Origin: Balanoglossus misakiensis | Lineage: Eukaryota; Animalia; Hemichordata | DNA: 64,000 bases | Assembly (NCBI GenBank): GCA_040954595.2 | Contig: CM082591.2 | Location: forward strand, 11,611,309-11,675,308 | Direction of reading: 5' to 3' | Shown: piece after piece, positions 1-64,000 of the stretch | Numbering within the stretch: the first letter of the stretch is position 1 | Layout of the letters: the number at the start of each line of letters is the position of its first letter | The notes under the pieces: generated by a model | Seen by the model: the letters and a program-made list of their open reading frames with translations, nothing else | The model's database searches: none | Told to the model about the DNA's origin: nothing | Made by a program: the position numbers and the translations under genes

Positions 1-111
1 TAACTGTACTGTAGTGTTATTAACACCAATGGACAGTCTCAAAAACTAGGCTGATCTGAATTTAAAATTTAAAAAAATCATCAATGGATTGCTGAAAATG
101 GCCTTTCATAT

Positions 112-400
112 GATCAAGACACCATTTATGTTATTCTACATGTGGATAGTGAATCAACGTTCGACCACACACAACTTCCATCCCACTTGTACACACAAGA
201 GTGAAAAACTTGTCAAAATGAATAATCAGTGTTTACCATTTATTCATTCTGTCGAGATTTTTACTCTCATATATATCCTCCAAGTTGTGTGTGGCCGAAC
301 GTTGATTCACTATATATCCAAATGTAGAATAACATAAATGGCGTCTTGTATCAAACATAATTAATAGAAAAAGGGCAGCAAAAGAGAGACTTTGTCCCTG
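112..400. mobile_element. Palindromic MITE remnant; same family at ~17990-18243
   Basis: Inverted arms ~112-180 and ~283-355; the right arm closely matches 18125-18240. Confidence 0.6.
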
Positions 401-1130
401 TAAGTATGTTGATACAAACATTTGCAACATATTAGTCAATAATTAGGTCTACGAACTTTCAATGTACATGTACTGCCAAGTGTACATGTTGTTATGAAAG
501 CTTGCCAACTGATTATGAACACGGACGTGTGGCAGGCGCCCAGATCTAGACGAGGTCTATGCATACGCGAGCAGAAAATCGCTCCCGCAGATTTTAATTT
601 GCGCAAGCGGAGCGATCACTCGCCTCAAAAGGTAAGGTCTGAATTACAGTGGAACACTGATTATCCGTACCTGTTGGGCGGGTTAGATTTTGTTCGGATA
701 ATTGATTTTTCGGATAATTGATTTTGGCACGTCCGAATAAAAGAAAATACTTTCAATGGCCTGCGAGCTGCAGATACCTGCGTAGTAGGTTACAATTTCG
801 AGTCAAAAATCCCCATATGATAGGTTAAAATGACATTGGGATGTGCACAAGGAGAGATACTGCAGCACTTGTCATGTACATCCACTTCTGGTTGCATATA
901 TATTCAATATGCATCTGGTTGTGTGCACAGGAAGGGAAAGTGAAAGAAACGATTGAAATGTTATTCCTATCATACACTGGAAGTTATACTTGGGTAACTT
1001 TCCTCTTCAAGGGGCATGTATGGCAGCGATGGGCCGCCATAAGCATGTACTTGTATAGTATAACGCTTTGTCTGCATGTGGCCTGGTGTCTGTTTATAGA
1101 CGTGACCAGATACACTGTGCACATCAGTCA

Positions 1131-1213
1131 TTAATCCTTTCACCCCCAGTTCCCTTTTAGAGGTCCAGCCTTACCATGGAAAATAATTGGTTTGGACTGA
1201 ACCATGGTGGTGA
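1131..1213. mobile_element. Short piggyBac-like MITE (~85 bp)
   Basis: Related copies at 4079-4158 (inverted) and 42363-42454; ends resemble TTAA-CCCTTTCACC. Confidence 0.6.
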
Positions 1214-1248
1214 TCAAATTGATCTGATCAAATTTTCCTCTGTTGTAG

Positions 1249-1389
1249 AATAATATGTGGGCGTCGTGTAAGAGTGGAATTGTCATCAGGAAAGACACGC
1301 CGTGGTCGTTATGGTAGACCGCCGCCGCCGCCAAGACGACCTTATTATGATGACAGAGACCGAGATCGTGACTATGATAAATACAGAAG
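1249..1389 (+). CDS. SRSF3: SRSF3-like SR protein, exon with the end of the RRM and the linker
   Basis: ttgtag|A ATA ATA TGT ... AG|gtatgt, phase 2/2, 141 nt. Translates IICGRRVRVELSSGKTRRGRYGRPPPPPRRPYYDDRDRDRDYDKYRR, resembling SRSF3/SRSF7 CGxRVRVELS. No zinc knuckle seen, so SRSF3-like. Upstream RRM exons are outside the window. Confidence 0.85.
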
Positions 1390-1480
1390 GTATGTTTACT
1401 ACTTGTAATTCATGTAATCTGCAGGACTGACCAAAGATTGCCATAATTAAATTTGCTGGAAGCATTTAGTATCAGTGGAA

Positions 1481-1618
1481 GTAGAGAGATGTTTTGATTG
1501 TCTAGAGTCGAGATGAGATTGCAAACAATATCTGCTCTAAAAGATTGCTGTCTTGCACATGCATTATTGTAATGAGTACAAATCTCAATATGGATATTTT
1601 AAAGACAGCAAAACATGC
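1481..1618 (+). ncRNA. Candidate intronic H/ACA snoRNA
   Basis: Hairpin tagagagatgtt/aatatctgctcta, H box AAAAGA 1539-1544, hairpin ttgctgtctt/aagacagcaa, ACA at 1613-1615; about 138 nt. Confidence 0.45.
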
Positions 1619-2014
1619 GCACACTACAAGGACGAGCGGCCACTGAATTGATCAGTTTAGAGTAACCAGTCTAGATTGAAGCATTCACCTTTATGTTCAC
1701 CTGATAACTGATTCCTTATCATGTTAGATTGTATCCTTCCCACAATTCCTTTCATGAAAATCTAATGACATATATGTAGCATAGTATAACAATTTATTGC
1801 TGATGAGGTGGTATGATTTTTCAACATGGCAAATTGAAATAGAATGGCTTCGTTTAGTAGTAACCATGTTGTGTAATATTATTTAGAAATTTGAGCACCC
1901 TATTTCCAAAATTGAGTACATCTGCCCTATAGGATTTTGTTTGATGATCATATTTGACATCATTTTGTATTTCTTTGGTGCTTACACAATAATAGATGTC
2001 CAATCCCGTACGTC

Positions 2015-2393
2015 ATGTACATACCAGTCTGATTAAGATCAGATGTAGAGTTTATAGATGCTACATGCTGTCTTTGGCTGTTCTGTTCTCGGTCCTTGTC
2101 TTGGCCACACTACATCTGAACTTATGCCACACAATATCTAATTTTGGCGAATGGATCCATTCGACCAATCACAGAGCGGTTTTCCTAATGGAAACTCGCT
2201 TTTATTGTTTAAGATCGCTTGTTTTTCCACACCTTCTGTTAAATCTTCTCTAATGACTGCGAAAGTGCGAGATGAAAACGAGATCTCCTGTGGCATAGGT
2301 TCAGATGTAGTGTGGGCGTCCCGTCCAAACAGATCAGCAAAGATAATGACAGCACCCAACACTATGTCTGATTTTAATCAGATTCATGTACAT
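2015..2393 (+). ncRNA. Long intronic structured RNA element
   Basis: Nested stems 2027-2052/2358-2383, 2066-2072/2348-2354 and 2105-2131/2289-2315; the deviations are almost all G.U pairs on the + strand. Confidence 0.6.
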
Positions 2394-2482
2394 ACCTACA
2401 TTGTTAATGTATCGCCAATGCTACCTTATGCAATCTCTTGTTAATCAAGTGTAAAATATATGAAATGAATGTTGGCAGATAT

Positions 2483-2627
2483 CTGGAGTGCAGAAAAAGT
2501 GTGCTCATGGTTTTCAACAAAACATCTTCAACTTCAGAAATGAAGAGAGAAAATTATAATGGTTTGAGCTTGGTACTGTGTGACCCCATTTATTTTTGCA
2601 AAAGCATGGTTTCAACCAATTACAATT
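2483..2627 (+). ncRNA. Second, weaker H/ACA-like candidate
   Basis: Stem ctggagt/acttcag, AAATGA H-like box 2538-2543, second imperfect hairpin, ACA at 2622-2624. Confidence 0.3.
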
Positions 2628-2790
2628 AAGGTGAAAGATATAAGAGATCTTGTGACGTCCATTGATAGAACAAGGAGAAAAGACATTTGATATGTGCCTT
2701 GCATGTGACAGAAGTGGTTAGGGTTGTTTTTCCTTTGTTTCTGTCATTTCTCTGGCATTATAATAATGATATGGGTGCACACCTTTTCAG

Positions 2791-3172
2791 GGACTAGCCC
2801 TCTCCAACAACTACTAGTACATCCAACCAACAAGTCTAGCTCATGCTGTACAACTTCGTTCAACATGAATCCAAAAATGTTCAACTCAACTTCGACCTTG
2901 GGCCCATCACCTTCACCTCCACCACTTCAGTGTTGTTCAACATCATGCAACATTTACGAGCATGCGTAAAGCGATTCTGCCAACAAGCCACGCCACGCCA
3001 CACCGCCACCACCACCACAACTACTACTACTCCAGCCCTCAACAACAACAACAACAACTACTGCCACCTTTTGATTTCTAGCAACACACCGCCAACGTCA
3101 ACCTTACCCATAAGTTGTAAGGTTGAACATTTCTACCCTGTAGCGATGAAATCTGCTATGTTTCTGAGGAAG
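2791..3172 (+). other. Candidate poison (premature stop) cassette exon of the SRSF3-like gene
   Basis: ccttttcag|G GAC TAG gives an in-frame stop at once; donor AG|gtagga at 3172/3173; rich in ACAAC/TCAAC/ACATC motifs; lies in the intron equivalent to the one holding the vertebrate SRSF3/SRSF7 poison exon. Confidence 0.6.
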
Positions 3173-3961
3173 GTAGGAGGCTTGATATAGCCACCAAAAT
3201 TCATTCCTGGTCAAGCTGGAACCTCGAGGCTTGGACAGACCCACTCATTTCAATTTCAACAGTTAGAACTTTAACTAAGTAGAAACACTATTTTTGACAA
3301 GTCCGCTTTCTAGCAGTGTGTTGGAACATCGTCCTGTTGTGGACAAAATTAACAGTTTCATGTTTTGATTGTGTCATGAAAGTTTCATAATTGGAGATAT
3401 TAAAGAAGAAAAGTTCGTTTTTTGCATTCAGACAGAAAAGCTTTAGCGTATGAAATCCCATTAAAAGAAGAAGTTAAAACTTTACATTCTCCTGAAATTG
3501 CTTATGCAAAAGCAAGATTTCAGTTGTTCAATGTTTTTGTGAGAAAAAACGAAAGAATGATAGGACTAGAATGTATCCGGTTTATTAAACAAAATAATGT
3601 ACATGTAGCTGCATGAATTTCATGATACAATCAAACCATAGGATGTTTGTTTTAGCTCAACATACAAGTGGATTGGCGGAATGACACATCATATTGCATG
3701 TGGTGGTAACTGGTGCCTTGTGTAATACTCTAAGAAGAAAATGCATTTTTAGATCAACTTTATCTATGTAGACAAATTCAAAACAATGAATTTTACTGGT
3801 GATTTTGTTTGGTCCTTCAAGTTCACAATTTAATAACATCAATATATTGGTTAGGTCATTTCTTCTCAAAGCAAACATGGTTGGAATATTACAATAACAA
3901 TGCAACTCTGAGATAAAGGTCTTTTTGCATCATCCCTATTAACATAATTGTTATTGAATAG

Positions 3962-4057
3962 GTCGCCAAGGTCGCGGTCACGTTCTCCAGTGCGGCGCAG
4001 ACCCAGGCGTAGTCGTAGTCCAAGAAGTCCAAGAAGTCGCAGCAGAAGTGGCAGCAG
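3962..4057 (+). CDS. SRSF3: SRSF3-like RS-domain exon
   Basis: gaatag|G TCG CCA ... AG|gtaaga, phase 2/2, 96 nt; SPRSRSRSPVRRRPRRSRSPRSPRSRSRSGSR. Confidence 0.85.
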
Positions 4058-4078
4058 GTAAGATACTAACCCTTTAAG

Positions 4079-4158
4079 TTTCACCACAATGGTTCAGTCC
4101 AAACCCAATGTTTTCTGTGGTAGGGTTGACCTCTATTGAGGGAACTGGGGTGAATTAA
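4079..4158. mobile_element. Short piggyBac-like MITE, inverted relative to 1131-1213
   Basis: Reverse complement aligns by eye with 1131-1213. Confidence 0.6.
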
Positions 4159-4324
4159 AGAGTCCCTATCTGTAACTTCTGGCTAAACTTTCAGGGTGTT
4201 TTTGTTTTGAGCATCAATTGTGGTTTCTTGGTATACTCATAGAAAATAAAGAATTGTTCACTATTTTTGTTTTGAAGACAGCAAATTGTTATTGTTGAAA
4301 GTTGAATTTGAGTCTGGACTGCTA

Positions 4325-5013
4325 CAGTGAAGCTTAGGAATAGCTTTCCGCCTGCACCAACACTGGGTCAACTCTGTTTAAACACTGGGTCAACTCTGGG
4401 TTAGCACCCTATTGGCGCTCTAATTAGCACCTATTGGGCTTGTGTTTAACTGGGGTGTACCAAAACAATAGGGTGCGCCAAGGTTTAACACTGAACAATG
4501 CCAAGTGCCAGGGCCAACAGATTCACACCTTTGTAACACTTGTGACACATGGGCTAACACTGTGTGCCAAAAAACAATAGGGTGCGCCAAGGTTTAACAC
4601 CTTTGTAGCACATGCTAACACTGAACAATGTCAAGTGCCAGGGCCAACAGATTCACACCTTTGTAACACTTGTGACACATGGGCTAACACTGTGTGCCAA
4701 AAAACAATAGGGTGCGCCAAGGTTTAACACCTTTGTAGCACATGCTAACACTGAACAATGTCAAGTGCCAGGGCCAACAGATTCACACCTTTGTAACACT
4801 TGTGACACATGGGCTAACACTGTGTGCCAAAAAACAATAGGGTGCGCCAAGGTTTAACACCTTTGTAGCACATGCTAACACTGAACAATGCTAAGTGCCA
4901 GGGCCAGCAGATTCACACCTTTGTAACACATGAGCTAACACTGTGCTGACGCATTATAAACACCATGTCAGCAAGTTGTTAGCAAATTGGAAAGCTATTC
5001 CTAAGCTTCGCTG
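4325..5013. mobile_element. Tc1/mariner-type MITE with internal 130-bp tandem repeats
   Basis: 25-bp TIRs CAGYGAAGCTTAGGAATAGCTTTCC, TA on both sides; repeat units start at 4561, 4691 and 4821. Confidence 0.85.
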
Positions 5014-6350
5014 TATTTATTTGTCAAAAATAATGTCCATTACTCATATACAGACTTTATTTAGAAGCTACAGAATAAATAGTATTTCATAAAGTTTTCC
5101 AGAGTAGAACAAGTCACCAGAGTTGATAAATTTGAGAAAAAGATAAGCAAAGGGCAGAGTTTCTGTGATTTTAAGGTGGTTGGAAAGGCTAGGGCTTCGG
5201 TTTAATTTTCATTTAAAAACACTGAATTTGTATCTAGAAATGAATTTGAGAAAAATTAAAATTATGATTAAAGCTGTAAGCAGCATTGGAGGGGCCCAAG
5301 CATAGAGTTAATAACCATTAGACTCCCTTCAGGGTTGTACCATTCAAATGTGTTGGCTGTATTTGCTCGATGTGGAGATATGGGGAAGTAGGCAACCACC
5401 CGAAATGGATGTCCTACAAATACAAACACAACAACCAAAAGTGAACTTCTACGTTGCAAGTACTTCAGTAAGTACTTCAAAGGTCAGCTGAGGGTACCCA
5501 AAAATTAGGATTCTTATTTGGTTCATATTCAAGACAACGGAAAATCCTCGCCCTTTGGTATGGCCATAATATTAATAATGAGTTACGCAAGTACATGTAA
5601 GTTACAGGTGGCCCCAGGAATTTAGCATTTCATGACGCAGAGGGTCCTACCCTACCCCTCCAAACACCTGGCTATATATGATGTGCATGCTAACATATGG
5701 AAAGCAGGTCAATGGACATCTGATGTCACCCAAAAATTTGACAAAAAATTTTCATTCCTGTTTATGTCATGTGCAACAAATCCTACATTTGCAGCCCTTT
5801 CACTTTGCCTACCATTAGGTATAGCACGTAATACATGAATCAAGCAGGTGTCACAGGTATCCCCCTGTATTTGGCATTTCATGATAGTTTCATCCCTCCA
5901 AATACCAAAGCTGCACCTGTACAACGTGTTGAGATATGGCACTGTACGACAGAGGTCATCCAAATCACCTTGTACATTTGGGCAAAAACAAACTAACACT
6001 TGTGACCCGTTACGGGCGACCTGATAACCCCCACGACCACCTACGGGCCGACCCTCATACTGAACGTCCAGTTGCAACGTCACGACTGCCTGATCTCTGA
6101 TTATTGTTGGTACCATACTCCCTTCATGCAAGAAAATCACTGGTCTGCTTACGTATTTCAGCCGATTATCCGAACTACTACCCACTATAAGTGACTACCA
6201 TGCTAATGAAATCTGACTCGCACATTAACGAGTGAGGGTCAAAGTCCGCTGCCGCAATGTAAACCAGTGTAGCCGGGTCTGGATAGAAACATTTGAATGG
6301 CAACAGTTAACAAACTCCGCCCTAACACAGCCTGAACTCCGATAATACGT

Positions 6351-7529
6351 CAGGCCTCGAACTTTACTTTTTGGCTCACCTGCCCAATGGGCAGGTACAC
6401 TAAACAATTTACCTGCCCAACAATTTTTTTACCTGCCCATGCCAAGTTCACACATTTTTCAGTGCAGATCGTCATTTACATGTGACCTTCTGCCAAGGGC
6501 TCTAGTAACCGCTTTAATTTTAGTATTAAAATTTGGCCCCACACACATAAATGGCCCACCACAAATATATTCTGTATTTTCCCCAGGATGACCAAATTCA
6601 GAATTTCAGTTTCAGATCTATCATTCTTAGAAAATGGTTACTGATTAGTTCAAAAACATCCTAAGACATCTCAGATTTTGTATCCCGTGTTTTACTGCTA
6701 TATTGGTGATGGAATTTATTGTGTATTATATCAAATCGCACCAGTGCAAGGTATGAGAAATGCATTTTGAAAAAAAAAATCGGTTCACCAGTAGAAGTTA
6801 TGAGAGAAATCTATTTTGAAAAAAAATATCAGCAGGATCAGCTGAAATGTTTTGATTTAAAAATTTTCCCTTTTCAAGTATGTAATGTCATGTGCTGACT
6901 ATAGGTGTTCTGGCAAAATACATGAATTATTCACTGCTCTCTGGTCCATCTTGGATGTATTAGACTCCTGGCGGTGTCCTTGTCTTTCCTTTCCTTTCCT
7001 TTCCCACTTTGATGGCACACTAAGTACAAACTTCCTTCTAAGTTTTAGTAAACCCAAACTTTAAGACTCATTTTTATTCTATCAGGCAAACTTCAGAAGA
7101 ACAAAGCAGTAATTTATGCAAATATATCCGAGCTATATTTAGACACGCTTACGCAGTGAGCGCATGGCCTGGGCATGGGGTGGAAGGGGTCAGGTCGGGT
7201 TCACCAATGCGCGCGTACGTTGGCTTCTCCTAATTTACATATCAATCAATGAACTTTAATCGCGTAACCCTGCCAGCGCGTTGACGGCCGATTATATCTT
7301 CGATAAAATAAGAAAAAACGGCATATAAAGACACAAAACTTAGTTTTTTTCTTGAAATCTTTCTTTCTAAATAACTTTTACAATAGAATATTGATTCTGC
7401 AGTATGTTTTACTGATTTATTTGTGTATATTCACCGGCCCAATTGGGCCGACAAGACGTGAAAATAACCGGCCCACTATAAATATTTACCGGCCCGGGGC
7501 CGGTGGGCCGGCGTTAAGTTCGAGGCCTG
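6351..7529. mobile_element. Non-autonomous hAT-like element with 5-bp TSD
   Basis: TIR CAGGCCTCGAACTT; TACGT at 6346-6350 and 7530-7534. Confidence 0.8.
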
Positions 7530-9051
7530 TACGTTGTCCCGAAATTCATTCCGTGGAAAATAATCACTGGTCTGTTTACGTATGTCGATTTTCCAAGGAC
7601 TACTGCAACCCGCCAGAAGTGAGTACCCTGCTAATGAGACCTCCACAACATTACGTAATGACAGTCAAAGTCCGATGCCCCAGTGTTTGTCCTCAGCCCA
7701 CAAAAATGTGAAAAATATCACAAAAATCTTCTTCTCAAAATCGACGTGGCCTAGGACCTTGATATTTGGCACAGGGGATTTTGGCCACATGGTCTGCAAA
7801 AATCGCGGAAAGAATATACATGCCCCCATTAACATGCAAATTAGGTAAATTTGAAAATTTCACTTGATTATAGCCACCAAGTCACGTGACTAAATACAAA
7901 TTCAAAGGGTAGGTGCACCAGTACTCATGGGCCCCAACCGCCGTGCCAAGTTTAATAAGCGCAGCTGCAGGGGTTTCTGAGTAAAACATGGCCGAAAAAA
8001 CGACTCAAGAAGCAAGAAGAAAAACTCCAGCAATAACAGAAGGGGCCCTAATAAATTACGAGGTCAACATGTGGCCGATTTCATCATGTGCAGTAAATAA
8101 AAAGCACATGGGTCAAAACCATGCATTGTCTGCTCAGGTCAAGTTTCAGGCATTCTGATATACGTCGTGGTGTCAGAGGTGTTTCCTGCACCAAAAACTT
8201 AGAAGACAAACTCAACACCTCCTGCCAAACTCAACACACACGCAAAACCGGAACTGCAACTTTATTCACAAATCTGCAGAATTCCCATGCAAAAAAGTCA
8301 ACATACACATCCATTTATCGCACCGTGATTTCTTTGGACTTTCACCCTGCCATGTCTTCGCTTGATAGCGTCAGGTTTGCAACACCTTGTTGCCAAATTT
8401 ACAGATTGTCAAGGTAATCAAACAACAGGCGTTTTATTACTCAGCGTATCACTAATGCCGGGGAGGTCCGTCTGCGCCGATTGCGTAACCTGGCACACGT
8501 ACTGTAACTAATTATTTAATTAACTCATTAGAGCTGCGTCTTCCGGCGTGTAAGGGCGCGCCGGGGAGCGTCGCGGCAAGCCCCCCTGTTTGATTTTGAC
8601 AAGACCCCCAATTGAAGTTGTCATTACCAAAATTATGCAAATTAGCTGGAAAAATGTGAATTTGGTCAAAACTCAGTAACTCAAAAACTACTGGTCAGAT
8701 TGCTTTGCAAAGTGGTGTGTATTTACTTTATTGAATTCTTTTAATTAAGGAGGAACCCCGCCTGATATATACCGTAGTTGCTCGGGTAAGAGCCCCTGTG
8801 CGGGCAACGCCGCCTATGGTTTTAGGGCCCATTTAAATTTCGAGGTTATATCCGGTCTAAAGCTGTTCTATTTAGTGTATGTACAGTACATATGCCATTG
8901 GCAGCTTATTGGTCAGTCAGTGTTTGCCCGTTGATCTGTGTGTGTGTGTCTGTCTGTATATGGCCAGTGTAGACTTGTTCTTGTGTAATCCCTAATGGGA
9001 CCACCATGTCCTTGACGCGATTTTTGAATCACTTGGGATTTTATATTTCAG

Positions 9052-9114
9052 GGGCCGTAGGTCTAATGATCGGAAGAGGTCGTACTCCCGTGAACGCAAA
9101 TCTCGTGAAAGGAG
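9052..9114 (+). CDS. SRSF3: SRSF3-like RS-domain exon
   Basis: tttcag|G GGC CGT ... AG|gtatgt, phase 2/2, 63 nt; GRRSNDRKRSYSRERKSRER. Confidence 0.75.
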
Positions 9115-9757
9115 GTATGTTGAGAGAGAATTCTTGTAAACTTTCGGATAAAAATAGGCAGTCGCCAAGCAAACTTTTGATTGGGGAGATCAGGATTGTC
9201 TGGAATTTGAAATGGCGGTCATACTGTGTTAGGTCTATGGAGAAACATGTACCGGTTTTTATGAAATTAAACATTTTCCTTATTGATTTCAAAAAGATGG
9301 ATTGCACTTACTTGAAAAATTTAAAGATTTTGAGACATACATGCATTATGTCTGTCACTGAGGTACGTAGTAGTACAACCATATATCAAAATTTCTGCAC
9401 CAGTCATCAGTGTTGCAGCCAGAGCGCGCCCTTGCGACAATGTCCCCAAAACTGAAGCCACGGGCGCACTTTCTGGCATACTGCGGGTCACCACGGGTGC
9501 ACTCATAGTGAATGAGTGTAAAAATAGCCGGCGCTAAAACACATTGTTTCCTGATAGCTGATGGGTATGGGTGTATGCGTACAAAGAGATTCACTTGTCA
9601 CAGTTTATGACCTTACAACCTGTAATCGATACTGATAACATCTTCATAGCAAAGTTGTAGCAAACTTGGTTTATTGTTGAATTTGATACAGTTTACGTAC
9701 AAGCAGCCACACTCTTGGGAATTGTAAGTAACACTGGATATCACGCCGCCTATATCG

Positions 9758-10300
9758 GGCTAGTTATACTTTGCGAAACTGCGAAACAACGAAACATGGC
9801 GATACCATTATTAAAATAGAGGCCAGTCATCAAGACGGTGGCGTATGATTTTTTTAAAAGTTTCCAAATTAAAACGTAAGCGAGCCAAGAAAACTACAGG
9901 TCAGATAAATTGTTTTCTCGGAAATTCAACATTAGAATCAAAGTTGGCGTTGGAAACAAAGGGCGGGTCGCCAGTTCCTGGTCTGGGGACTGGTACTAGT
10001 GGTTGAGTGCAAACGATTCATGCCAAAATGCTACATATACACAGTGAATATACGCGCGCGCACAACGAAGCCACAAAAGATCGAAACCTCAAAATGCGGC
10101 AGCAACTGACACTATTTCCTTAAATACCACAAGGCGGGAGAGGCATGAATTGCAATTAAGATAATAAAGAAATTTCGACAGTGATACTGTGTTGTGTGAG
10201 TTACATGTGTTTCTATATATAACTACTACTCTTACCCCCCATCAGTGTTTGACCCTCGAAAGCTTACGTACACTACTGCTTTGTTTCAACTAATCCTTAG
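9758..10300. mobile_element. Fragment of a TIR element starting GGCTAGTTATACTTTGCGAAAC
   Basis: The same terminus is inverted at ~32480-32607 and ~36345-36373; the block 10063-10300 is repeated at ~32165-32407. Confidence 0.65.
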
Positions 10301-10546
10301 ATACGTGATTTGAACAATTTGTACAGAGTGAGTGTTTTATTAAAACCATCAAATTATACAATTTTATTTGGTATGTCATTGTATGTTTGTGTATGTGTAA
10401 CATTTATGCATGGACATATGTCCATGGTTTATGTTGTCCCCAAAATATGCAAAATGTCCCCCAAAATAAATAGTGGGGGACACAGTGTCCCCTGCTGTTA
10501 TAGAATTCCTGGCTGCAACACTGGTCATGTTTTTCACTCTGCTTAA

Positions 10547-12216
10547 AGGCACATAAGCTGCAACTTTTGGGATAATTATCATAATTTTTGTTTCAAACTG
10601 TACTACCATTAGTCCATATAGATGAAGGCAGTGAACTATACAGAAACATTATAAACCCTAAATATGAGTGCATATGCAAGTTTTAACCTGAGTAATAATA
10701 AAGCTTTGCCGAATATCCATTAAATTCTTGGAAATTTAATAAAGTGCAATGCAAAAAAGGCGGATTTTCATCCCCAAAGTAACTAAATGTGAAAAAAAAC
10801 GTATGATCTGATGATTTACTTTCGCGCTGATTATCGTACCCACCGCGGCTGACTGGCCACGCTGAGTTATATATAGCCGCTCTAGAAAACATGACCTCAG
10901 ACAGGTCCCTCGGGACCGTGCCTCGAATTCAACGATCACGTAGATTGATGCACTGCCGCGTATGAGGTCACCGGGGAGCTTTCCAAAGCGGCCGCGTGGA
11001 GCTGCTTCAGTCGTCCTCGACGCGAAACACCCAAAATTGGAAGATCCCGACTTGGACTCGGAGAATGAACCACTCAAAAATTCCGGTAGAGAAAGGCATG
11101 ATTGCCACGATTAAGATAGATGTATTTACGTCCGTCCGTCCGTCGACGTCTAAGTATTAAATGCATGGGTGGGATCGACCATTTACCAATGTCCCGGTTA
11201 AACGGGATGTTTTGTCTGCGCCCATGGTGTCCCGATTAAACGGCGGCGACTGTAATATGTTTTCTGTATTTCATTTATGGGAAAAAAACCTTTTTATTAT
11301 TTAATAAATACATTGTTTGACCGTGAAATGTTTTGCCATGTTATTTGCATCATTATTCACCCCTTCCTCGTGTCCCTAGGCCCTCATTTGCATAAATGTC
11401 GAGGTGGTGTCCGGGCTAAAGCCCCCCCCCCCCCCCCCCCCCCTGTTTTTTCGTTAATTTGTGGGCGCAGCACCCGGGGCTCTTACCCGGGCAAGTACGG
11501 TAATAGCAATAACCCCCGCCTCAAAACGAAGAGTGGTATATTATTTGTTGACAACTGGAAGTGTAGAATTATATTATATCATGCTACCGTCCGCGATTCT
11601 GATTGGACGAGAGCTGAATCCAGCCATGGTAAAATACTGTTTTACCATGGCTAGCAGTGGTAGAACGGCCCCCTGAACTAGCATACGGCAGCAAAATGTG
11701 CAGTTAAACCACAGTCGCGCGTGTTTAAACCAAATAAATAAAACAAAAATAACGTTGAATTAACGGACGTTTTATTTTGGAACTGCTCAGTGGATATATT
11801 TGTCGCTTTGCCACGCGCGATGCCCGTCTTGTCACTTTTTGTCGTCTGCTTCATGTTTAATGCTCGATCCCGGCCGCTCGTGTTTACATTCGTCGTCGCC
11901 ATGTTGGTTCACGATCGTAATTTCTCTTTCTGACACCGTTTCGGTAAGAAAATGACACTGATATGCCACAAAAACAGTTGTTGATATAATATAATAGCAA
12001 TAACCCCCGCCTCAGTCGGGTATACACTCGATTTGGGTACAATTCGCTCCATATAGCACTCGCCTGACGGCTCATGCTATATGTCTTGAATTGTACCCAA
12101 ATCTCGCGTATACCCGCCTGCGGCTGGGGTTATTGCTTAAATAGACATAATTAAAAGCATTTATGAGATTATTTAAAACTTTAATTTTTTTTTATCCAGT
12201 TTCAGCTCATCTACCT
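10547..12216. mobile_element. TTAA-flanked Kolobok-like element with nested insertions
   Basis: TTAA-AGGCACATAAGCTG ... CAGCTCATCTACCT-TTAA; both ends match the copy at 34378-35277. Confidence 0.7.
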
Positions 12217-12555
12217 TTAAAATTAAGCAATAACCCCCACCTTAGCGGGTATACACGAGGTGTTGGTTCAATTTGAGACATACAGCACGAGCCGTTAGGA
12301 GCGAATTGTACCAAAATCGAGTGTATACCCGACTGAGGCTATTATATTATATCAATAATTGATTTTTGTGGCATATCAGTGTCATTTTCTTAACGAAACA
12401 GCGTCAGAAAAAGAAGTTACGATCGTGAACCATCATGGCGACGATGAATGTAAACACGAGAGGCCCAGGACCTGCTGCATGCTAGTTCAGGGGCCCGTTT
12501 TACCATCACTCTCGACCAATCAGAATCGCGGACGGTAGCATGATATAATATAATC
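11500..12555. mobile_element. Two inverted copies of a hairpin-ended Crypton-like element
   Basis: TTAAGCAATAACCCC terminal hairpin; ~11570-12140 is largely the reverse complement of ~12223-12550. Confidence 0.6.
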
Positions 12556-12718
12556 ATGTTTTGGCAAAACCCAAAACTTTACACTTTAAACCCTTATAGA
12601 GCTGAATCGTCTAGTGTTACCATTGTCCATAGCAATAAGTGTACAGTGATACTTGAAAACATTTTTACAACTATGTTGTTTGACCATAATAGCAAATATG
12701 TCTTTTTTCTTCAAACAG

Positions 12719-12800
12719 CCATTCGCCAACACCAGAAGTTGAAGACAGTCGAAATAGTGATGGTTCTCCTGACAGAGATGTTTCTGGAGATGAAGATTAG
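12719..12800 (+). CDS. SRSF3: SRSF3-like terminal coding exon
   Basis: Strong pyrimidine tract then caaacag|C CAT TCG ...; phase-2 compatible; HSPTPEVEDSRNSDGSPDRDVSGDED*. Confidence 0.7.
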
Positions 12801-13710
12801 ACTGTATGCAGAAAGTACAAACATCTCTTATTCAGCACAATTTTAATGGCTAGGAAATAATCAGCATAATTATATACAGGAATAACTACTACATGTGATA
12901 TTTAAAGTCTCGTTGGATTGTGTTAGATGCATACGCTGTGTACAGTGACAGGATTTATGTGAGCCTAAATACTTGATATGTTATAGGGTGACGATTGTCT
13001 TTTGCGCATGTGCCAAACATTAGACTGGTTACAAAATTGTATAGTCGTAAGGCAGTGTGCTGTCATAACAACAGACAAGATGGCAGTGACCAAAGTCTGT
13101 CGGAGATCAAGAAAAGACAGCAAATTGAGTGAAAACAGGGACAGAACTAAAGTCTACTTATAAGGTGTGCATGAAATATTGAAGGAACCGAAGACAGCCC
13201 ACTATTTGCTATATGCCTTGAATGCAAAATTTGCAGAACATGTTTGTATACATGAAATTACGCACATGTGCATAAGACGATCGTTAGCCTTTCAGCCTTT
13301 CGCTTTATAGGAATACATTTTGGAGAATGAGAGTCTTTGTCTAGCAGGAATCAGTCAGGTGTATATTCTGATTTTCTGTTTAGGAAGAAATGTTGCAAGA
13401 TTTCATTTGGCGAACAATCTGAAGTTCGATTTGCAACTTGAGTCAGATTTTATTCAAGGTTAACTTTTTAAAACAATTATAAAGAATATTTGCTAAAATG
13501 TTTTTTTTTCTGACATGATATGGATAATTTTTATGTATTTTGTATGTGTATTCAATTATTGTTGAACAAAACTGAAATGTACTTGGGACAGATGAAAGTG
13601 ATTGGTGTAATTACGACCAGACCAGTCAAATGCACTTATGGTGATATTTTGCTCCAAAAGATCACTACATGTATTTTGAAATAACTTTGCTGTTCATATT
13701 GACTGAAGAG

Positions 13711-13790
13711 AATAAAATAACAGAATTGGAATGAAATTGTAAGTTTGTGGTACTGTAGGTTTGATGTGGTTGTTGTGATGTGTGTGTAGT
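13711..13790 (+). terminator. Probable polyadenylation signal of the SRSF3-like gene
   Basis: AATAAA at 13711-13716 followed by a GT-rich tract (gtttgtgg...gatgtggttgttgtgatgtgtgtgt). Confidence 0.5.
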
Positions 13791-15134
13791 TCACTGATGT
13801 TGACATTTATTTTCATCATACTGGGTTGGCACTAAGGTGCTTTTCTTAGAACTCCCCCAAATGGGGCAATGTTCCCTGTTTAGATAGATTAATCATTGCC
13901 TCCTTTAAACACACATCCAGGCGGCAGGCAGTGTTCTCCCCAGAGCAAATACAGAGCAGCGACTGCCATTCTTGAAATTTTTGGGAAACAATAGAAACTC
14001 ATTAACATAACATTTATCCACATTTTTATGTAAATTAGCCATCCTATCAGAAGTTCCTGGGGAGAACACTGCCAGGCATTTGGTTGTTTACAAAATAAAG
14101 AGAGCACATTGATATGCTGTGCACTGGATAGTTCTGCTGAATTGGCCACTTGCATGACCCCTGTATGACCTCTGTTTCCTCCCTTCCAGCAAAAATTTCA
14201 AACTAAGATATTCGTGTGTATCAATGAAAATGTTTCATGCTTTGTGAGCGTGAGTGGGTCGGCCTGGCATGATCGCCTGTTTCTGTTGGTTGTATGGTTT
14301 CATTTTGTTATAATGCAGTATGAAGCATGTCAAGGAACTTCCATGATTACAGCGACAAGTCATAAATGTTTCTGTTTGTCATCACCAAAAAGGCATAGCT
14401 TACATGTAATTCAAAAGACAGAATTTTAGTGCTGGTAGTAAATATACATCGCGGCGCGATATGTGTCATCGCTGCCGATCGGCGCTGATGGAGTTCCCTT
14501 GACCTTGTACAATAACACACGCGTATTTTGTCTGTTAAGGCAGTCATTGAAAATCGCCAAAAAGACCACAATCAGTTATCAATAAGTTGACATTGTCCAA
14601 GATAAGTAGATTTAGTCCCAACACTCTAGACCTAAACCTCTGGGCAATATTCGACGGTTTAATCGAGGCAGCAATCATTGTATGTGTAAGGTGCCTATAC
14701 ACATCCGCTGCCATTGCATGTTGTGTACTGCTTGCAATGCGAAGCCGTAGCCTAACCGGGCCGAGTTTTTTTTTTTCATAATCGCATCTCCCCTAGATGA
14801 TAAGGTAGACATATTTACGTTTATTTTGAAGGGTACGGGGATACAGAGTTGTACCCAGGCTGACACAGCAAAGCCGTTTAGATCACAGGAATGTATGGTT
14901 GCAATTCAACCACTGCAATGTACAGTGCTAAGTCTGTTGCAAACGTAAATGGGTTCCTCTTGTGACGTCACAGAAATGGGCGTGGCCAAAACAGAACTTT
15001 TTTCTCAGGTCCTGAACATTTTTAAATTTAACATTTATTTATCCATATGAAATAAGTAAAAGGACACCAGCATTTAACACACAAGCCCAATTATTATTTA
15101 TCCTCAAAAGTGTGTTTCAATATAAGATAGGCTC

Positions 15135-16166
15135 TTTAAGACTGCTAAGACTTCAAAAATAAACTGGGGACTTACACATTAGTTTGGAGATGGCTTGCTT
15201 GGCATGGGATTGGACTGGATGAGATTATTATTAAGATGGAAAAGTTGAAATAAAATGAGGGATTTAAGACTGCTAAGACTTCAAAAATAAACTGGGGACT
15301 TACACATTAGTTTGGAGATGGCTTGCTTGGCATGGGATTGGACTGGATGAGATTATTATTAAGATGGAAAAGTTGAAATTAAATGAGGGATTTAAGACTG
15401 CTAAGACTTTAAAAATAAAATGAGGGATTTAAGACTGCTAAGACTTCAAAAATAAAATGAGGGATTTAAGACTGCTAAGACTTCAAAAATAAAATGGGGG
15501 ATTTAAGACTGCTGAGACTTGGTTGGCATGGGATTGGACTTGATGGAATTAAATTAAATGAGGGATTTAAGACTGCTAAGACTTTAAAAATAAAATGAGG
15601 GATTTAAGACTGCTAAGACTTCAACAATAAAAACAGACAGTACTTCCATTAAACGGACAGTACTTTACTTCCATTAAACAGACAGTACTTCCATAAAACA
15701 GACAGTACTTCCATTAAACGGACAGTACTTCCATAAATTAAATGAGGGATTTAAGACTGCTAAGACTTCAAAAATAAACCGGGGACTTACACATTAGTTT
15801 GGAGATGACTTGCTTGGCATGGGATTGGACTGGATGAGATTATTATTAAGATGGAAAAGTTGAAATTAAATGAGGGATTTAAGACTGCTAAGACTTCAAA
15901 AATAAAAACAGACAGTACTTCCATTAAACGGACAGTACTTCCATAAATTAAATGAGGGATTTAAGACTGCTAAGACTTCAAAAATATAATGAGGGATTTA
16001 AGACTGCTGAGACTTGGTTGGCATGGGATTGGACTTGATGGAATTAAATTAAATTAGGGATTTAAGACTGCTAAGACTTTAAAAATTAAAACAGACAGTA
16101 CTTCCATTAAACAGACAGTACTTCCATTAAACGGACAGTAGTTCCATTAAACAGACAGTAGTTCCA
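15135..16166. repeat. Composite minisatellite 3' of the Ginger1 ORF
   Basis: Shuffled units GGGATTTAAGACTGCTAAGACTT, ACAGACAGTACTTCCATTAA and TTGGCATGGGATTGGACT. Confidence 0.95.
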
Positions 16167-17235
16167 TTAACGACACTTTGAGCAAAAGAATGCAATGTCA
16201 GTGTTGTCCCATGCTGACTGTGGTGTTGTATCGCAGGTGGGATGATACCAGTTCTCACACCCAGTGCACTCAATCATCTGTACTTCTGGAAATTCTGGTT
16301 GACGGCAATGACAAAAAAGTGGATATGTTCTAGAGGTTGATATCCTGCCAGTCCGTCTTCTCCTTCTGACTGGAAACATGCAAATGCGCCCAGTAGTTAT
16401 GCACTGTCTTAGATGGTTTCTCATTTTAGGTTGGTCCCATGCATACTCTGTTGGATCACTGCCATAACAAAGAGCTGTTGCATTTGGTATTGCAAAAGCA
16501 CCACAGTCATCTGAACCACTTTGTCGATGAACATCCATCCACTCAATCTTCATTTCCTTCTTGTCTGTGTACAGCATCCATCCAAGAGCTTTCAACATAC
16601 TGTAGCTAGCGTTACCTCTGAACATAGAGTCATACACACGAACAGTGCCATCTCCACAAGCAAGGTTTGACACAGTGATCCAGTGGTTTTCTTGTAAATT
16701 CATGATCTGTACGAATTTGTCGGTTGGCGTTCCGACAATACAAGCTGCAGTCACAACACCACTTTCTTGGAAACCATCAATATTACAAAACTGGCCACGG
16801 AGAAGAAATTGAGAATGGTCAATAAGTTCATCTCCAAACCAGGCAGTATCTGAAGCAAGAGTTTCCATCATCTTCACCATAGCCTTGTTATGAGCCCTTG
16901 CTGGTTTCACTGGCAGAGTTCCTAGGGTCCGCTTAAATGGAGTCACTTCAACCAATATGCATTCACCAGATTCTTCTCCCATGCTAGCTGCTGAATTTGA
17001 GGATCCGGTTTGTGAAGATGGCAATACTTCAGTGGTTCCATTCACCTGGCTGGCTTGGTCAAAGTCCTGTTCTTCACTGGAATGATCTGTAGTGTCTGGT
17101 CTTGCATCATGTTGTTGTGAAGGTACAACATGTATGCGATATGGCTTCAGCTGATCATAGCTTACTGATGTTTTTAGAGCTTCCCCAGTCGACTTATCTA
17201 TCAACTTTACACCAGTTTTCGTAATGTCTGCAATT
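16167..17235 (-). CDS. Last Ginger1 exon: Ulp1/C48-like cysteine protease and PHD finger
   Basis: HWITVS, VYDS and QSGSDDCG protease motifs; CHC...CTGC..WYH..C...CSKC PHD pattern; acceptor ttccag at 17236. Confidence 0.85.
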
Positions 17236-20018
17236 CTGGAATCAAAATAAAACAGGCACCATGTTATTATTCTCCCACTGTGTCACATACACAAAGATGA
17301 TACTATTTAAATTACTCTCCCATTGTCACAAATAAATATTGTTGGGAGCAGTTAAAGGGACAAAGTGGATCTCTTTTGACGTGGATTTTGTTCGATATGA
17401 AAAATTGTCTATGCTGTTTGACTTCTATACAACTATAAACATACTCCGTTCTGCTTGTAAACAGACTAGATTAAACATTGATAAAAGGTTTAAAGGTAGA
17501 AGTACACAGTGGAACACTTTTCTACAAAGATTCTATTGTTTGCCCTGCACTTTCCCGGGTCTCCCCTTTAAAGTCAGTAATCTAAACAATACTAGAAATA
17601 GATGGAATATTCTGAATGAATGAAATAAAAAGACTACATGTAGAATAATTTTTCTCATAATTTGTTCAGGATATCAACCTATTATTTGCAACAATGCTTC
17701 AATTAAAATCTTTTTACCTGTATGGTCCAAACCAGTCTGCTGTAAGTCGGTCACCTTTTCTGCTAAGTTTCCTCATATTCTTCTTCATTACTTCATCTCC
17801 AATTTCAAAGTTGAATGATTTCACTCCTTTAGACATCCTCTTCTTATATTGCTTCTTTTGTTTGTCTTGGGCCACTTTAATGTTCTCCAATACCTGTCAA
17901 AAAACAAAAACGGGGTGACACAAATTAATAAATTTGATTTATTGTGTCTGGCATGATACACCCAATATTATTTTCTTCTTGGTTGCTTTTAAAGGAACAA
18001 AGACTCTCACTCACTCTCCTTTTTTTTTCCATTTATTATGTTCGATACGAGACAACACTTATGTTAATGTACATGTGTATACATGTATGTAGTGAATGAC
18101 CGTTCTCATATCCTACAAACAGGATGGAAGTTGTGTGTGGTCGAATGTTGATTCACTATATATACACACGTAGTATAACATAAATGGTGTCTTGTATCAA
18201 ACATAATGAAAAGGGCAGCAAGAGAGAGACTTTGTCCCTTTCAAAAGCATGTCATGATTGCATACATCTTTATATTGAGAAAAGCAGTAGTCACTTGGTT
18301 TGATATATAAACCCAGTGGATAAGCTGTCAATAATTTTGATCACGATAGTTGGGTTTATATGGTTAGAGCCTGGAATAGGTATTGATGGAGATTTTCTTT
18401 TTTAAACATATATTTGCTTTGCATTTATATCCAGGTGAAAACTGAGTTTGCTACAATATGTTACCTTGCAAATGAGTCTTGTTCATAAGTACGTATGTGT
18501 GCCTTCATACATACAGTATCCATATACAATATAAGTTGTGGTCAAGATTAATGACCATTTTTCTCTCAGGTCAGTATTCTGTCAAACTTGTTCAAGGCGG
18601 GCATGCATGTACTAAATTTTGATGGTACCTTTTTGTGCACAGAGGTTATTCTCTGTGTAACTTCATCCATGTATGCCTTATGGTCCATATTGGTATTATC
18701 ATCTGCTACATAATTCTCGAGTGCGTCCTCCAAATCGTCCTCCACCATTAAAACCTTCAAAGTGAAAAAGGTACAAAAAAATTTCTCAATGTACCATGTT
18801 TATATTTCCAGCGTTGACTAAAATAAAAAATATATTATCATTTGCATTGTTGACAGATGAATTCTAGACTGAACCTGTTTTCAGTTTTCAACAGAAACAA
18901 TCAGACTTCCACTTCAATGGATACAATCTTGCACATTATAGACTAAACGAAATAAAACAAAGATATTTTCTGGTAATGAACTACTAACCTCACAAGGTAA
19001 TCTGGCTTTTCTACTATACATACATGTAAGTTGGAATGGGGTGTATTTTGTACTTTCTTGACGAACTGTTCTAATTCCGAAGAGACAGGCTGATATATAT
19101 TGGTCCCAATCATTCTGATGCTCATTGGTCAGCTTACTAATAGATCTCTTCACTGTTTGATTCATCCTCTCATCCAGTCCATTAGTTTGCGGGTGATAGG
19201 CTGCAGTAATCCGGTGTTCAGTCTTCATTATTTTACATACGTAATCGTTCACCTGTTTATACAAAATAAAAAGTGTGTAGAATCATTAACACCAATTTTA
19301 TCATTTCATTTATTTGGAGCAGAATATAATTACCAGGATAAACAGGAGAAAAATATTTGAGAAAATAGCCAAAAGGTTCTACTGGGGCTTTAAATGTTTT
19401 AAACATTGACAATCACAAACTTTATCAAATAGTCATATGATGATGAAATGACTGTATTTTTTTGTTGATAATTTGCCATGGTAACAGTGCCTAAACTTGC
19501 ATAGGTGACCATATACTTGTAAAAACGGTGAGTCAAAATGACCTTTTATAGTATCATAATGGGAAAATTACCTCATTTACAAATTCTCTTCCTTGGTCCG
19601 TCAGAATATGTTTAGCTGCTCCAAATCTGAAATAAATAAATGTACTGAATATATGTACTTCATAACACCTATATGTATGAGTACACCAGACAAATTAGCT
19701 ACACATGACTCATGGAAAAACTTTTGTTTATGTCCATAAAAACATGCGTTTACATCCAGCAGGTCAAAGCTCAACTAGACTTAACAGGTCTCCCGTACTG
19801 GGGCATCATGTCTGCCCCTACCATCCAAAAACGGAAAGTTCCCATAGGTTATGACAGTAGGTGTATAATAATACAATTTATGTACTGATTATTAGTCCAT
19901 TACATGGATTGGGCAACTTTTCCTGGAACAGAAGAGCTAAAATCCGATTAAAATTTGGACCAATAGAAAAAAACTGCCCTTTCTTATAGAATGTTTCACA
20001 CAGATGGTGTGCGACAGT

Positions 20019-20325
20019 ATACACATGATGACTGACAATGAGGGCAACAGTGTATTTTGATGCCCGAGGGTGCTGCTAGTCACAACTAAAACAGTCTTGT
20101 TTTCCCGAGGGCATAGCCCGAGGGAAAACAGACTGTTTTGGTGTGACTGGCAGTCCCGAGGACATTAAAAATACACTGTTGCCCGAATATGTCAGCCATC
20201 ATGTGTTTTATAACACACCAAACCGATCGAACTGATGCCCTAGGCAACAGTTTGAAATGACTAAGGTCACGTGACGTCGTATTGACGAATCACGATCGAG
20301 GGTTCGCTGAATGGTGTGTTATAAT
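20019..20325. mobile_element. Hairpin-bearing Crypton-like insertion without TSD
   Basis: Removing it restores the integrase frame KSAA|TVAHHLCETFY; internal hairpin ~20025-20200. Confidence 0.75.
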
Positions 20326-20599
20326 TGCGGCTGATTTATCACGTATTGGAATTGCTTCTGGCCACTTGGTGAAATAATCGGTGATCGTTAATACGTATCT
20401 ATTCCCCTGAAGTGTTGTTGTTAACGGTCCAATCAAGTCCATGCCAAGCATATACCAAGGGGCCTTCACTGGTATAGGTTTGAGCTCTGGAGCACATGTC
20501 TTAATCTTCTCAAACCTCTGGCAAGTGTTGCATGATTTTATCTGTTCAGGGTGGGAGGAGAGATATGTACTGATCATTGCACTGTTGTCAGCATAATAT

Positions 20600-21050
20600 G
20601 AGGTTATTACGAAAATACCGCAAAGTATGCACGAGGACATTAGCGCTGAGTATCGCCCGGCGCGTAGCGGAGGGCGATGCGCTGCGCTAATGTCCGAGTG
20701 CATACTTTGCGGTATTTTCGTAATAACCTTATTATTATACATCTTACATCTCCGATAGTTCTTGTTTTGCATGTTACTTGGCTTTCAAAACGCCCAAAAT
20801 GCCGATACAATCGATCGAAAACCGCTCAGTGAGCAGCCATCTTTCTCTTTTGTTTACGTACGTGCGCGTGCGTTGGAGTGGGGGCACCTTGAAACCGTCC
20901 GCATAACAACGCATACCTGTACACGGTGAGTTGGGGCGCCTTGAAACCTAAAACTTATTTAACGCGCGTTCCGTACGTACCGTTCCGTACGGCTTTTTAT
21001 TGCACGCCAAAATCTATTGTTCTCGGCACTAGATGTATAATAATATGATA
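20600..21050. mobile_element. Hairpin-ended Crypton-like element in a Ginger1 intron
   Basis: Near-perfect inverted repeat GGTTATTACGAAAATACCGCAAAGTATGCAC at ~20602-20728; subterminal TTATTATACATCT/AGATGTATAATAA. Confidence 0.55.
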
Positions 21051-22358
21051 TATGACAGAACTTCTCCCCATGACCTTTGTGTCGTACGAAAGTTATTTTC
21101 ATGAGTGAAATTGCTTCAGAATTAAATGGCGCACTTCTCTTGAGTTTAAGATGGGGCACCAGTATCATTTTGCCTGTTGCTATGGGCCTCTATAGGACAG
21201 TACACTCAGTTTTGAACGAAACCATTATGAACGTCCAACCAAGGGCTTGTAACTAGTTGAAAATATGCACGATAGACTACACTAGAATGGATACTGTAGC
21301 TTACCCAAGATTCAATGTCTTGGTAGATTGTTTTCCAGTAGAACTTCGATGAAATCTTCAGTGATGTCTTCGTTATTCCAAGGTGAGCTCCCATCGGCGA
21401 ATCGTGGCATTCTGTAAAAACTCTTCTTCTTTCTTCTTCAGTCATCAATACCAGCTTTTCTTCTTGACCATCCTTCCCGACATATAGAAACCTTGTGCCT
21501 GAAAGTATATAAACAAGACATTGTCAGTAAGTCCCCACAGGAGAGAACACCAAAGGAAATTAAAGCTGCTAGTAACCATGGAGAAGAAAGGCCCTGCATA
21601 CAGTGATTAGAGAATATTGCCTAAGTTAATAGAAAACAGTTCAACATTTTGGTCCATGACCTGCAACACACTTAAACGTAGCCAACATATTTGATGACCA
21701 TTCAAAATGATATTCACAAACTTTGTGCTAGGGCTAAGGCATGTGATCAAATGTGCAAAGTCTCGGCCACACTATTAAATTCTAACTTTTTTCTCTGTCA
21801 GAAATAACTTTACCTTGTATTCTAAACCTGGTCGCATAGCCACGAATGGATCTTCGTTCGTTGGCTGACCTGTCCTCGGGATATGAACCTGTAGAAAGAT
21901 AAAAATGTACATCACCAAGAGTTGTCGGCATGATGAAGGTATTAACCTGGAATTGAAAATTTCTTCTGGTACAGGTAAACTAGAATAAAATTGAAAGAAC
22001 TTTCCAAATTTCAACTCGACTACAAACAATGAAAAATTTACAATCAAGGCAGTTATACAACTATAACAGATAAATACTGGCTAAAATCTACAGATATAAT
22101 TATTTTATACTAGAAAACTTCAATAATGGAAAATCTATAAATTTTTAGATGACTGCAAATATATAATTTGATTTATGAGTAGGGTTGGTAAATAACAAAC
22201 TCTAAAATTACAACTATATTAATTTAACAGTTATAATACTGCAGATACAACTTGATACTCTGAAGTACCTGTCAGTATTCAAAACAAACACAGCTGATTA
22301 AGAAGATCAAGAAAAACTACCAAATTCAATTTTGAAAAAAATTAACTGTCAATTAAAA

Positions 22359-22457
22359 CACAGGGAACTCAGGCTCATAGTTGTGGTCAAATGAATATTA
22401 AATATTATTATTATGAATAAAAAATGGAAAAAATATTAAAAATTATTATTATTATTA

Positions 22458-22498
<41 letters not shown>

Positions 22499-23795
22499 AT
22501 TTGTAGTAGTTCTTGTTATCTATCATGTGTTAAAATCCAACATACCTATGCATGCTGTCTTCTCCCGGCCCCTAACACGTACTGTACTGGCCGACCTATA
22601 TACTCTACCCTAAGAAAAAGACAAGGGATGCAACTTGTCTCATACCCAACTGATTTTCACTCGCCAAAAAACACACCAAGTCAACATCGGAATCGCTAAA
22701 TTTCGACATGGGCCAACTTACAGTAGTCATACTCTACAATCCTGATCCGTACTGTACCTCATATCGTAGATAAAGCTGGAAAATCCACAGTTTTCGCGAT
22801 GTATTTTGGCATTGCTTGCAACAATCTCTTAGTGAAACCTCCAGCTCGTCTGCCCGCGAGTCAAAATTTGAAATCAACCAATCGCATAGCGTGTATCAAA
22901 TTCGTCGGCTCAGATATAGGTCATCTCTGGCAACAATTCTTTACTATCAATCACGTGATCTGGCAATGTGTCACATGGCGCAGTCATTTCCAGATGACGG
23001 GCAAGCAATATTTCGGCATCCAGTAAAAGTTTTTCCGAGTATGTTTTTACTTTAGAACCGCCAAACACATAACATGTATCGGGTATGTTGCCTCATCAGC
23101 CTCATTGCATTTCGTCTGCACAGTCTTTGTCTGCACCACGTAAGTCCACGTTGCTGAAGTTGCCCGTCATCTGGAAATTTGAATGCGAACGTAACTGCCA
23201 CCTGAACGCGTCTGACGTCATTTGATAGCGAAGAATCCCTGCTGTCTCCATTTCCTGTGAGATAACGATAAATCCTATTCTATAACAATGAAAAAGGTTA
23301 GAACTTACCAAAATTTTGTGCGTATACCATGAAAACGACTCATTCTCATAGTTTTCGCAGGAACCCGGAAGTACGATGCGCACCACTGTATATTTTGAAT
23401 TTCGTACCAGTTTTGTCAGGCTCGTACGATGTTTAGCGGGCAGACGAGCTGGAGGTTTCACTAAGAGGTTGTTGCAAGCAATGCCAAAATACATCGCGAA
23501 AAACTTTGGATTTTCCAGCTTTATCTACGATATGAGGTACAGTACGGATCAGGGTTGTAGAGTATGACTACTGTAAGTTGGCCCATGTCGAAATTTAGCG
23601 ATTCCGATGTTGACTTGGTGTGTTTTTTGGCGAGTGAAAATCAGTTGGGTATGAGACAAGTTGCATCCCTTGTCTTTTCCTTAGGGTAGAGTATATAGGT
23701 CGGCCAGTACAGTACGTGTTAGGGGCCGGGAGAAGACAGCATGCATAGGTATGTTGGATTTTAACACATGATAGATAACAAGAACTACTACAAAT

Positions 23796-23826
<31 letters not shown>

Positions 23827-23923
23827 TTAATAATAATAATTTTTAATATTTTTTCCATTTTTTATTCATAATAATAATATTTGATATTCATTTGACCACA
23901 ACTATGAGCCTGAGTTCCCTGTG
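22359..23923. mobile_element. Foldback element with ~490-bp TIRs and 7-bp TSD (P/Galileo-like)
   Basis: Arms 22359-22857 and 23436-23923 begin CACAGGGAACTC; ATTAAAA on both flanks; (TAT)n inside both arms. Confidence 0.85.
22938..23234. mobile_element. MITE with AT target duplication, copy 1
   Basis: Ends TCTTTACTATCAA ... TTGATAGCGAAGA, AT on both sides; second copy at 26373-26644. Confidence 0.75.
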
Positions 23924-24524
23924 ATTAAAATTTGAAACTAACAGAAAAAAAATCTATGAATTGAACACCTGTTTTACACTATATCAATGTAACGAAATAA
24001 AAAAAAAACTTTTTTGTAACACTTGAAATAAAGAACAAGTAGGGTTAAATGTCAACAATATCAGTCATAACTAAGCTAATTCGTCGTATCAGTTCTCCTG
24101 AGGTATGCGGTATGCAGCTGCCAAAATACAATGTTGTCGCTTTGGGCTTCAAAATTGAAGTGAAATAACGGAACTTTTGCGGGAAAGAAATTGTTACATT
24201 TTATCAATTTAGTCAAAGCCCATGAGTACAGCACATGCTCTCACTATGCTGGTAGATTCCACTTTTGGTAAGGGCCATTGCACTCAACATTTATGAAGAA
24301 AGACAAAAACTTTCCGTATAATGACAAAAAAAAGATATAAAAATAATCTAATAAAGCTAGTACAGACTACAATTTATCATTTTTTTAACAAGAAGTAGTC
24401 AATCTATATATTTTCACCTTTGGAAATTTACCCCCTGCCTGTGTAGAATATTTATCCCTCCCCTTTTCTTCAAACATAATGAGATTGACAAGAATTTAAA
24501 GGGCAGCTGATTTACACAGCATAT

Positions 24525-25090
24525 TTGCAGCTGTGGAAAAGTTTCCCCCTGCCTGTAGAATTTATTCCCTTCTTGTTCAGTCTTTTTTGCAGCTGTGGAA
24601 AAGTTTCCCCCCTGCCTGTAGAATTTATTCCCTTCGTGTTCAGTCTTTTTTGTAGCTGTGGAAAAGTTTCCCCCTGTCTGTACCCTTTGTGTTCAGTCTT
24701 TTTTGTAGCTGTGGAAAAGTTTCCCCCCTGCCTGTAGAATTTATTCCCTTCGTGTTCAGTCTTTTTTGTAGCTGTGGAAAAGTTTCCCCCTGCCTGTACC
24801 CTTCGTGTTCAGTCTTTTTTTGTAGCTGTGGAAAAGTTTCCCCCTGTCTGTACCCTTTGTGTTCAGTCTTTTTTGTAGCTGTGGAAAAGTTTCCCCCCTG
24901 CCTGTAGAATTTATTCCCTTCGTGTTCAGTCTTTTTTGTAGCTGTGGAAAAGTTTCCCCCTGCCTGTAGAATTTATTCCCTTCGTGTTCAGTCTTTTTTG
25001 CAGCTGTGGAAAAGTTTCCCCCTGCCTGTACCCTTCGTGTTCAGTCTTTTTTTGTAGCTGTGGAAAAGTTTCCCCCTGCCTGTAGAATTT
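24525..25090. repeat. Tandem array of ~52-63 bp units inside Ginger1
   Basis: About 10 copies of GYAGCTGTGGAAAAGTTTCCCCCTG, with long and short unit variants. Confidence 0.95.
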
Positions 25091-26360
25091 TCACCACTTC
25101 ACTGCCTATTGAAAAAAAATCCCGACCCCAAGTTCACCCGATGTGCAGTCCGTCTTCCGCATAAAAAAAAAGTCTTTCTGTCAAATTATTAAGCATTCCA
25201 ACTATTGAAGCATCATATAAATGGTGCAATGGAAACTATAGTAGTATAAATTACCGTATTTGTCTGTAAACTCACCTTTAAGTTGACGCCGTTTATCCAA
25301 TTATCCGATCGTAGTATGTCACCCATATCGGCGCAGTTATTTATAATTGATTGAATCAGTCATTTACACCTTGCCTGTCAGCTATACACCGAGTTCCACG
25401 TAACAGTCGAGTGTAGATCAGCAAAAAGCTGTCGGAAAACTGTCCCGAAAACGACAACGGTGCACGCAAAATCCGCGATCGATCGAGCAGACAAGCGAAA
25501 CAAACACATGTTATTGTGAATGTTTACACTGTCTTTAGTTCAGGCGAGGTCAAGTCATCTGAGGACGTCAACACAGCATCGAGAAAATTGAAAAAAATTA
25601 CACGATACCGCCTTCTAAAGAACCCTCTTTGTACAATTTCGTTTAGATGAGAAGTCCTTTTGTATAAAATAAGCGATATTTTATATAAAAAAAATAGTCA
25701 CGATATCATGGTATTTTCGGCGATTTATGCCTACCCGGAATAAATTCTACAGCTAATTGACCGCTGACGAGCAGGGACGACTGCGCATGCAAAAGGGGCG
25801 TGTTCTGCGCAGGTGGATTCCACAGCAGGTGTGCCGAATTCGGCCCCATGCCGAATACGTCCCCAAACAAACCATGGCTTCTAAGGGATAAGATCGGCAG
25901 GTAAAGCTGCCGATTTCAGCCCCGTTGCCGATTAAGACCCCAACTAAAGTCATGTTAACTATTGAAAGCTAAAAGTGATGGTTTCGGCCTAAATGGGTGA
26001 ATATCTGCCCATGGCCCTGATTTGTTGGTGGAATGAAATTAAATCCTTGCGGTAATGCAATGTTCAAGTTTACAGTGCAGTACAATGTACATTCATGCAC
26101 AGCCTTACATGCACGTTGGATGGCAAAACTTTCACACAAGAAAATGCAATATTTCAGACACATGTTACTGATGACCCGAGCTTTTACTCTTACATAAGTT
26201 TGCGTGCATGAACCATGTTTTGGTTTGCAGTGGAAATTCTAGTCGAAACTACTGCCAACTTAGGGCCGTTTTCTGAATAGAAATCACGCTTGTTTGTCAA
26301 GGCATGCGCGGGACGTATTCGGCATGGGGCCGAATTCGGCCCAACACCGGATAAAATAAA

Positions 26361-27796
26361 CGGAGTGTCTATTCTTTACTATCAATCACGTGATCTGGCA
26401 ATGCGTCCCATGGCGCAGTCATTTCCAGATGACGGGCAAGCAATATTTCGGCATCCAGTAAAAGTTTTTCCGAGTATGTTTTTACTTTAGAACCGCCAAA
26501 CACATAACACATATCGGGTATGTTGCCTCACAGTCTTTGTCTGCACCACGTAAGTCCACGTTGCTGAAGTTGCCCGTCATCTGGAAATTTGAATGCGAAC
26601 GTAACTGCCACCTGAACGCGTCTGACGTCATTTGATAGCGAAGAATTGACACGCGCGTGTCAATAGCCAGTGCTTGTCGGGCCGGCTATTGACACGCGCG
26701 TGTCAATAGCCAGTGCATAGGGGGCCGGCTATTGACACGCGGGGACTTTAATATTCTCAAATTATTGCCGATTTTTGAAAACCAAAGCACATTTCACATA
26801 GTCCATTAAATGATTCGTCTTTTCTTCCCCGAAAATCAGATGAAACGAAGTGCAAAATTCCGAAAGTCAAAGCGTATGTCATAGTTCTTCTACCCGTTCT
26901 ACGCGTGTACGCCTGCCGATTCTAAGCTTATCTCCTGACCGTGACACGGGGATTTTCCCTCCATTTTACTGCCGACTTTTATAAAGCAATGCACATTTTC
27001 CATCGGAGGACTTATCTTTTCCGCCGAAAATGTAGATGAAAGGAAGTGCAAATTTCTGAAATATTTCTGAGCATCGCTACGATTGTTTTACTGTTCATGC
27101 ACTACGGCCGCTGCACACAGAGGGACACACTCACCGCGACGCTGACCTCAACAGCGCGGACATACTGTAAAATATTTCGTTTGAATTGAGAGATTTTTTC
27201 ATGATGAACAAATTCATTGCTTGTTGGGAAATACGTTACAACTTGAACCGTGGTGTGACAACTTACTTAGTCCCCAAATGCATGCCTTGCAGGGTCCAGT
27301 GCAATGACGTGTATTACCGAAATTAACTTTTTCATGCCATAGCACTAGCAGTCAGATTTTTCCTGGTTGAAGCAACGAAAATGACGTATTGCCCAGTGCA
27401 GTCTGACATACTTCGAAATACATTTTCTTTATTTTACACCTCGCAACGGAGGATACGGAATGTGCATTGCTTTATAAAAGTCGTGTCACGGTCAGGAAAT
27501 AAGCTTAGAATCGGCAGGCGTACACGCGTAGAACGGGTAGAAGAACTATGACATTACGCTTTGACTTTCGGAATTTTGCACTTCGTTTCATCTGATTTTC
27601 GGGGAAGAAAAGACGAATCATCTAATGGACTACGTGAAATGTGCTTTGGTTTTCAAAAATCGGCAATAATTTGAGAATATTAAAGTCCCCGCGTGTCAAT
27701 AGCCGGCCCCCTATGCACTGGCTATTGACACGCGCGTGTCAATAGCCGGCCCGACAAGCACTGGCTATTGACACGCGCGTGTCAATGGACACGGCC
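26361..27796. mobile_element. Mutator-like foldback element with 9-bp TSD
   Basis: TAAAATAAA at 26352-26360 and 27797-27805; inverted arms of about 330-350 bp with repeated ATTGACACGCGCGTGTCAAT palindromes. Confidence 0.8.
26373..26644. mobile_element. MITE with AT target duplication, copy 2, inserted in the MULE left TIR
   Basis: Removal restores gtgtctATtgacacg, which mirrors the right MULE end. Confidence 0.8.
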
Positions 27797-27829
27797 TAAA
27801 ATAAAACGGGCCGATAACATCCAAGAGCG

Positions 27830-28015
27830 AACTTCGACAAATACTTCCGCATTTCCATGCCAGGGACGTCACTATATGTAAATACAGGGTCTGAGCATGC
27901 GCAGACATATTGTAGGCAGTTGCCAAATTTGGAGGTTTGTCCTACTGGTTATTGACGTTATGTACATCGACTTTCGGGTATTTTCGGTTTGAACTTGTAC
28001 ATCCTCCCTTCCAGC
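27830..28015 (+). promoter_or_regulatory. Candidate housekeeping-type promoter
   Basis: CpG-containing stretch with GACGTCA (CRE-like), GCATGCGCA (NRF1-like), TACTTCCG (ETS-like) and a pyrimidine run before ATGGCG. Confidence 0.45.
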
Positions 28016-28504
28016 ATGGCGTCGTGTGAACACGGTAAGTAAAAAATTTCAGTCGAATTTCATGAAAATCGATGTCCGTGTGACCAATTGCCCGCCATGA
28101 TTCGAATCGACATAACAAGCAATAGAACGTACCAGTTTAAAAACCATCGATCTGAACCTTCTATACCTAGTTTAAGTCAATTGACCTGTTGTTTCATGTT
28201 CCCTATACAGTGTTGAACGAAACAATGTCTTCAAACAGTAGATTATCTAATGGGGACGGTTTTTGCGAATGGTTTGCTCACTTCCGGTGTGCTAGATTTG
28301 TCAAAGCGCGTTTTCACGTGTACGGGTATAGGTACATGCATGTACCTATTTCAATTGAACTTGTTTTTCAATGTTTTGAAAGGATCGGGTAGGTGACTCT
28401 GCTTTCTGAACGGAACCGTGCCTCTTTCTTCCCCAACAGGTCCAACTACACGTGGTCCTAGTGGCCAAGTTATCAACGTGATTTTTGAAAACCTGATATG
28501 GTAA
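28016..28504 (+). CDS. Candidate two-exon micro-ORF, MASCEHGPTTRGPSGQVINVIFENLIW (27 aa)
   Basis: Exon 28016-28034 ends G|gtaagt; exon from 28440 follows ctctttcttccccaacag; TAA at 28502-28504; AATAAA near 28706, 28807 and 28826. Confidence 0.5.
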
Positions 28505-29304
28505 TTTATTCCTACAGTTTTCCTAAGTTTGGAGTGATCAACAACTTTGGTTACCTCAAGTGAGATGTCATGATTTAAAACAGTACTATGATGGTAGCCT
28601 TCTGTCAACTGCATTTCTAGTTTCATTTCATGTTAGTAATGTGTGGTTCAGTTGCTATTTACATTACACAGAGACTATGAAGCCCTTTCTGAATTCCATT
28701 GTTCTCAATAAATTACACAAACACATGATGTACAGAAATGAATATATTTAAATATTTATTTCTTAAATCCTGGCAACAAACAAACAAATAAGTGTGTATA
28801 AACATGAATAAATATTTCAACTTTTAATAAAAAATATGGTCTCTTGATTCATTTTTGATCAGCCCCCTTCCCCCATCATTGATTCTACTCATGTAAATGT
28901 GTTTGTTTGCATAATTTAGACGGTGTCGCTTGTTCACTAAATATTCTATCTTTAACTTCTTCTTGCCGTAAGTCTTCTTATTCCCCACTTCACTATTCCT
29001 GTCTGGTGTCTTTTCATTTGACTGAAGGTGAAAAGTTTAAAGACGTTGTTAATGCACATGACACACATACAGTAAATAATAAGGTGTAAATATAAATATG
29101 TGAACAGCGTCAACAACGTTATTATGTTCAAATACTAGCATCTGATGATGCATACAAACAACTTTGCTCACTGGACTATGCTGACATGATAGTCATGGTA
29201 ATTATCTCATCACATGCTTTGTTTATCAACATACACCCAGGTATTTCAGGCTATAACTATGGCGAAAATTGTGTGTAATGCTATTCAACCGATTTAAATC
29301 GTTC

Positions 29305-31069
29305 AAAAAATAGCGTCAAGGACACTGTGGTCCCATTTGAGGACATAGCACATAGCAACATAGCAATAAGCATATCTGCTCTGGATGCCAAGATATGGAA
29401 AAGTAGGTCAAAGGTCACCTGAGGTCATGTAAAATTTGGGCAAGAAATTTTGACCCTATACTGGTCCATGTTCAACAAAAACCAAACCTATAGCCTTATT
29501 GGTTAGCCTGGAATTAGGTATGCACATAATTAATGAGATATGCAGGTGTCACAGGTGACCCCAATTTTGGCTTCTCAATTTTAGTGCCAATCCTCCAAAC
29601 GCCAAGTCTGTACCTGCTCTGGATGCCAAGATATGGAAAAGTAGGTCAAAGGTCACCTGAGGTCATGCAAAATTTGGGCAAGAAATTTTGACCCTATACT
29701 GGTCCATGTTCAACAAAAACCAAACCTATAGCCATATTGGTTAGCCTGGAATTAGGAATGCACATAATTAATGAGATATGCAGGTGTAACAGGTGACCCC
29801 CAATTTTGGCTTTTCAATTTTAGTGCCAACCCTCAAAACGCCAAGTCTGTATCTGCTCTGACTGCCAAGATATGGTAAAGTAGGTCAAAGGTCACCTGAG
29901 GTCATGCAAAATTTGGGCAAGAAATTTTGACCCTATACTGGTCCATATTCAACAAAAACCAAACCTATAGCCTTATTGGTTAGCCTGGAATTAGGTATGC
30001 ACATAATTAATGAGATATGCAGGTGTCACAGGTGACCCCCAATTTTGGCTTCTCAATTTTAGTGCCAATCCTCCAAACGCCATGTCTGTACCTGCTCTGG
30101 ATGCCAAGATATGGAAAAGTAGGTCAAAGGTCACCTGAGGTCATGCAAAATTTGGGCAAGAAATTTTGACCCTATACTGGTCCATGTTCAACAAAAACCA
30201 AACCTATAGCCCTATTGGTTAGCCTGGAATTAGGTATGCACATAATTAATGAGATATGCAGGTGTCACAGGTGACCCATATTTTTTCTTCTCAATTTTAG
30301 TCCCAACCCTCCAAACGCCAAGTCTGTACCTGCTCTGGATGCCCAGATAAAGGAAAGTAGGTCAAAGGTCACCTGAGGTCACCCAAAATTTGGGCAAGAA
30401 ATTTTGACCCTATACTGGTCCATGTCCCATAAGAACGAAACCTCTAGCCCTATTAATTAGCCCGGAATTAGGTATGCACATAATTAATGTGTTAAGCAGG
30501 TGTTACAGGTGAGCCCAAAAATTTGCCTTTTATTTTGGCCCCATTGTGCTCACTGGCCAATAGACAGTCACTGTACAGGACTATTGCACAGACCAGAATT
30601 CCACAATAAGACGTGGACATAGCTTAACCATAGAGGTATAAGTAAAGGTATAAATTTAATAAAAAGACTAAATAATTCATAAAAAATAAAACATCCATGA
30701 TATCAACTTAACACTTACAGGTCGGTGTGAGGTTGACATAAGGTACATACATATCAATTTTCAAAGCAATCTGACCAGTAATTGTTGAGTTACAGAGTTT
30801 TGATCAATTTCACATTTTACAAGCTAATTTGCATATTTTTGGGCCTGGCAACTTCGTTTGGACAAACTCCCATCTACAGCCCAGCCTGCACCTACACATC
30901 AAATATTGAGGTGATACGCGCAGCGGTTTTCAAGTTTTTGATGTGGACGGACATACAGACATACAGACATACATCCATACATACATCCATCCATCCATAC
31001 ATACATACAGACGCAACCCATCCCATAAGGTCCCATGGTATATAGGCCTATACCAATGGGACCTAAAAA
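29305..31069 (-). mobile_element. Helentron-associated (HINE/DINE-1-like) element with ~239-bp tandem repeats
   Basis: GGTCCCATT/AATGGGACC subterminal inverted repeats, short end stem-loop, (CATA/CATC)n microsatellite, A-run flanks; five units at ~29375-30520. Confidence 0.8.
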
Positions 31070-31403
31070 CGGGACTTAGAAACGTGTGAAAAGTTGCTCC
31101 CAATCACTGTGTATTCTAGAAAGTGTTGATGGTGACGGTATGGTGTTCCACGGAGTGACCGTGGGTGATCGCACGTCAAAGTTCCGCGAACACACTGGCA
31201 TTTCATTTCAATGACACTCCATTTCTTCCAGATAATACAAAAAACACAATCAGTGCATGTTCTAAACACAATACGGCCAATTCAAATTATCATGAAAATG
31301 TATTACCGTTGATGGTTGCTCCATTATCCTGCCCGGGATTAAAGACTGGGTCGATTATCCACGCAACAGAAGATAGACCGTCGACCGCCATGTGATGTTC
31401 CAT

Positions 31404-31718
31404 ATTATATTATACCAGTATATTGATGGTGTAAATCACGCTATTTGATTGGTCGAGACACGACACGTGACCGTGATATATTAGCCATATACCACAGTCA
31501 TATATCATAGTTAAAGAAAATGCCTTTTTAAAATGTTTTATGCAAAGTTTCAATATACTGGCATAATATAATAGCAATAAAACACCCCCAGCCATGGTAT
31601 ACCACTCGATTTTGACCAGTTCAACTCCATATACGCACTCGCTATCGCTCGTGCGTATATGTCGTGAACTGGTCAAAATCTCGTGATATACCATGGCTGG
31701 GGGTGTTTTATTGCTTAA
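31404..31718. mobile_element. Hairpin-ended Crypton-like element
   Basis: Near-identical inverted copy at 61725-62054; ~140-bp terminal hairpin. Confidence 0.7.
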
Positions 31719-33627
31719 ACATAACCTGGGTCAGATGACGTGACCTTTGTTCAGCTTCCGGCAATCCACGTCATATCGCACATGCGCGTTGGCGCTAAAC
31801 ACTAAAGTAGTTGCGCATACGCAGGTCGCCAAATTTGGAGGTTTGTCCTACTGTTGGCTGGTACCCTGCCTCGGTGACAAACACCAAAGAGGCAGGTAAA
31901 CACAAACCGCCATATTTAGAATTTTGGAATCTGATTGGCTAATAAATGAACGTTCTATAACTTCCGGGCTACATTCAATCTGTCGCGTTTCTTGACATTC
32001 ATTTTTAGTCTTCCCGAATATACATATTTTTAAAAAACCAACAGTTTATGATGGAAGTGAAGCTAAAATCAATACTACTACTGACACAAATGTTGGCTGG
32101 TATGCACATTAGCCACTTCCGGGAAAGTGTCAAATAACTAACACTTTTCAAAATGGCGGTCGGCACAACGAAACCACAAAAGATCGAAACCTCAAAATGC
32201 GGCAGCAACTGTCACTATTTCCTTAAATACCACAAGGCGGGGAGGCATGAATTGCAATTAAGATAATAAAGAAATTTCGACAATGATACTGTGTTGTGTG
32301 AGTTACATGTGTTTCTATATAATATATAACTACTACTTTTACCCCCCATCAGTGTTTGACCCTCGAAAGCTTACGGACACTACTGCTTTGTTTCAACTAA
32401 TCCTTAGCCCTGTGAATATACTCGTACATTGACCTTTTGGGGCGGGATTCTTTTTTGGCGCGCAACCACTAGTACCAGGCTCTTATTTGGAAACTTTTAA
32501 AAAAATCATACGCCACCGTCTTGATGACTGGCCCCTATTTTAATAATGGTTTCGTCGTTTCGCTGTTTCGTTTCGCTGTTTCGTTGTTTCGCAAAGTATA
32601 ACTAGCCGCTTATTGCACATCTGGCTGGCTGGCTGGCTGTCTGTCTGCCCAACGATTTAAAACACTTGAAAACCAAATCATGTCGGTATACAGGTGCATT
32701 GTAGATAGGAATTTGTTCAAATTCAATTTTTCCCAAATTCAACTTAAATTCAACAACAAATGTTCAATTTGACTTCAGGCTCATCAACAGAAGTTTAAAG
32801 TACAGGATAAAGAGTATTCATGATAAAATTGTATACAAGAAAAGGCGATTGAGATAAAATTACACACATCTGCAGCCATGATTAAAAGGTGAAATTGACA
32901 TTGAATTTAAAATTGATACAGCTTTTGGGAGAAATGATCGATATTTCCTGGCAAATGGAACTTTATATAGAGGGTGTGTGCCTCTCTTTCAACTGCCTAA
33001 TTGTCCATGTTTGCCAGAGAATTTTGACAGCAAGACATGCAACACCATGTACTAAAATATGTAAATTAGCTGAAATGTGAAAATGGTCCACTACAGAAAC
33101 CTGAGGACCACTGCATGTATATTCAGTGCCTTAATGAATGCTGGGCTGTAGATCCAGTCATCGATCAATACAAGTGACTTACCTAGAACAAACAGGGGAA
33201 TGTTGTATACATGGTTTAATAGTGTATTAAGTCATACTAACAAAACACCAAGATGTAAGGTCACTCAGGGAAATGCAAAAAACAATAGTCAAAACTAAAA
33301 AACTGAACAACTACTGACCAGACTGCTTTGAAAATTAACGAGCATCTTCTCTCGGTAGATGTTTTTATAGCAATGTTTTGATCAGAATTCCAATTTTCAA
33401 ATATGTCTGGACTGATAGTTTTCCAGACTTTTGAAAAAAACTCAAATTTTGTCTGTTTTGAGCGCCCCCTTGAGTTAGGAAAGCATTGTGACGCATTATT
33501 TGTCTTTAATTATACTGTCAATTATATTGTGCAAAAATGTTCTCCAGACTGGTTGCCCAGGTGTTTGTGTGGTTTCCACATATAAGTTTTCATGTAGGCT
33601 TTTCTAATTGAAGTAATTACTTTGTGT

Positions 33628-33818
33628 TAAAGGTATACGGTCACCTATGCAAATATAGCTAGAGTTACCATGGCAAATTGAGATCTAGCCAATCACAGAT
33701 TTTCAGGGGGTGGCACACGCGAAAAAAGAGCGCCGCCATTATGTTCTTTAGAACACTAAAATACGCAATTTTTGACATATATGGGCATATGTAAATCAAA
33801 GGTGACCGTATTCCTTTA
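33628..33818. mobile_element. TTAA-flanked MITE
   Basis: TTAAAGGTATACGGTCACC ... GGTGACCGTATTCCTTTAA. Confidence 0.75.
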
Positions 33819-34073
33819 ATATTGCAATTTTTCAAAGGAATTTACTGTATCTTATAGTGATATCTGATAGTGAATGTTGTGTACTAAAATAAAATATGAA
33901 GAAAAAATAATGAAAATATAGAATTTGAGAAAACGCTAATGCAATATTGTCATGCAGCATGCTGGACGGAATCACTGTTTCCTATTTATATTTGTTTGTA
34001 AATGATGTACAAAATATGTCAAAATCGGGGAAAATGTCAATATTTTTAATAGTCCCCACCTTCATTTGTTTAT

Positions 34074-34077
<4 letters not shown>

Positions 34078-34120
<43 letters not shown>
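34078..34120. repeat. (GAT)n microsatellite
   Basis: Directly visible. Confidence 0.95.
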
Positions 34121-34377
34121 TATGGTTTTCTTTTACCAGCTGTAAAATGATTAATTTACAGTAGAATTATGCCACTAAGTTTCATGTCGATTCTTTGCTG
34201 CTATTTGCTTCAATGGATAATGCCGAATAACTGTGTGCCAACATCTGGCATTTTCCCCATTTGGAACGTTTTCACTTTTCACTTCCTAACTATAGGGGGC
34301 GCTACATAGCCTGAAATTGCTTTTGTGCCAACGAAAGAAGCAATTATCTCAGACTGCCATCTTGGCTGTTGTATTAA

Positions 34378-35277
34378 AGGCACGTAAGCTGTAACTTTTG
34401 GGATAATTTTCATAATTTTTGTTTCACACTGCACTACCATTAGTCCATGCAGATGAAGGCAGTGAACTATACACAAGCATTATAAACCCTAAATATGAGT
34501 GCATATGCAAGTTTTAACCAGATAAATAATAAAGCTTTGCCGCAAGCGATTATGGCCGCCACCGTGGGAAAATGAAAGAAACAATGAAAATGCATTCTCG
34601 CCCCACCAGACTACGGATTTCTTTCGTTTCACTATCGAAATCACGTACTCTGGTTAAAATGGAGTACCGCGCTGGTATTTGAACATATTGGTAATGCATA
34701 TTCATGAGATGACATCATTATAATCTGGCCAATCAAAGCCCATCTCTCAAGGAGAGCTGGGACAAGAGCACTTCTCAGAGCACTGCCACTGGAAGCCGCC
34801 ATGTTGTTTAGAATGAGATGTAATGAGATGCGTGAATGGGATGTAACAAGCAATCTGATTGGTTGTTGGATGTACTGTGAAAGCGCCTAGACCAAATACT
34901 GAATACATGGCCGTATTATACCACGGCCTTTTTGCGGGAAGCAGAGCGCTGCCGTAAAAGGGCCGTGGTTTGCGACAATGTGAAAATGTCGCATTTCCGG
35001 TTGTGAAACTTCATAAACAAAACATGATCTCATCCACTTGAGCTCATGGAAGTAAATGTACACCACTGAGACATCAGATTTTCATTTTTCATTGCAATAT
35101 TGCACTTTTTTAAAAATTTCAGGAATTTTCGTTTTTCTTTAATTTTTGGCCATTTTGTCATAAATAAGTGTTGAGCTTGATATATTATCATGAAATAGCC
35201 TTTAATAGATATAATTAAAATCATATATGAGATTATTTAAAACATTGATTTTTTATCCAGTTGCAGCTTACGTGCCT
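34378..35277. mobile_element. TTAA-flanked Kolobok-like non-autonomous element
   Basis: TIR AGGCACGTAAGCTG, TTAA on both sides. Confidence 0.85.
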
Positions 35278-35443
35278 TTAACTACACTCAAACATGCAAC
35301 ATCCCATGAGCCCAAAGTCGTTTTAATTACTTTTTCTGTGGTTTAACTCTGATTTGTTCATGAAAAAGCATAATTTATGCAACAATGTAGTCAAATTTAT
35401 ACATGGTACTCCCCCAAAACACAAACAAACAACAACAACAACC

Positions 35444-35840
35444 TAGTCTAGAATCTATCCGTTCGTAGTCGCATTCACCCTACTACCGTCTAGGAACGCC
35501 TAACCAAAATCTAGTAAGGCCATAAAAATGGTAATTTGAATGTGAATAGTCTCCAACTGAGCAATCTGACGTCAAGCGTCACCACGTGATCATGATTATG
35601 TATCATTCGGGGCGGAGCTACATTGTAAACATAATTAACATTCAACGTCATCACCTCATTAACATCAACGGCCAATCAGTAGTCGGTCAACGTAAGTGAT
35701 TGACTTCTCTGACGTCAGACTGCTCAGTTGGAGACTATTCACATTCAAATTACCATTTTTATGGCCTTACTAGATTTTGGTTAGGCGTTCCTAGACGGTA
35801 GTAGGGTGAATGCGACTACGAACAGATAGATTCTAGACTA
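35444..35840. mobile_element. Palindromic MITE with 8-bp TSD
   Basis: ~130-bp TIRs starting TAGTCTAGAATCTATC; CAACAACC on both flanks. Confidence 0.9.
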
Positions 35841-38836
35841 CAACAACCCAACACACAAACAAGAATTCACAACTTACTACATTATCCCAACCCACATTTT
35901 AACTTATGCATGGTCAAGAAACAAAAACTAGTTTTCTTCAGCTAAGTGATCAAAACCCCTAGAGCAGCTGCCATATTTTACATTTTTTTATACGACTTTA
36001 CTTTCCAACTTAGATTGTTTGATTACTTATTAGCTTATTAGATTACTTTTTAGCTTACTGATAGGTATACATGAACATCTAATATCAACACCAGATTGTG
36101 GCTGTAGTGCAAATGCAAGTTTAAACAGATAAATAATTAATCTTGGTCGCAATGGGATATAGCCGCCACAGGGCCTGCAGTTATACTTTGCAGTCACGAT
36201 CTCGCACTTGCCATACAATGTAGTACGTCGTATTTTCTGCGGGAGTAATTTTGGCAACATTACTATACACCTATTTGTAATCGTTATATTTAATTATACA
36301 GGTAAATATTGGGATTATACCTGAGGCCAAAAAGAATATTGTGGTTTCGTTGTTTCGCAAAGTATAACTAGCCCCGCCACAGTGGGAAAAATGCAAAATA
36401 CAATGAAAACACATTTCCCACAATTAGGCCATTCACATTACTCAAAAAAGGCTAGGCCCTTGTCCTAGCAATGTACGTGGCCGAGCAAAAAACCCCAGAT
36501 GTGAACGGGTCTGGCCGACCCTTGTCCGGACAATTTTGGTCCCAGTCGAATGGGGTGGTCGACTCTGATCCGACTCTGGTCCCAGCCTGGTGTGTGTGGA
36601 CACGTTTTGTCCGGATCTGGTCCTGGTTGACACCTTTTACAATTGACATAAACAGTGCAGTCTATCATTTGACAAAACAACCAGAAGAGGACCAACATGG
36701 TTCTGCTTTATAAGGTCAAAGGTTGGCGAGACGACGTTGGCCAGGACAGTGCCAAAACAATGTGAACAGTAGCCCGGAGACCAGGGCGTCAGGGAAAAGA
36801 AACGCCCGGGGACAGTCTCTATTTACGAACAGAATTCTGTGCGCAGAACGACACGGGTGGTAAATCTTGTGTGTAAGCTAATTGGTCACTCAATGTAAAC
36901 CAAATGACATCATCGCATTCTAAATAAGGAAATAGAGGTGGAGTCATGTGTGAAATTCCCGCGACGGGATGTGGGAGTGGTTTTGAAGGTGTATGAATAT
37001 TCATAACCAAGCTATGTTAATTATATCATCCAACCACTGGCGCCCGTCAACATTTGATAGATCACTCGTTATCCATTCGTTACTAAGCGACCCTGATCGT
37101 TGCCAGGGCTACTATCTTTCAGCTCAGCAGGAAATTGCTCGACTGTCCCCGGCCGGGCGTTGTATTCTAGATCGACGCCTGGTCTCCGGGGACTAAAGAT
37201 TAGCTTATCTTGTCACAATCATCGGGATAAGTTTTGCCCGGCCATGGGCCTAGATGTGAACCTAGCATTTGAAACTTCATAAACAAAGCATTATCTCATC
37301 CACAAAAACAAAAAGTGTTATTATACTCCATGGAGACATATTTTCATTGCAATTTTTTTTTTAATTGTGGGAATTTTCAACTTTACTGATATTTATTTTT
37401 TGGCCATTCTGTCATAGATGTGTTATCTTGATTCTAAAGGATGGGGAGAAGATTTGAAGTATTTTATTGTGAAAAAAATATCTGAAATTTGGAAGTTCAT
37501 AGGGCTTTAGACAATCTAATTAAAGGGACATTAGCTGTAACTTTTGACTATTTTTTATTACTTGTGTTCTGTGTACTAACTCCAGTTTCCTATGCTTGCC
37601 CACACATAATGCTCAAGTTTCCAGTATTCTGATTGTCAACGTAGCCTACACATGTGAAATGATCATTGTTATTGTTGACAATTGAATTATAGTCCGGACT
37701 AGAATACAAACTTTCAACAATAACAATGCAGATTGTACTCATATAGGGCATGTTAATGAACAAAATACTGGGCATTTCATCATGGTTCAGGGATTCCAAC
37801 CAGAAACTGTAGTTGATACATAGAACAAACAAAATATAAAATGACCAAAAGATACAGCTATAAATGGATCTTTAAAATCAGAGTTAGGTGCGGTCTTTAG
37901 TTTAGCTGATTCTTTGCTGTTCTTTTCAAAAGGGGGCCCAGCGTGGCGTATACACTCGAGAACAGCCATTACAGAGAACAAAACAGCCAAAGCCGAGAGA
38001 ACTATCACCAGTGACCAGTGCCTAACTCTACATCAGACTTTAATCAGATTGGGCTTTAAATAGACATTGGCATCAGACACCCATGTCAATGTGTATTGTA
38101 GTGTTGAGAAAAACAATCCACAACCAGAATATAATAATAACAAATGTAAAATGCTTTATTTCTTAATACCAATGTCTGGAAAAGCTTTCACCATTTCTAA
38201 GAAGTGCATGGACTACATTACTTACTAGATGGCACCGAGTGTCCCAGTGTAGAAAGTATATGCTGCTGAATTAAGCAAATTTTCACTATGAAGTTTCAAA
38301 TTCGTTGCAACTACCATTTGAAATAAACAAACATTGTACACATAGATTGGAATCAATCTCATAATATGCACGATGAGTTGCGAATCTGCTGTGCATCTCA
38401 TTCAAACAAACTTCTGATCATGAGTTTGAAAAATAAGTACCACTGACATGGCTATCTACTGTCTAAAGTGTAAACTTAGCTTGTATGACACCTTGGCCAA
38501 GCTAAATGATTTCTGGTGGAGGTGTTGTTTAATTTACCATTTCACCCCCCGTTTCCCTCTTTAGATCCATAGAATCCAACTGTGTTGAAAGGGTTAAAAG
38601 ACATACTCACAGGGCGATATTAGACCAGTAGCATTCTTTTTGACTTGTAAATGATACCACTGGTAGTAGACTATTAAAATAATTACACATGTTAGCGAGG
38701 GCAATACATGTATCATGATATTGTTTGAGCAACAATGTTTTATTAATTGTATTACACCGAACATTTGAACAAACTGGTACATACAGCATAGAAGAACGTT
38801 TTCAGAGTTGCGTCTATGTCATACGTTGCAGTGAAC

Positions 38837-39420
38837 TTAAAGGTCACATGTCATGCTTTGGAAAGTTTTCATTTTTCCACGTCAAAAGCTCACCTATGGT
38901 ACCTGTCTATGCATTGCCTATTGTGTCGGTTCCGAAAAATGTGCGCAAATGCCGGAATTTGCCCCCTTTTTTCATGCCTGTGATCGGGGAGCCACTTCGC
39001 ACTCGAGCCAGGCGAAGGTATTTGCATATGGACAAACAAGTACACTACGTCGTAGTGTACCATTCTGTTTACAGTAAAGTGTAATTATCGGTCCATGAGT
39101 AATTAAGTCCACAGACAAAGACAAGCTATATAAACAGTGTTCAAAGCAAAGGAAGCCCTTGCCTCACATTGCAGGCAGAGGATTTACAAAGGTGTGAAAG
39201 ACTATTTGTCCACATCAAGATAAGTCTTCGGCTTAACTTCGAAAAGCCGAAAAAAATCGACTGAGCTGGGTTAGGGGTACACGCCCACCCGCCACTTTTA
39301 CTTGCTTGTTATCTAAGCACAAGGGGCAAAACGCATTGCAAGATAGTAACATACGTTAACTTCAAGACCCAAATAGTGATTTTACGCGTGGTTGTATAGG
39401 GCATGGCATGGGACCTTTAA
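38837..39420. mobile_element. TTAA-flanked Kolobok-like MITE
   Basis: TTAAAGGTCACATGTCATGC ... GCATGGCATGGGACCTTTAA. Confidence 0.75.
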
Positions 39421-39799
39421 ATGGCTCGCTTTATGTACCTACTTCGAACTCAGATAATTTTGAGGAAACCGCGCTGTTGGTTGCGATTTTGGTGTATTTA
39501 CTGTCTGTTTGCAGTAAAATATCGTTCTATTGAACAGGTGTTAAGCCTGTGTGTTGCTTTGAAGCCATAGATGCTGGAGTTGACTGATCGTGAAGGAAGC
39601 TATTGAACCACAGTTTGTTATGCACAGGAAAGATGCGCAGAACCTAAAACCTGTTCTCAGCGGGCCACATCCTCTCACTACACGCCTATCCCCGGCCCGT
39701 AGCCCCTACCTACGGGCCATAGACTCTGTCAACCATGTAATATCATATCACGTGGTACGGTCTCACCCAATCAAGAGTACGGAATACAGCGTGAGGTGT

Positions 39800-40270
39800 A
39801 ATAATACTGTTTATAATATACCTCATGCTAATACTGTGCCGTGATTCGCCAGAATCCGTCACGTGATAGGAAAATAGAATCGACTATGAACCGCTAGTGA
39901 AATAGCAGAAAAAATATAAACCGGTCACGTGACCAACGTGGTAACGTCAATCAGCGTCGCGTCGTCTGACATAATGGCCACGCTAAAGATGTCGTCTACC
40001 AGCCTCAAAAGAAAATTGCAAGATTTTCCCAGCTGTTAGTGTTAGCATGAGGTTTATTATAAAACACCTATAGCCTGGCCTATATTCGGGCCATAGCAGC
40101 CGTTTTTACCCCCTCGTGACTGTGAGTTACCAGAATCATATGCTATTTCCCTCGGCCTACGGCCTCGGGAAATAGCCTCGGGAAATAGCATATGATTCTG
40201 GTAACTCACAGCCTCTCGGGGGTAATAAACGGCCGCTATGGCCCTCATGGCCAGGCAATAGGTGTTCAAT
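39800..40270. mobile_element. Hairpin-ended Crypton-like element
   Basis: Hairpin ~40063-40266 centred on CCTCGGCCTACGGCCTCGG; subterminal ATAATATACCTCATGCTAA/TTAGCATGAGGTTTATTAT. Confidence 0.6.
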
Positions 40271-41896
40271 ATGATCATAACAGAAGTCTTGGCATTTCAG
40301 ACTGGATATCTGTACCTAGTTAAATTCATGATACATACACAGTTGTCATGGCCTGTCAAGATGTACACTGAATGACTTATTTTTGTATTGAATGTAACAG
40401 AATTATAAATGTCATAAAAATTAAGACTGTAATATGAAAATATAAAATACACATTACTGGAAAGAAATCACATCAGTTTGTTATACAGTATTAGTAAAAA
40501 AGCCAAATTCAATGTCAACACCAATCTCTGACAACTTTGATATTGTCTGTCTGCAAAATATACTGGACTTGTTGGTACACATACTGTACTTCCAGTGATC
40601 ACCAAACATAAATTATCAACACGTACAGACGGCATGCAAATTAGAGTATTCTTTTTGTATAATCACTGGTGAATTTAATGCAGACAGAGTCAGGGCATTC
40701 AAGCCCTGGATAGCCACTAAAGATGGGCAGGTGAACATCACAGACACAGGGCAAACATTTGAAAATCAAGATATCCAGATAAAGTGAAGAACTGAAAAAC
40801 TGTTGGAACCATGCAAGACATGAAAACATAAACAAACTGACTACGACAAAGTTAAAATATCGAAAGTTCAATATAGTAAATCTAATTTAATTGCTTAAGT
40901 ATGGGGGTGGGGGTTTTTGGCCAAATTAAATTCTGTGCAGTCAAAAACGATTTTACATATTTTTGGCAAACTTAGTGATTTCAAGACTACTTTTTTGTTG
41001 TGTTCTGTTCGGTTGCAATAAGAGTATTTTGTCAATTTATTAATGGTTTTCTGTTTTTATTTAATTTACTAGTACATTGGTACGTTGTCTGACAAAAATA
41101 GTATGGGTACAAGTCCAAAATGTTTTTCAATTTTAGGTCAGTTAAGTTGGAATGGGATGGGGGGGGGTCTGAGGCCTAACTTTAAAAGCAATTAAGTTAT
41201 TAATATTATATTGAACTTTTGATATTGCCCCTAAGTATATAGGCCACTTTTGGAAAGTCTTTCGACTGGACATTATAGACAGGTTTGAATGTATTACCAG
41301 CATTTGTCATGTGTGCATAATGGATGTAGCAAAACTGGTATTAAAAATGAAAAGTGTTCCAACTTCCATCCAGGAAGGCATCTACAGGTGGGAAATGTCC
41401 CCTTTTGGCAGAATTTTGTTTTTGAGGATTCCACTCTGACAAGGAGGGGGGGGGGGGGTGTAATATCTCTAACATGCGAGTTATATCATTTTAAAGGGCA
41501 CCTGGGGGGGGGGGGGGCAATGCCCTGACAAATTGCTAGGGGGTGCCCACATGTCAACAGGGGGTAAATTCCATCATTTGCCATGAATGGATTACTCAAT
41601 TACTCAATATGCTCCACACATGACAGAAAACTAAGACAAATTATATTTACATCTAATAGTATTCAAGAATTTAAACACAGAAACTGGCAAAGCAAGAACA
41701 TGATTTTACAGGCAACACACATCATAAAATTCTACCGCAGTATCCTATCTCAAAATTCTAGAGTTAATGTCTCACTATCAAAGATAAGGCAAGTTCTAGA
41801 AAGTTGTAATGCATGAAAATCTGACACATTCACTTTTGCAAACTTGTATCATTTTCACAACTCACTTTTGCAAACTTGTGAAAGGCATATTTTGTA

Positions 41897-42162
41897 TCAT
41901 TCTGATTTCTTGTGGGTAGTTATCTTTTCTAGAAGTTCATCTGCCATGTCACTGCTTTTTACTCGAATGAGCAGAGGGACTGGTTTGGGTGGACATCCTT
42001 TACTGCACTGGTTACTTTCCTGTGGGTTTGCATATTTCACTTGACACTCAGGACATGTTTTCTCCATTGGCGGATTGAGTGGTGCTACCAACATCAGATT
42101 ATTCTTGCCTTGTTTTTTGATGGGCAGGCTTGCTGGTACACCAATGTTGAGTAGGATATTGC
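41897..42162 (-). CDS. NUP50: Nup50 last coding exon (end of Ran-binding domain)
   Basis: ttgcag|GC AAT; GNILLNIGVPASLPIKKQGKNNLMLVAPLNPP ... LLIRVKSSDMADEL, resembling the Nup50 C-terminus. Confidence 0.92.
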
Positions 42163-42454
42163 CTGCAAACAAACCAAAATATGGAACACTCGGTTAAAGG
42201 TATACAATCACCCTTTATTTACATATGCCCATATATGGTTAACTGGGCACATCTAATTGATCAAATGACCATTTTTCCATAATTTGAGACAAAAATATAT
42301 TTGAATAAGCGAAGCCATATTCTTTATTTCCATTACCATTAAGGTGGAGAACCACTGAAATTTTTACCCTTTCACCACCATGGTTCAGTCCAAACCTATT
42401 GTTTTCTATGGCAAGGTTGGACCTCTAAAGAGAGAACTGGGGTGAAAGGCTTAA

Positions 42455-43803
42455 GGTGGTTGAAAAGGCTATTTTTGAAGCAAATTCTCTCAATGTTTGT
42501 GAATTTATTTTCACAAGTTAGAATAAAGATAATGATTTGAAATTTGCAGCATGTTTTCTTAACAAACTAAAAAGTGAGGGAAAAATATGACTGTAAAAAT
42601 ATCTGCTAAAATTATGAAATTTGATAGGCCTAAATATAAATATTCATAATTTTACAAAATATTGATTGAATCTTGACATGTTTTCACAAATTATTGAATA
42701 ATTTGTATTCATTTTAATATTAAGCAACCTCTCAAGCAACGTAAGGGACGTTTTCAGCATAAACTTATTTTTTTCAAAGTTATCACTCAGGAAAAAACAG
42801 TTTTTGTTGATATTTTATATACAACTTGAACGTGCTGCCAAAACACAACGGGACAATTTATGCAAAAACCGCTCCGTAAAATCGTTCTTTTGGATGTCCC
42901 GAGCCTTTCCTGAAAATTTCATAATAAAAAAATTATCTGGCATACCAATTCAATCACAAATAAAAACCATAACATTATGGCGAAGGGCAGAAAAGTAGCG
43001 AAATACGCAAAGTTTAGCGGCAGTTCACGGCGAAGGATCGCATTTATCTGGGTCAAACGCCTTTCCGCTGGCCTTTGGGGTTCCCTAGAAGTGTAAAAAT
43101 GTACATAATTTGGCAGCCTTTAATGTACAAGCAAGGCTATCTATCGCTGAATATTGCAAGAATCAGTGTTTTCAAGTTACATTTAAATGCCCTTGGCTAG
43201 GGGAACCCGTCCTTGTGCGCATGCGTAGCGTCTTGTATAGCAACAAGTCGCTGTGGGAGTCCTACATCGCTGGTTGAGTGTATGCGTTTGCCTGTTCGGT
43301 GAGCGTGACACGAGCGGGTAAAAATTGAAGCGAAAGCTTCAATTTTTAAGTCCGAAAATGGACTTGCAGCAAAACGTGTCAAACGTTCAAGTAGCCAGGG
43401 CCAAGAGAGACTACTAGTCCGAGCAGGACAGGGGAAGAATCTGAACATGGACCGGTCGAACACGGCAGTCAATCGTACGCACGTAACATGCGTAACGCAG
43501 TCAATCCATTGCCAAGCACGAGTCTAGCTCACACCGTTAATAGCGAAAAAAGATGTTCTATCGAGTGGCAGTGGAGAATCTACAGATTTTTCAAGCAACC
43601 TTGATTATATGACGTCGATAATAAGACTCCCTAGCTTCCTTGCTAGGTGTATGAAATTAGCTATTATAAAACCAGCCATATCTTGTTACACGTTTATTGC
43701 CCAGATTTTTTCATCGTTTTAATTTTTCTCAAATACATTTCTAGATATAAATTCAGTGGTTTTAAATGAAATTTTAACTGATGCCCTAGCCTATCCAACT
43801 ACC
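42455..43803. mobile_element. TTAA-flanked Kolobok-like element; sister of 53375-54359
   Basis: Imperfect TIR GGTRGTTGRAWAGGCTA, TTAA flanks, long near-identical blocks shared with the sister copy. Confidence 0.85.
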
Positions 43804-44977
43804 TTAAAGTATTGTCATTTTCCTGTTGTTGTGTTTTACATAGTTTGTGCAGTACATCAATAGGTTTTAAAAATAGAAGCAGGCAAATCCCATCCTATGT
43901 GCACACGTTGAATTTTACATCCTAAAGTTTCATTATGTCATATAGTTTATAAAACATTGACACAGGTTTTGGGTGGCAACATTATCACTTTGACATTCTG
44001 ACACGCAAAAATAATGATTGTTATCATACATGCAAGAACACCCGTATTTGGCACTTTCTATTGTTCTCGCAGTGAAGATATTATACGGTATTTCACTGGG
44101 TGAAATACCGGTATTTCACTGGGTGAAATACCGCGTCCACGTCTCGAACTATTGTTGAGAATGCGCTGAAATCATCACACTCCCAGCGTTGACTCAGTGA
44201 TCGGCGGCACGACAGTTCACTACACGCGCGAGCGACATACAGGGCATAGGACTCTAGTGGAGAGGGGTGTTGTAAAATTCGGTTATTAGAAGCTGTAATA
44301 AAGTTTTCAAAGCTGGCGGTTTTGTCATGTTGAATGTATAATTTTTACTTCTTCAATGCAAAATAATTAACATGATATTTTGAAAGAGAACATAGACAAT
44401 TTTATTTAGAATGCGGATGTGCCCATCGTAATGAAAGCTGCCAACCCCCTTAGAATAATACTACAACCTAAACGTTGATCACCTGATCTCATCGCCCTGT
44501 CTCACTTGGCTATGAGATACTGCCGCGGCCGTGATCCCAGGGCGCCCGGTTCAAATTTCTGGCCATGAAATTGTTTTTCTCGGCGTATTTTCGCAAATCT
44601 TACTCGTGATGTCCGTTTTATATGGACATCACTTGAATACGACGCGTTATCGACCAAAATTCGTGTAATAACCCCTAATTACTACTGTCATCGGCAAGGT
44701 TGGCGGCAATCTAAGTCACTTAACTTCTCTGGGGGAATTTTAAGTCTCTTTCAGAAGTACTGTAAGTTATAAATGAGGGCTTTTCCCAAATATTTCAGTT
44801 TTGCATATACATTATGGGAATGCACCACATAATGCATTGTAGCTTCACCACTTGTTACATTTTGTATATTCAAAGAATAGATTCCTTGAAAATGAACCCC
44901 AACCATTTTTCGAATAACTGAACAATTGCCTATCCCTGTCCCGAGAGTGTTCGGATAATCAACGTTCTACTGTATTT

Positions 44978-45715
44978 AAAAACAAGTGACCTATCGGTCA
45001 AAAGAGCTCTGCTGACTTTAACAGTGAAACCTATAGCTGGGCAATGATATGAATACCCTAGGTTTTAATCATAACAATTGTATTCTATCAAACAAAACCA
45101 AACATAGAGTCATAGACATCACAAGTATTTAATATCCAAATTCAGCTTGATTCATTGTGCTAAAGAAAGAAAGAATTGATTCCTAAAGAACAATATCAAA
45201 AGGAAGCACCAAGGTTCTAATTTGCATATTCATGACCCCATCAAAATTCCAATTAACAAAATCAGGTAGGGGCACCATAACACACATTCCTACCAAATTT
45301 CAGCTCCATCGTACATGAATTTAGGGAGATTTTTTACCAAAAATTCTATTTTTAGATCTAATTTGCATATTTATGACCCCATCATATCCAAATTAACAAA
45401 ATCAGGTAGAGGCACCATAACACACATTCCTACCAAATTTCAGCTTCATCGTACATGTAGTTAGGGAGATGAAGATTTTTGACCAAAAATTCTATTTTTA
45501 GATATCATTTGCATATTCATGACCCCATCAAATTCAAATTAACAAAATCAGTTAAGGGCACCATAACACACATTCCAACCAAATTTCAGCTAAATATGCC
45601 AAGTTGTTTTAAAGAAGAAGATTGAAATACCAAAAGTTGACGGACGACGGACGGACGGACACTTATCAACCTATTGCTACAGCTCGGCTGACACAAGTGA
45701 CAGCAGAGCTAAAAA
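44978..45715 (-). mobile_element. HINE-like element, second family
   Basis: AGCTCTGCTG/CAGCAGAGCT subterminal repeats, end stem-loop TGACCTATCGGTCA, (GACG)n microsatellite, ~140-bp internal repeats. Confidence 0.7.
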
Positions 45716-45878
45716 TATCAAAGAGACAGTAAGATTATGATGCTCCAAGGATTGCTTGGACAATGTTTCAACATCACTTGGCATTGTGTAGATGTACATG
45801 AAAGAAAATACAGCTACTACACAAAACAAAAACCACTGATACAAAAAGTGTGTGGAAACTGAATGAAATGACTCCTAC

Positions 45879-45994
45879 CTAAGTTGGTATCTGCTCTGAC
45901 TAACATCTGCAGCACACTGCTTGTCTTCTTCAGATGCAACATTCCCAGACCTCTCTCAGTGAAACTACTCTCTTTTTTGACAAATAATTTACAC
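45879..45994 (-). CDS. NUP50: Nup50 Ran-binding domain exon
   Basis: [39 protein letters not shown]; phases 2/1 fit both neighbours. Confidence 0.92.
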
Positions 45995-48870
45995 CTGAAA
46001 AAAACAACAGTATTGTACGATTAGTGTTGTGTAACTAAACATATATAAAGATAAAACACTACTTGAATCTGTAAAGCTCCAGTAACTCCAACTTTCGGCT
46101 ACATTTGTATTTTCTCAGTTTTCTTGTTTTTATGCATGCGTGAAATAATTGCGGTTTTCAAGTTTGTGTCAACACAGAACATGAGTTGAAAACCTAATTA
46201 TTGAATGCAAAGTGCACTCAATTTCACTGTCCTTAATTACAAAAAAATAAATAATTGTAATGCAAAACTCCCTACAGAAACCATGGTTTCATTGTAGAAT
46301 AATGGAATCTATCACTCCCAATGACTTGGGATCATATTTCTCACAAGAGTCGGGATTTTCTGTCCAACTCAAGCCACAGGTGAGTGTGGGACAAAATATC
46401 CCTGACGAGTGTGAGAAATATGATCCCAGGTCCTTGATGTGTGAGATTATATTTCTCACACGGTCACAAAAGTCGCTTGCACATGTGCCATGGTTAGGCC
46501 GCCCTTTTCGGGATTATAAAAGTTGGTAAACATTTCTTATCAGCGACTCAAATAGTTTTGCATTCACATGTGTATAAAAGGGACGGGGTCATCGCCCTCT
46601 ATGCGCGTCCACAGCAGCGTGTGTTTACTGTATATGGTACTCTTGAATTTGCTTTTTAAACGTCGTCGACGCCGATTTTATGGGCATTTGAATGACCCGA
46701 TACCCGTTTATGGTAACCTTTCATTGGAGGTTGCGATTGGAAGACTGCAGTCCATGCTACAAAATCGTTGTCGGAGGTCGAGTTTGCAATTCCTTTGTAT
46801 GTGCCTTGGCCATTTCCGCGTCACTCCAATTGTTGCCTCGAGACACTGCTTCGGCCATTGTTTTAGTAAAGTGAACCTCAACGCTTAATGCAGCGCTTAA
46901 TGAGACAAACCGCGTCGGCAGAGTGCGTTTAGATCGGCGTTTAGTGCGGTGTTTCTGTTCACACGTGATTTGAATCGCTGCTTAGTGCGGCGCCCCGACC
47001 CAGGTCCCACCCCTCAACACCGTCACAAAAAAAGAGCGGCGCAGGGCCGCTCTCACCTTTTCACACGTGGCACTTACAAATTAACGCCGCCCTAGGGCAG
47101 CCGCTGGGGCGGCGTTGACGGCACGTGAGAAAGGCACTAAATTAGCCAAATTCGTATTAAAACATTGAATTAATGACTCTGGAACTGTCGTCTGGCACGT
47201 TGTAGTCTCTGTCCGTGTAATGTGGGGGACACACACACACCATTGAGACGGTTCTGAAGCGTCTCAGAACAGATACCGTCTTAAAAAAACACATGTGGAC
47301 GGTGTATAGTGGTTCTGAAATGGCTAAGATTTCAGACGGCTTTGCCAGTCAGACCTGAGCCGGTGTAAGGATTAACATCTCTCTGCAACCCATTGTATAT
47401 GGGGCCCAGCCTCAGTGCCTAGATATGTGGCGTTCTCACTGGCACGTTTACACCGGTGCTACAACGGTGTAAATTTGACACCGACGGAAAAAAACAAGTG
47501 AGAACGCTTTACGCCGTTGTTACGCCGGTGTTGATTTGCGACGGCGATGGGTGGCGGGTCAGGGCCAGTGCTGGACCAGCGCTCCGACGCAAATAGTCAG
47601 TGAGAACGCAAAGATAAACAAACGCCGTTCAAAAGCGCCACCCTGCAGTGACTTTTGGGTATGTTTATTAGGTATAGCCCATTGTCTTTGGTCAGTTTCC
47701 ATTGTTAAGTCAATCACTCTGGACGCGAGTGGTTTTTAAACCATTCGCAGTTTGCCAGGTCTGCAACACTTCTGTCTGCTACCAACTTTCGGAAGGTTCT
47801 CTCCATCACCGAAAAGCTGAGGCATTTTCCATTAATGGATTAACATTCATTTACTTCTAAACATTATCAAAACTGTCACAAAGTCGTCTAGAACGCATAT
47901 GCAGGTATAGAAACTGAAACATGTTGCTGTAAAGTCCTCGACGTCCTCAATTTTGTTAGTTGCCGTGATGCTAAACATGGCGATTTAGACGGTGTTTATT
48001 TCAAAACAGTGGCCAAAAGTTTAGTGTGTGGACGCACGGAGATTCTGTGGGCTAATCCCCTGTGTTTGCAAAGAGTAAACACTGGCATAACACTGGTGTC
48101 GAAACTTTTAGTGAGAACAAGACTTATAAACAAGCGACACAAAGGATTAATGCTCTGTGTTTACCATAGGCAAACACTGCAGTGTCTCAAATTTTTTCAT
48201 GTGTGAACCTGGTACAACACACATCGCGTCATTTGATAACATTTAGCGTGCGTGCGCTAATTAAAGAATGCTTTGTCATCCAATCAGCGCTCACGTCTTA
48301 TACAGTACAGAATTCGATTCAGTGGGAGTATGGGATCGATTTGTTCTCAAACTCTGATCCCCTACACGCTCAGTGTGCCAGGAATGTGAGAAACACTTTT
48401 CTCACACTCCTGGCCGCTGGGAGTGTGGGATAGAGAGTGAAACTTGTGGGGATACAAGTGGCAGTTTCTAATGAGCTTGCGTGTAAAATTACTCTTCAGA
48501 AAAGAGCGATGTTTAGCACCTTGCTTAGTCAACAGTCATTGTGCCTTGTTGCTGATGGTCATCAGTAAATGAGGAGCCCCAAAACCTATAGGCAAAACCT
48601 TGAGGTAGTCAGAACTTACTGCAGCTGGGGCTCTGCTGAAAAAAATTGAGACGCCCAGTGGAAGTGAAACTTGTAGCAAAGTCCATGGTGATAATATGCT
48701 AGACAACTAGGTCTTGCCTAAAAATGCTTCCCCGTACGTGAATAAATTAAAAACGTCTTTGTCCCAAGGGACCAACTCAAAGTGTATAAAAACCCACATG
48801 CTTTTATATTACGTTACGCACTGATTTCAAAGCTGTAAGACTCACAGGCGGTACTGTAGTAGCGCTTATT

Positions 48871-49140
48871 AAAAAATAGCGTCAAGGACACTGTGGTCCC
48901 ATTTGAGGATTATGCAGAAATAGGGATACACCAGAATAAAAATTACAGGTGACATTCCAAGCAGATACGATTTAACCATATAGAAATATCGAATGTAAAA
49001 AAATTAACAAGGAACATGCCCAATAAACTGTCATGTGTCATGGCAGTCTTACAAGTGGTGCGAGAAAAATTTATTTTTGACCAAAAATTGTTTGTACAAA
49101 CACATATGACAAGCAACTTCTTTCAGTCAGCCCTGGAACA

Positions 49141-49202
<62 letters not shown>

Positions 49203-50346
49203 GACGCTCACTGACCTGCCACTGGTAATTAAAAATTTAATAGCTAGTGGTCTCTGTAACAGCTGGCCTATTAAAGTTATGTAAACATGTCGAAGTTGGG
49301 GGTAACAACTCCTTGTAAACAGTAACTTTCAAAACAAGGAGAAGATTTGCTAACCAAAAACAAAGAAACTTACAAAAAAACTCGCTAAATATTGAATATT
49401 TCTGCTATCAGAATTAAATAAAAGTTGCACATGTATGTGTTATGTAATTGTATCCTAAATTTCAAACGAATCAGAGAAAAAAAAATTAAAAGAAGTTTTA
49501 AAGAAAATATTTGTTCAAAAGTGGCAAAAATACAAATATCCAAATATCACCAAAATTGTACAATATCTTACTTCAATCACAATAAGGAACATGCCTGCCA
49601 AAGTTCAATGCAATGTGACACGCGGTTTCAGAGGAAACAATTTTTGAGAAAAATTGGGAAAAAAATTCCCCAATAACACATTTATGCAAATATCAGAATA
49701 TTTTTAGCAACATCTTACTTGGGTTCCCCTTAGGAACATTCCTACCAAATTGCAAAGCAATCTGGCATGCGGTTTTAGAGAAAAAAAAAAATTGACCAAA
49801 AATGGCAAAAATCGCTCAACATTTTAAATATGCAAATGTTGCAACAATTTGAACAAAACTATAGGTACTCAGACAACCTATAGGAAGCTTCGTACTAAAT
49901 TTCAAAGAAGTAGGCCTATCACTTGCAGAAATGAAGATTTTTTACCAAAAATATGGAAAAATACAAAAAAATGCATAAAAAATCGATAATATTAGCTCAA
50001 GCAAGACTGTTCGAGGTAGACATAAGATACATGCAAGCCAATTTTCAAATCAATATGACCAGTGGTTGTTGAGTTTCTGAGTTTTGACCAAATTTAGGTT
50101 TTTCCCAGCTTATTTGCATATTTTTGGCAATGACAACTTCGTTTGAAAAAACTCCAATCTACAGCCCAGCATGCACCTACACACCAAATATGGAGGTTAT
50201 ACGCGCAGCGGTTTTCAAGTTTTTGATGTGGACAAACATACAGACATCCATCCATCCATCCATCCATACATACATACATCCATTCATACATACAGACGCA
50301 ACCGATCCCATAAGGTCCCATGGTACATACCAATGGGACCCAAAAA
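48871..50346 (-). mobile_element. HINE-like element with the same ends as 29305-31069
   Basis: Identical start AAAAAATAGCGTCAAGGACACTGTGGTCCCATTTGAGGA and matching ~330-bp other end; different centre. Confidence 0.8.
49142..49200. repeat. (CA)n microsatellite
   Basis: Directly visible. Confidence 0.95.
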
Positions 50347-53300
50347 CAACACAAGAAGAAGATGAAGAAGTAGAAGAAAAACCCTAGTAAAACCCTATTG
50401 GTTTTACTGGGGTTTTTCTTCTACTTCTTCATCTTCTTCTTGTGTAGTTTTTTTAGCTCATGCAGTACCCTCGTGAATGTTTAATTAGTCACGTAACATG
50501 ATTACCATATGTGGGCAACATTTTCAAATGGGTCTAATTTGCATATGAATGGAGACATCAAAATTCTGTATTTAACTTTTGCGGACCATGTGGTCAGTGT
50601 TCTACATGCCAAATTTCAAGGCCCTGGGCCAAGTGTATTTTGAGAAGTATTTTTCATAGTTTTTGGACCCAGCCATGCTAACCAATAGGGCTATAGGTTT
50701 GCTTTTAGTTGAACATGGACCAGTATGGGGTCAAACAATTTTGCCCAGATTTTGGGTGAACTCAGGTGACCTTTGACCTACTTTCCCATATCTCGGCATC
50801 CAGGGCAGGTACAGCCTTGGCGTTTGGAGAGATGGGACTAAAAATTTTTAGCCACCTGTGACACCTGCTTATCTCATTAATTATGTGCATACCTAATTCC
50901 AGGCGAACCAATAGATCTAGAGGTCTGGTTTTTGTTGGACCTGGAACAGTATGGGGCCAACATTTTTTGCCCAAATTTCAGGTGACCACATATGACCTTT
51001 GACCTTCGGCTAAAGCTTGGGCCCGCCATCGCTGCTTGCAGCTATATTACTTTTAGTGTGGATTTTCTTGGATCTTCCATTCATTTGATGTGGGACAACA
51101 AATGGGATGAGTTTCAAGTTGTGAATCATATATGTTCCTCAAAAGGACTTTTTCATGCATATTCATACCACCTAGGTCTATGGTTTGCGGGATTACGGAG
51201 GAAAAGCCAGTTTGAAAAGGACCTCCTCCCTAAATTCATGTATTATTTTAAGTTTTTCTTATTTATTTGCAAATGTTCATTCTTGTGTCAGGTTTTGAAA
51301 AAAATATACACTGTACAGTGTTTGACCCCGAATTTTGGCGAGATGTGTTGTTGATTTTCAATCGCACCATGAAGCCTATTTGAACCTAATTTGCATAAAT
51401 GTCCGAGGGGGTCGTTCTGGCACTTTGACTCATTTTTACCCCCATTGTTTTGTCTTTTCGCAAAGCATAATTATTTTTTCCTGGTCAAATAGAAGGCCCG
51501 ATTACAGTATGTCAACTGATAGTGCTACTGATTGGCTACATGATTGTGAACATGAGAAATCCCCAACAGATTACATGATAGAATATTCCTAGAAACCCAC
51601 TTTTACTAAAAATTGTCATTTTCAATTTCATTGAATTTTGCACATGGCTTAGTAAAATATAATCAGATTCAGAGCTTGATAAAAATCACAATCACTGTTG
51701 ACAGTGTTGCTGATTTTGAGATAAACATTGACTTGTGAAATATTTTTTGTTACACAGAAACCACTGATTAAAATGCTGACTCAGCAGTCTCTTCATCATT
51801 GGCTAAATTCATGGCCTTATATTTCACTACATAGCACAGCGCCCATGCATGGTAATGTACATTGTAGATTTTGATAACACTGGGATTTGAACAAATAATA
51901 GAAATGGCACTATTTTCAGTCTTATCAATCAGCTATTCTTAAAATGAAGTAAAAAGATCAGGTTTTTAAAGTATTTTGCAGTGAATAGAGATGTTTATCT
52001 ACAAGTTAGTAATTACACGTCTATCTACAGCAGCAGGTGTCGTAAACTAAAAGAACAGTCTCTAAGTTCACCACCCTTGCCATGGGATGCTGGACTGGCG
52101 TGGATATTAATTTACGTGAAGTTTTCTGATGTCTTTGTTGAGGCGACTATTGAAAAGATAGAGTAAGTAACTTATAAATACAATGTAACTGCGTCCAGCA
52201 AATACTGCTGGCTTCGGCATATATGGCAGAAATTAATAAAATACCACGGATACTGCTTATGTCACAATAATCATTGCACTTTGAGAGATCAATTGCCCAA
52301 ATTAAAAGAAACCATTGAGAAAACCCTGAAAAATATGTCACTTGTCAGGATTACAGGCAGTGGTCGCGCTTACGCATAATTCCTCCGTATTTGACGCAAT
52401 CAGAAACAGGACGCAATATTTCTTTGACCAGCGTCCCTGGGGACGCAGTATCACAGCGCACTTAAAACAATATTGTCCTTTTGACCTTTGAACATTATGC
52501 CACGTTTCTTAATATACACACAAAAGGGAACGCAGCGTGGCGTGGCACGCGCATGGCGGGCGTTTGCGCATTTGATACCGGATAGTTCTGAGTAAATTGA
52601 CTAAAATGTTGCATTTTATTTGTGTCGTAGCATCTACAGAAGTGCGTTTGACGTTTCTCATTGGTAGTTTTGCTACATTTGAAATCATAGGAACTTTTGG
52701 TTTGTCACCATTTTGTCAGTAAGTTGATCGTAAAAATTGCTGTCGTGTGTTATGAGTTCCCGCAAGCAGCTAAGTCTTTTCCAATTCGGTTGTCCGATGC
52801 CGCCCACGTATGCAGTGTACCAACACCACGACAGTGTCAGAGAAATGCAGATCGCGATCGCGAAAGTTTTGGAGACGCAACTTGGTGCGGAAATTGCCGA
52901 TAACCCAGTCATTTCTGTCATTGTTGATGAAACCGTTAACATAACAGTAAATAAAAAGCTCATCATATTTATCAGGATCGTAAAAAATGGTTGAAGTAAG
53001 ACCATTTTTTCTGGAAATGTCACCATTCCTGTGGGAAATGCCGAGACTGTTACCGAAGCAATACTGTGGCAACCTGAGCAGAAAAACATATGTAAGTACA
53101 AAGTTGTCGGACTGGGATCAGACGGAGCGTCGGTTATGACTGGCCGTCACAACGGTGTAGGCGTACGGCTAAAACGCATAATCCCGTTTCTCATACAAGT
53201 ACACTGTGCCGCCCACAGAGTCGCTCTTTTATCGTCGGATGCTGCTAAAGGCGTCGACCAGGTCAGCAAATACAGAAATACGGTCAATTCTATCTATAAC

Positions 53301-53374
53301 TACTCCGCCAGTCGTTACGAACGACTTCGTGAACTGAACAAAGCCCTTGAAACCAGTGATTTCCTCAGTCTTAA

Positions 53375-54359
53375 GGTAGTTGGAAAGGCTATTTTTGAAG
53401 CAAATTCTCTCAATGTTTGTGAATTTATTTTCACAAGTTAGAATAAAGATAATGACTTGAAATTTGCAGCATGTATTCTTAACAAACTCAAAAGTGAGGG
53501 AAAAATATGACTGTAAAAATATCTGCTAAAATTATGAAATTTGATACGCCTAAATATAAATATTCATAATTTTACAAAATATTGATTGAATCTTGACATG
53601 TTTTCACAAATTATTGAATAATTTGTATTCATTTTAATATTAAGCAACCCCTCCAGCAATGTACGGGACACTTTCAGCATAAACTTATTTTTTTCAAAGT
53701 TATCACTCAGGAAAACACAGTTTTTGTTGATATTTTGTATACAACTTTAACGTGCTGCCAAAACACAACAGGAAAACTTATGAAAAAACTGTCCCGAAAA
53801 TTGTTCTTTGGGATGTCCCGAGCCTTTCCTGGAAGTTTCATGATAAAAAAATTATCTGGCATACCAATTCAATCACAAATAAAAACCATTACATTATGGC
53901 GAAGGGCAGAAAAGTAGCGAAATACGCAAAGTTTAGCGGCAGTTCACGGCGAAGGATCGCATTTATCTGGGTCAAACGCTTTTCCGCTGGCTTTTCGGGT
54001 TCCCTAGAAATGCAAAAATGTCCATAATTTGGCAGCCTTTAATAAACAAGCAAGGTTATCTATCGTTGAAAATTGCAAGAATCAGTGTTTGCAAGTTACA
54101 TTTAAATGCCCTTGGCTAGGGGAACCCGTCCTTGTGCGCATAGCCTAGGAGAAGTCTTCCCCTAGAGGGCGCTCAAATAAGGCTCCCTAGCTTCCTTGCC
54201 AGATGTATGAAATTAGGTATAATAAAACCAGCCATATCTTGTTACACGTTTATTGCCCCGAATTTTTCATGAGTTTAATTTTTCTCTAATACATTTCTAG
54301 ATATAAATTCAGTGTTTTTAAATGAAATTTTAACTGACGCCCTAGCCTTTCCAACTACC
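53375..54359. mobile_element. TTAA-flanked Kolobok-like element inside the hAT ORF
   Basis: Perfect TIR GGTAGTTGGAAAGGCTA; TTAA duplicated. Confidence 0.9.
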
Positions 54360-54752
54360 TTAAACCGCCCTGTTCAGCGAGCTGTCAAGTCGATAGAAAG
54401 TAATTGGCCAGCATTGGTTTTAGAGCTCGATGAAGATGCGAGAAAAAATCCTACCGCTGATGGTTTGTTGCGATTGATCAAACCATATTCATTCGTTGCA
54501 ATGACCTACACTCTCACCGACGTTCTACCGGTTATAGATAGGCTAAACTTGGTGTTTCAGCGGGAGGATGTCAATCTGTCGCGAATAAAGCCGATGGTAA
54601 ATACAACAATATCGACACTTCGTGATTTTCTCCCGCGACCAATGTCCGGAAATATTGAAAGGCAGTTTCAACAGGAATTCGAGGAGAATAATGGCACTTT
54701 TCGCGGAATTCAACTCTCATACGCCGGTGTTGCAAACGTGACTGCGTACAAC

Positions 54753-55484
54753 CATGGAGGTACTAGAGAGAAGGAGCGAGGACGCTATTGTTTCCTATGA
54801 ATCCCATGTGCGTCTTAATCTGTTTGCAGATAACATTAGGCTCTCAACCTTTTATCACCTGATAGGCGTTCATTAAAGCTGTGCGCTTGCGTAGATAAAC
54901 AAATCATAGCTGGCGTCGCGTCTCCATGATTTACAAAGCATAAACAACCAGACCAAACTGCTGTGCCGAACGTCTCCGCGCTGGCAATTACAATGGTGAA
55001 TATCGGGCATCCCACACCATCCCACGCGAACAAAAATACTTGCATCGGGAAGATTGGTTTTCAAAGAAAACCTAAGAACTTATTGTTTTTTGCTGAAAAT
55101 TGCTACAAACTCAAAATATTCATTTCAAAATCATACGTTTTGGTTGTACAAAGAAGAAAAATAACGCCACAAGTCTTCCAAGACGTCCGACTGACACGTT
55201 TCCGGTAGTGGTGATGCGTAAACTTGACCCCTAGATGTAAATAAAAGTCACCACGCATATGTAGTACGCTCGTCCGCGATGTGCGCATAGTGTTTTTAAT
55301 ATCATAGAAATTTTACCCCGTAGATCTTGCAAACCTAACTGTAAAATCGGCGGTAACGCACAGTGGGTTCAAATGACGCTATCGACACAGAAACACAAAG
55401 ACTTAAGAAGCTTATCACACTTCAGAAGAAAGGGATTTAATCCGCTTAAATCCGTCCTCGCTCCTTCTCTCTAGTACCTCCATG
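54753..55484. mobile_element. P-like MITE with 7-bp TSD inside the hAT ORF
   Basis: TIR CATGGAGGTACTAGAGAGAAGGAGCGAGGACG; GTACAAC duplicated; removal restores AYN|RVRVSF. Confidence 0.9.
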
Positions 55485-57129
55485 GTACAACCGGGTCAGA
55501 GTGTCGTTCATCGAACATCTGATAGCAAGCCTGGAAGAACGATTTCCAGATGACGCGTTAGATATACTGAACTGTCTGGATCGCGTTTTTAACGTGAGTC
55601 AGTACCCAGATGACGACGAATGCCTCCGCGATTAAGCGATCGAGCAGATTGACTGATTGGCAGCATTTTACGGCGAGGTGAAACGGGATGCTGAAGGGAA
55701 CGAGGTGCGACCGCTTGTAAATAGCGACCGTCTACGCGATCAGTTTCCCGCGGTCAAACGGACACTAACAGGACATGGAGTTCGTTTTTTCGAAGACGCG
55801 TGCCGAGTCATTATCACCGATTACGCCGATATATTTCCGGATTATTCCGTCCTCGCGTCGATCGCTCTGGTTGTACCGGTTTCAAGTGTACCTTGCAAAA
55901 GGGGCTTCAGTACTTAGAACCGTATCAAGTGCGCGAAACGCAGTCGTCTGTCTGACCGCCATGTTAATAATAATAATTTATTTTTATACAGCGATTTCCA
56001 TCAAACCGCTTTACAATAAAAAAAACAACTAAGCTCATAAAATACAATATTAAAACCGTGAAGATACACTGATAAAATGGCCTACTCGGCATTAAAACTT
56101 TATAAAAATGTTATTAGAAATAACAAAACAGTGACTAAGTCATGTACTTCTTAAAAAGGTAAGTTTTGAGAGATGTCTTAAACGCAGCAACGGTTGGTGA
56201 CAATCTAATTTCTTTTGGTAAGACATAATTCCAAAGTGTTTCTGCTCCCAGTTCACTGGCTCCAAAGTTGGTGTGAACGCTGAGCGTGTCAGCCGTTTAG
56301 GATCATGAACTGTGATCAGATCAGACAGATAGGCAGGAGCTTGGTTGTGCAATATTTTATAGACAAAAAGAAGAATTTTGAAATTGATTCTAGCATGGAT
56401 AGGCAGCCAGTGTAGCTCCCGTTTCACTGGTGTGATATGCTCATGCCTTTTTGTGCGTGTGACGAGACGTGCAGCAGAATTTTGAAGTAACTGAAGTTTA
56501 TGAAAGTGCTTATCTTCGATAACAAACAGCAAACTGTTGCAGTAATCTATGTGTGATGTAACGAAAGCGTGCACAAGTCTTTCAGTGTTTGAGCGATCTA
56601 AAACATTTCTAATACGTCCAATTCTATGGAGAGCAAATGACGCAGACTGACATAATTTGACAATGTGAGTACTCATATCTGCAAAGCGGTTTAAATAAGC
56701 ACCAAGATCGCGGACGGATCTAGACGTGGTAACATTAGTATTCCCTACTCTGAGAAATGGCAGGTCAACAGATTTCTTAAATTTTGAACGAAAATGGATC
56801 ACTTCTGTCTTGGCATCATTTAAAACCAAACGATTTTCAATCATCCATTGACGAATATCATCAATGCAATGTTCAACCATAAATGACGAGTCCATGGCAC
56901 GTTCACATATCAAATACAACTGAGTATCGTCAGCAAATAACATAAGATCCAAAGCATGTCTAATGATTATATCCTCTAATGGTGCTGCATACAGACTACA
57001 GTGTAAAAAGTATTGGGCCCAGTCCACTTCCCTGAGGGACGCCACAATCAAGATTACTTGGCTCTGATAATACACCATCAATACACACAATCTGTGTTCT
57101 ATCACATAAGTACGACTCAAACCAAGCAA

Positions 57130-58744
57130 TAGTCTAGTAAATCTACGAGATTTGGGCACCTAACCCACCACAAATTGCAACAGAATTTTTTTTTTCAGAA
57201 TATATTTCGGAGAGGTTACTAGAACAACATATCAAAAATGCACCTGAATCCACCTTGTGGAAATATGTCTAATTTGCATAAATTTAATATTGAAAATTTT
57301 TGGGCCAAGTATCAAGAAATAAACATGATTTTTCCATGATTTTAAAGTTTAAAAATATTTCATGTGCATGAAGAACCATTTTGGAATAATATTTGACATG
57401 GGCAGTTTTCATAATTTGCATAAATTCAATATGGTGAACAGTATTCCTAAAAAAACATATTTGGGCAGTATATCGGGTAATACACAAACTGTTTTAGTGT
57501 TTTTTTTATTTCAAAACTACCTCTATGACATTTGGAACAATTTTGAAAAAAATTGTTTACATTTGCACTTTATATTTTGCATAAATCCAATATGGCCGCC
57601 AAATGAATGTTTGACAGTTTATCATACTCCGACATATATAATAAGGTTCTAGCATAGAATATATGTTGTAGCACTAGGAATGAGTATGAAGCAAATATAA
57701 AACTCTCTTTCATTAATATGTAAAACGAAAATATAACAGCAATGCAACAGATAATTATAATCACATGACTTCTTTAAACCTGTATAGTAATCAGTCTAAC
57801 AATATACTTCCTATAGTATTAAAATGTCAATTAAATGACGATTGTAGATTATTATTTAACTTGTAAGTCGTACTTTATCCCCGAAAATAATTTTAAAATC
57901 ATATATCTAAGTCTTAAAAATCAGCTGAAACGTATTCTGGCGAATTGGTTACACGACTAACACCTGTTAAATAAACTGAGATGTTACCTTACTATTTTGT
58001 TACTCCATTAGCTGTAACTTGGACCTACTTTACAGTATATGCTATTTTCTATGCCAGAACCTTATTATATATGCCGGAGTATGATAAGCTGTCGAATATT
58101 CATTTGGCGGCAATATTGGATTTATGCAAAATATAAAGTGTAAATGTAAACAAGATATTTTTAACATTGTTTCAAATGTCATAGAGGTAATTTTGAATTA
58201 AAAACACTAAAATAGCTTACTAAGTATCCAATATATAGCCCAAATATGTTTTTTAGGAATACTGTCTGCCATATTGAATTTATGCAAATTATGAAAACTG
58301 CCCATGTCAAATATTATTCCAAAATGTTTTGTCATGAACATGAAATAGTTTTTAAACTTTAAAATCATGGAAAAAAGTGTTTATTTCTTGATATTTGGCC
58401 CCAAAATCTCTAATATTAAATTTATGCAAATTAGACATACAGTTAAACCTGTGTTAGTGACCAACTCTATATAGTGACCACCTCTATATAGTGACCACTT
58501 AGTTACAGTCCCTGTGCAATTTACACGTGTATAAATTAACCTGTCTATAAAGACCACCTGTCTATAAAGGCCAGTTTGGTAAAGTCCCTTGACTGGCCAC
58601 TATAGACAGGTTTGACTGTATTTCCACAAGGTGGATTCGGGTGCATTTTTAATATGTTGTTCTAGACACCTCTCCAAAGTATATTCTGAAGAAAAAAATT
58701 CTGTTGCAATTTGTGGTGGGTCTTGCCCTATATTTACTAGACTA
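57130..58744. mobile_element. Academ-like foldback element inside the LINE
   Basis: TAGTCTAGTAAAT termini, 3-bp CAA duplication, ~530-bp imperfect arms; removal restores KALA|WFESY. Confidence 0.8.
58440..58618. mobile_element. Tc1/pogo-type MITE inside the Academ-like arm
   Basis: CAGTYAAACCTGT TIRs with TA duplication; absent from the opposite arm. Confidence 0.88.
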
Positions 58745-59393
58745 CAAGTGCCTTGCCCTTACCAAACCTATGTTCTAAACGATACAGCAATACCTTGTGA
58801 TTAATAGTGTCAAAAGCTGCTGTCAAATCAAGCAGTGTAAGAATAACTTCTTTATGACTATCAAGAGCACGTAAAATGTCGTTTTGAACTCTCAATAAGG
58901 CACTTTCCGTGCTATGATGATGTCTATAAGCAGACTGATATTTAGAATACAATGAAAACTGACTAAAATACTCATCAAGTTGAATTAAAACAACTCTCTC
59001 CAGAAATTTATGTTCGAAAACAAGATTAGACACAGGCCTATAATTAGATAAAACATTGGAGTCGAGACTGGACTTTTTCAATAAAGGGCGGACTAAAGCC
59101 TGTTTGTACATTTTAGGAACTGTACTCGAATCGAATGAAGTATTAACTATTTTGATTAGATCATGAATTACATTTGGAAGACACAATTTCAAAAGTTTAG
59201 TCGGAATTGGGTCAAGTGCACATGATTTTGAGTTCATGGCATCAATAATTTTAGTAAGACTGGCCATGGTGACAGAAGTGAACGATCTAATGCTGATAAG
59301 CATTCATGGTCCAGCACTAGGTGACTTTGATATTGACCAAACTGTGGCAATATTCAATGAAAAACAGCGGATCAAACTGTCAAGACAGCAAAT

Positions 59394-60243
59394 CAGGGTT
59401 CATACACCTAGAGCAATTCAAAATTCCAGGAGTTTCCAGGAGATTTCCAGTAATTTTCCAGGAGTTTTTGTGGTAAAAATGCCATTTTCCAGGATGTTTT
59501 ACGCAACAAAAAAATTTACTATTACTGTTACATTCACATGCACTTGTTATTCTAGTTTAACAAATCATTTAAAGACTTTTGACTGTGATAGTACAAATTT
59601 CAATGACCTCCCCATGAAGGCCTAGTAAAACAATTTTCACCAAGAGATCTCCTAGGTTCCCAAATCATTTAATATATTTGGCTAAAATTTAAGTGACACT
59701 CCCTCCCCCACCCTCGGCCGTAAAAACAGAACGGTCCCTAAAGCAATGATTTCTGTCGTGATAAAATCGACAAATTACCGATGGAAATTACTGTTTTGCT
59801 GCTGAAAAAACACACAAAAACGTCTGCCTTTTTTGCTTCTTTTTGACGTCACTAATTGCCCTTGAACATCGATCTCACGGGTGTCTGCCGCGGCCGTCTG
59901 CACAAGTATTCTGCAGACGCGCAGAAACATGGCATGACCTCTTACAAAAGTTGCTACATCTTTTGTCAAGTTTTAGATATTTTGTTGCGACCGGAATGCT
60001 GAGCTGCGTTAGTTGTTGCAAATTGTGCATTACTACGTCAATGATACTATTTATAGGACGCCTGTCTAAAGATAACTGGTGCGCTGAGTGAAATGGGCAA
60101 CGCGTTTCACGATCCGGTGAAATGAGATCGTGACTCGCGGTTTTCCAGGAGTTTCAAGGAGAAATTTTGAATTTCCAGGAGATTTCAGGAGTTTCCAGGA
60201 GGGGTTTCAAATTCCAGGAGTTTCCAGGAGCGTACGAACCCTG
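59394..60243. mobile_element. hAT-like non-autonomous element with 6-bp TSD
   Basis: TIR CAGGGTTCRTAC; GCAAAT on both flanks; TTCCAGGAG subterminal repeats. Confidence 0.8.
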
Positions 60244-60723
60244 GCAAATTTATTAACAGTTATCCGTTCAGTGTTACATTTTGTCTGTTCGGAGTTAACC
60301 GTTCAAATTGTTACATAATCTGTTCGTTTACACATGACCCAATAACTGTAGAACGTGACTTTATGGGCATGCAAACAACGCTTGGAAATATGCAAATTAG
60401 GTAAGACGCATTCAAAAGAGGGTTGGACCCAAGTTTTAGTTTCAATGCGGCCCAGGGGACGCTGGAGAGAAAATGTAAGCGCGACCATTGACAGGTAAAG
60501 TGTCACTTGCCGTTCTTAACATATGCTCTATACAAACACAACACATAGTTATCACATGACTAAGGCGTCACACACACTGGTCAAACATTATTACATGTAC
60601 CTAAACCACTCTAAAGTAATTATGTTACCTGCAGTCTTGTGAATTCTCATTCACAAAATCAGTAGCACTGTTTTGATGCAAAAAAGTTGTAGTTTCAGAG
60701 ATCATATGACATCAATACATCAC

Positions 60724-60805
60724 CTGAGAGAATATAACGCATCTTTCTCCTCCACTTCCTTCACCTCAACTTTCGGGGGTTCATCTTCATCTTCAACTTT
60801 TGTAT
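60724..60805 (-). CDS. NUP50: Nup50 exon
   Basis: DTKVEDEDEPPKVEVKEVEEKDALYSLR; phases 1/2. Confidence 0.9.
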
Positions 60806-61724
60806 CTAAATTGTCATGAAAACAATAAATCAGTATTAATAACTTGTACAAAGTTCTTGTCAAATTTCTGTAAACAAAAATGCAAAAAATGACACACCAT
60901 TTTGCTCTAACCTACCAAGTCGGTTGAAACTTGTATGATTTACAGAGGATCTAAACTTTCAGCAACATACCAACCTGTGACCCCAATAGGCCTATATATG
61001 ACAACTCAGCCAAAACAGTGGAATTTGCTTTTTAGGGGCCGGGGGGGGGGGGGGGGGGGATCAAACTGGTCAGTGCACATACACATTACTTGTTGACAAG
61101 TAGAAAACTGGGCGTGTTACTGTTAGGATATTACAGGGAGAACAAGAAAATGTACATGTAGTATACTGTACACGAAACAAAAATACCGAAAAATAACTCC
61201 ACAAACTTGAAAGGTGACTATAGTATCATAATTTATGAGATGACGGCTGGATAAATCTGATGGAGAATTGTATCTGATGGAGCCAGTTCTGAACTTGCCC
61301 CCCAGAAAGCATTTTTTTATGCATCACAAAAAAACCTCTCCAGCCTAAACCCCATAATGAATATAGGGGTAAGTTTAGGTTGTTACCAGAAACCCTGAAA
61401 GGGTTAAATTACCCTCAAAACTAAATGTCAAAATAACCAGCCAAGATATATCTGAGACACAGAGTTTCTGACTGAAAATCGCAAAATCTGCCCAAAAATA
61501 CAACATTGATATTTTCACACTGTAATCAGGACACTTAAATCAAACAACATATTTTGGTAGAACAACTACATTTGAACCAAATCCCATGTACAGTCAGCAT
61601 GCATCTCGGTGATCCATGCAGCAGTTCTCAAGATTTTGTGGTGGATGGACATACACAACTTAGAGACACAAACATACATATATACAGTGTACATACATAC
61701 ATTTGCATTCATGTATGTAATTAT

Positions 61725-62054
61725 TTAAGCAATAAAACACCCCCAGCCATGGTATACCACGAGATTTTGACCAGTTCACGACATATACGCACGAGCGATA
61801 GCGAACATGCGTATATGGAGTTGAACTGGTCAAAATCGAGTGGTATACCATGGCTGGGGGTGTTTTATTGCTATTATATAAGATCAGTATATTGAAACTT
61901 TGCATAAAACATTTTTAAAAGGCATTTTCTTTGACTATGAGTTTTGCGTGATATATGACTGTGGCCACTGTGACGAATATATCACAGTCACGTGTCGTGT
62001 CTCGACCAATAAAATAGCGTGATTTACACCATCAATATACTGGTATAATATAAT
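61725..62054. mobile_element. Hairpin-ended Crypton-like element
   Basis: Inverted near-identical copy of 31404-31718. Confidence 0.7.
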
Positions 62055-62194
62055 ATTGCGTATATGCATTTTCACTGTTTATGAACTTGCATCAGGTTAT
62101 AATTAGTCATGCAGCTATTTTAGGATGATTTGGATTTGCAAATTAGACATGCTATTTACCGGAGAGATAGATCATGTGACCAAGAAGACTTTAC

Positions 62195-63135
62195 CTGTTG
62201 AATCTCCTGTATTTTGATCCGGTTTACTCACACCAAATGAGAATGTAGACTTTGGAATATCACCACCAACACCACTTGTCAGAGGATTCTGACCAAAGGA
62301 GAATTGTTTCCTTTCTGTTGAAAACTGAAATCCAGGTTTACTGTCCATACTGGAAGATTCCGAAGACTCGGAAAAACTGAAAGTTGGCTTGCTCTGATCA
62401 GAATCTCTGTAATCGTCATTCTTCTGTGTAAATTGAAAAGTGGGTGTTATTGCAGATGAAGAACCGGTTGCAGTTGCATTGAAGCTTGTCAGATTGGCCG
62501 TGCCAGTAGTAGAGCTTTTGTTGTATTCCGACATCTCACTCAGAAACGTAAATCCTGCAGAACTTGGAGTGCCTGCATCACTTGATACAAAGCTTGAATG
62601 ACCTTTGATCTGCTTATCACATGAATCTCCCAGTGTCTTCTCTGTTTCACTGTCAGTGTCACTACTTGTAGGTGGATACTTAGTTTCCAACATTTTCAGA
62701 TGTTTCTCATAATCCCTGAACACTGGAGTGAGATCACACAGAGGGGTTTCTTTCACATGTTTTTGAATCCAATTTGATACAGACTGATTGAGACTCTTCA
62801 ACTGTTTCCAATATCCAGAGCTGTGCCCAGGTTTCGTCACTGGTTTGGCTGCCTTGTCCTCATTTTCTTTAGATCCTGTGATCTTGATTTCAGAAGTGAC
62901 AGACGGTTTGAAGCTGACATCTGAAGTTGACATGGAGGTTTGAGGAGGCAATGATGGTTGAAGACTCAGAGGTTTTCCATTGCTGGTGAATGATTTGAAT
63001 GGAGACTGACTGGTCAAACTTGATGGCTTGTGGCTGCCGAATCCTGAAAACCCAGCAAAGGCTTTCATACTTGATGTACCACTATCTCCTGTGTTGTCAT
63101 TTCCAACTGCAACACGACGTTTAGCTTTCTTGATT
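62195..63135 (-). CDS. NUP50: Nup50 large exon (IKKAKRR motif, central domain, FG region)
   Basis: IKKAKRR, YWKQLKSLNQSVSNWIQKHV..PLCDLTPVFRDYEKHL and FSFG repeats; canonical splice sites. Confidence 0.93.
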
Positions 63136-63874
63136 CTATCAAGACAACAAAGGATAAGCAGAAATATTTACTCAGTTTCAGGATCATGTTTGGTTAATGT
63201 TTTGGGAACACAAGACATCCTATTTTAACTCGCTCTGCATTTTTTTCTGATTCCACGAAAGCAATTACACTTACATGGTTCTAGTACATACAAGGACAGT
63301 TGTACTTTGACATTACTTTGGTTGTTTTGTTTTTTATGAGAAGTTATCAATACTGTTCTACTTACAGAAATTTGCAGACTTAGCCGTCATTACAGCTTTA
63401 TCCCCCTCCTAATGTTTTTCAATCTAACTGGTTTTCATTTCAGATGTCATTATAAAGGGGACTGTGCCCTCTTCACCCCCTGTTGCCATGTTGGCGGGCA
63501 CCCCCTAGCAATTTGTCAAAGGGGGGGGGGGAACCAGTGCCCCTTAAAATGATGGCATACACATGTTGTAGTCAGTAGATATTACATTCCCCTTTGTGAG
63601 AGTGGATCCCCCAAATATTTTTGCAGAGGGGACATATCCACCCTGTTGATGCAATCCTCGATGAAACAGTGCTCTGCTCTATGTTCTAACCCTATATGAT
63701 GTGCCACTGACTCACGAAATTCACTGGCAACTATAGAAAATTATCCACACTACATGATCAAGTATAGGGCTGACTACGAGAAATTTTTAGCAATCCTCAA
63801 ATTGACTCACAGCTGTTGTAAGTACTGGTGAATGGTTACACTATCAGAATGATGTGAGAGTTACATGTACTTAC

Positions 63875-63921
63875 TGTCGACTTGCTAACTGCTCTTCACT
63901 TGCCATGGAATAAGAACCTGC
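63875..63921 (-). CDS. NUP50: Nup50 N-terminal exon; first coding exon is outside the window
   Basis: ttccag|GCA GGT ... CA|gtaagt; AGSYSMASEEQLASR. Confidence 0.88.
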
Positions 63922-64000
63922 CTGGAAGTCACCGAATAAAAAAATAACAACAAACAAACAAAAATCAATATACAGCAAATAGAAAAACAAACGTAATTAA

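What the first reader, a model, noticed from the sequence alone, without database searches (positions are those of the whole stretch)
1131..4158. Possible multi-part RNA regulatory cassette in one SRSF3-like intron
Seen: intron 1390-3961 has no transposon I can recognise, while the next two introns are mostly transposon. It carries, in order, an H/ACA-like fold, a ~380-nt hairpin, a second H/ACA-like fold and a stop-containing cassette exon. Known: SR genes autoregulate through conserved poison exons and intron retention. Inference: these parts may act together, linking structured-RNA processing to the NMD decision.
Basis: partly seen in the sequence, partly recalled or inferred. Interest (0 to 1): 0.8.

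Follow-up and report, generated by a model that had tools for sequence, protein, structure and literature searches.

The report
Acorn-worm SRSF3 poison exon, plus passengers
This intron of a splicing-factor gene, likely from an acorn worm, holds a stop-codon "poison" exon that is also found in another acorn worm and likely lets the protein limit its own production as in mammals; the long hairpin beside it is likely an inserted mini-transposon, one nearby fold is a possible guide for ribosomal-RNA modification, and nothing found here suggests these parts act together.

Summary
The gene is an SRSF3/7-family SR protein of a hemichordate-like animal (exons 78-89% identical to Ptychodera flava protein). 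The four parts are not one device. (1) The cassette (2791 to 3116 or 3172) looks real: TAG at its second codon, the highest CA-motif density of 392 tiles, and a collinear match with frame-breaking indels to a P. flava gene model that uses the same acceptor (score 239, null at most 24). This is the known SRSF3/7 poison-exon arrangement. (2) The hairpin (2026-2383) is likely a foldback/MITE insertion: 13-bp flanking direct repeat, second family member at 37867-38050. So 'no transposon' is wrong. (3) H/ACA fold 1 (1482-1618) is a fair snoRNA candidate (about 55%): its 3' pocket pairs 13-14 bp with one large-subunit rRNA site in three eukaryotes (1 of 300 guide shuffles). That site is pseudouridine in budding yeast but not in human. 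(4) H/ACA fold 2 is background. No cross-pairing between parts was found. No RNA data or genome was available.

The parts
1249..1389 (+). Coding exon: end of the RRM and linker of an SRSF3/7-family protein, no zinc knuckle; phase 2 at both ends
   Evidence: 86% to P. flava P0001 over 50 aa; AG and GT ends; no CX2CX4HX4C in six frames
1482..1618 (+). Candidate box H/ACA snoRNA: H box 1539-1544, ACA 1613-1615; 3' pocket predicted to target the U after CUUUAAA in large-subunit rRNA
   Evidence: two-hairpin fold, z -1.34; 7-bp lower stem and 7+7 pocket; target tests; no Rfam match
2013..2025 (.). Left copy of a 13-bp direct repeat (likely target-site duplication)
   Evidence: the 13-mer occurs only twice in the window
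2026..2383 (.).
2384..2396 (.). Right copy of the 13-bp direct repeat
2463..2627 (+). Second H/ACA-like fold: judged chance
   Evidence: z 0.19 for 2478-2627; long unpaired hinge; best target scores 8.5 and 10.0, ordinary among 122 background hairpins
2791..3116 (+). Poison cassette exon core, C/A-rich and G-poor, TAG at 2795-2797; ends at donor 3117 (GTAAGG) or extends to 3172
3098..3126 (+). Perfect 10-bp stem-loop covering the candidate donor at 3117; significance modest
   Evidence: z -3.1; 1 of 100 shuffled introns has one, but the window has 10 such stems; pairing at this donor is not exceptional among five donors
3117..3172 (+). Possible 3' extension of the cassette to the alternative donor at 3173 (GTAGGA)
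   Evidence: higher rough donor score, 4.61 against 0.76; P. flava similarity not detectable here
3962..4057 (+). Coding exon: first RS-domain exon
   Evidence: 89% to P0001 over 37 aa
1131..1213 (+). Copy of a dispersed 80-bp repeat, 35 nt before exon 1249; inverted relative to the copy at 4081-4157
   Evidence: third copy at 42372-42454
4081..4157 (-). Copy of the same 80-bp repeat, 23 nt after exon 4057
37867..38050 (-). Second, shorter member of the foldback family; decayed 12-bp flanking repeat (8 of 12 match, counted by eye)

Best explanation
The intron holds a stop-containing, CA-rich cassette conserved with Ptychodera flava that likely works as the SRSF3/7 poison exon, and the other folds are likely independent passengers. 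Mechanism: when the SR protein is abundant it would bind the clustered C(A/U)(A/U)C motifs of the cassette and promote use of its weak splice sites (inferred from mouse SRSF3). Inclusion puts TAG at 2795-2797 (shown in the sequence), 319 or 375 nt before the cassette's end, so the message would be degraded by NMD and the RS domain never made (inferred). The 358-bp hairpin is likely a non-autonomous DNA transposon that landed about 400 nt upstream of the acceptor and is removed with the intron. The fold at 1482-1618 is possibly an intronic H/ACA snoRNA (about 55%). It would be released from the lariat whether or not the cassette is included, so it would use the host's transcription without steering the decision.
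For: Cassette: 33 CWWC motifs in 326 nt, 0 of 392 tiles as high (maximum 20); C 36%, G 11%. P. flava model P0002 (XP_070568996.1) aligns collinearly from window 2789 to about 3121, score 238.6 against 14.7-23.7 for 25 control tiles; 167 of 179 fully determined columns are identical and 14 of 17 gaps are not multiples of three, which points to non-coding constraint. That model joins the exon-3 end to the cassette's first bases. Unnamed animal contigs show stop-containing C/A-rich inserts at the same junction: L054 (rejoins the RS exon), L058, L026, L016, and L067, whose spliced partner L065 is identical for 398 nt up to the junction. Mouse SRSF3 binds CU-rich, G-free motifs and promotes its own and SRSF7's poison exon (PMC3439968, passages). 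Hairpin: 13-bp flush direct repeat (15 of 4000 random zone pairs reach 13); both arms match both ends of a second element (0 of 150 shuffles each). Independence.
Against: No RNA evidence for this species. P0002 is a predicted model with an open, shifted frame and may be a second copy or an annotation artefact; its transcript support was not seen. The gap-tolerant aligner and low complexity inflate the 93% figure. The cassette's donor is unresolved (3117 or 3173). A search with the cassette-derived peptide found no third species. My rough acceptor score for 2790 is weak (0.19), though the true acceptor at 3961 scored lower (-4.53), so that matrix is poor. Only two copies of the foldback were seen, and a 12-13 bp duplication is longer than the 8-10 bp reported for Mutator/foldback Tm1 (PMC3169594). 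Conservation of the rest of the intron could not be measured.
Confidence: 0.75

Rival explanations
1. Coupled switch (a narrowed form of the first reader's idea): an H/ACA snoRNA in the upstream half-intron and the stem over donor 3117 take part in choosing between skipping, inclusion and retention, as SNORD86 does in NOP56 and SNORD2 in EIF4A2.
For: Fold 1 passes a target test; a 10-bp stem covers the donor where P. flava similarity ends; the precedent exists (PMC10324135, passages); the best of 18 cross-pairings is fold 1 with the cassette acceptor region (1 of 30 shuffles).
Against: One hit at 1 of 30 among 18 tests is what chance gives. Fold 1 lies 1172 nt from the acceptor, whereas SNORD2 pairs with adjacent intron. 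Donor 3117 is no more paired than ordinary donors (0.70 against 0.51-0.75). The hairpin is likely a transposon and fold 2 is background.
Confidence: 0.08
2. Only the poison exon is functional; fold 1 is also a chance H/ACA look-alike.
For: z only -1.34; folds of this type occur about every 2 kb; 2 of 122 background hairpins reach the same target score; the 5' pocket has no significant target (13 of 40 shuffles); the site is unmodified in the human map and in S. pombe and only weakly called in Drosophila; a first, stricter geometry missed the match; no Rfam family.
Against: Symmetric 7+7 pocket at the right distance from ACA; the same site scores best in three divergent large-subunit sequences, 0 of 300 guide shuffles do so; the site is a guided pseudouridine in S. 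cerevisiae (snR44).
Confidence: 0.42
3. The cassette is a coding alternative exon, or part of a Split-ORF arrangement, and not a decay trigger.
For: The P. flava model P0002 is annotated as a 334-aa protein with an open frame through the homologous sequence.
Against: In the window the native frame stops at the second codon. 14 of 17 gaps against the P0002 frame break the frame. In the frame continuous with the RS exon there is a stop near the cassette end and no ATG after it, for both donors. No other protein carries the segment.
Confidence: 0.04
4. The long hairpin is a selected RNA structure (for example a small-RNA precursor or editing substrate), whether or not it began as a transposon.
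For: Very stable fold (z -12.8); it sits in an otherwise repeat-poor intron; the arms are only 71% alike, yet pair well through G-U.
Against: Flanking duplication and a second family member explain it without selection; no Rfam match; no pairing with splice sites.
Confidence: 0.08

Closest known systems
SRSF3 poison exon 4 and SRSF7 poison cassette exon of mammals (PMC10321290, PMC3439968, PMC5737842; passages read)
   Same: Stop-containing cassette in the intron between the RRM/linker exon and the first RS exon; C-rich, G-poor composition; conserved though non-coding; similar size (326-382 nt against 456 nt)
   Different: Invertebrate deuterostome; indel-tolerant, not ultraconserved; flanking intron carries a transposon-like insertion and a snoRNA candidate. 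Sequence homology to the vertebrate exon was not tested, and the codon-level match of the intron position is recalled.
Ancient unproductive splicing of SRSF5 (Lareau and Brenner 2015, PMC4379411; part 1 of 5 and passages read) and C. elegans rsp-6 (PMC2265522, passages)
   Same: Unproductive SR-gene splicing kept at a homologous position in invertebrates; the rsp-6 PTC isoform rises in NMD mutants
   Different: That study covers SRSF4/5/6, not SRSF3/7. That rsp-6 and Drosophila Rbp1 are the SRSF3/7 counterparts with autoregulation is recalled, not from a call.
Intronic box H/ACA snoRNAs; S. cerevisiae snR44 (PMC5062969, supplement file 2 rows read)
   Same: Hairpin-H-hairpin-ACA layout; predicted target is the same large-subunit uridine that snR44 guides (25S 1054 in that table)
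   Different: No sequence or Rfam similarity shown; one pocket only; the site is unmodified in human and S. pombe maps; no expression evidence.
Mutator/Foldback MITE-like elements, e.g. Tm1-ML (PMC3169594, passages)
   Same: Under 0.5 kb, long imperfect inverted arms, flanking direct repeat, copies with shared ends and different interiors
   Different: Duplication 12-13 bp against 8-10 bp; no autonomous partner identified; superfamily unassigned.
snoRNA-controlled host splicing: SNORD2-EIF4A2 and SNORD86-NOP56 (PMC10324135, passages)
   Same: An intronic snoRNA upstream of an NMD-related alternative exon
   Different: Those are C/D snoRNAs that pair with adjacent intron or overlap splice sites; here the candidate is H/ACA, 1.2 kb away, with no pairing above shuffles.

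Membership tests
SR-protein poison cassette exon (SRSF3/7 type) | Host is an SRSF3/7-family gene | tested here: met
   Top hits are P. flava and Glandiceps SRSF3/7-like proteins; no tree was built, so SRSF3 against SRSF7 rests on the absent zinc knuckle
SR-protein poison cassette exon (SRSF3/7 type) | In-frame stop well upstream of a later exon junction | tested here: met
   TAG 2795-2797, 319 or 375 nt before the cassette end
SR-protein poison cassette exon (SRSF3/7 type) | Non-coding sequence conservation | tested here: met
   One other species, through a back-translated gene model
SR-protein poison cassette exon (SRSF3/7 type) | Enrichment for the host protein's binding motifs | tested here: met
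   the CNYC/CWWC motif form is recalled, and 'CU-rich excluding Gs' is from PMC3439968
SR-protein poison cassette exon (SRSF3/7 type) | Spliced in, with both junctions defined | tested here: inconclusive
   Acceptor shared with the P. flava model; donor 3117 or 3173 unresolved; no reads for this species
SR-protein poison cassette exon (SRSF3/7 type) | NMD sensitivity and feedback by the host protein | not testable with these tools
   needs experiments
Box H/ACA snoRNA (fold 1, 1482-1618) | Hairpin-ANANNA-hairpin-ACA layout, in an intron, sense strand | tested here: met
   common by chance
Box H/ACA snoRNA (fold 1, 1482-1618) | Pocket 14-16 nt from the box with bipartite complementarity to rRNA or snRNA | tested here: met
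   3' pocket only, 15 nt from ACA; non-hemichordate rRNAs. snRNAs were not tested
Box H/ACA snoRNA (fold 1, 1482-1618) | Target uridine is modified | tested here: inconclusive
   yes in S. cerevisiae, no in S. pombe and human, weak call in Drosophila; unknown in hemichordates
Box H/ACA snoRNA (fold 1, 1482-1618) | Stable processed RNA; conservation | not testable with these tools
   no reads or orthologous DNA; no Rfam hit; no convincing pattern match in L001-L080
Box H/ACA snoRNA (fold 2, 2463-2627) | Compact two-hairpin fold with a guide pocket and a target | tested here: not met
Non-autonomous DNA transposon (MITE/foldback) | Terminal inverted repeats | tested here: met
Non-autonomous DNA transposon (MITE/foldback) | Target-site duplication | tested here: met
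   13-bp exact flush repeat
Non-autonomous DNA transposon (MITE/foldback) | Dispersed copies | tested here: inconclusive
   one further diverged copy in 64 kb; no genome held
Mutator/Foldback superfamily | 8-10 bp duplication and a matching transposase | tested here: not met
   duplication is 12-13 bp; no transposase linked; not filed under this superfamily
snoRNA-directed cis-regulation of host splicing | Stable pairing of the snoRNA with a branch point or splice-site region | tested here: not met
   (in silico only)
SRSF7-type Split-ORF | Start codon in the cassette in frame with the RS exon | tested here: not met
   for the two spliced-cassette forms; retained-intron forms not tested; the defining paper was not held, so the feature is recalled

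The most novel reading that the evidence does not exclude
An acorn-worm SRSF3 gene doubles as a snoRNA host with a coupled switch: SRSF3 bound along the CA-rich cassette opens the stem that hides donor 3117, and assembly of an H/ACA snoRNP in the upstream half-intron biases excision against retention. SR-protein dosage and a ribosomal pseudouridine lost in mammals would then be set by one splicing decision.
Probability: 0.07. Interest if true: 0.7.

Novelty: new member of a known kind. Interest (0 to 1): 0.3.

Why it matters
The mechanism is known. The added value is phylogenetic: a same-position, sequence-conserved poison cassette in hemichordates, plus similar inserts in other invertebrates, suggests the SRSF3/7 feedback exon predates vertebrates. 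Searches listed no paper showing this for invertebrate deuterostomes; the library lacks most subscription papers. An indel-tolerant version could show which features of the ultraconserved mammalian exon really matter. The snoRNA candidate, if real, is a new guide for a site modified in budding yeast but not in human.

Tried and rejected
No whole genome was held, so copy numbers could not be counted. No RNA holder was listed; this is no evidence either way, and no reads were laid. Rfam found nothing at gathering level in the window and only sub-threshold, unrelated matches in 1100-4300 and 1460-1640. A search with P0002 residues 112-250 returned only P0002 among 1213 candidates. The metagenome scan kept 80 of 183 confirmed loci, mostly short transcript-like contigs; none matched the intron beyond low-complexity CA runs. 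A first snoRNA target test with strict upper-stem geometry missed the 3' pocket and gave nothing notable. My recalled mapping of the predicted targets to human pseudouridines was wrong and was corrected from the supplements: the 3'-pocket site is 4 nt from the human modified U, and the 5'-pocket best site is unmodified. PMC5824354 and PMC6984369 had nothing on snR44 or this site. The review supplement lists species but no letters for vertebrate exon 4, so homology to the vertebrate exon was not tested. The last 19 cassette-derived residues of P0002 could not be placed in the intron (scores 11.6 and 13.9, null 11.2-20.5). An alternative zinc-knuckle exon was looked for and not found. The flanking 80-bp inverted pair was considered as a selected helix, but the two copies are less alike (83%) than either is to a third copy (87-89%). 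Sequence and place look-ups of earlier findings were empty.
Full report
Gene. The window holds the 3' part of an SR-protein gene on the + strand: exons 1249-1389, 3962-4057, 9052-9114 and about 12717-12800, matching Ptychodera flava XP_070552588.1 (P0001) at 86, 89, 87 and 78%. The nearest proteins are from P. flava, Glandiceps talaboti and Saccoglossus kowalevskii, so the source is likely an acorn worm other than P. flava. The first RRM exon lies outside the window and no zinc knuckle is encoded, which makes it SRSF3-like; NCBI names for the relatives are split between SRSF3-like and SRSF7-like and I built no tree. Intron 1390-3961 separates the RRM/linker exon from the first RS exon. In mammals the poison exons of SRSF3 and SRSF7 lie in the conserved third intron (PMC5737842, passages; PMC10321290, passages). 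That the position matches codon for codon is my recall.

Cassette. After the AG at 2789-2790 the reading frame gives Arg-Asp-stop (TAG 2795-2797). The next 326 nt are 36% C and 11% G and hold 33 CWWC and 21 CAAC motifs; 0 of 392 equal-sized tiles of both strands reach either count, and 1 of 392 reaches its 27 CNYC. A second P. flava model, XP_070568996.1 (P0002), contains a translation of the homologous DNA between the same two exons. Back-translated, it aligns from window 2789 to about 3121 with score 238.6 against 14.7-23.7 in 25 control tiles. 167 of 179 determined columns are identical, similar to the coding exons (90-100%), but with 17 gaps of which 14 break the frame. The aligner's cheap gaps and the low complexity inflate identity, but the pattern indicates non-coding constraint. 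P0002 reads the end of the upstream exon in a shifted frame and continues directly into the cassette's first codons, so its acceptor is the same. It is a prediction, possibly of a second copy, and I did not see its transcript support. The donor is open: similarity ends at GTAAG 3117-3121, but 3173 scores better (4.61 against 0.76) and P0002 has 19 further residues I could not place.

Other animals. Of 183 confirmed metagenome loci 80 were kept; 76 had a recognisable RRM end and 13 of these had 4 or fewer RS dipeptides in frame. Of the 13, two are cut by contig ends, five are genomic, two (L049, L051) I did not examine, and four (L026, L054, L058, L067) are transcript-like with a stop-containing C/A-rich insert at this junction; L016 is a fifth case. 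L067 and L065 are identical for 398 nt up to the junction, where L065 enters the RS exon. L054 rejoins the RS exon after the insert and shares the insert with L058 (71% over 859 nt). These organisms are unidentified. The inserts show no detectable homology to the window's cassette beyond low-complexity runs.

Hairpin. The fold is real (-142 kcal/mol, z -12.8). An exact 13-bp direct repeat abuts both ends (2013-2025 and 2384-2396), and the 13-mer occurs nowhere else in the window; 15 of 4000 random zone pairs share 13 nt. Both arms match the two ends of a shorter foldback at 37867-38050 (scores 52 and 49, 0 of 150 shuffles each), which has a decayed 12-bp flanking repeat (8 of 12). Shared ends, different interior and a flanking duplication are the signature of a non-autonomous DNA transposon. 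The duplication is longer than the 8-10 bp of Mutator/foldback Tm1 (PMC3169594, passages), so I leave the superfamily open. Only two copies could be seen.

H/ACA folds. My scan found one fold on each side of the hairpin. Such folds are common: 37 on the + strand and 27 on the - strand; 41 of 100 shuffled introns give two or more, and 2 of 100 give one as stable as fold 1 with a pocket. Fold 2 has z 0.19 and ordinary target scores and is rejected. Fold 1 has z -1.34 and no Rfam match, but its 3' hairpin opens into a 7-bp lower stem and a 7+7 pocket 15 nt from ACA. The pocket pairs 13-14 bp around one uridine of large-subunit rRNA in all three sequences held (L107, L109, L120; non-hemichordate): 0 of 40 hairpin shuffles, 2 of 122 background hairpins, and 1 of 300 guide shuffles for best score and 0 of 300 for all three. 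Four hairpins were tested, and a stricter first geometry missed the match. The uridine is pseudouridylated in S. cerevisiae under snR44 and listed 'no PTM' for S. pombe (PMC5062969, supplement file 2 rows; file 1 could not be searched). It is unmodified in the human map (PMC6182160, supplement passages; file cut when stored). It is a weak call in Drosophila: termination ratio 0.03-0.07 against 0.31-0.52 at the known site 4 nt upstream, in a study with 288 calls on 28S (PMC9997552, passages and rows). With the animal-type sequence the pairing needs a one-base bulge. The 5' pocket has no significant target (13 of 40 shuffles). I put fold 1 at about 55%.

Do the parts act together? Precedents exist (SNORD2-EIF4A2, SNORD86-NOP56; PMC10324135, passages). 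Here 18 pairings of the three folds with six splice-related regions gave at best 1 of 30 shuffles. Outside the hairpin the intron is no more structured than its neighbours (0 of 34 windows with z < -2 against 6 of 72). The one local structure tied to the cassette is a perfect 10-bp stem over donor 3117 (z -3.1; 1 of 100 shuffled introns). The window has 10 such stems, and that donor's pairing (0.70) is within the range of four other donors (0.51-0.75). It belongs to a dispersed repeat with a third copy at 42372-42454, and the pair are less alike than either is to the third. It could favour back-splicing or in-frame skipping of 237 nt; this is untested.

Mechanism and verdict. Shown: the exon layout, the early stop, the motif density, conservation with one other species, and the duplication-flanked hairpin with a relative. 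Inferred from mouse work (PMC3439968, passages; reviews PMC7764535 and PMC6884704, passages): the protein binds the cassette, promotes inclusion and triggers NMD. Human cell work shows loss of the exon raises SRSF3 protein 2- to 3.5-fold (PMC13228269, passages). The finding is a new member of a known kind with unrelated neighbours. Deep conservation of unproductive splicing is documented for SRSF5 (PMC4379411, part 1 of 5 and passages), and a PTC cassette isoform of C. elegans rsp-6 rises in NMD mutants (PMC2265522, passages). Searches listed no paper on a hemichordate SRSF3/7 poison exon, within a library that lacks most subscription papers. Interest 0.3.

Noticed in passing
window 1131-1213 and 4081-4157 (third copy 42372-42454): Two copies of an 80-bp dispersed repeat in inverted orientation hug the two coding exons (35 and 23 nt away; duplex -113 kcal/mol). 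The layout could favour a 237-nt circle or in-frame double skipping; no sign of selection for pairing.
   Followed up: partly
window 3098-3126: Perfect 10-bp stem-loop covering the candidate donor GTAAGG, where similarity to P. flava ends.
   Followed up: partly
window 3350-3650: A second, weaker foldback (22-nt arms 3360-3381 and 3618-3639; z -2.4) in the downstream half-intron; no flanking duplication seen by eye.
   Followed up: partly
window 3040-3081: A CAA run followed by a short pyrimidine stretch and AG at 3081 is a possible internal acceptor; L054 and L026 have a similar CAA-run-then-AG arrangement in their inserts.
   Followed up: no
window 111-353 and 18114-18239: Another foldback element with a partial copy 18 kb away.
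   Followed up: no
window 4486-4929: Tandem array of 3.4 copies of a 130-bp unit, 98% alike, in the next intron.
   Followed up: no
P0002 (XP_070568996.1): The P. flava 334-aa 'SRSF7-like' model looks like a frame-shifted reading through the poison cassette, so it is likely a second copy or mis-annotation, not a real long protein.
   Followed up: partly
L042:2580-3300: A genomic SRSF3-like locus of an unidentified AT-rich animal has CAA/CAG-rich patches in the same intron.
   Followed up: no
L081-L125: 45 contigs in named bacterial assemblies carry a eukaryotic 18S rDNA motif; three checked with Rfam are eukaryotic rRNA units, one with two group I introns. Likely assembly contamination.
   Followed up: partly
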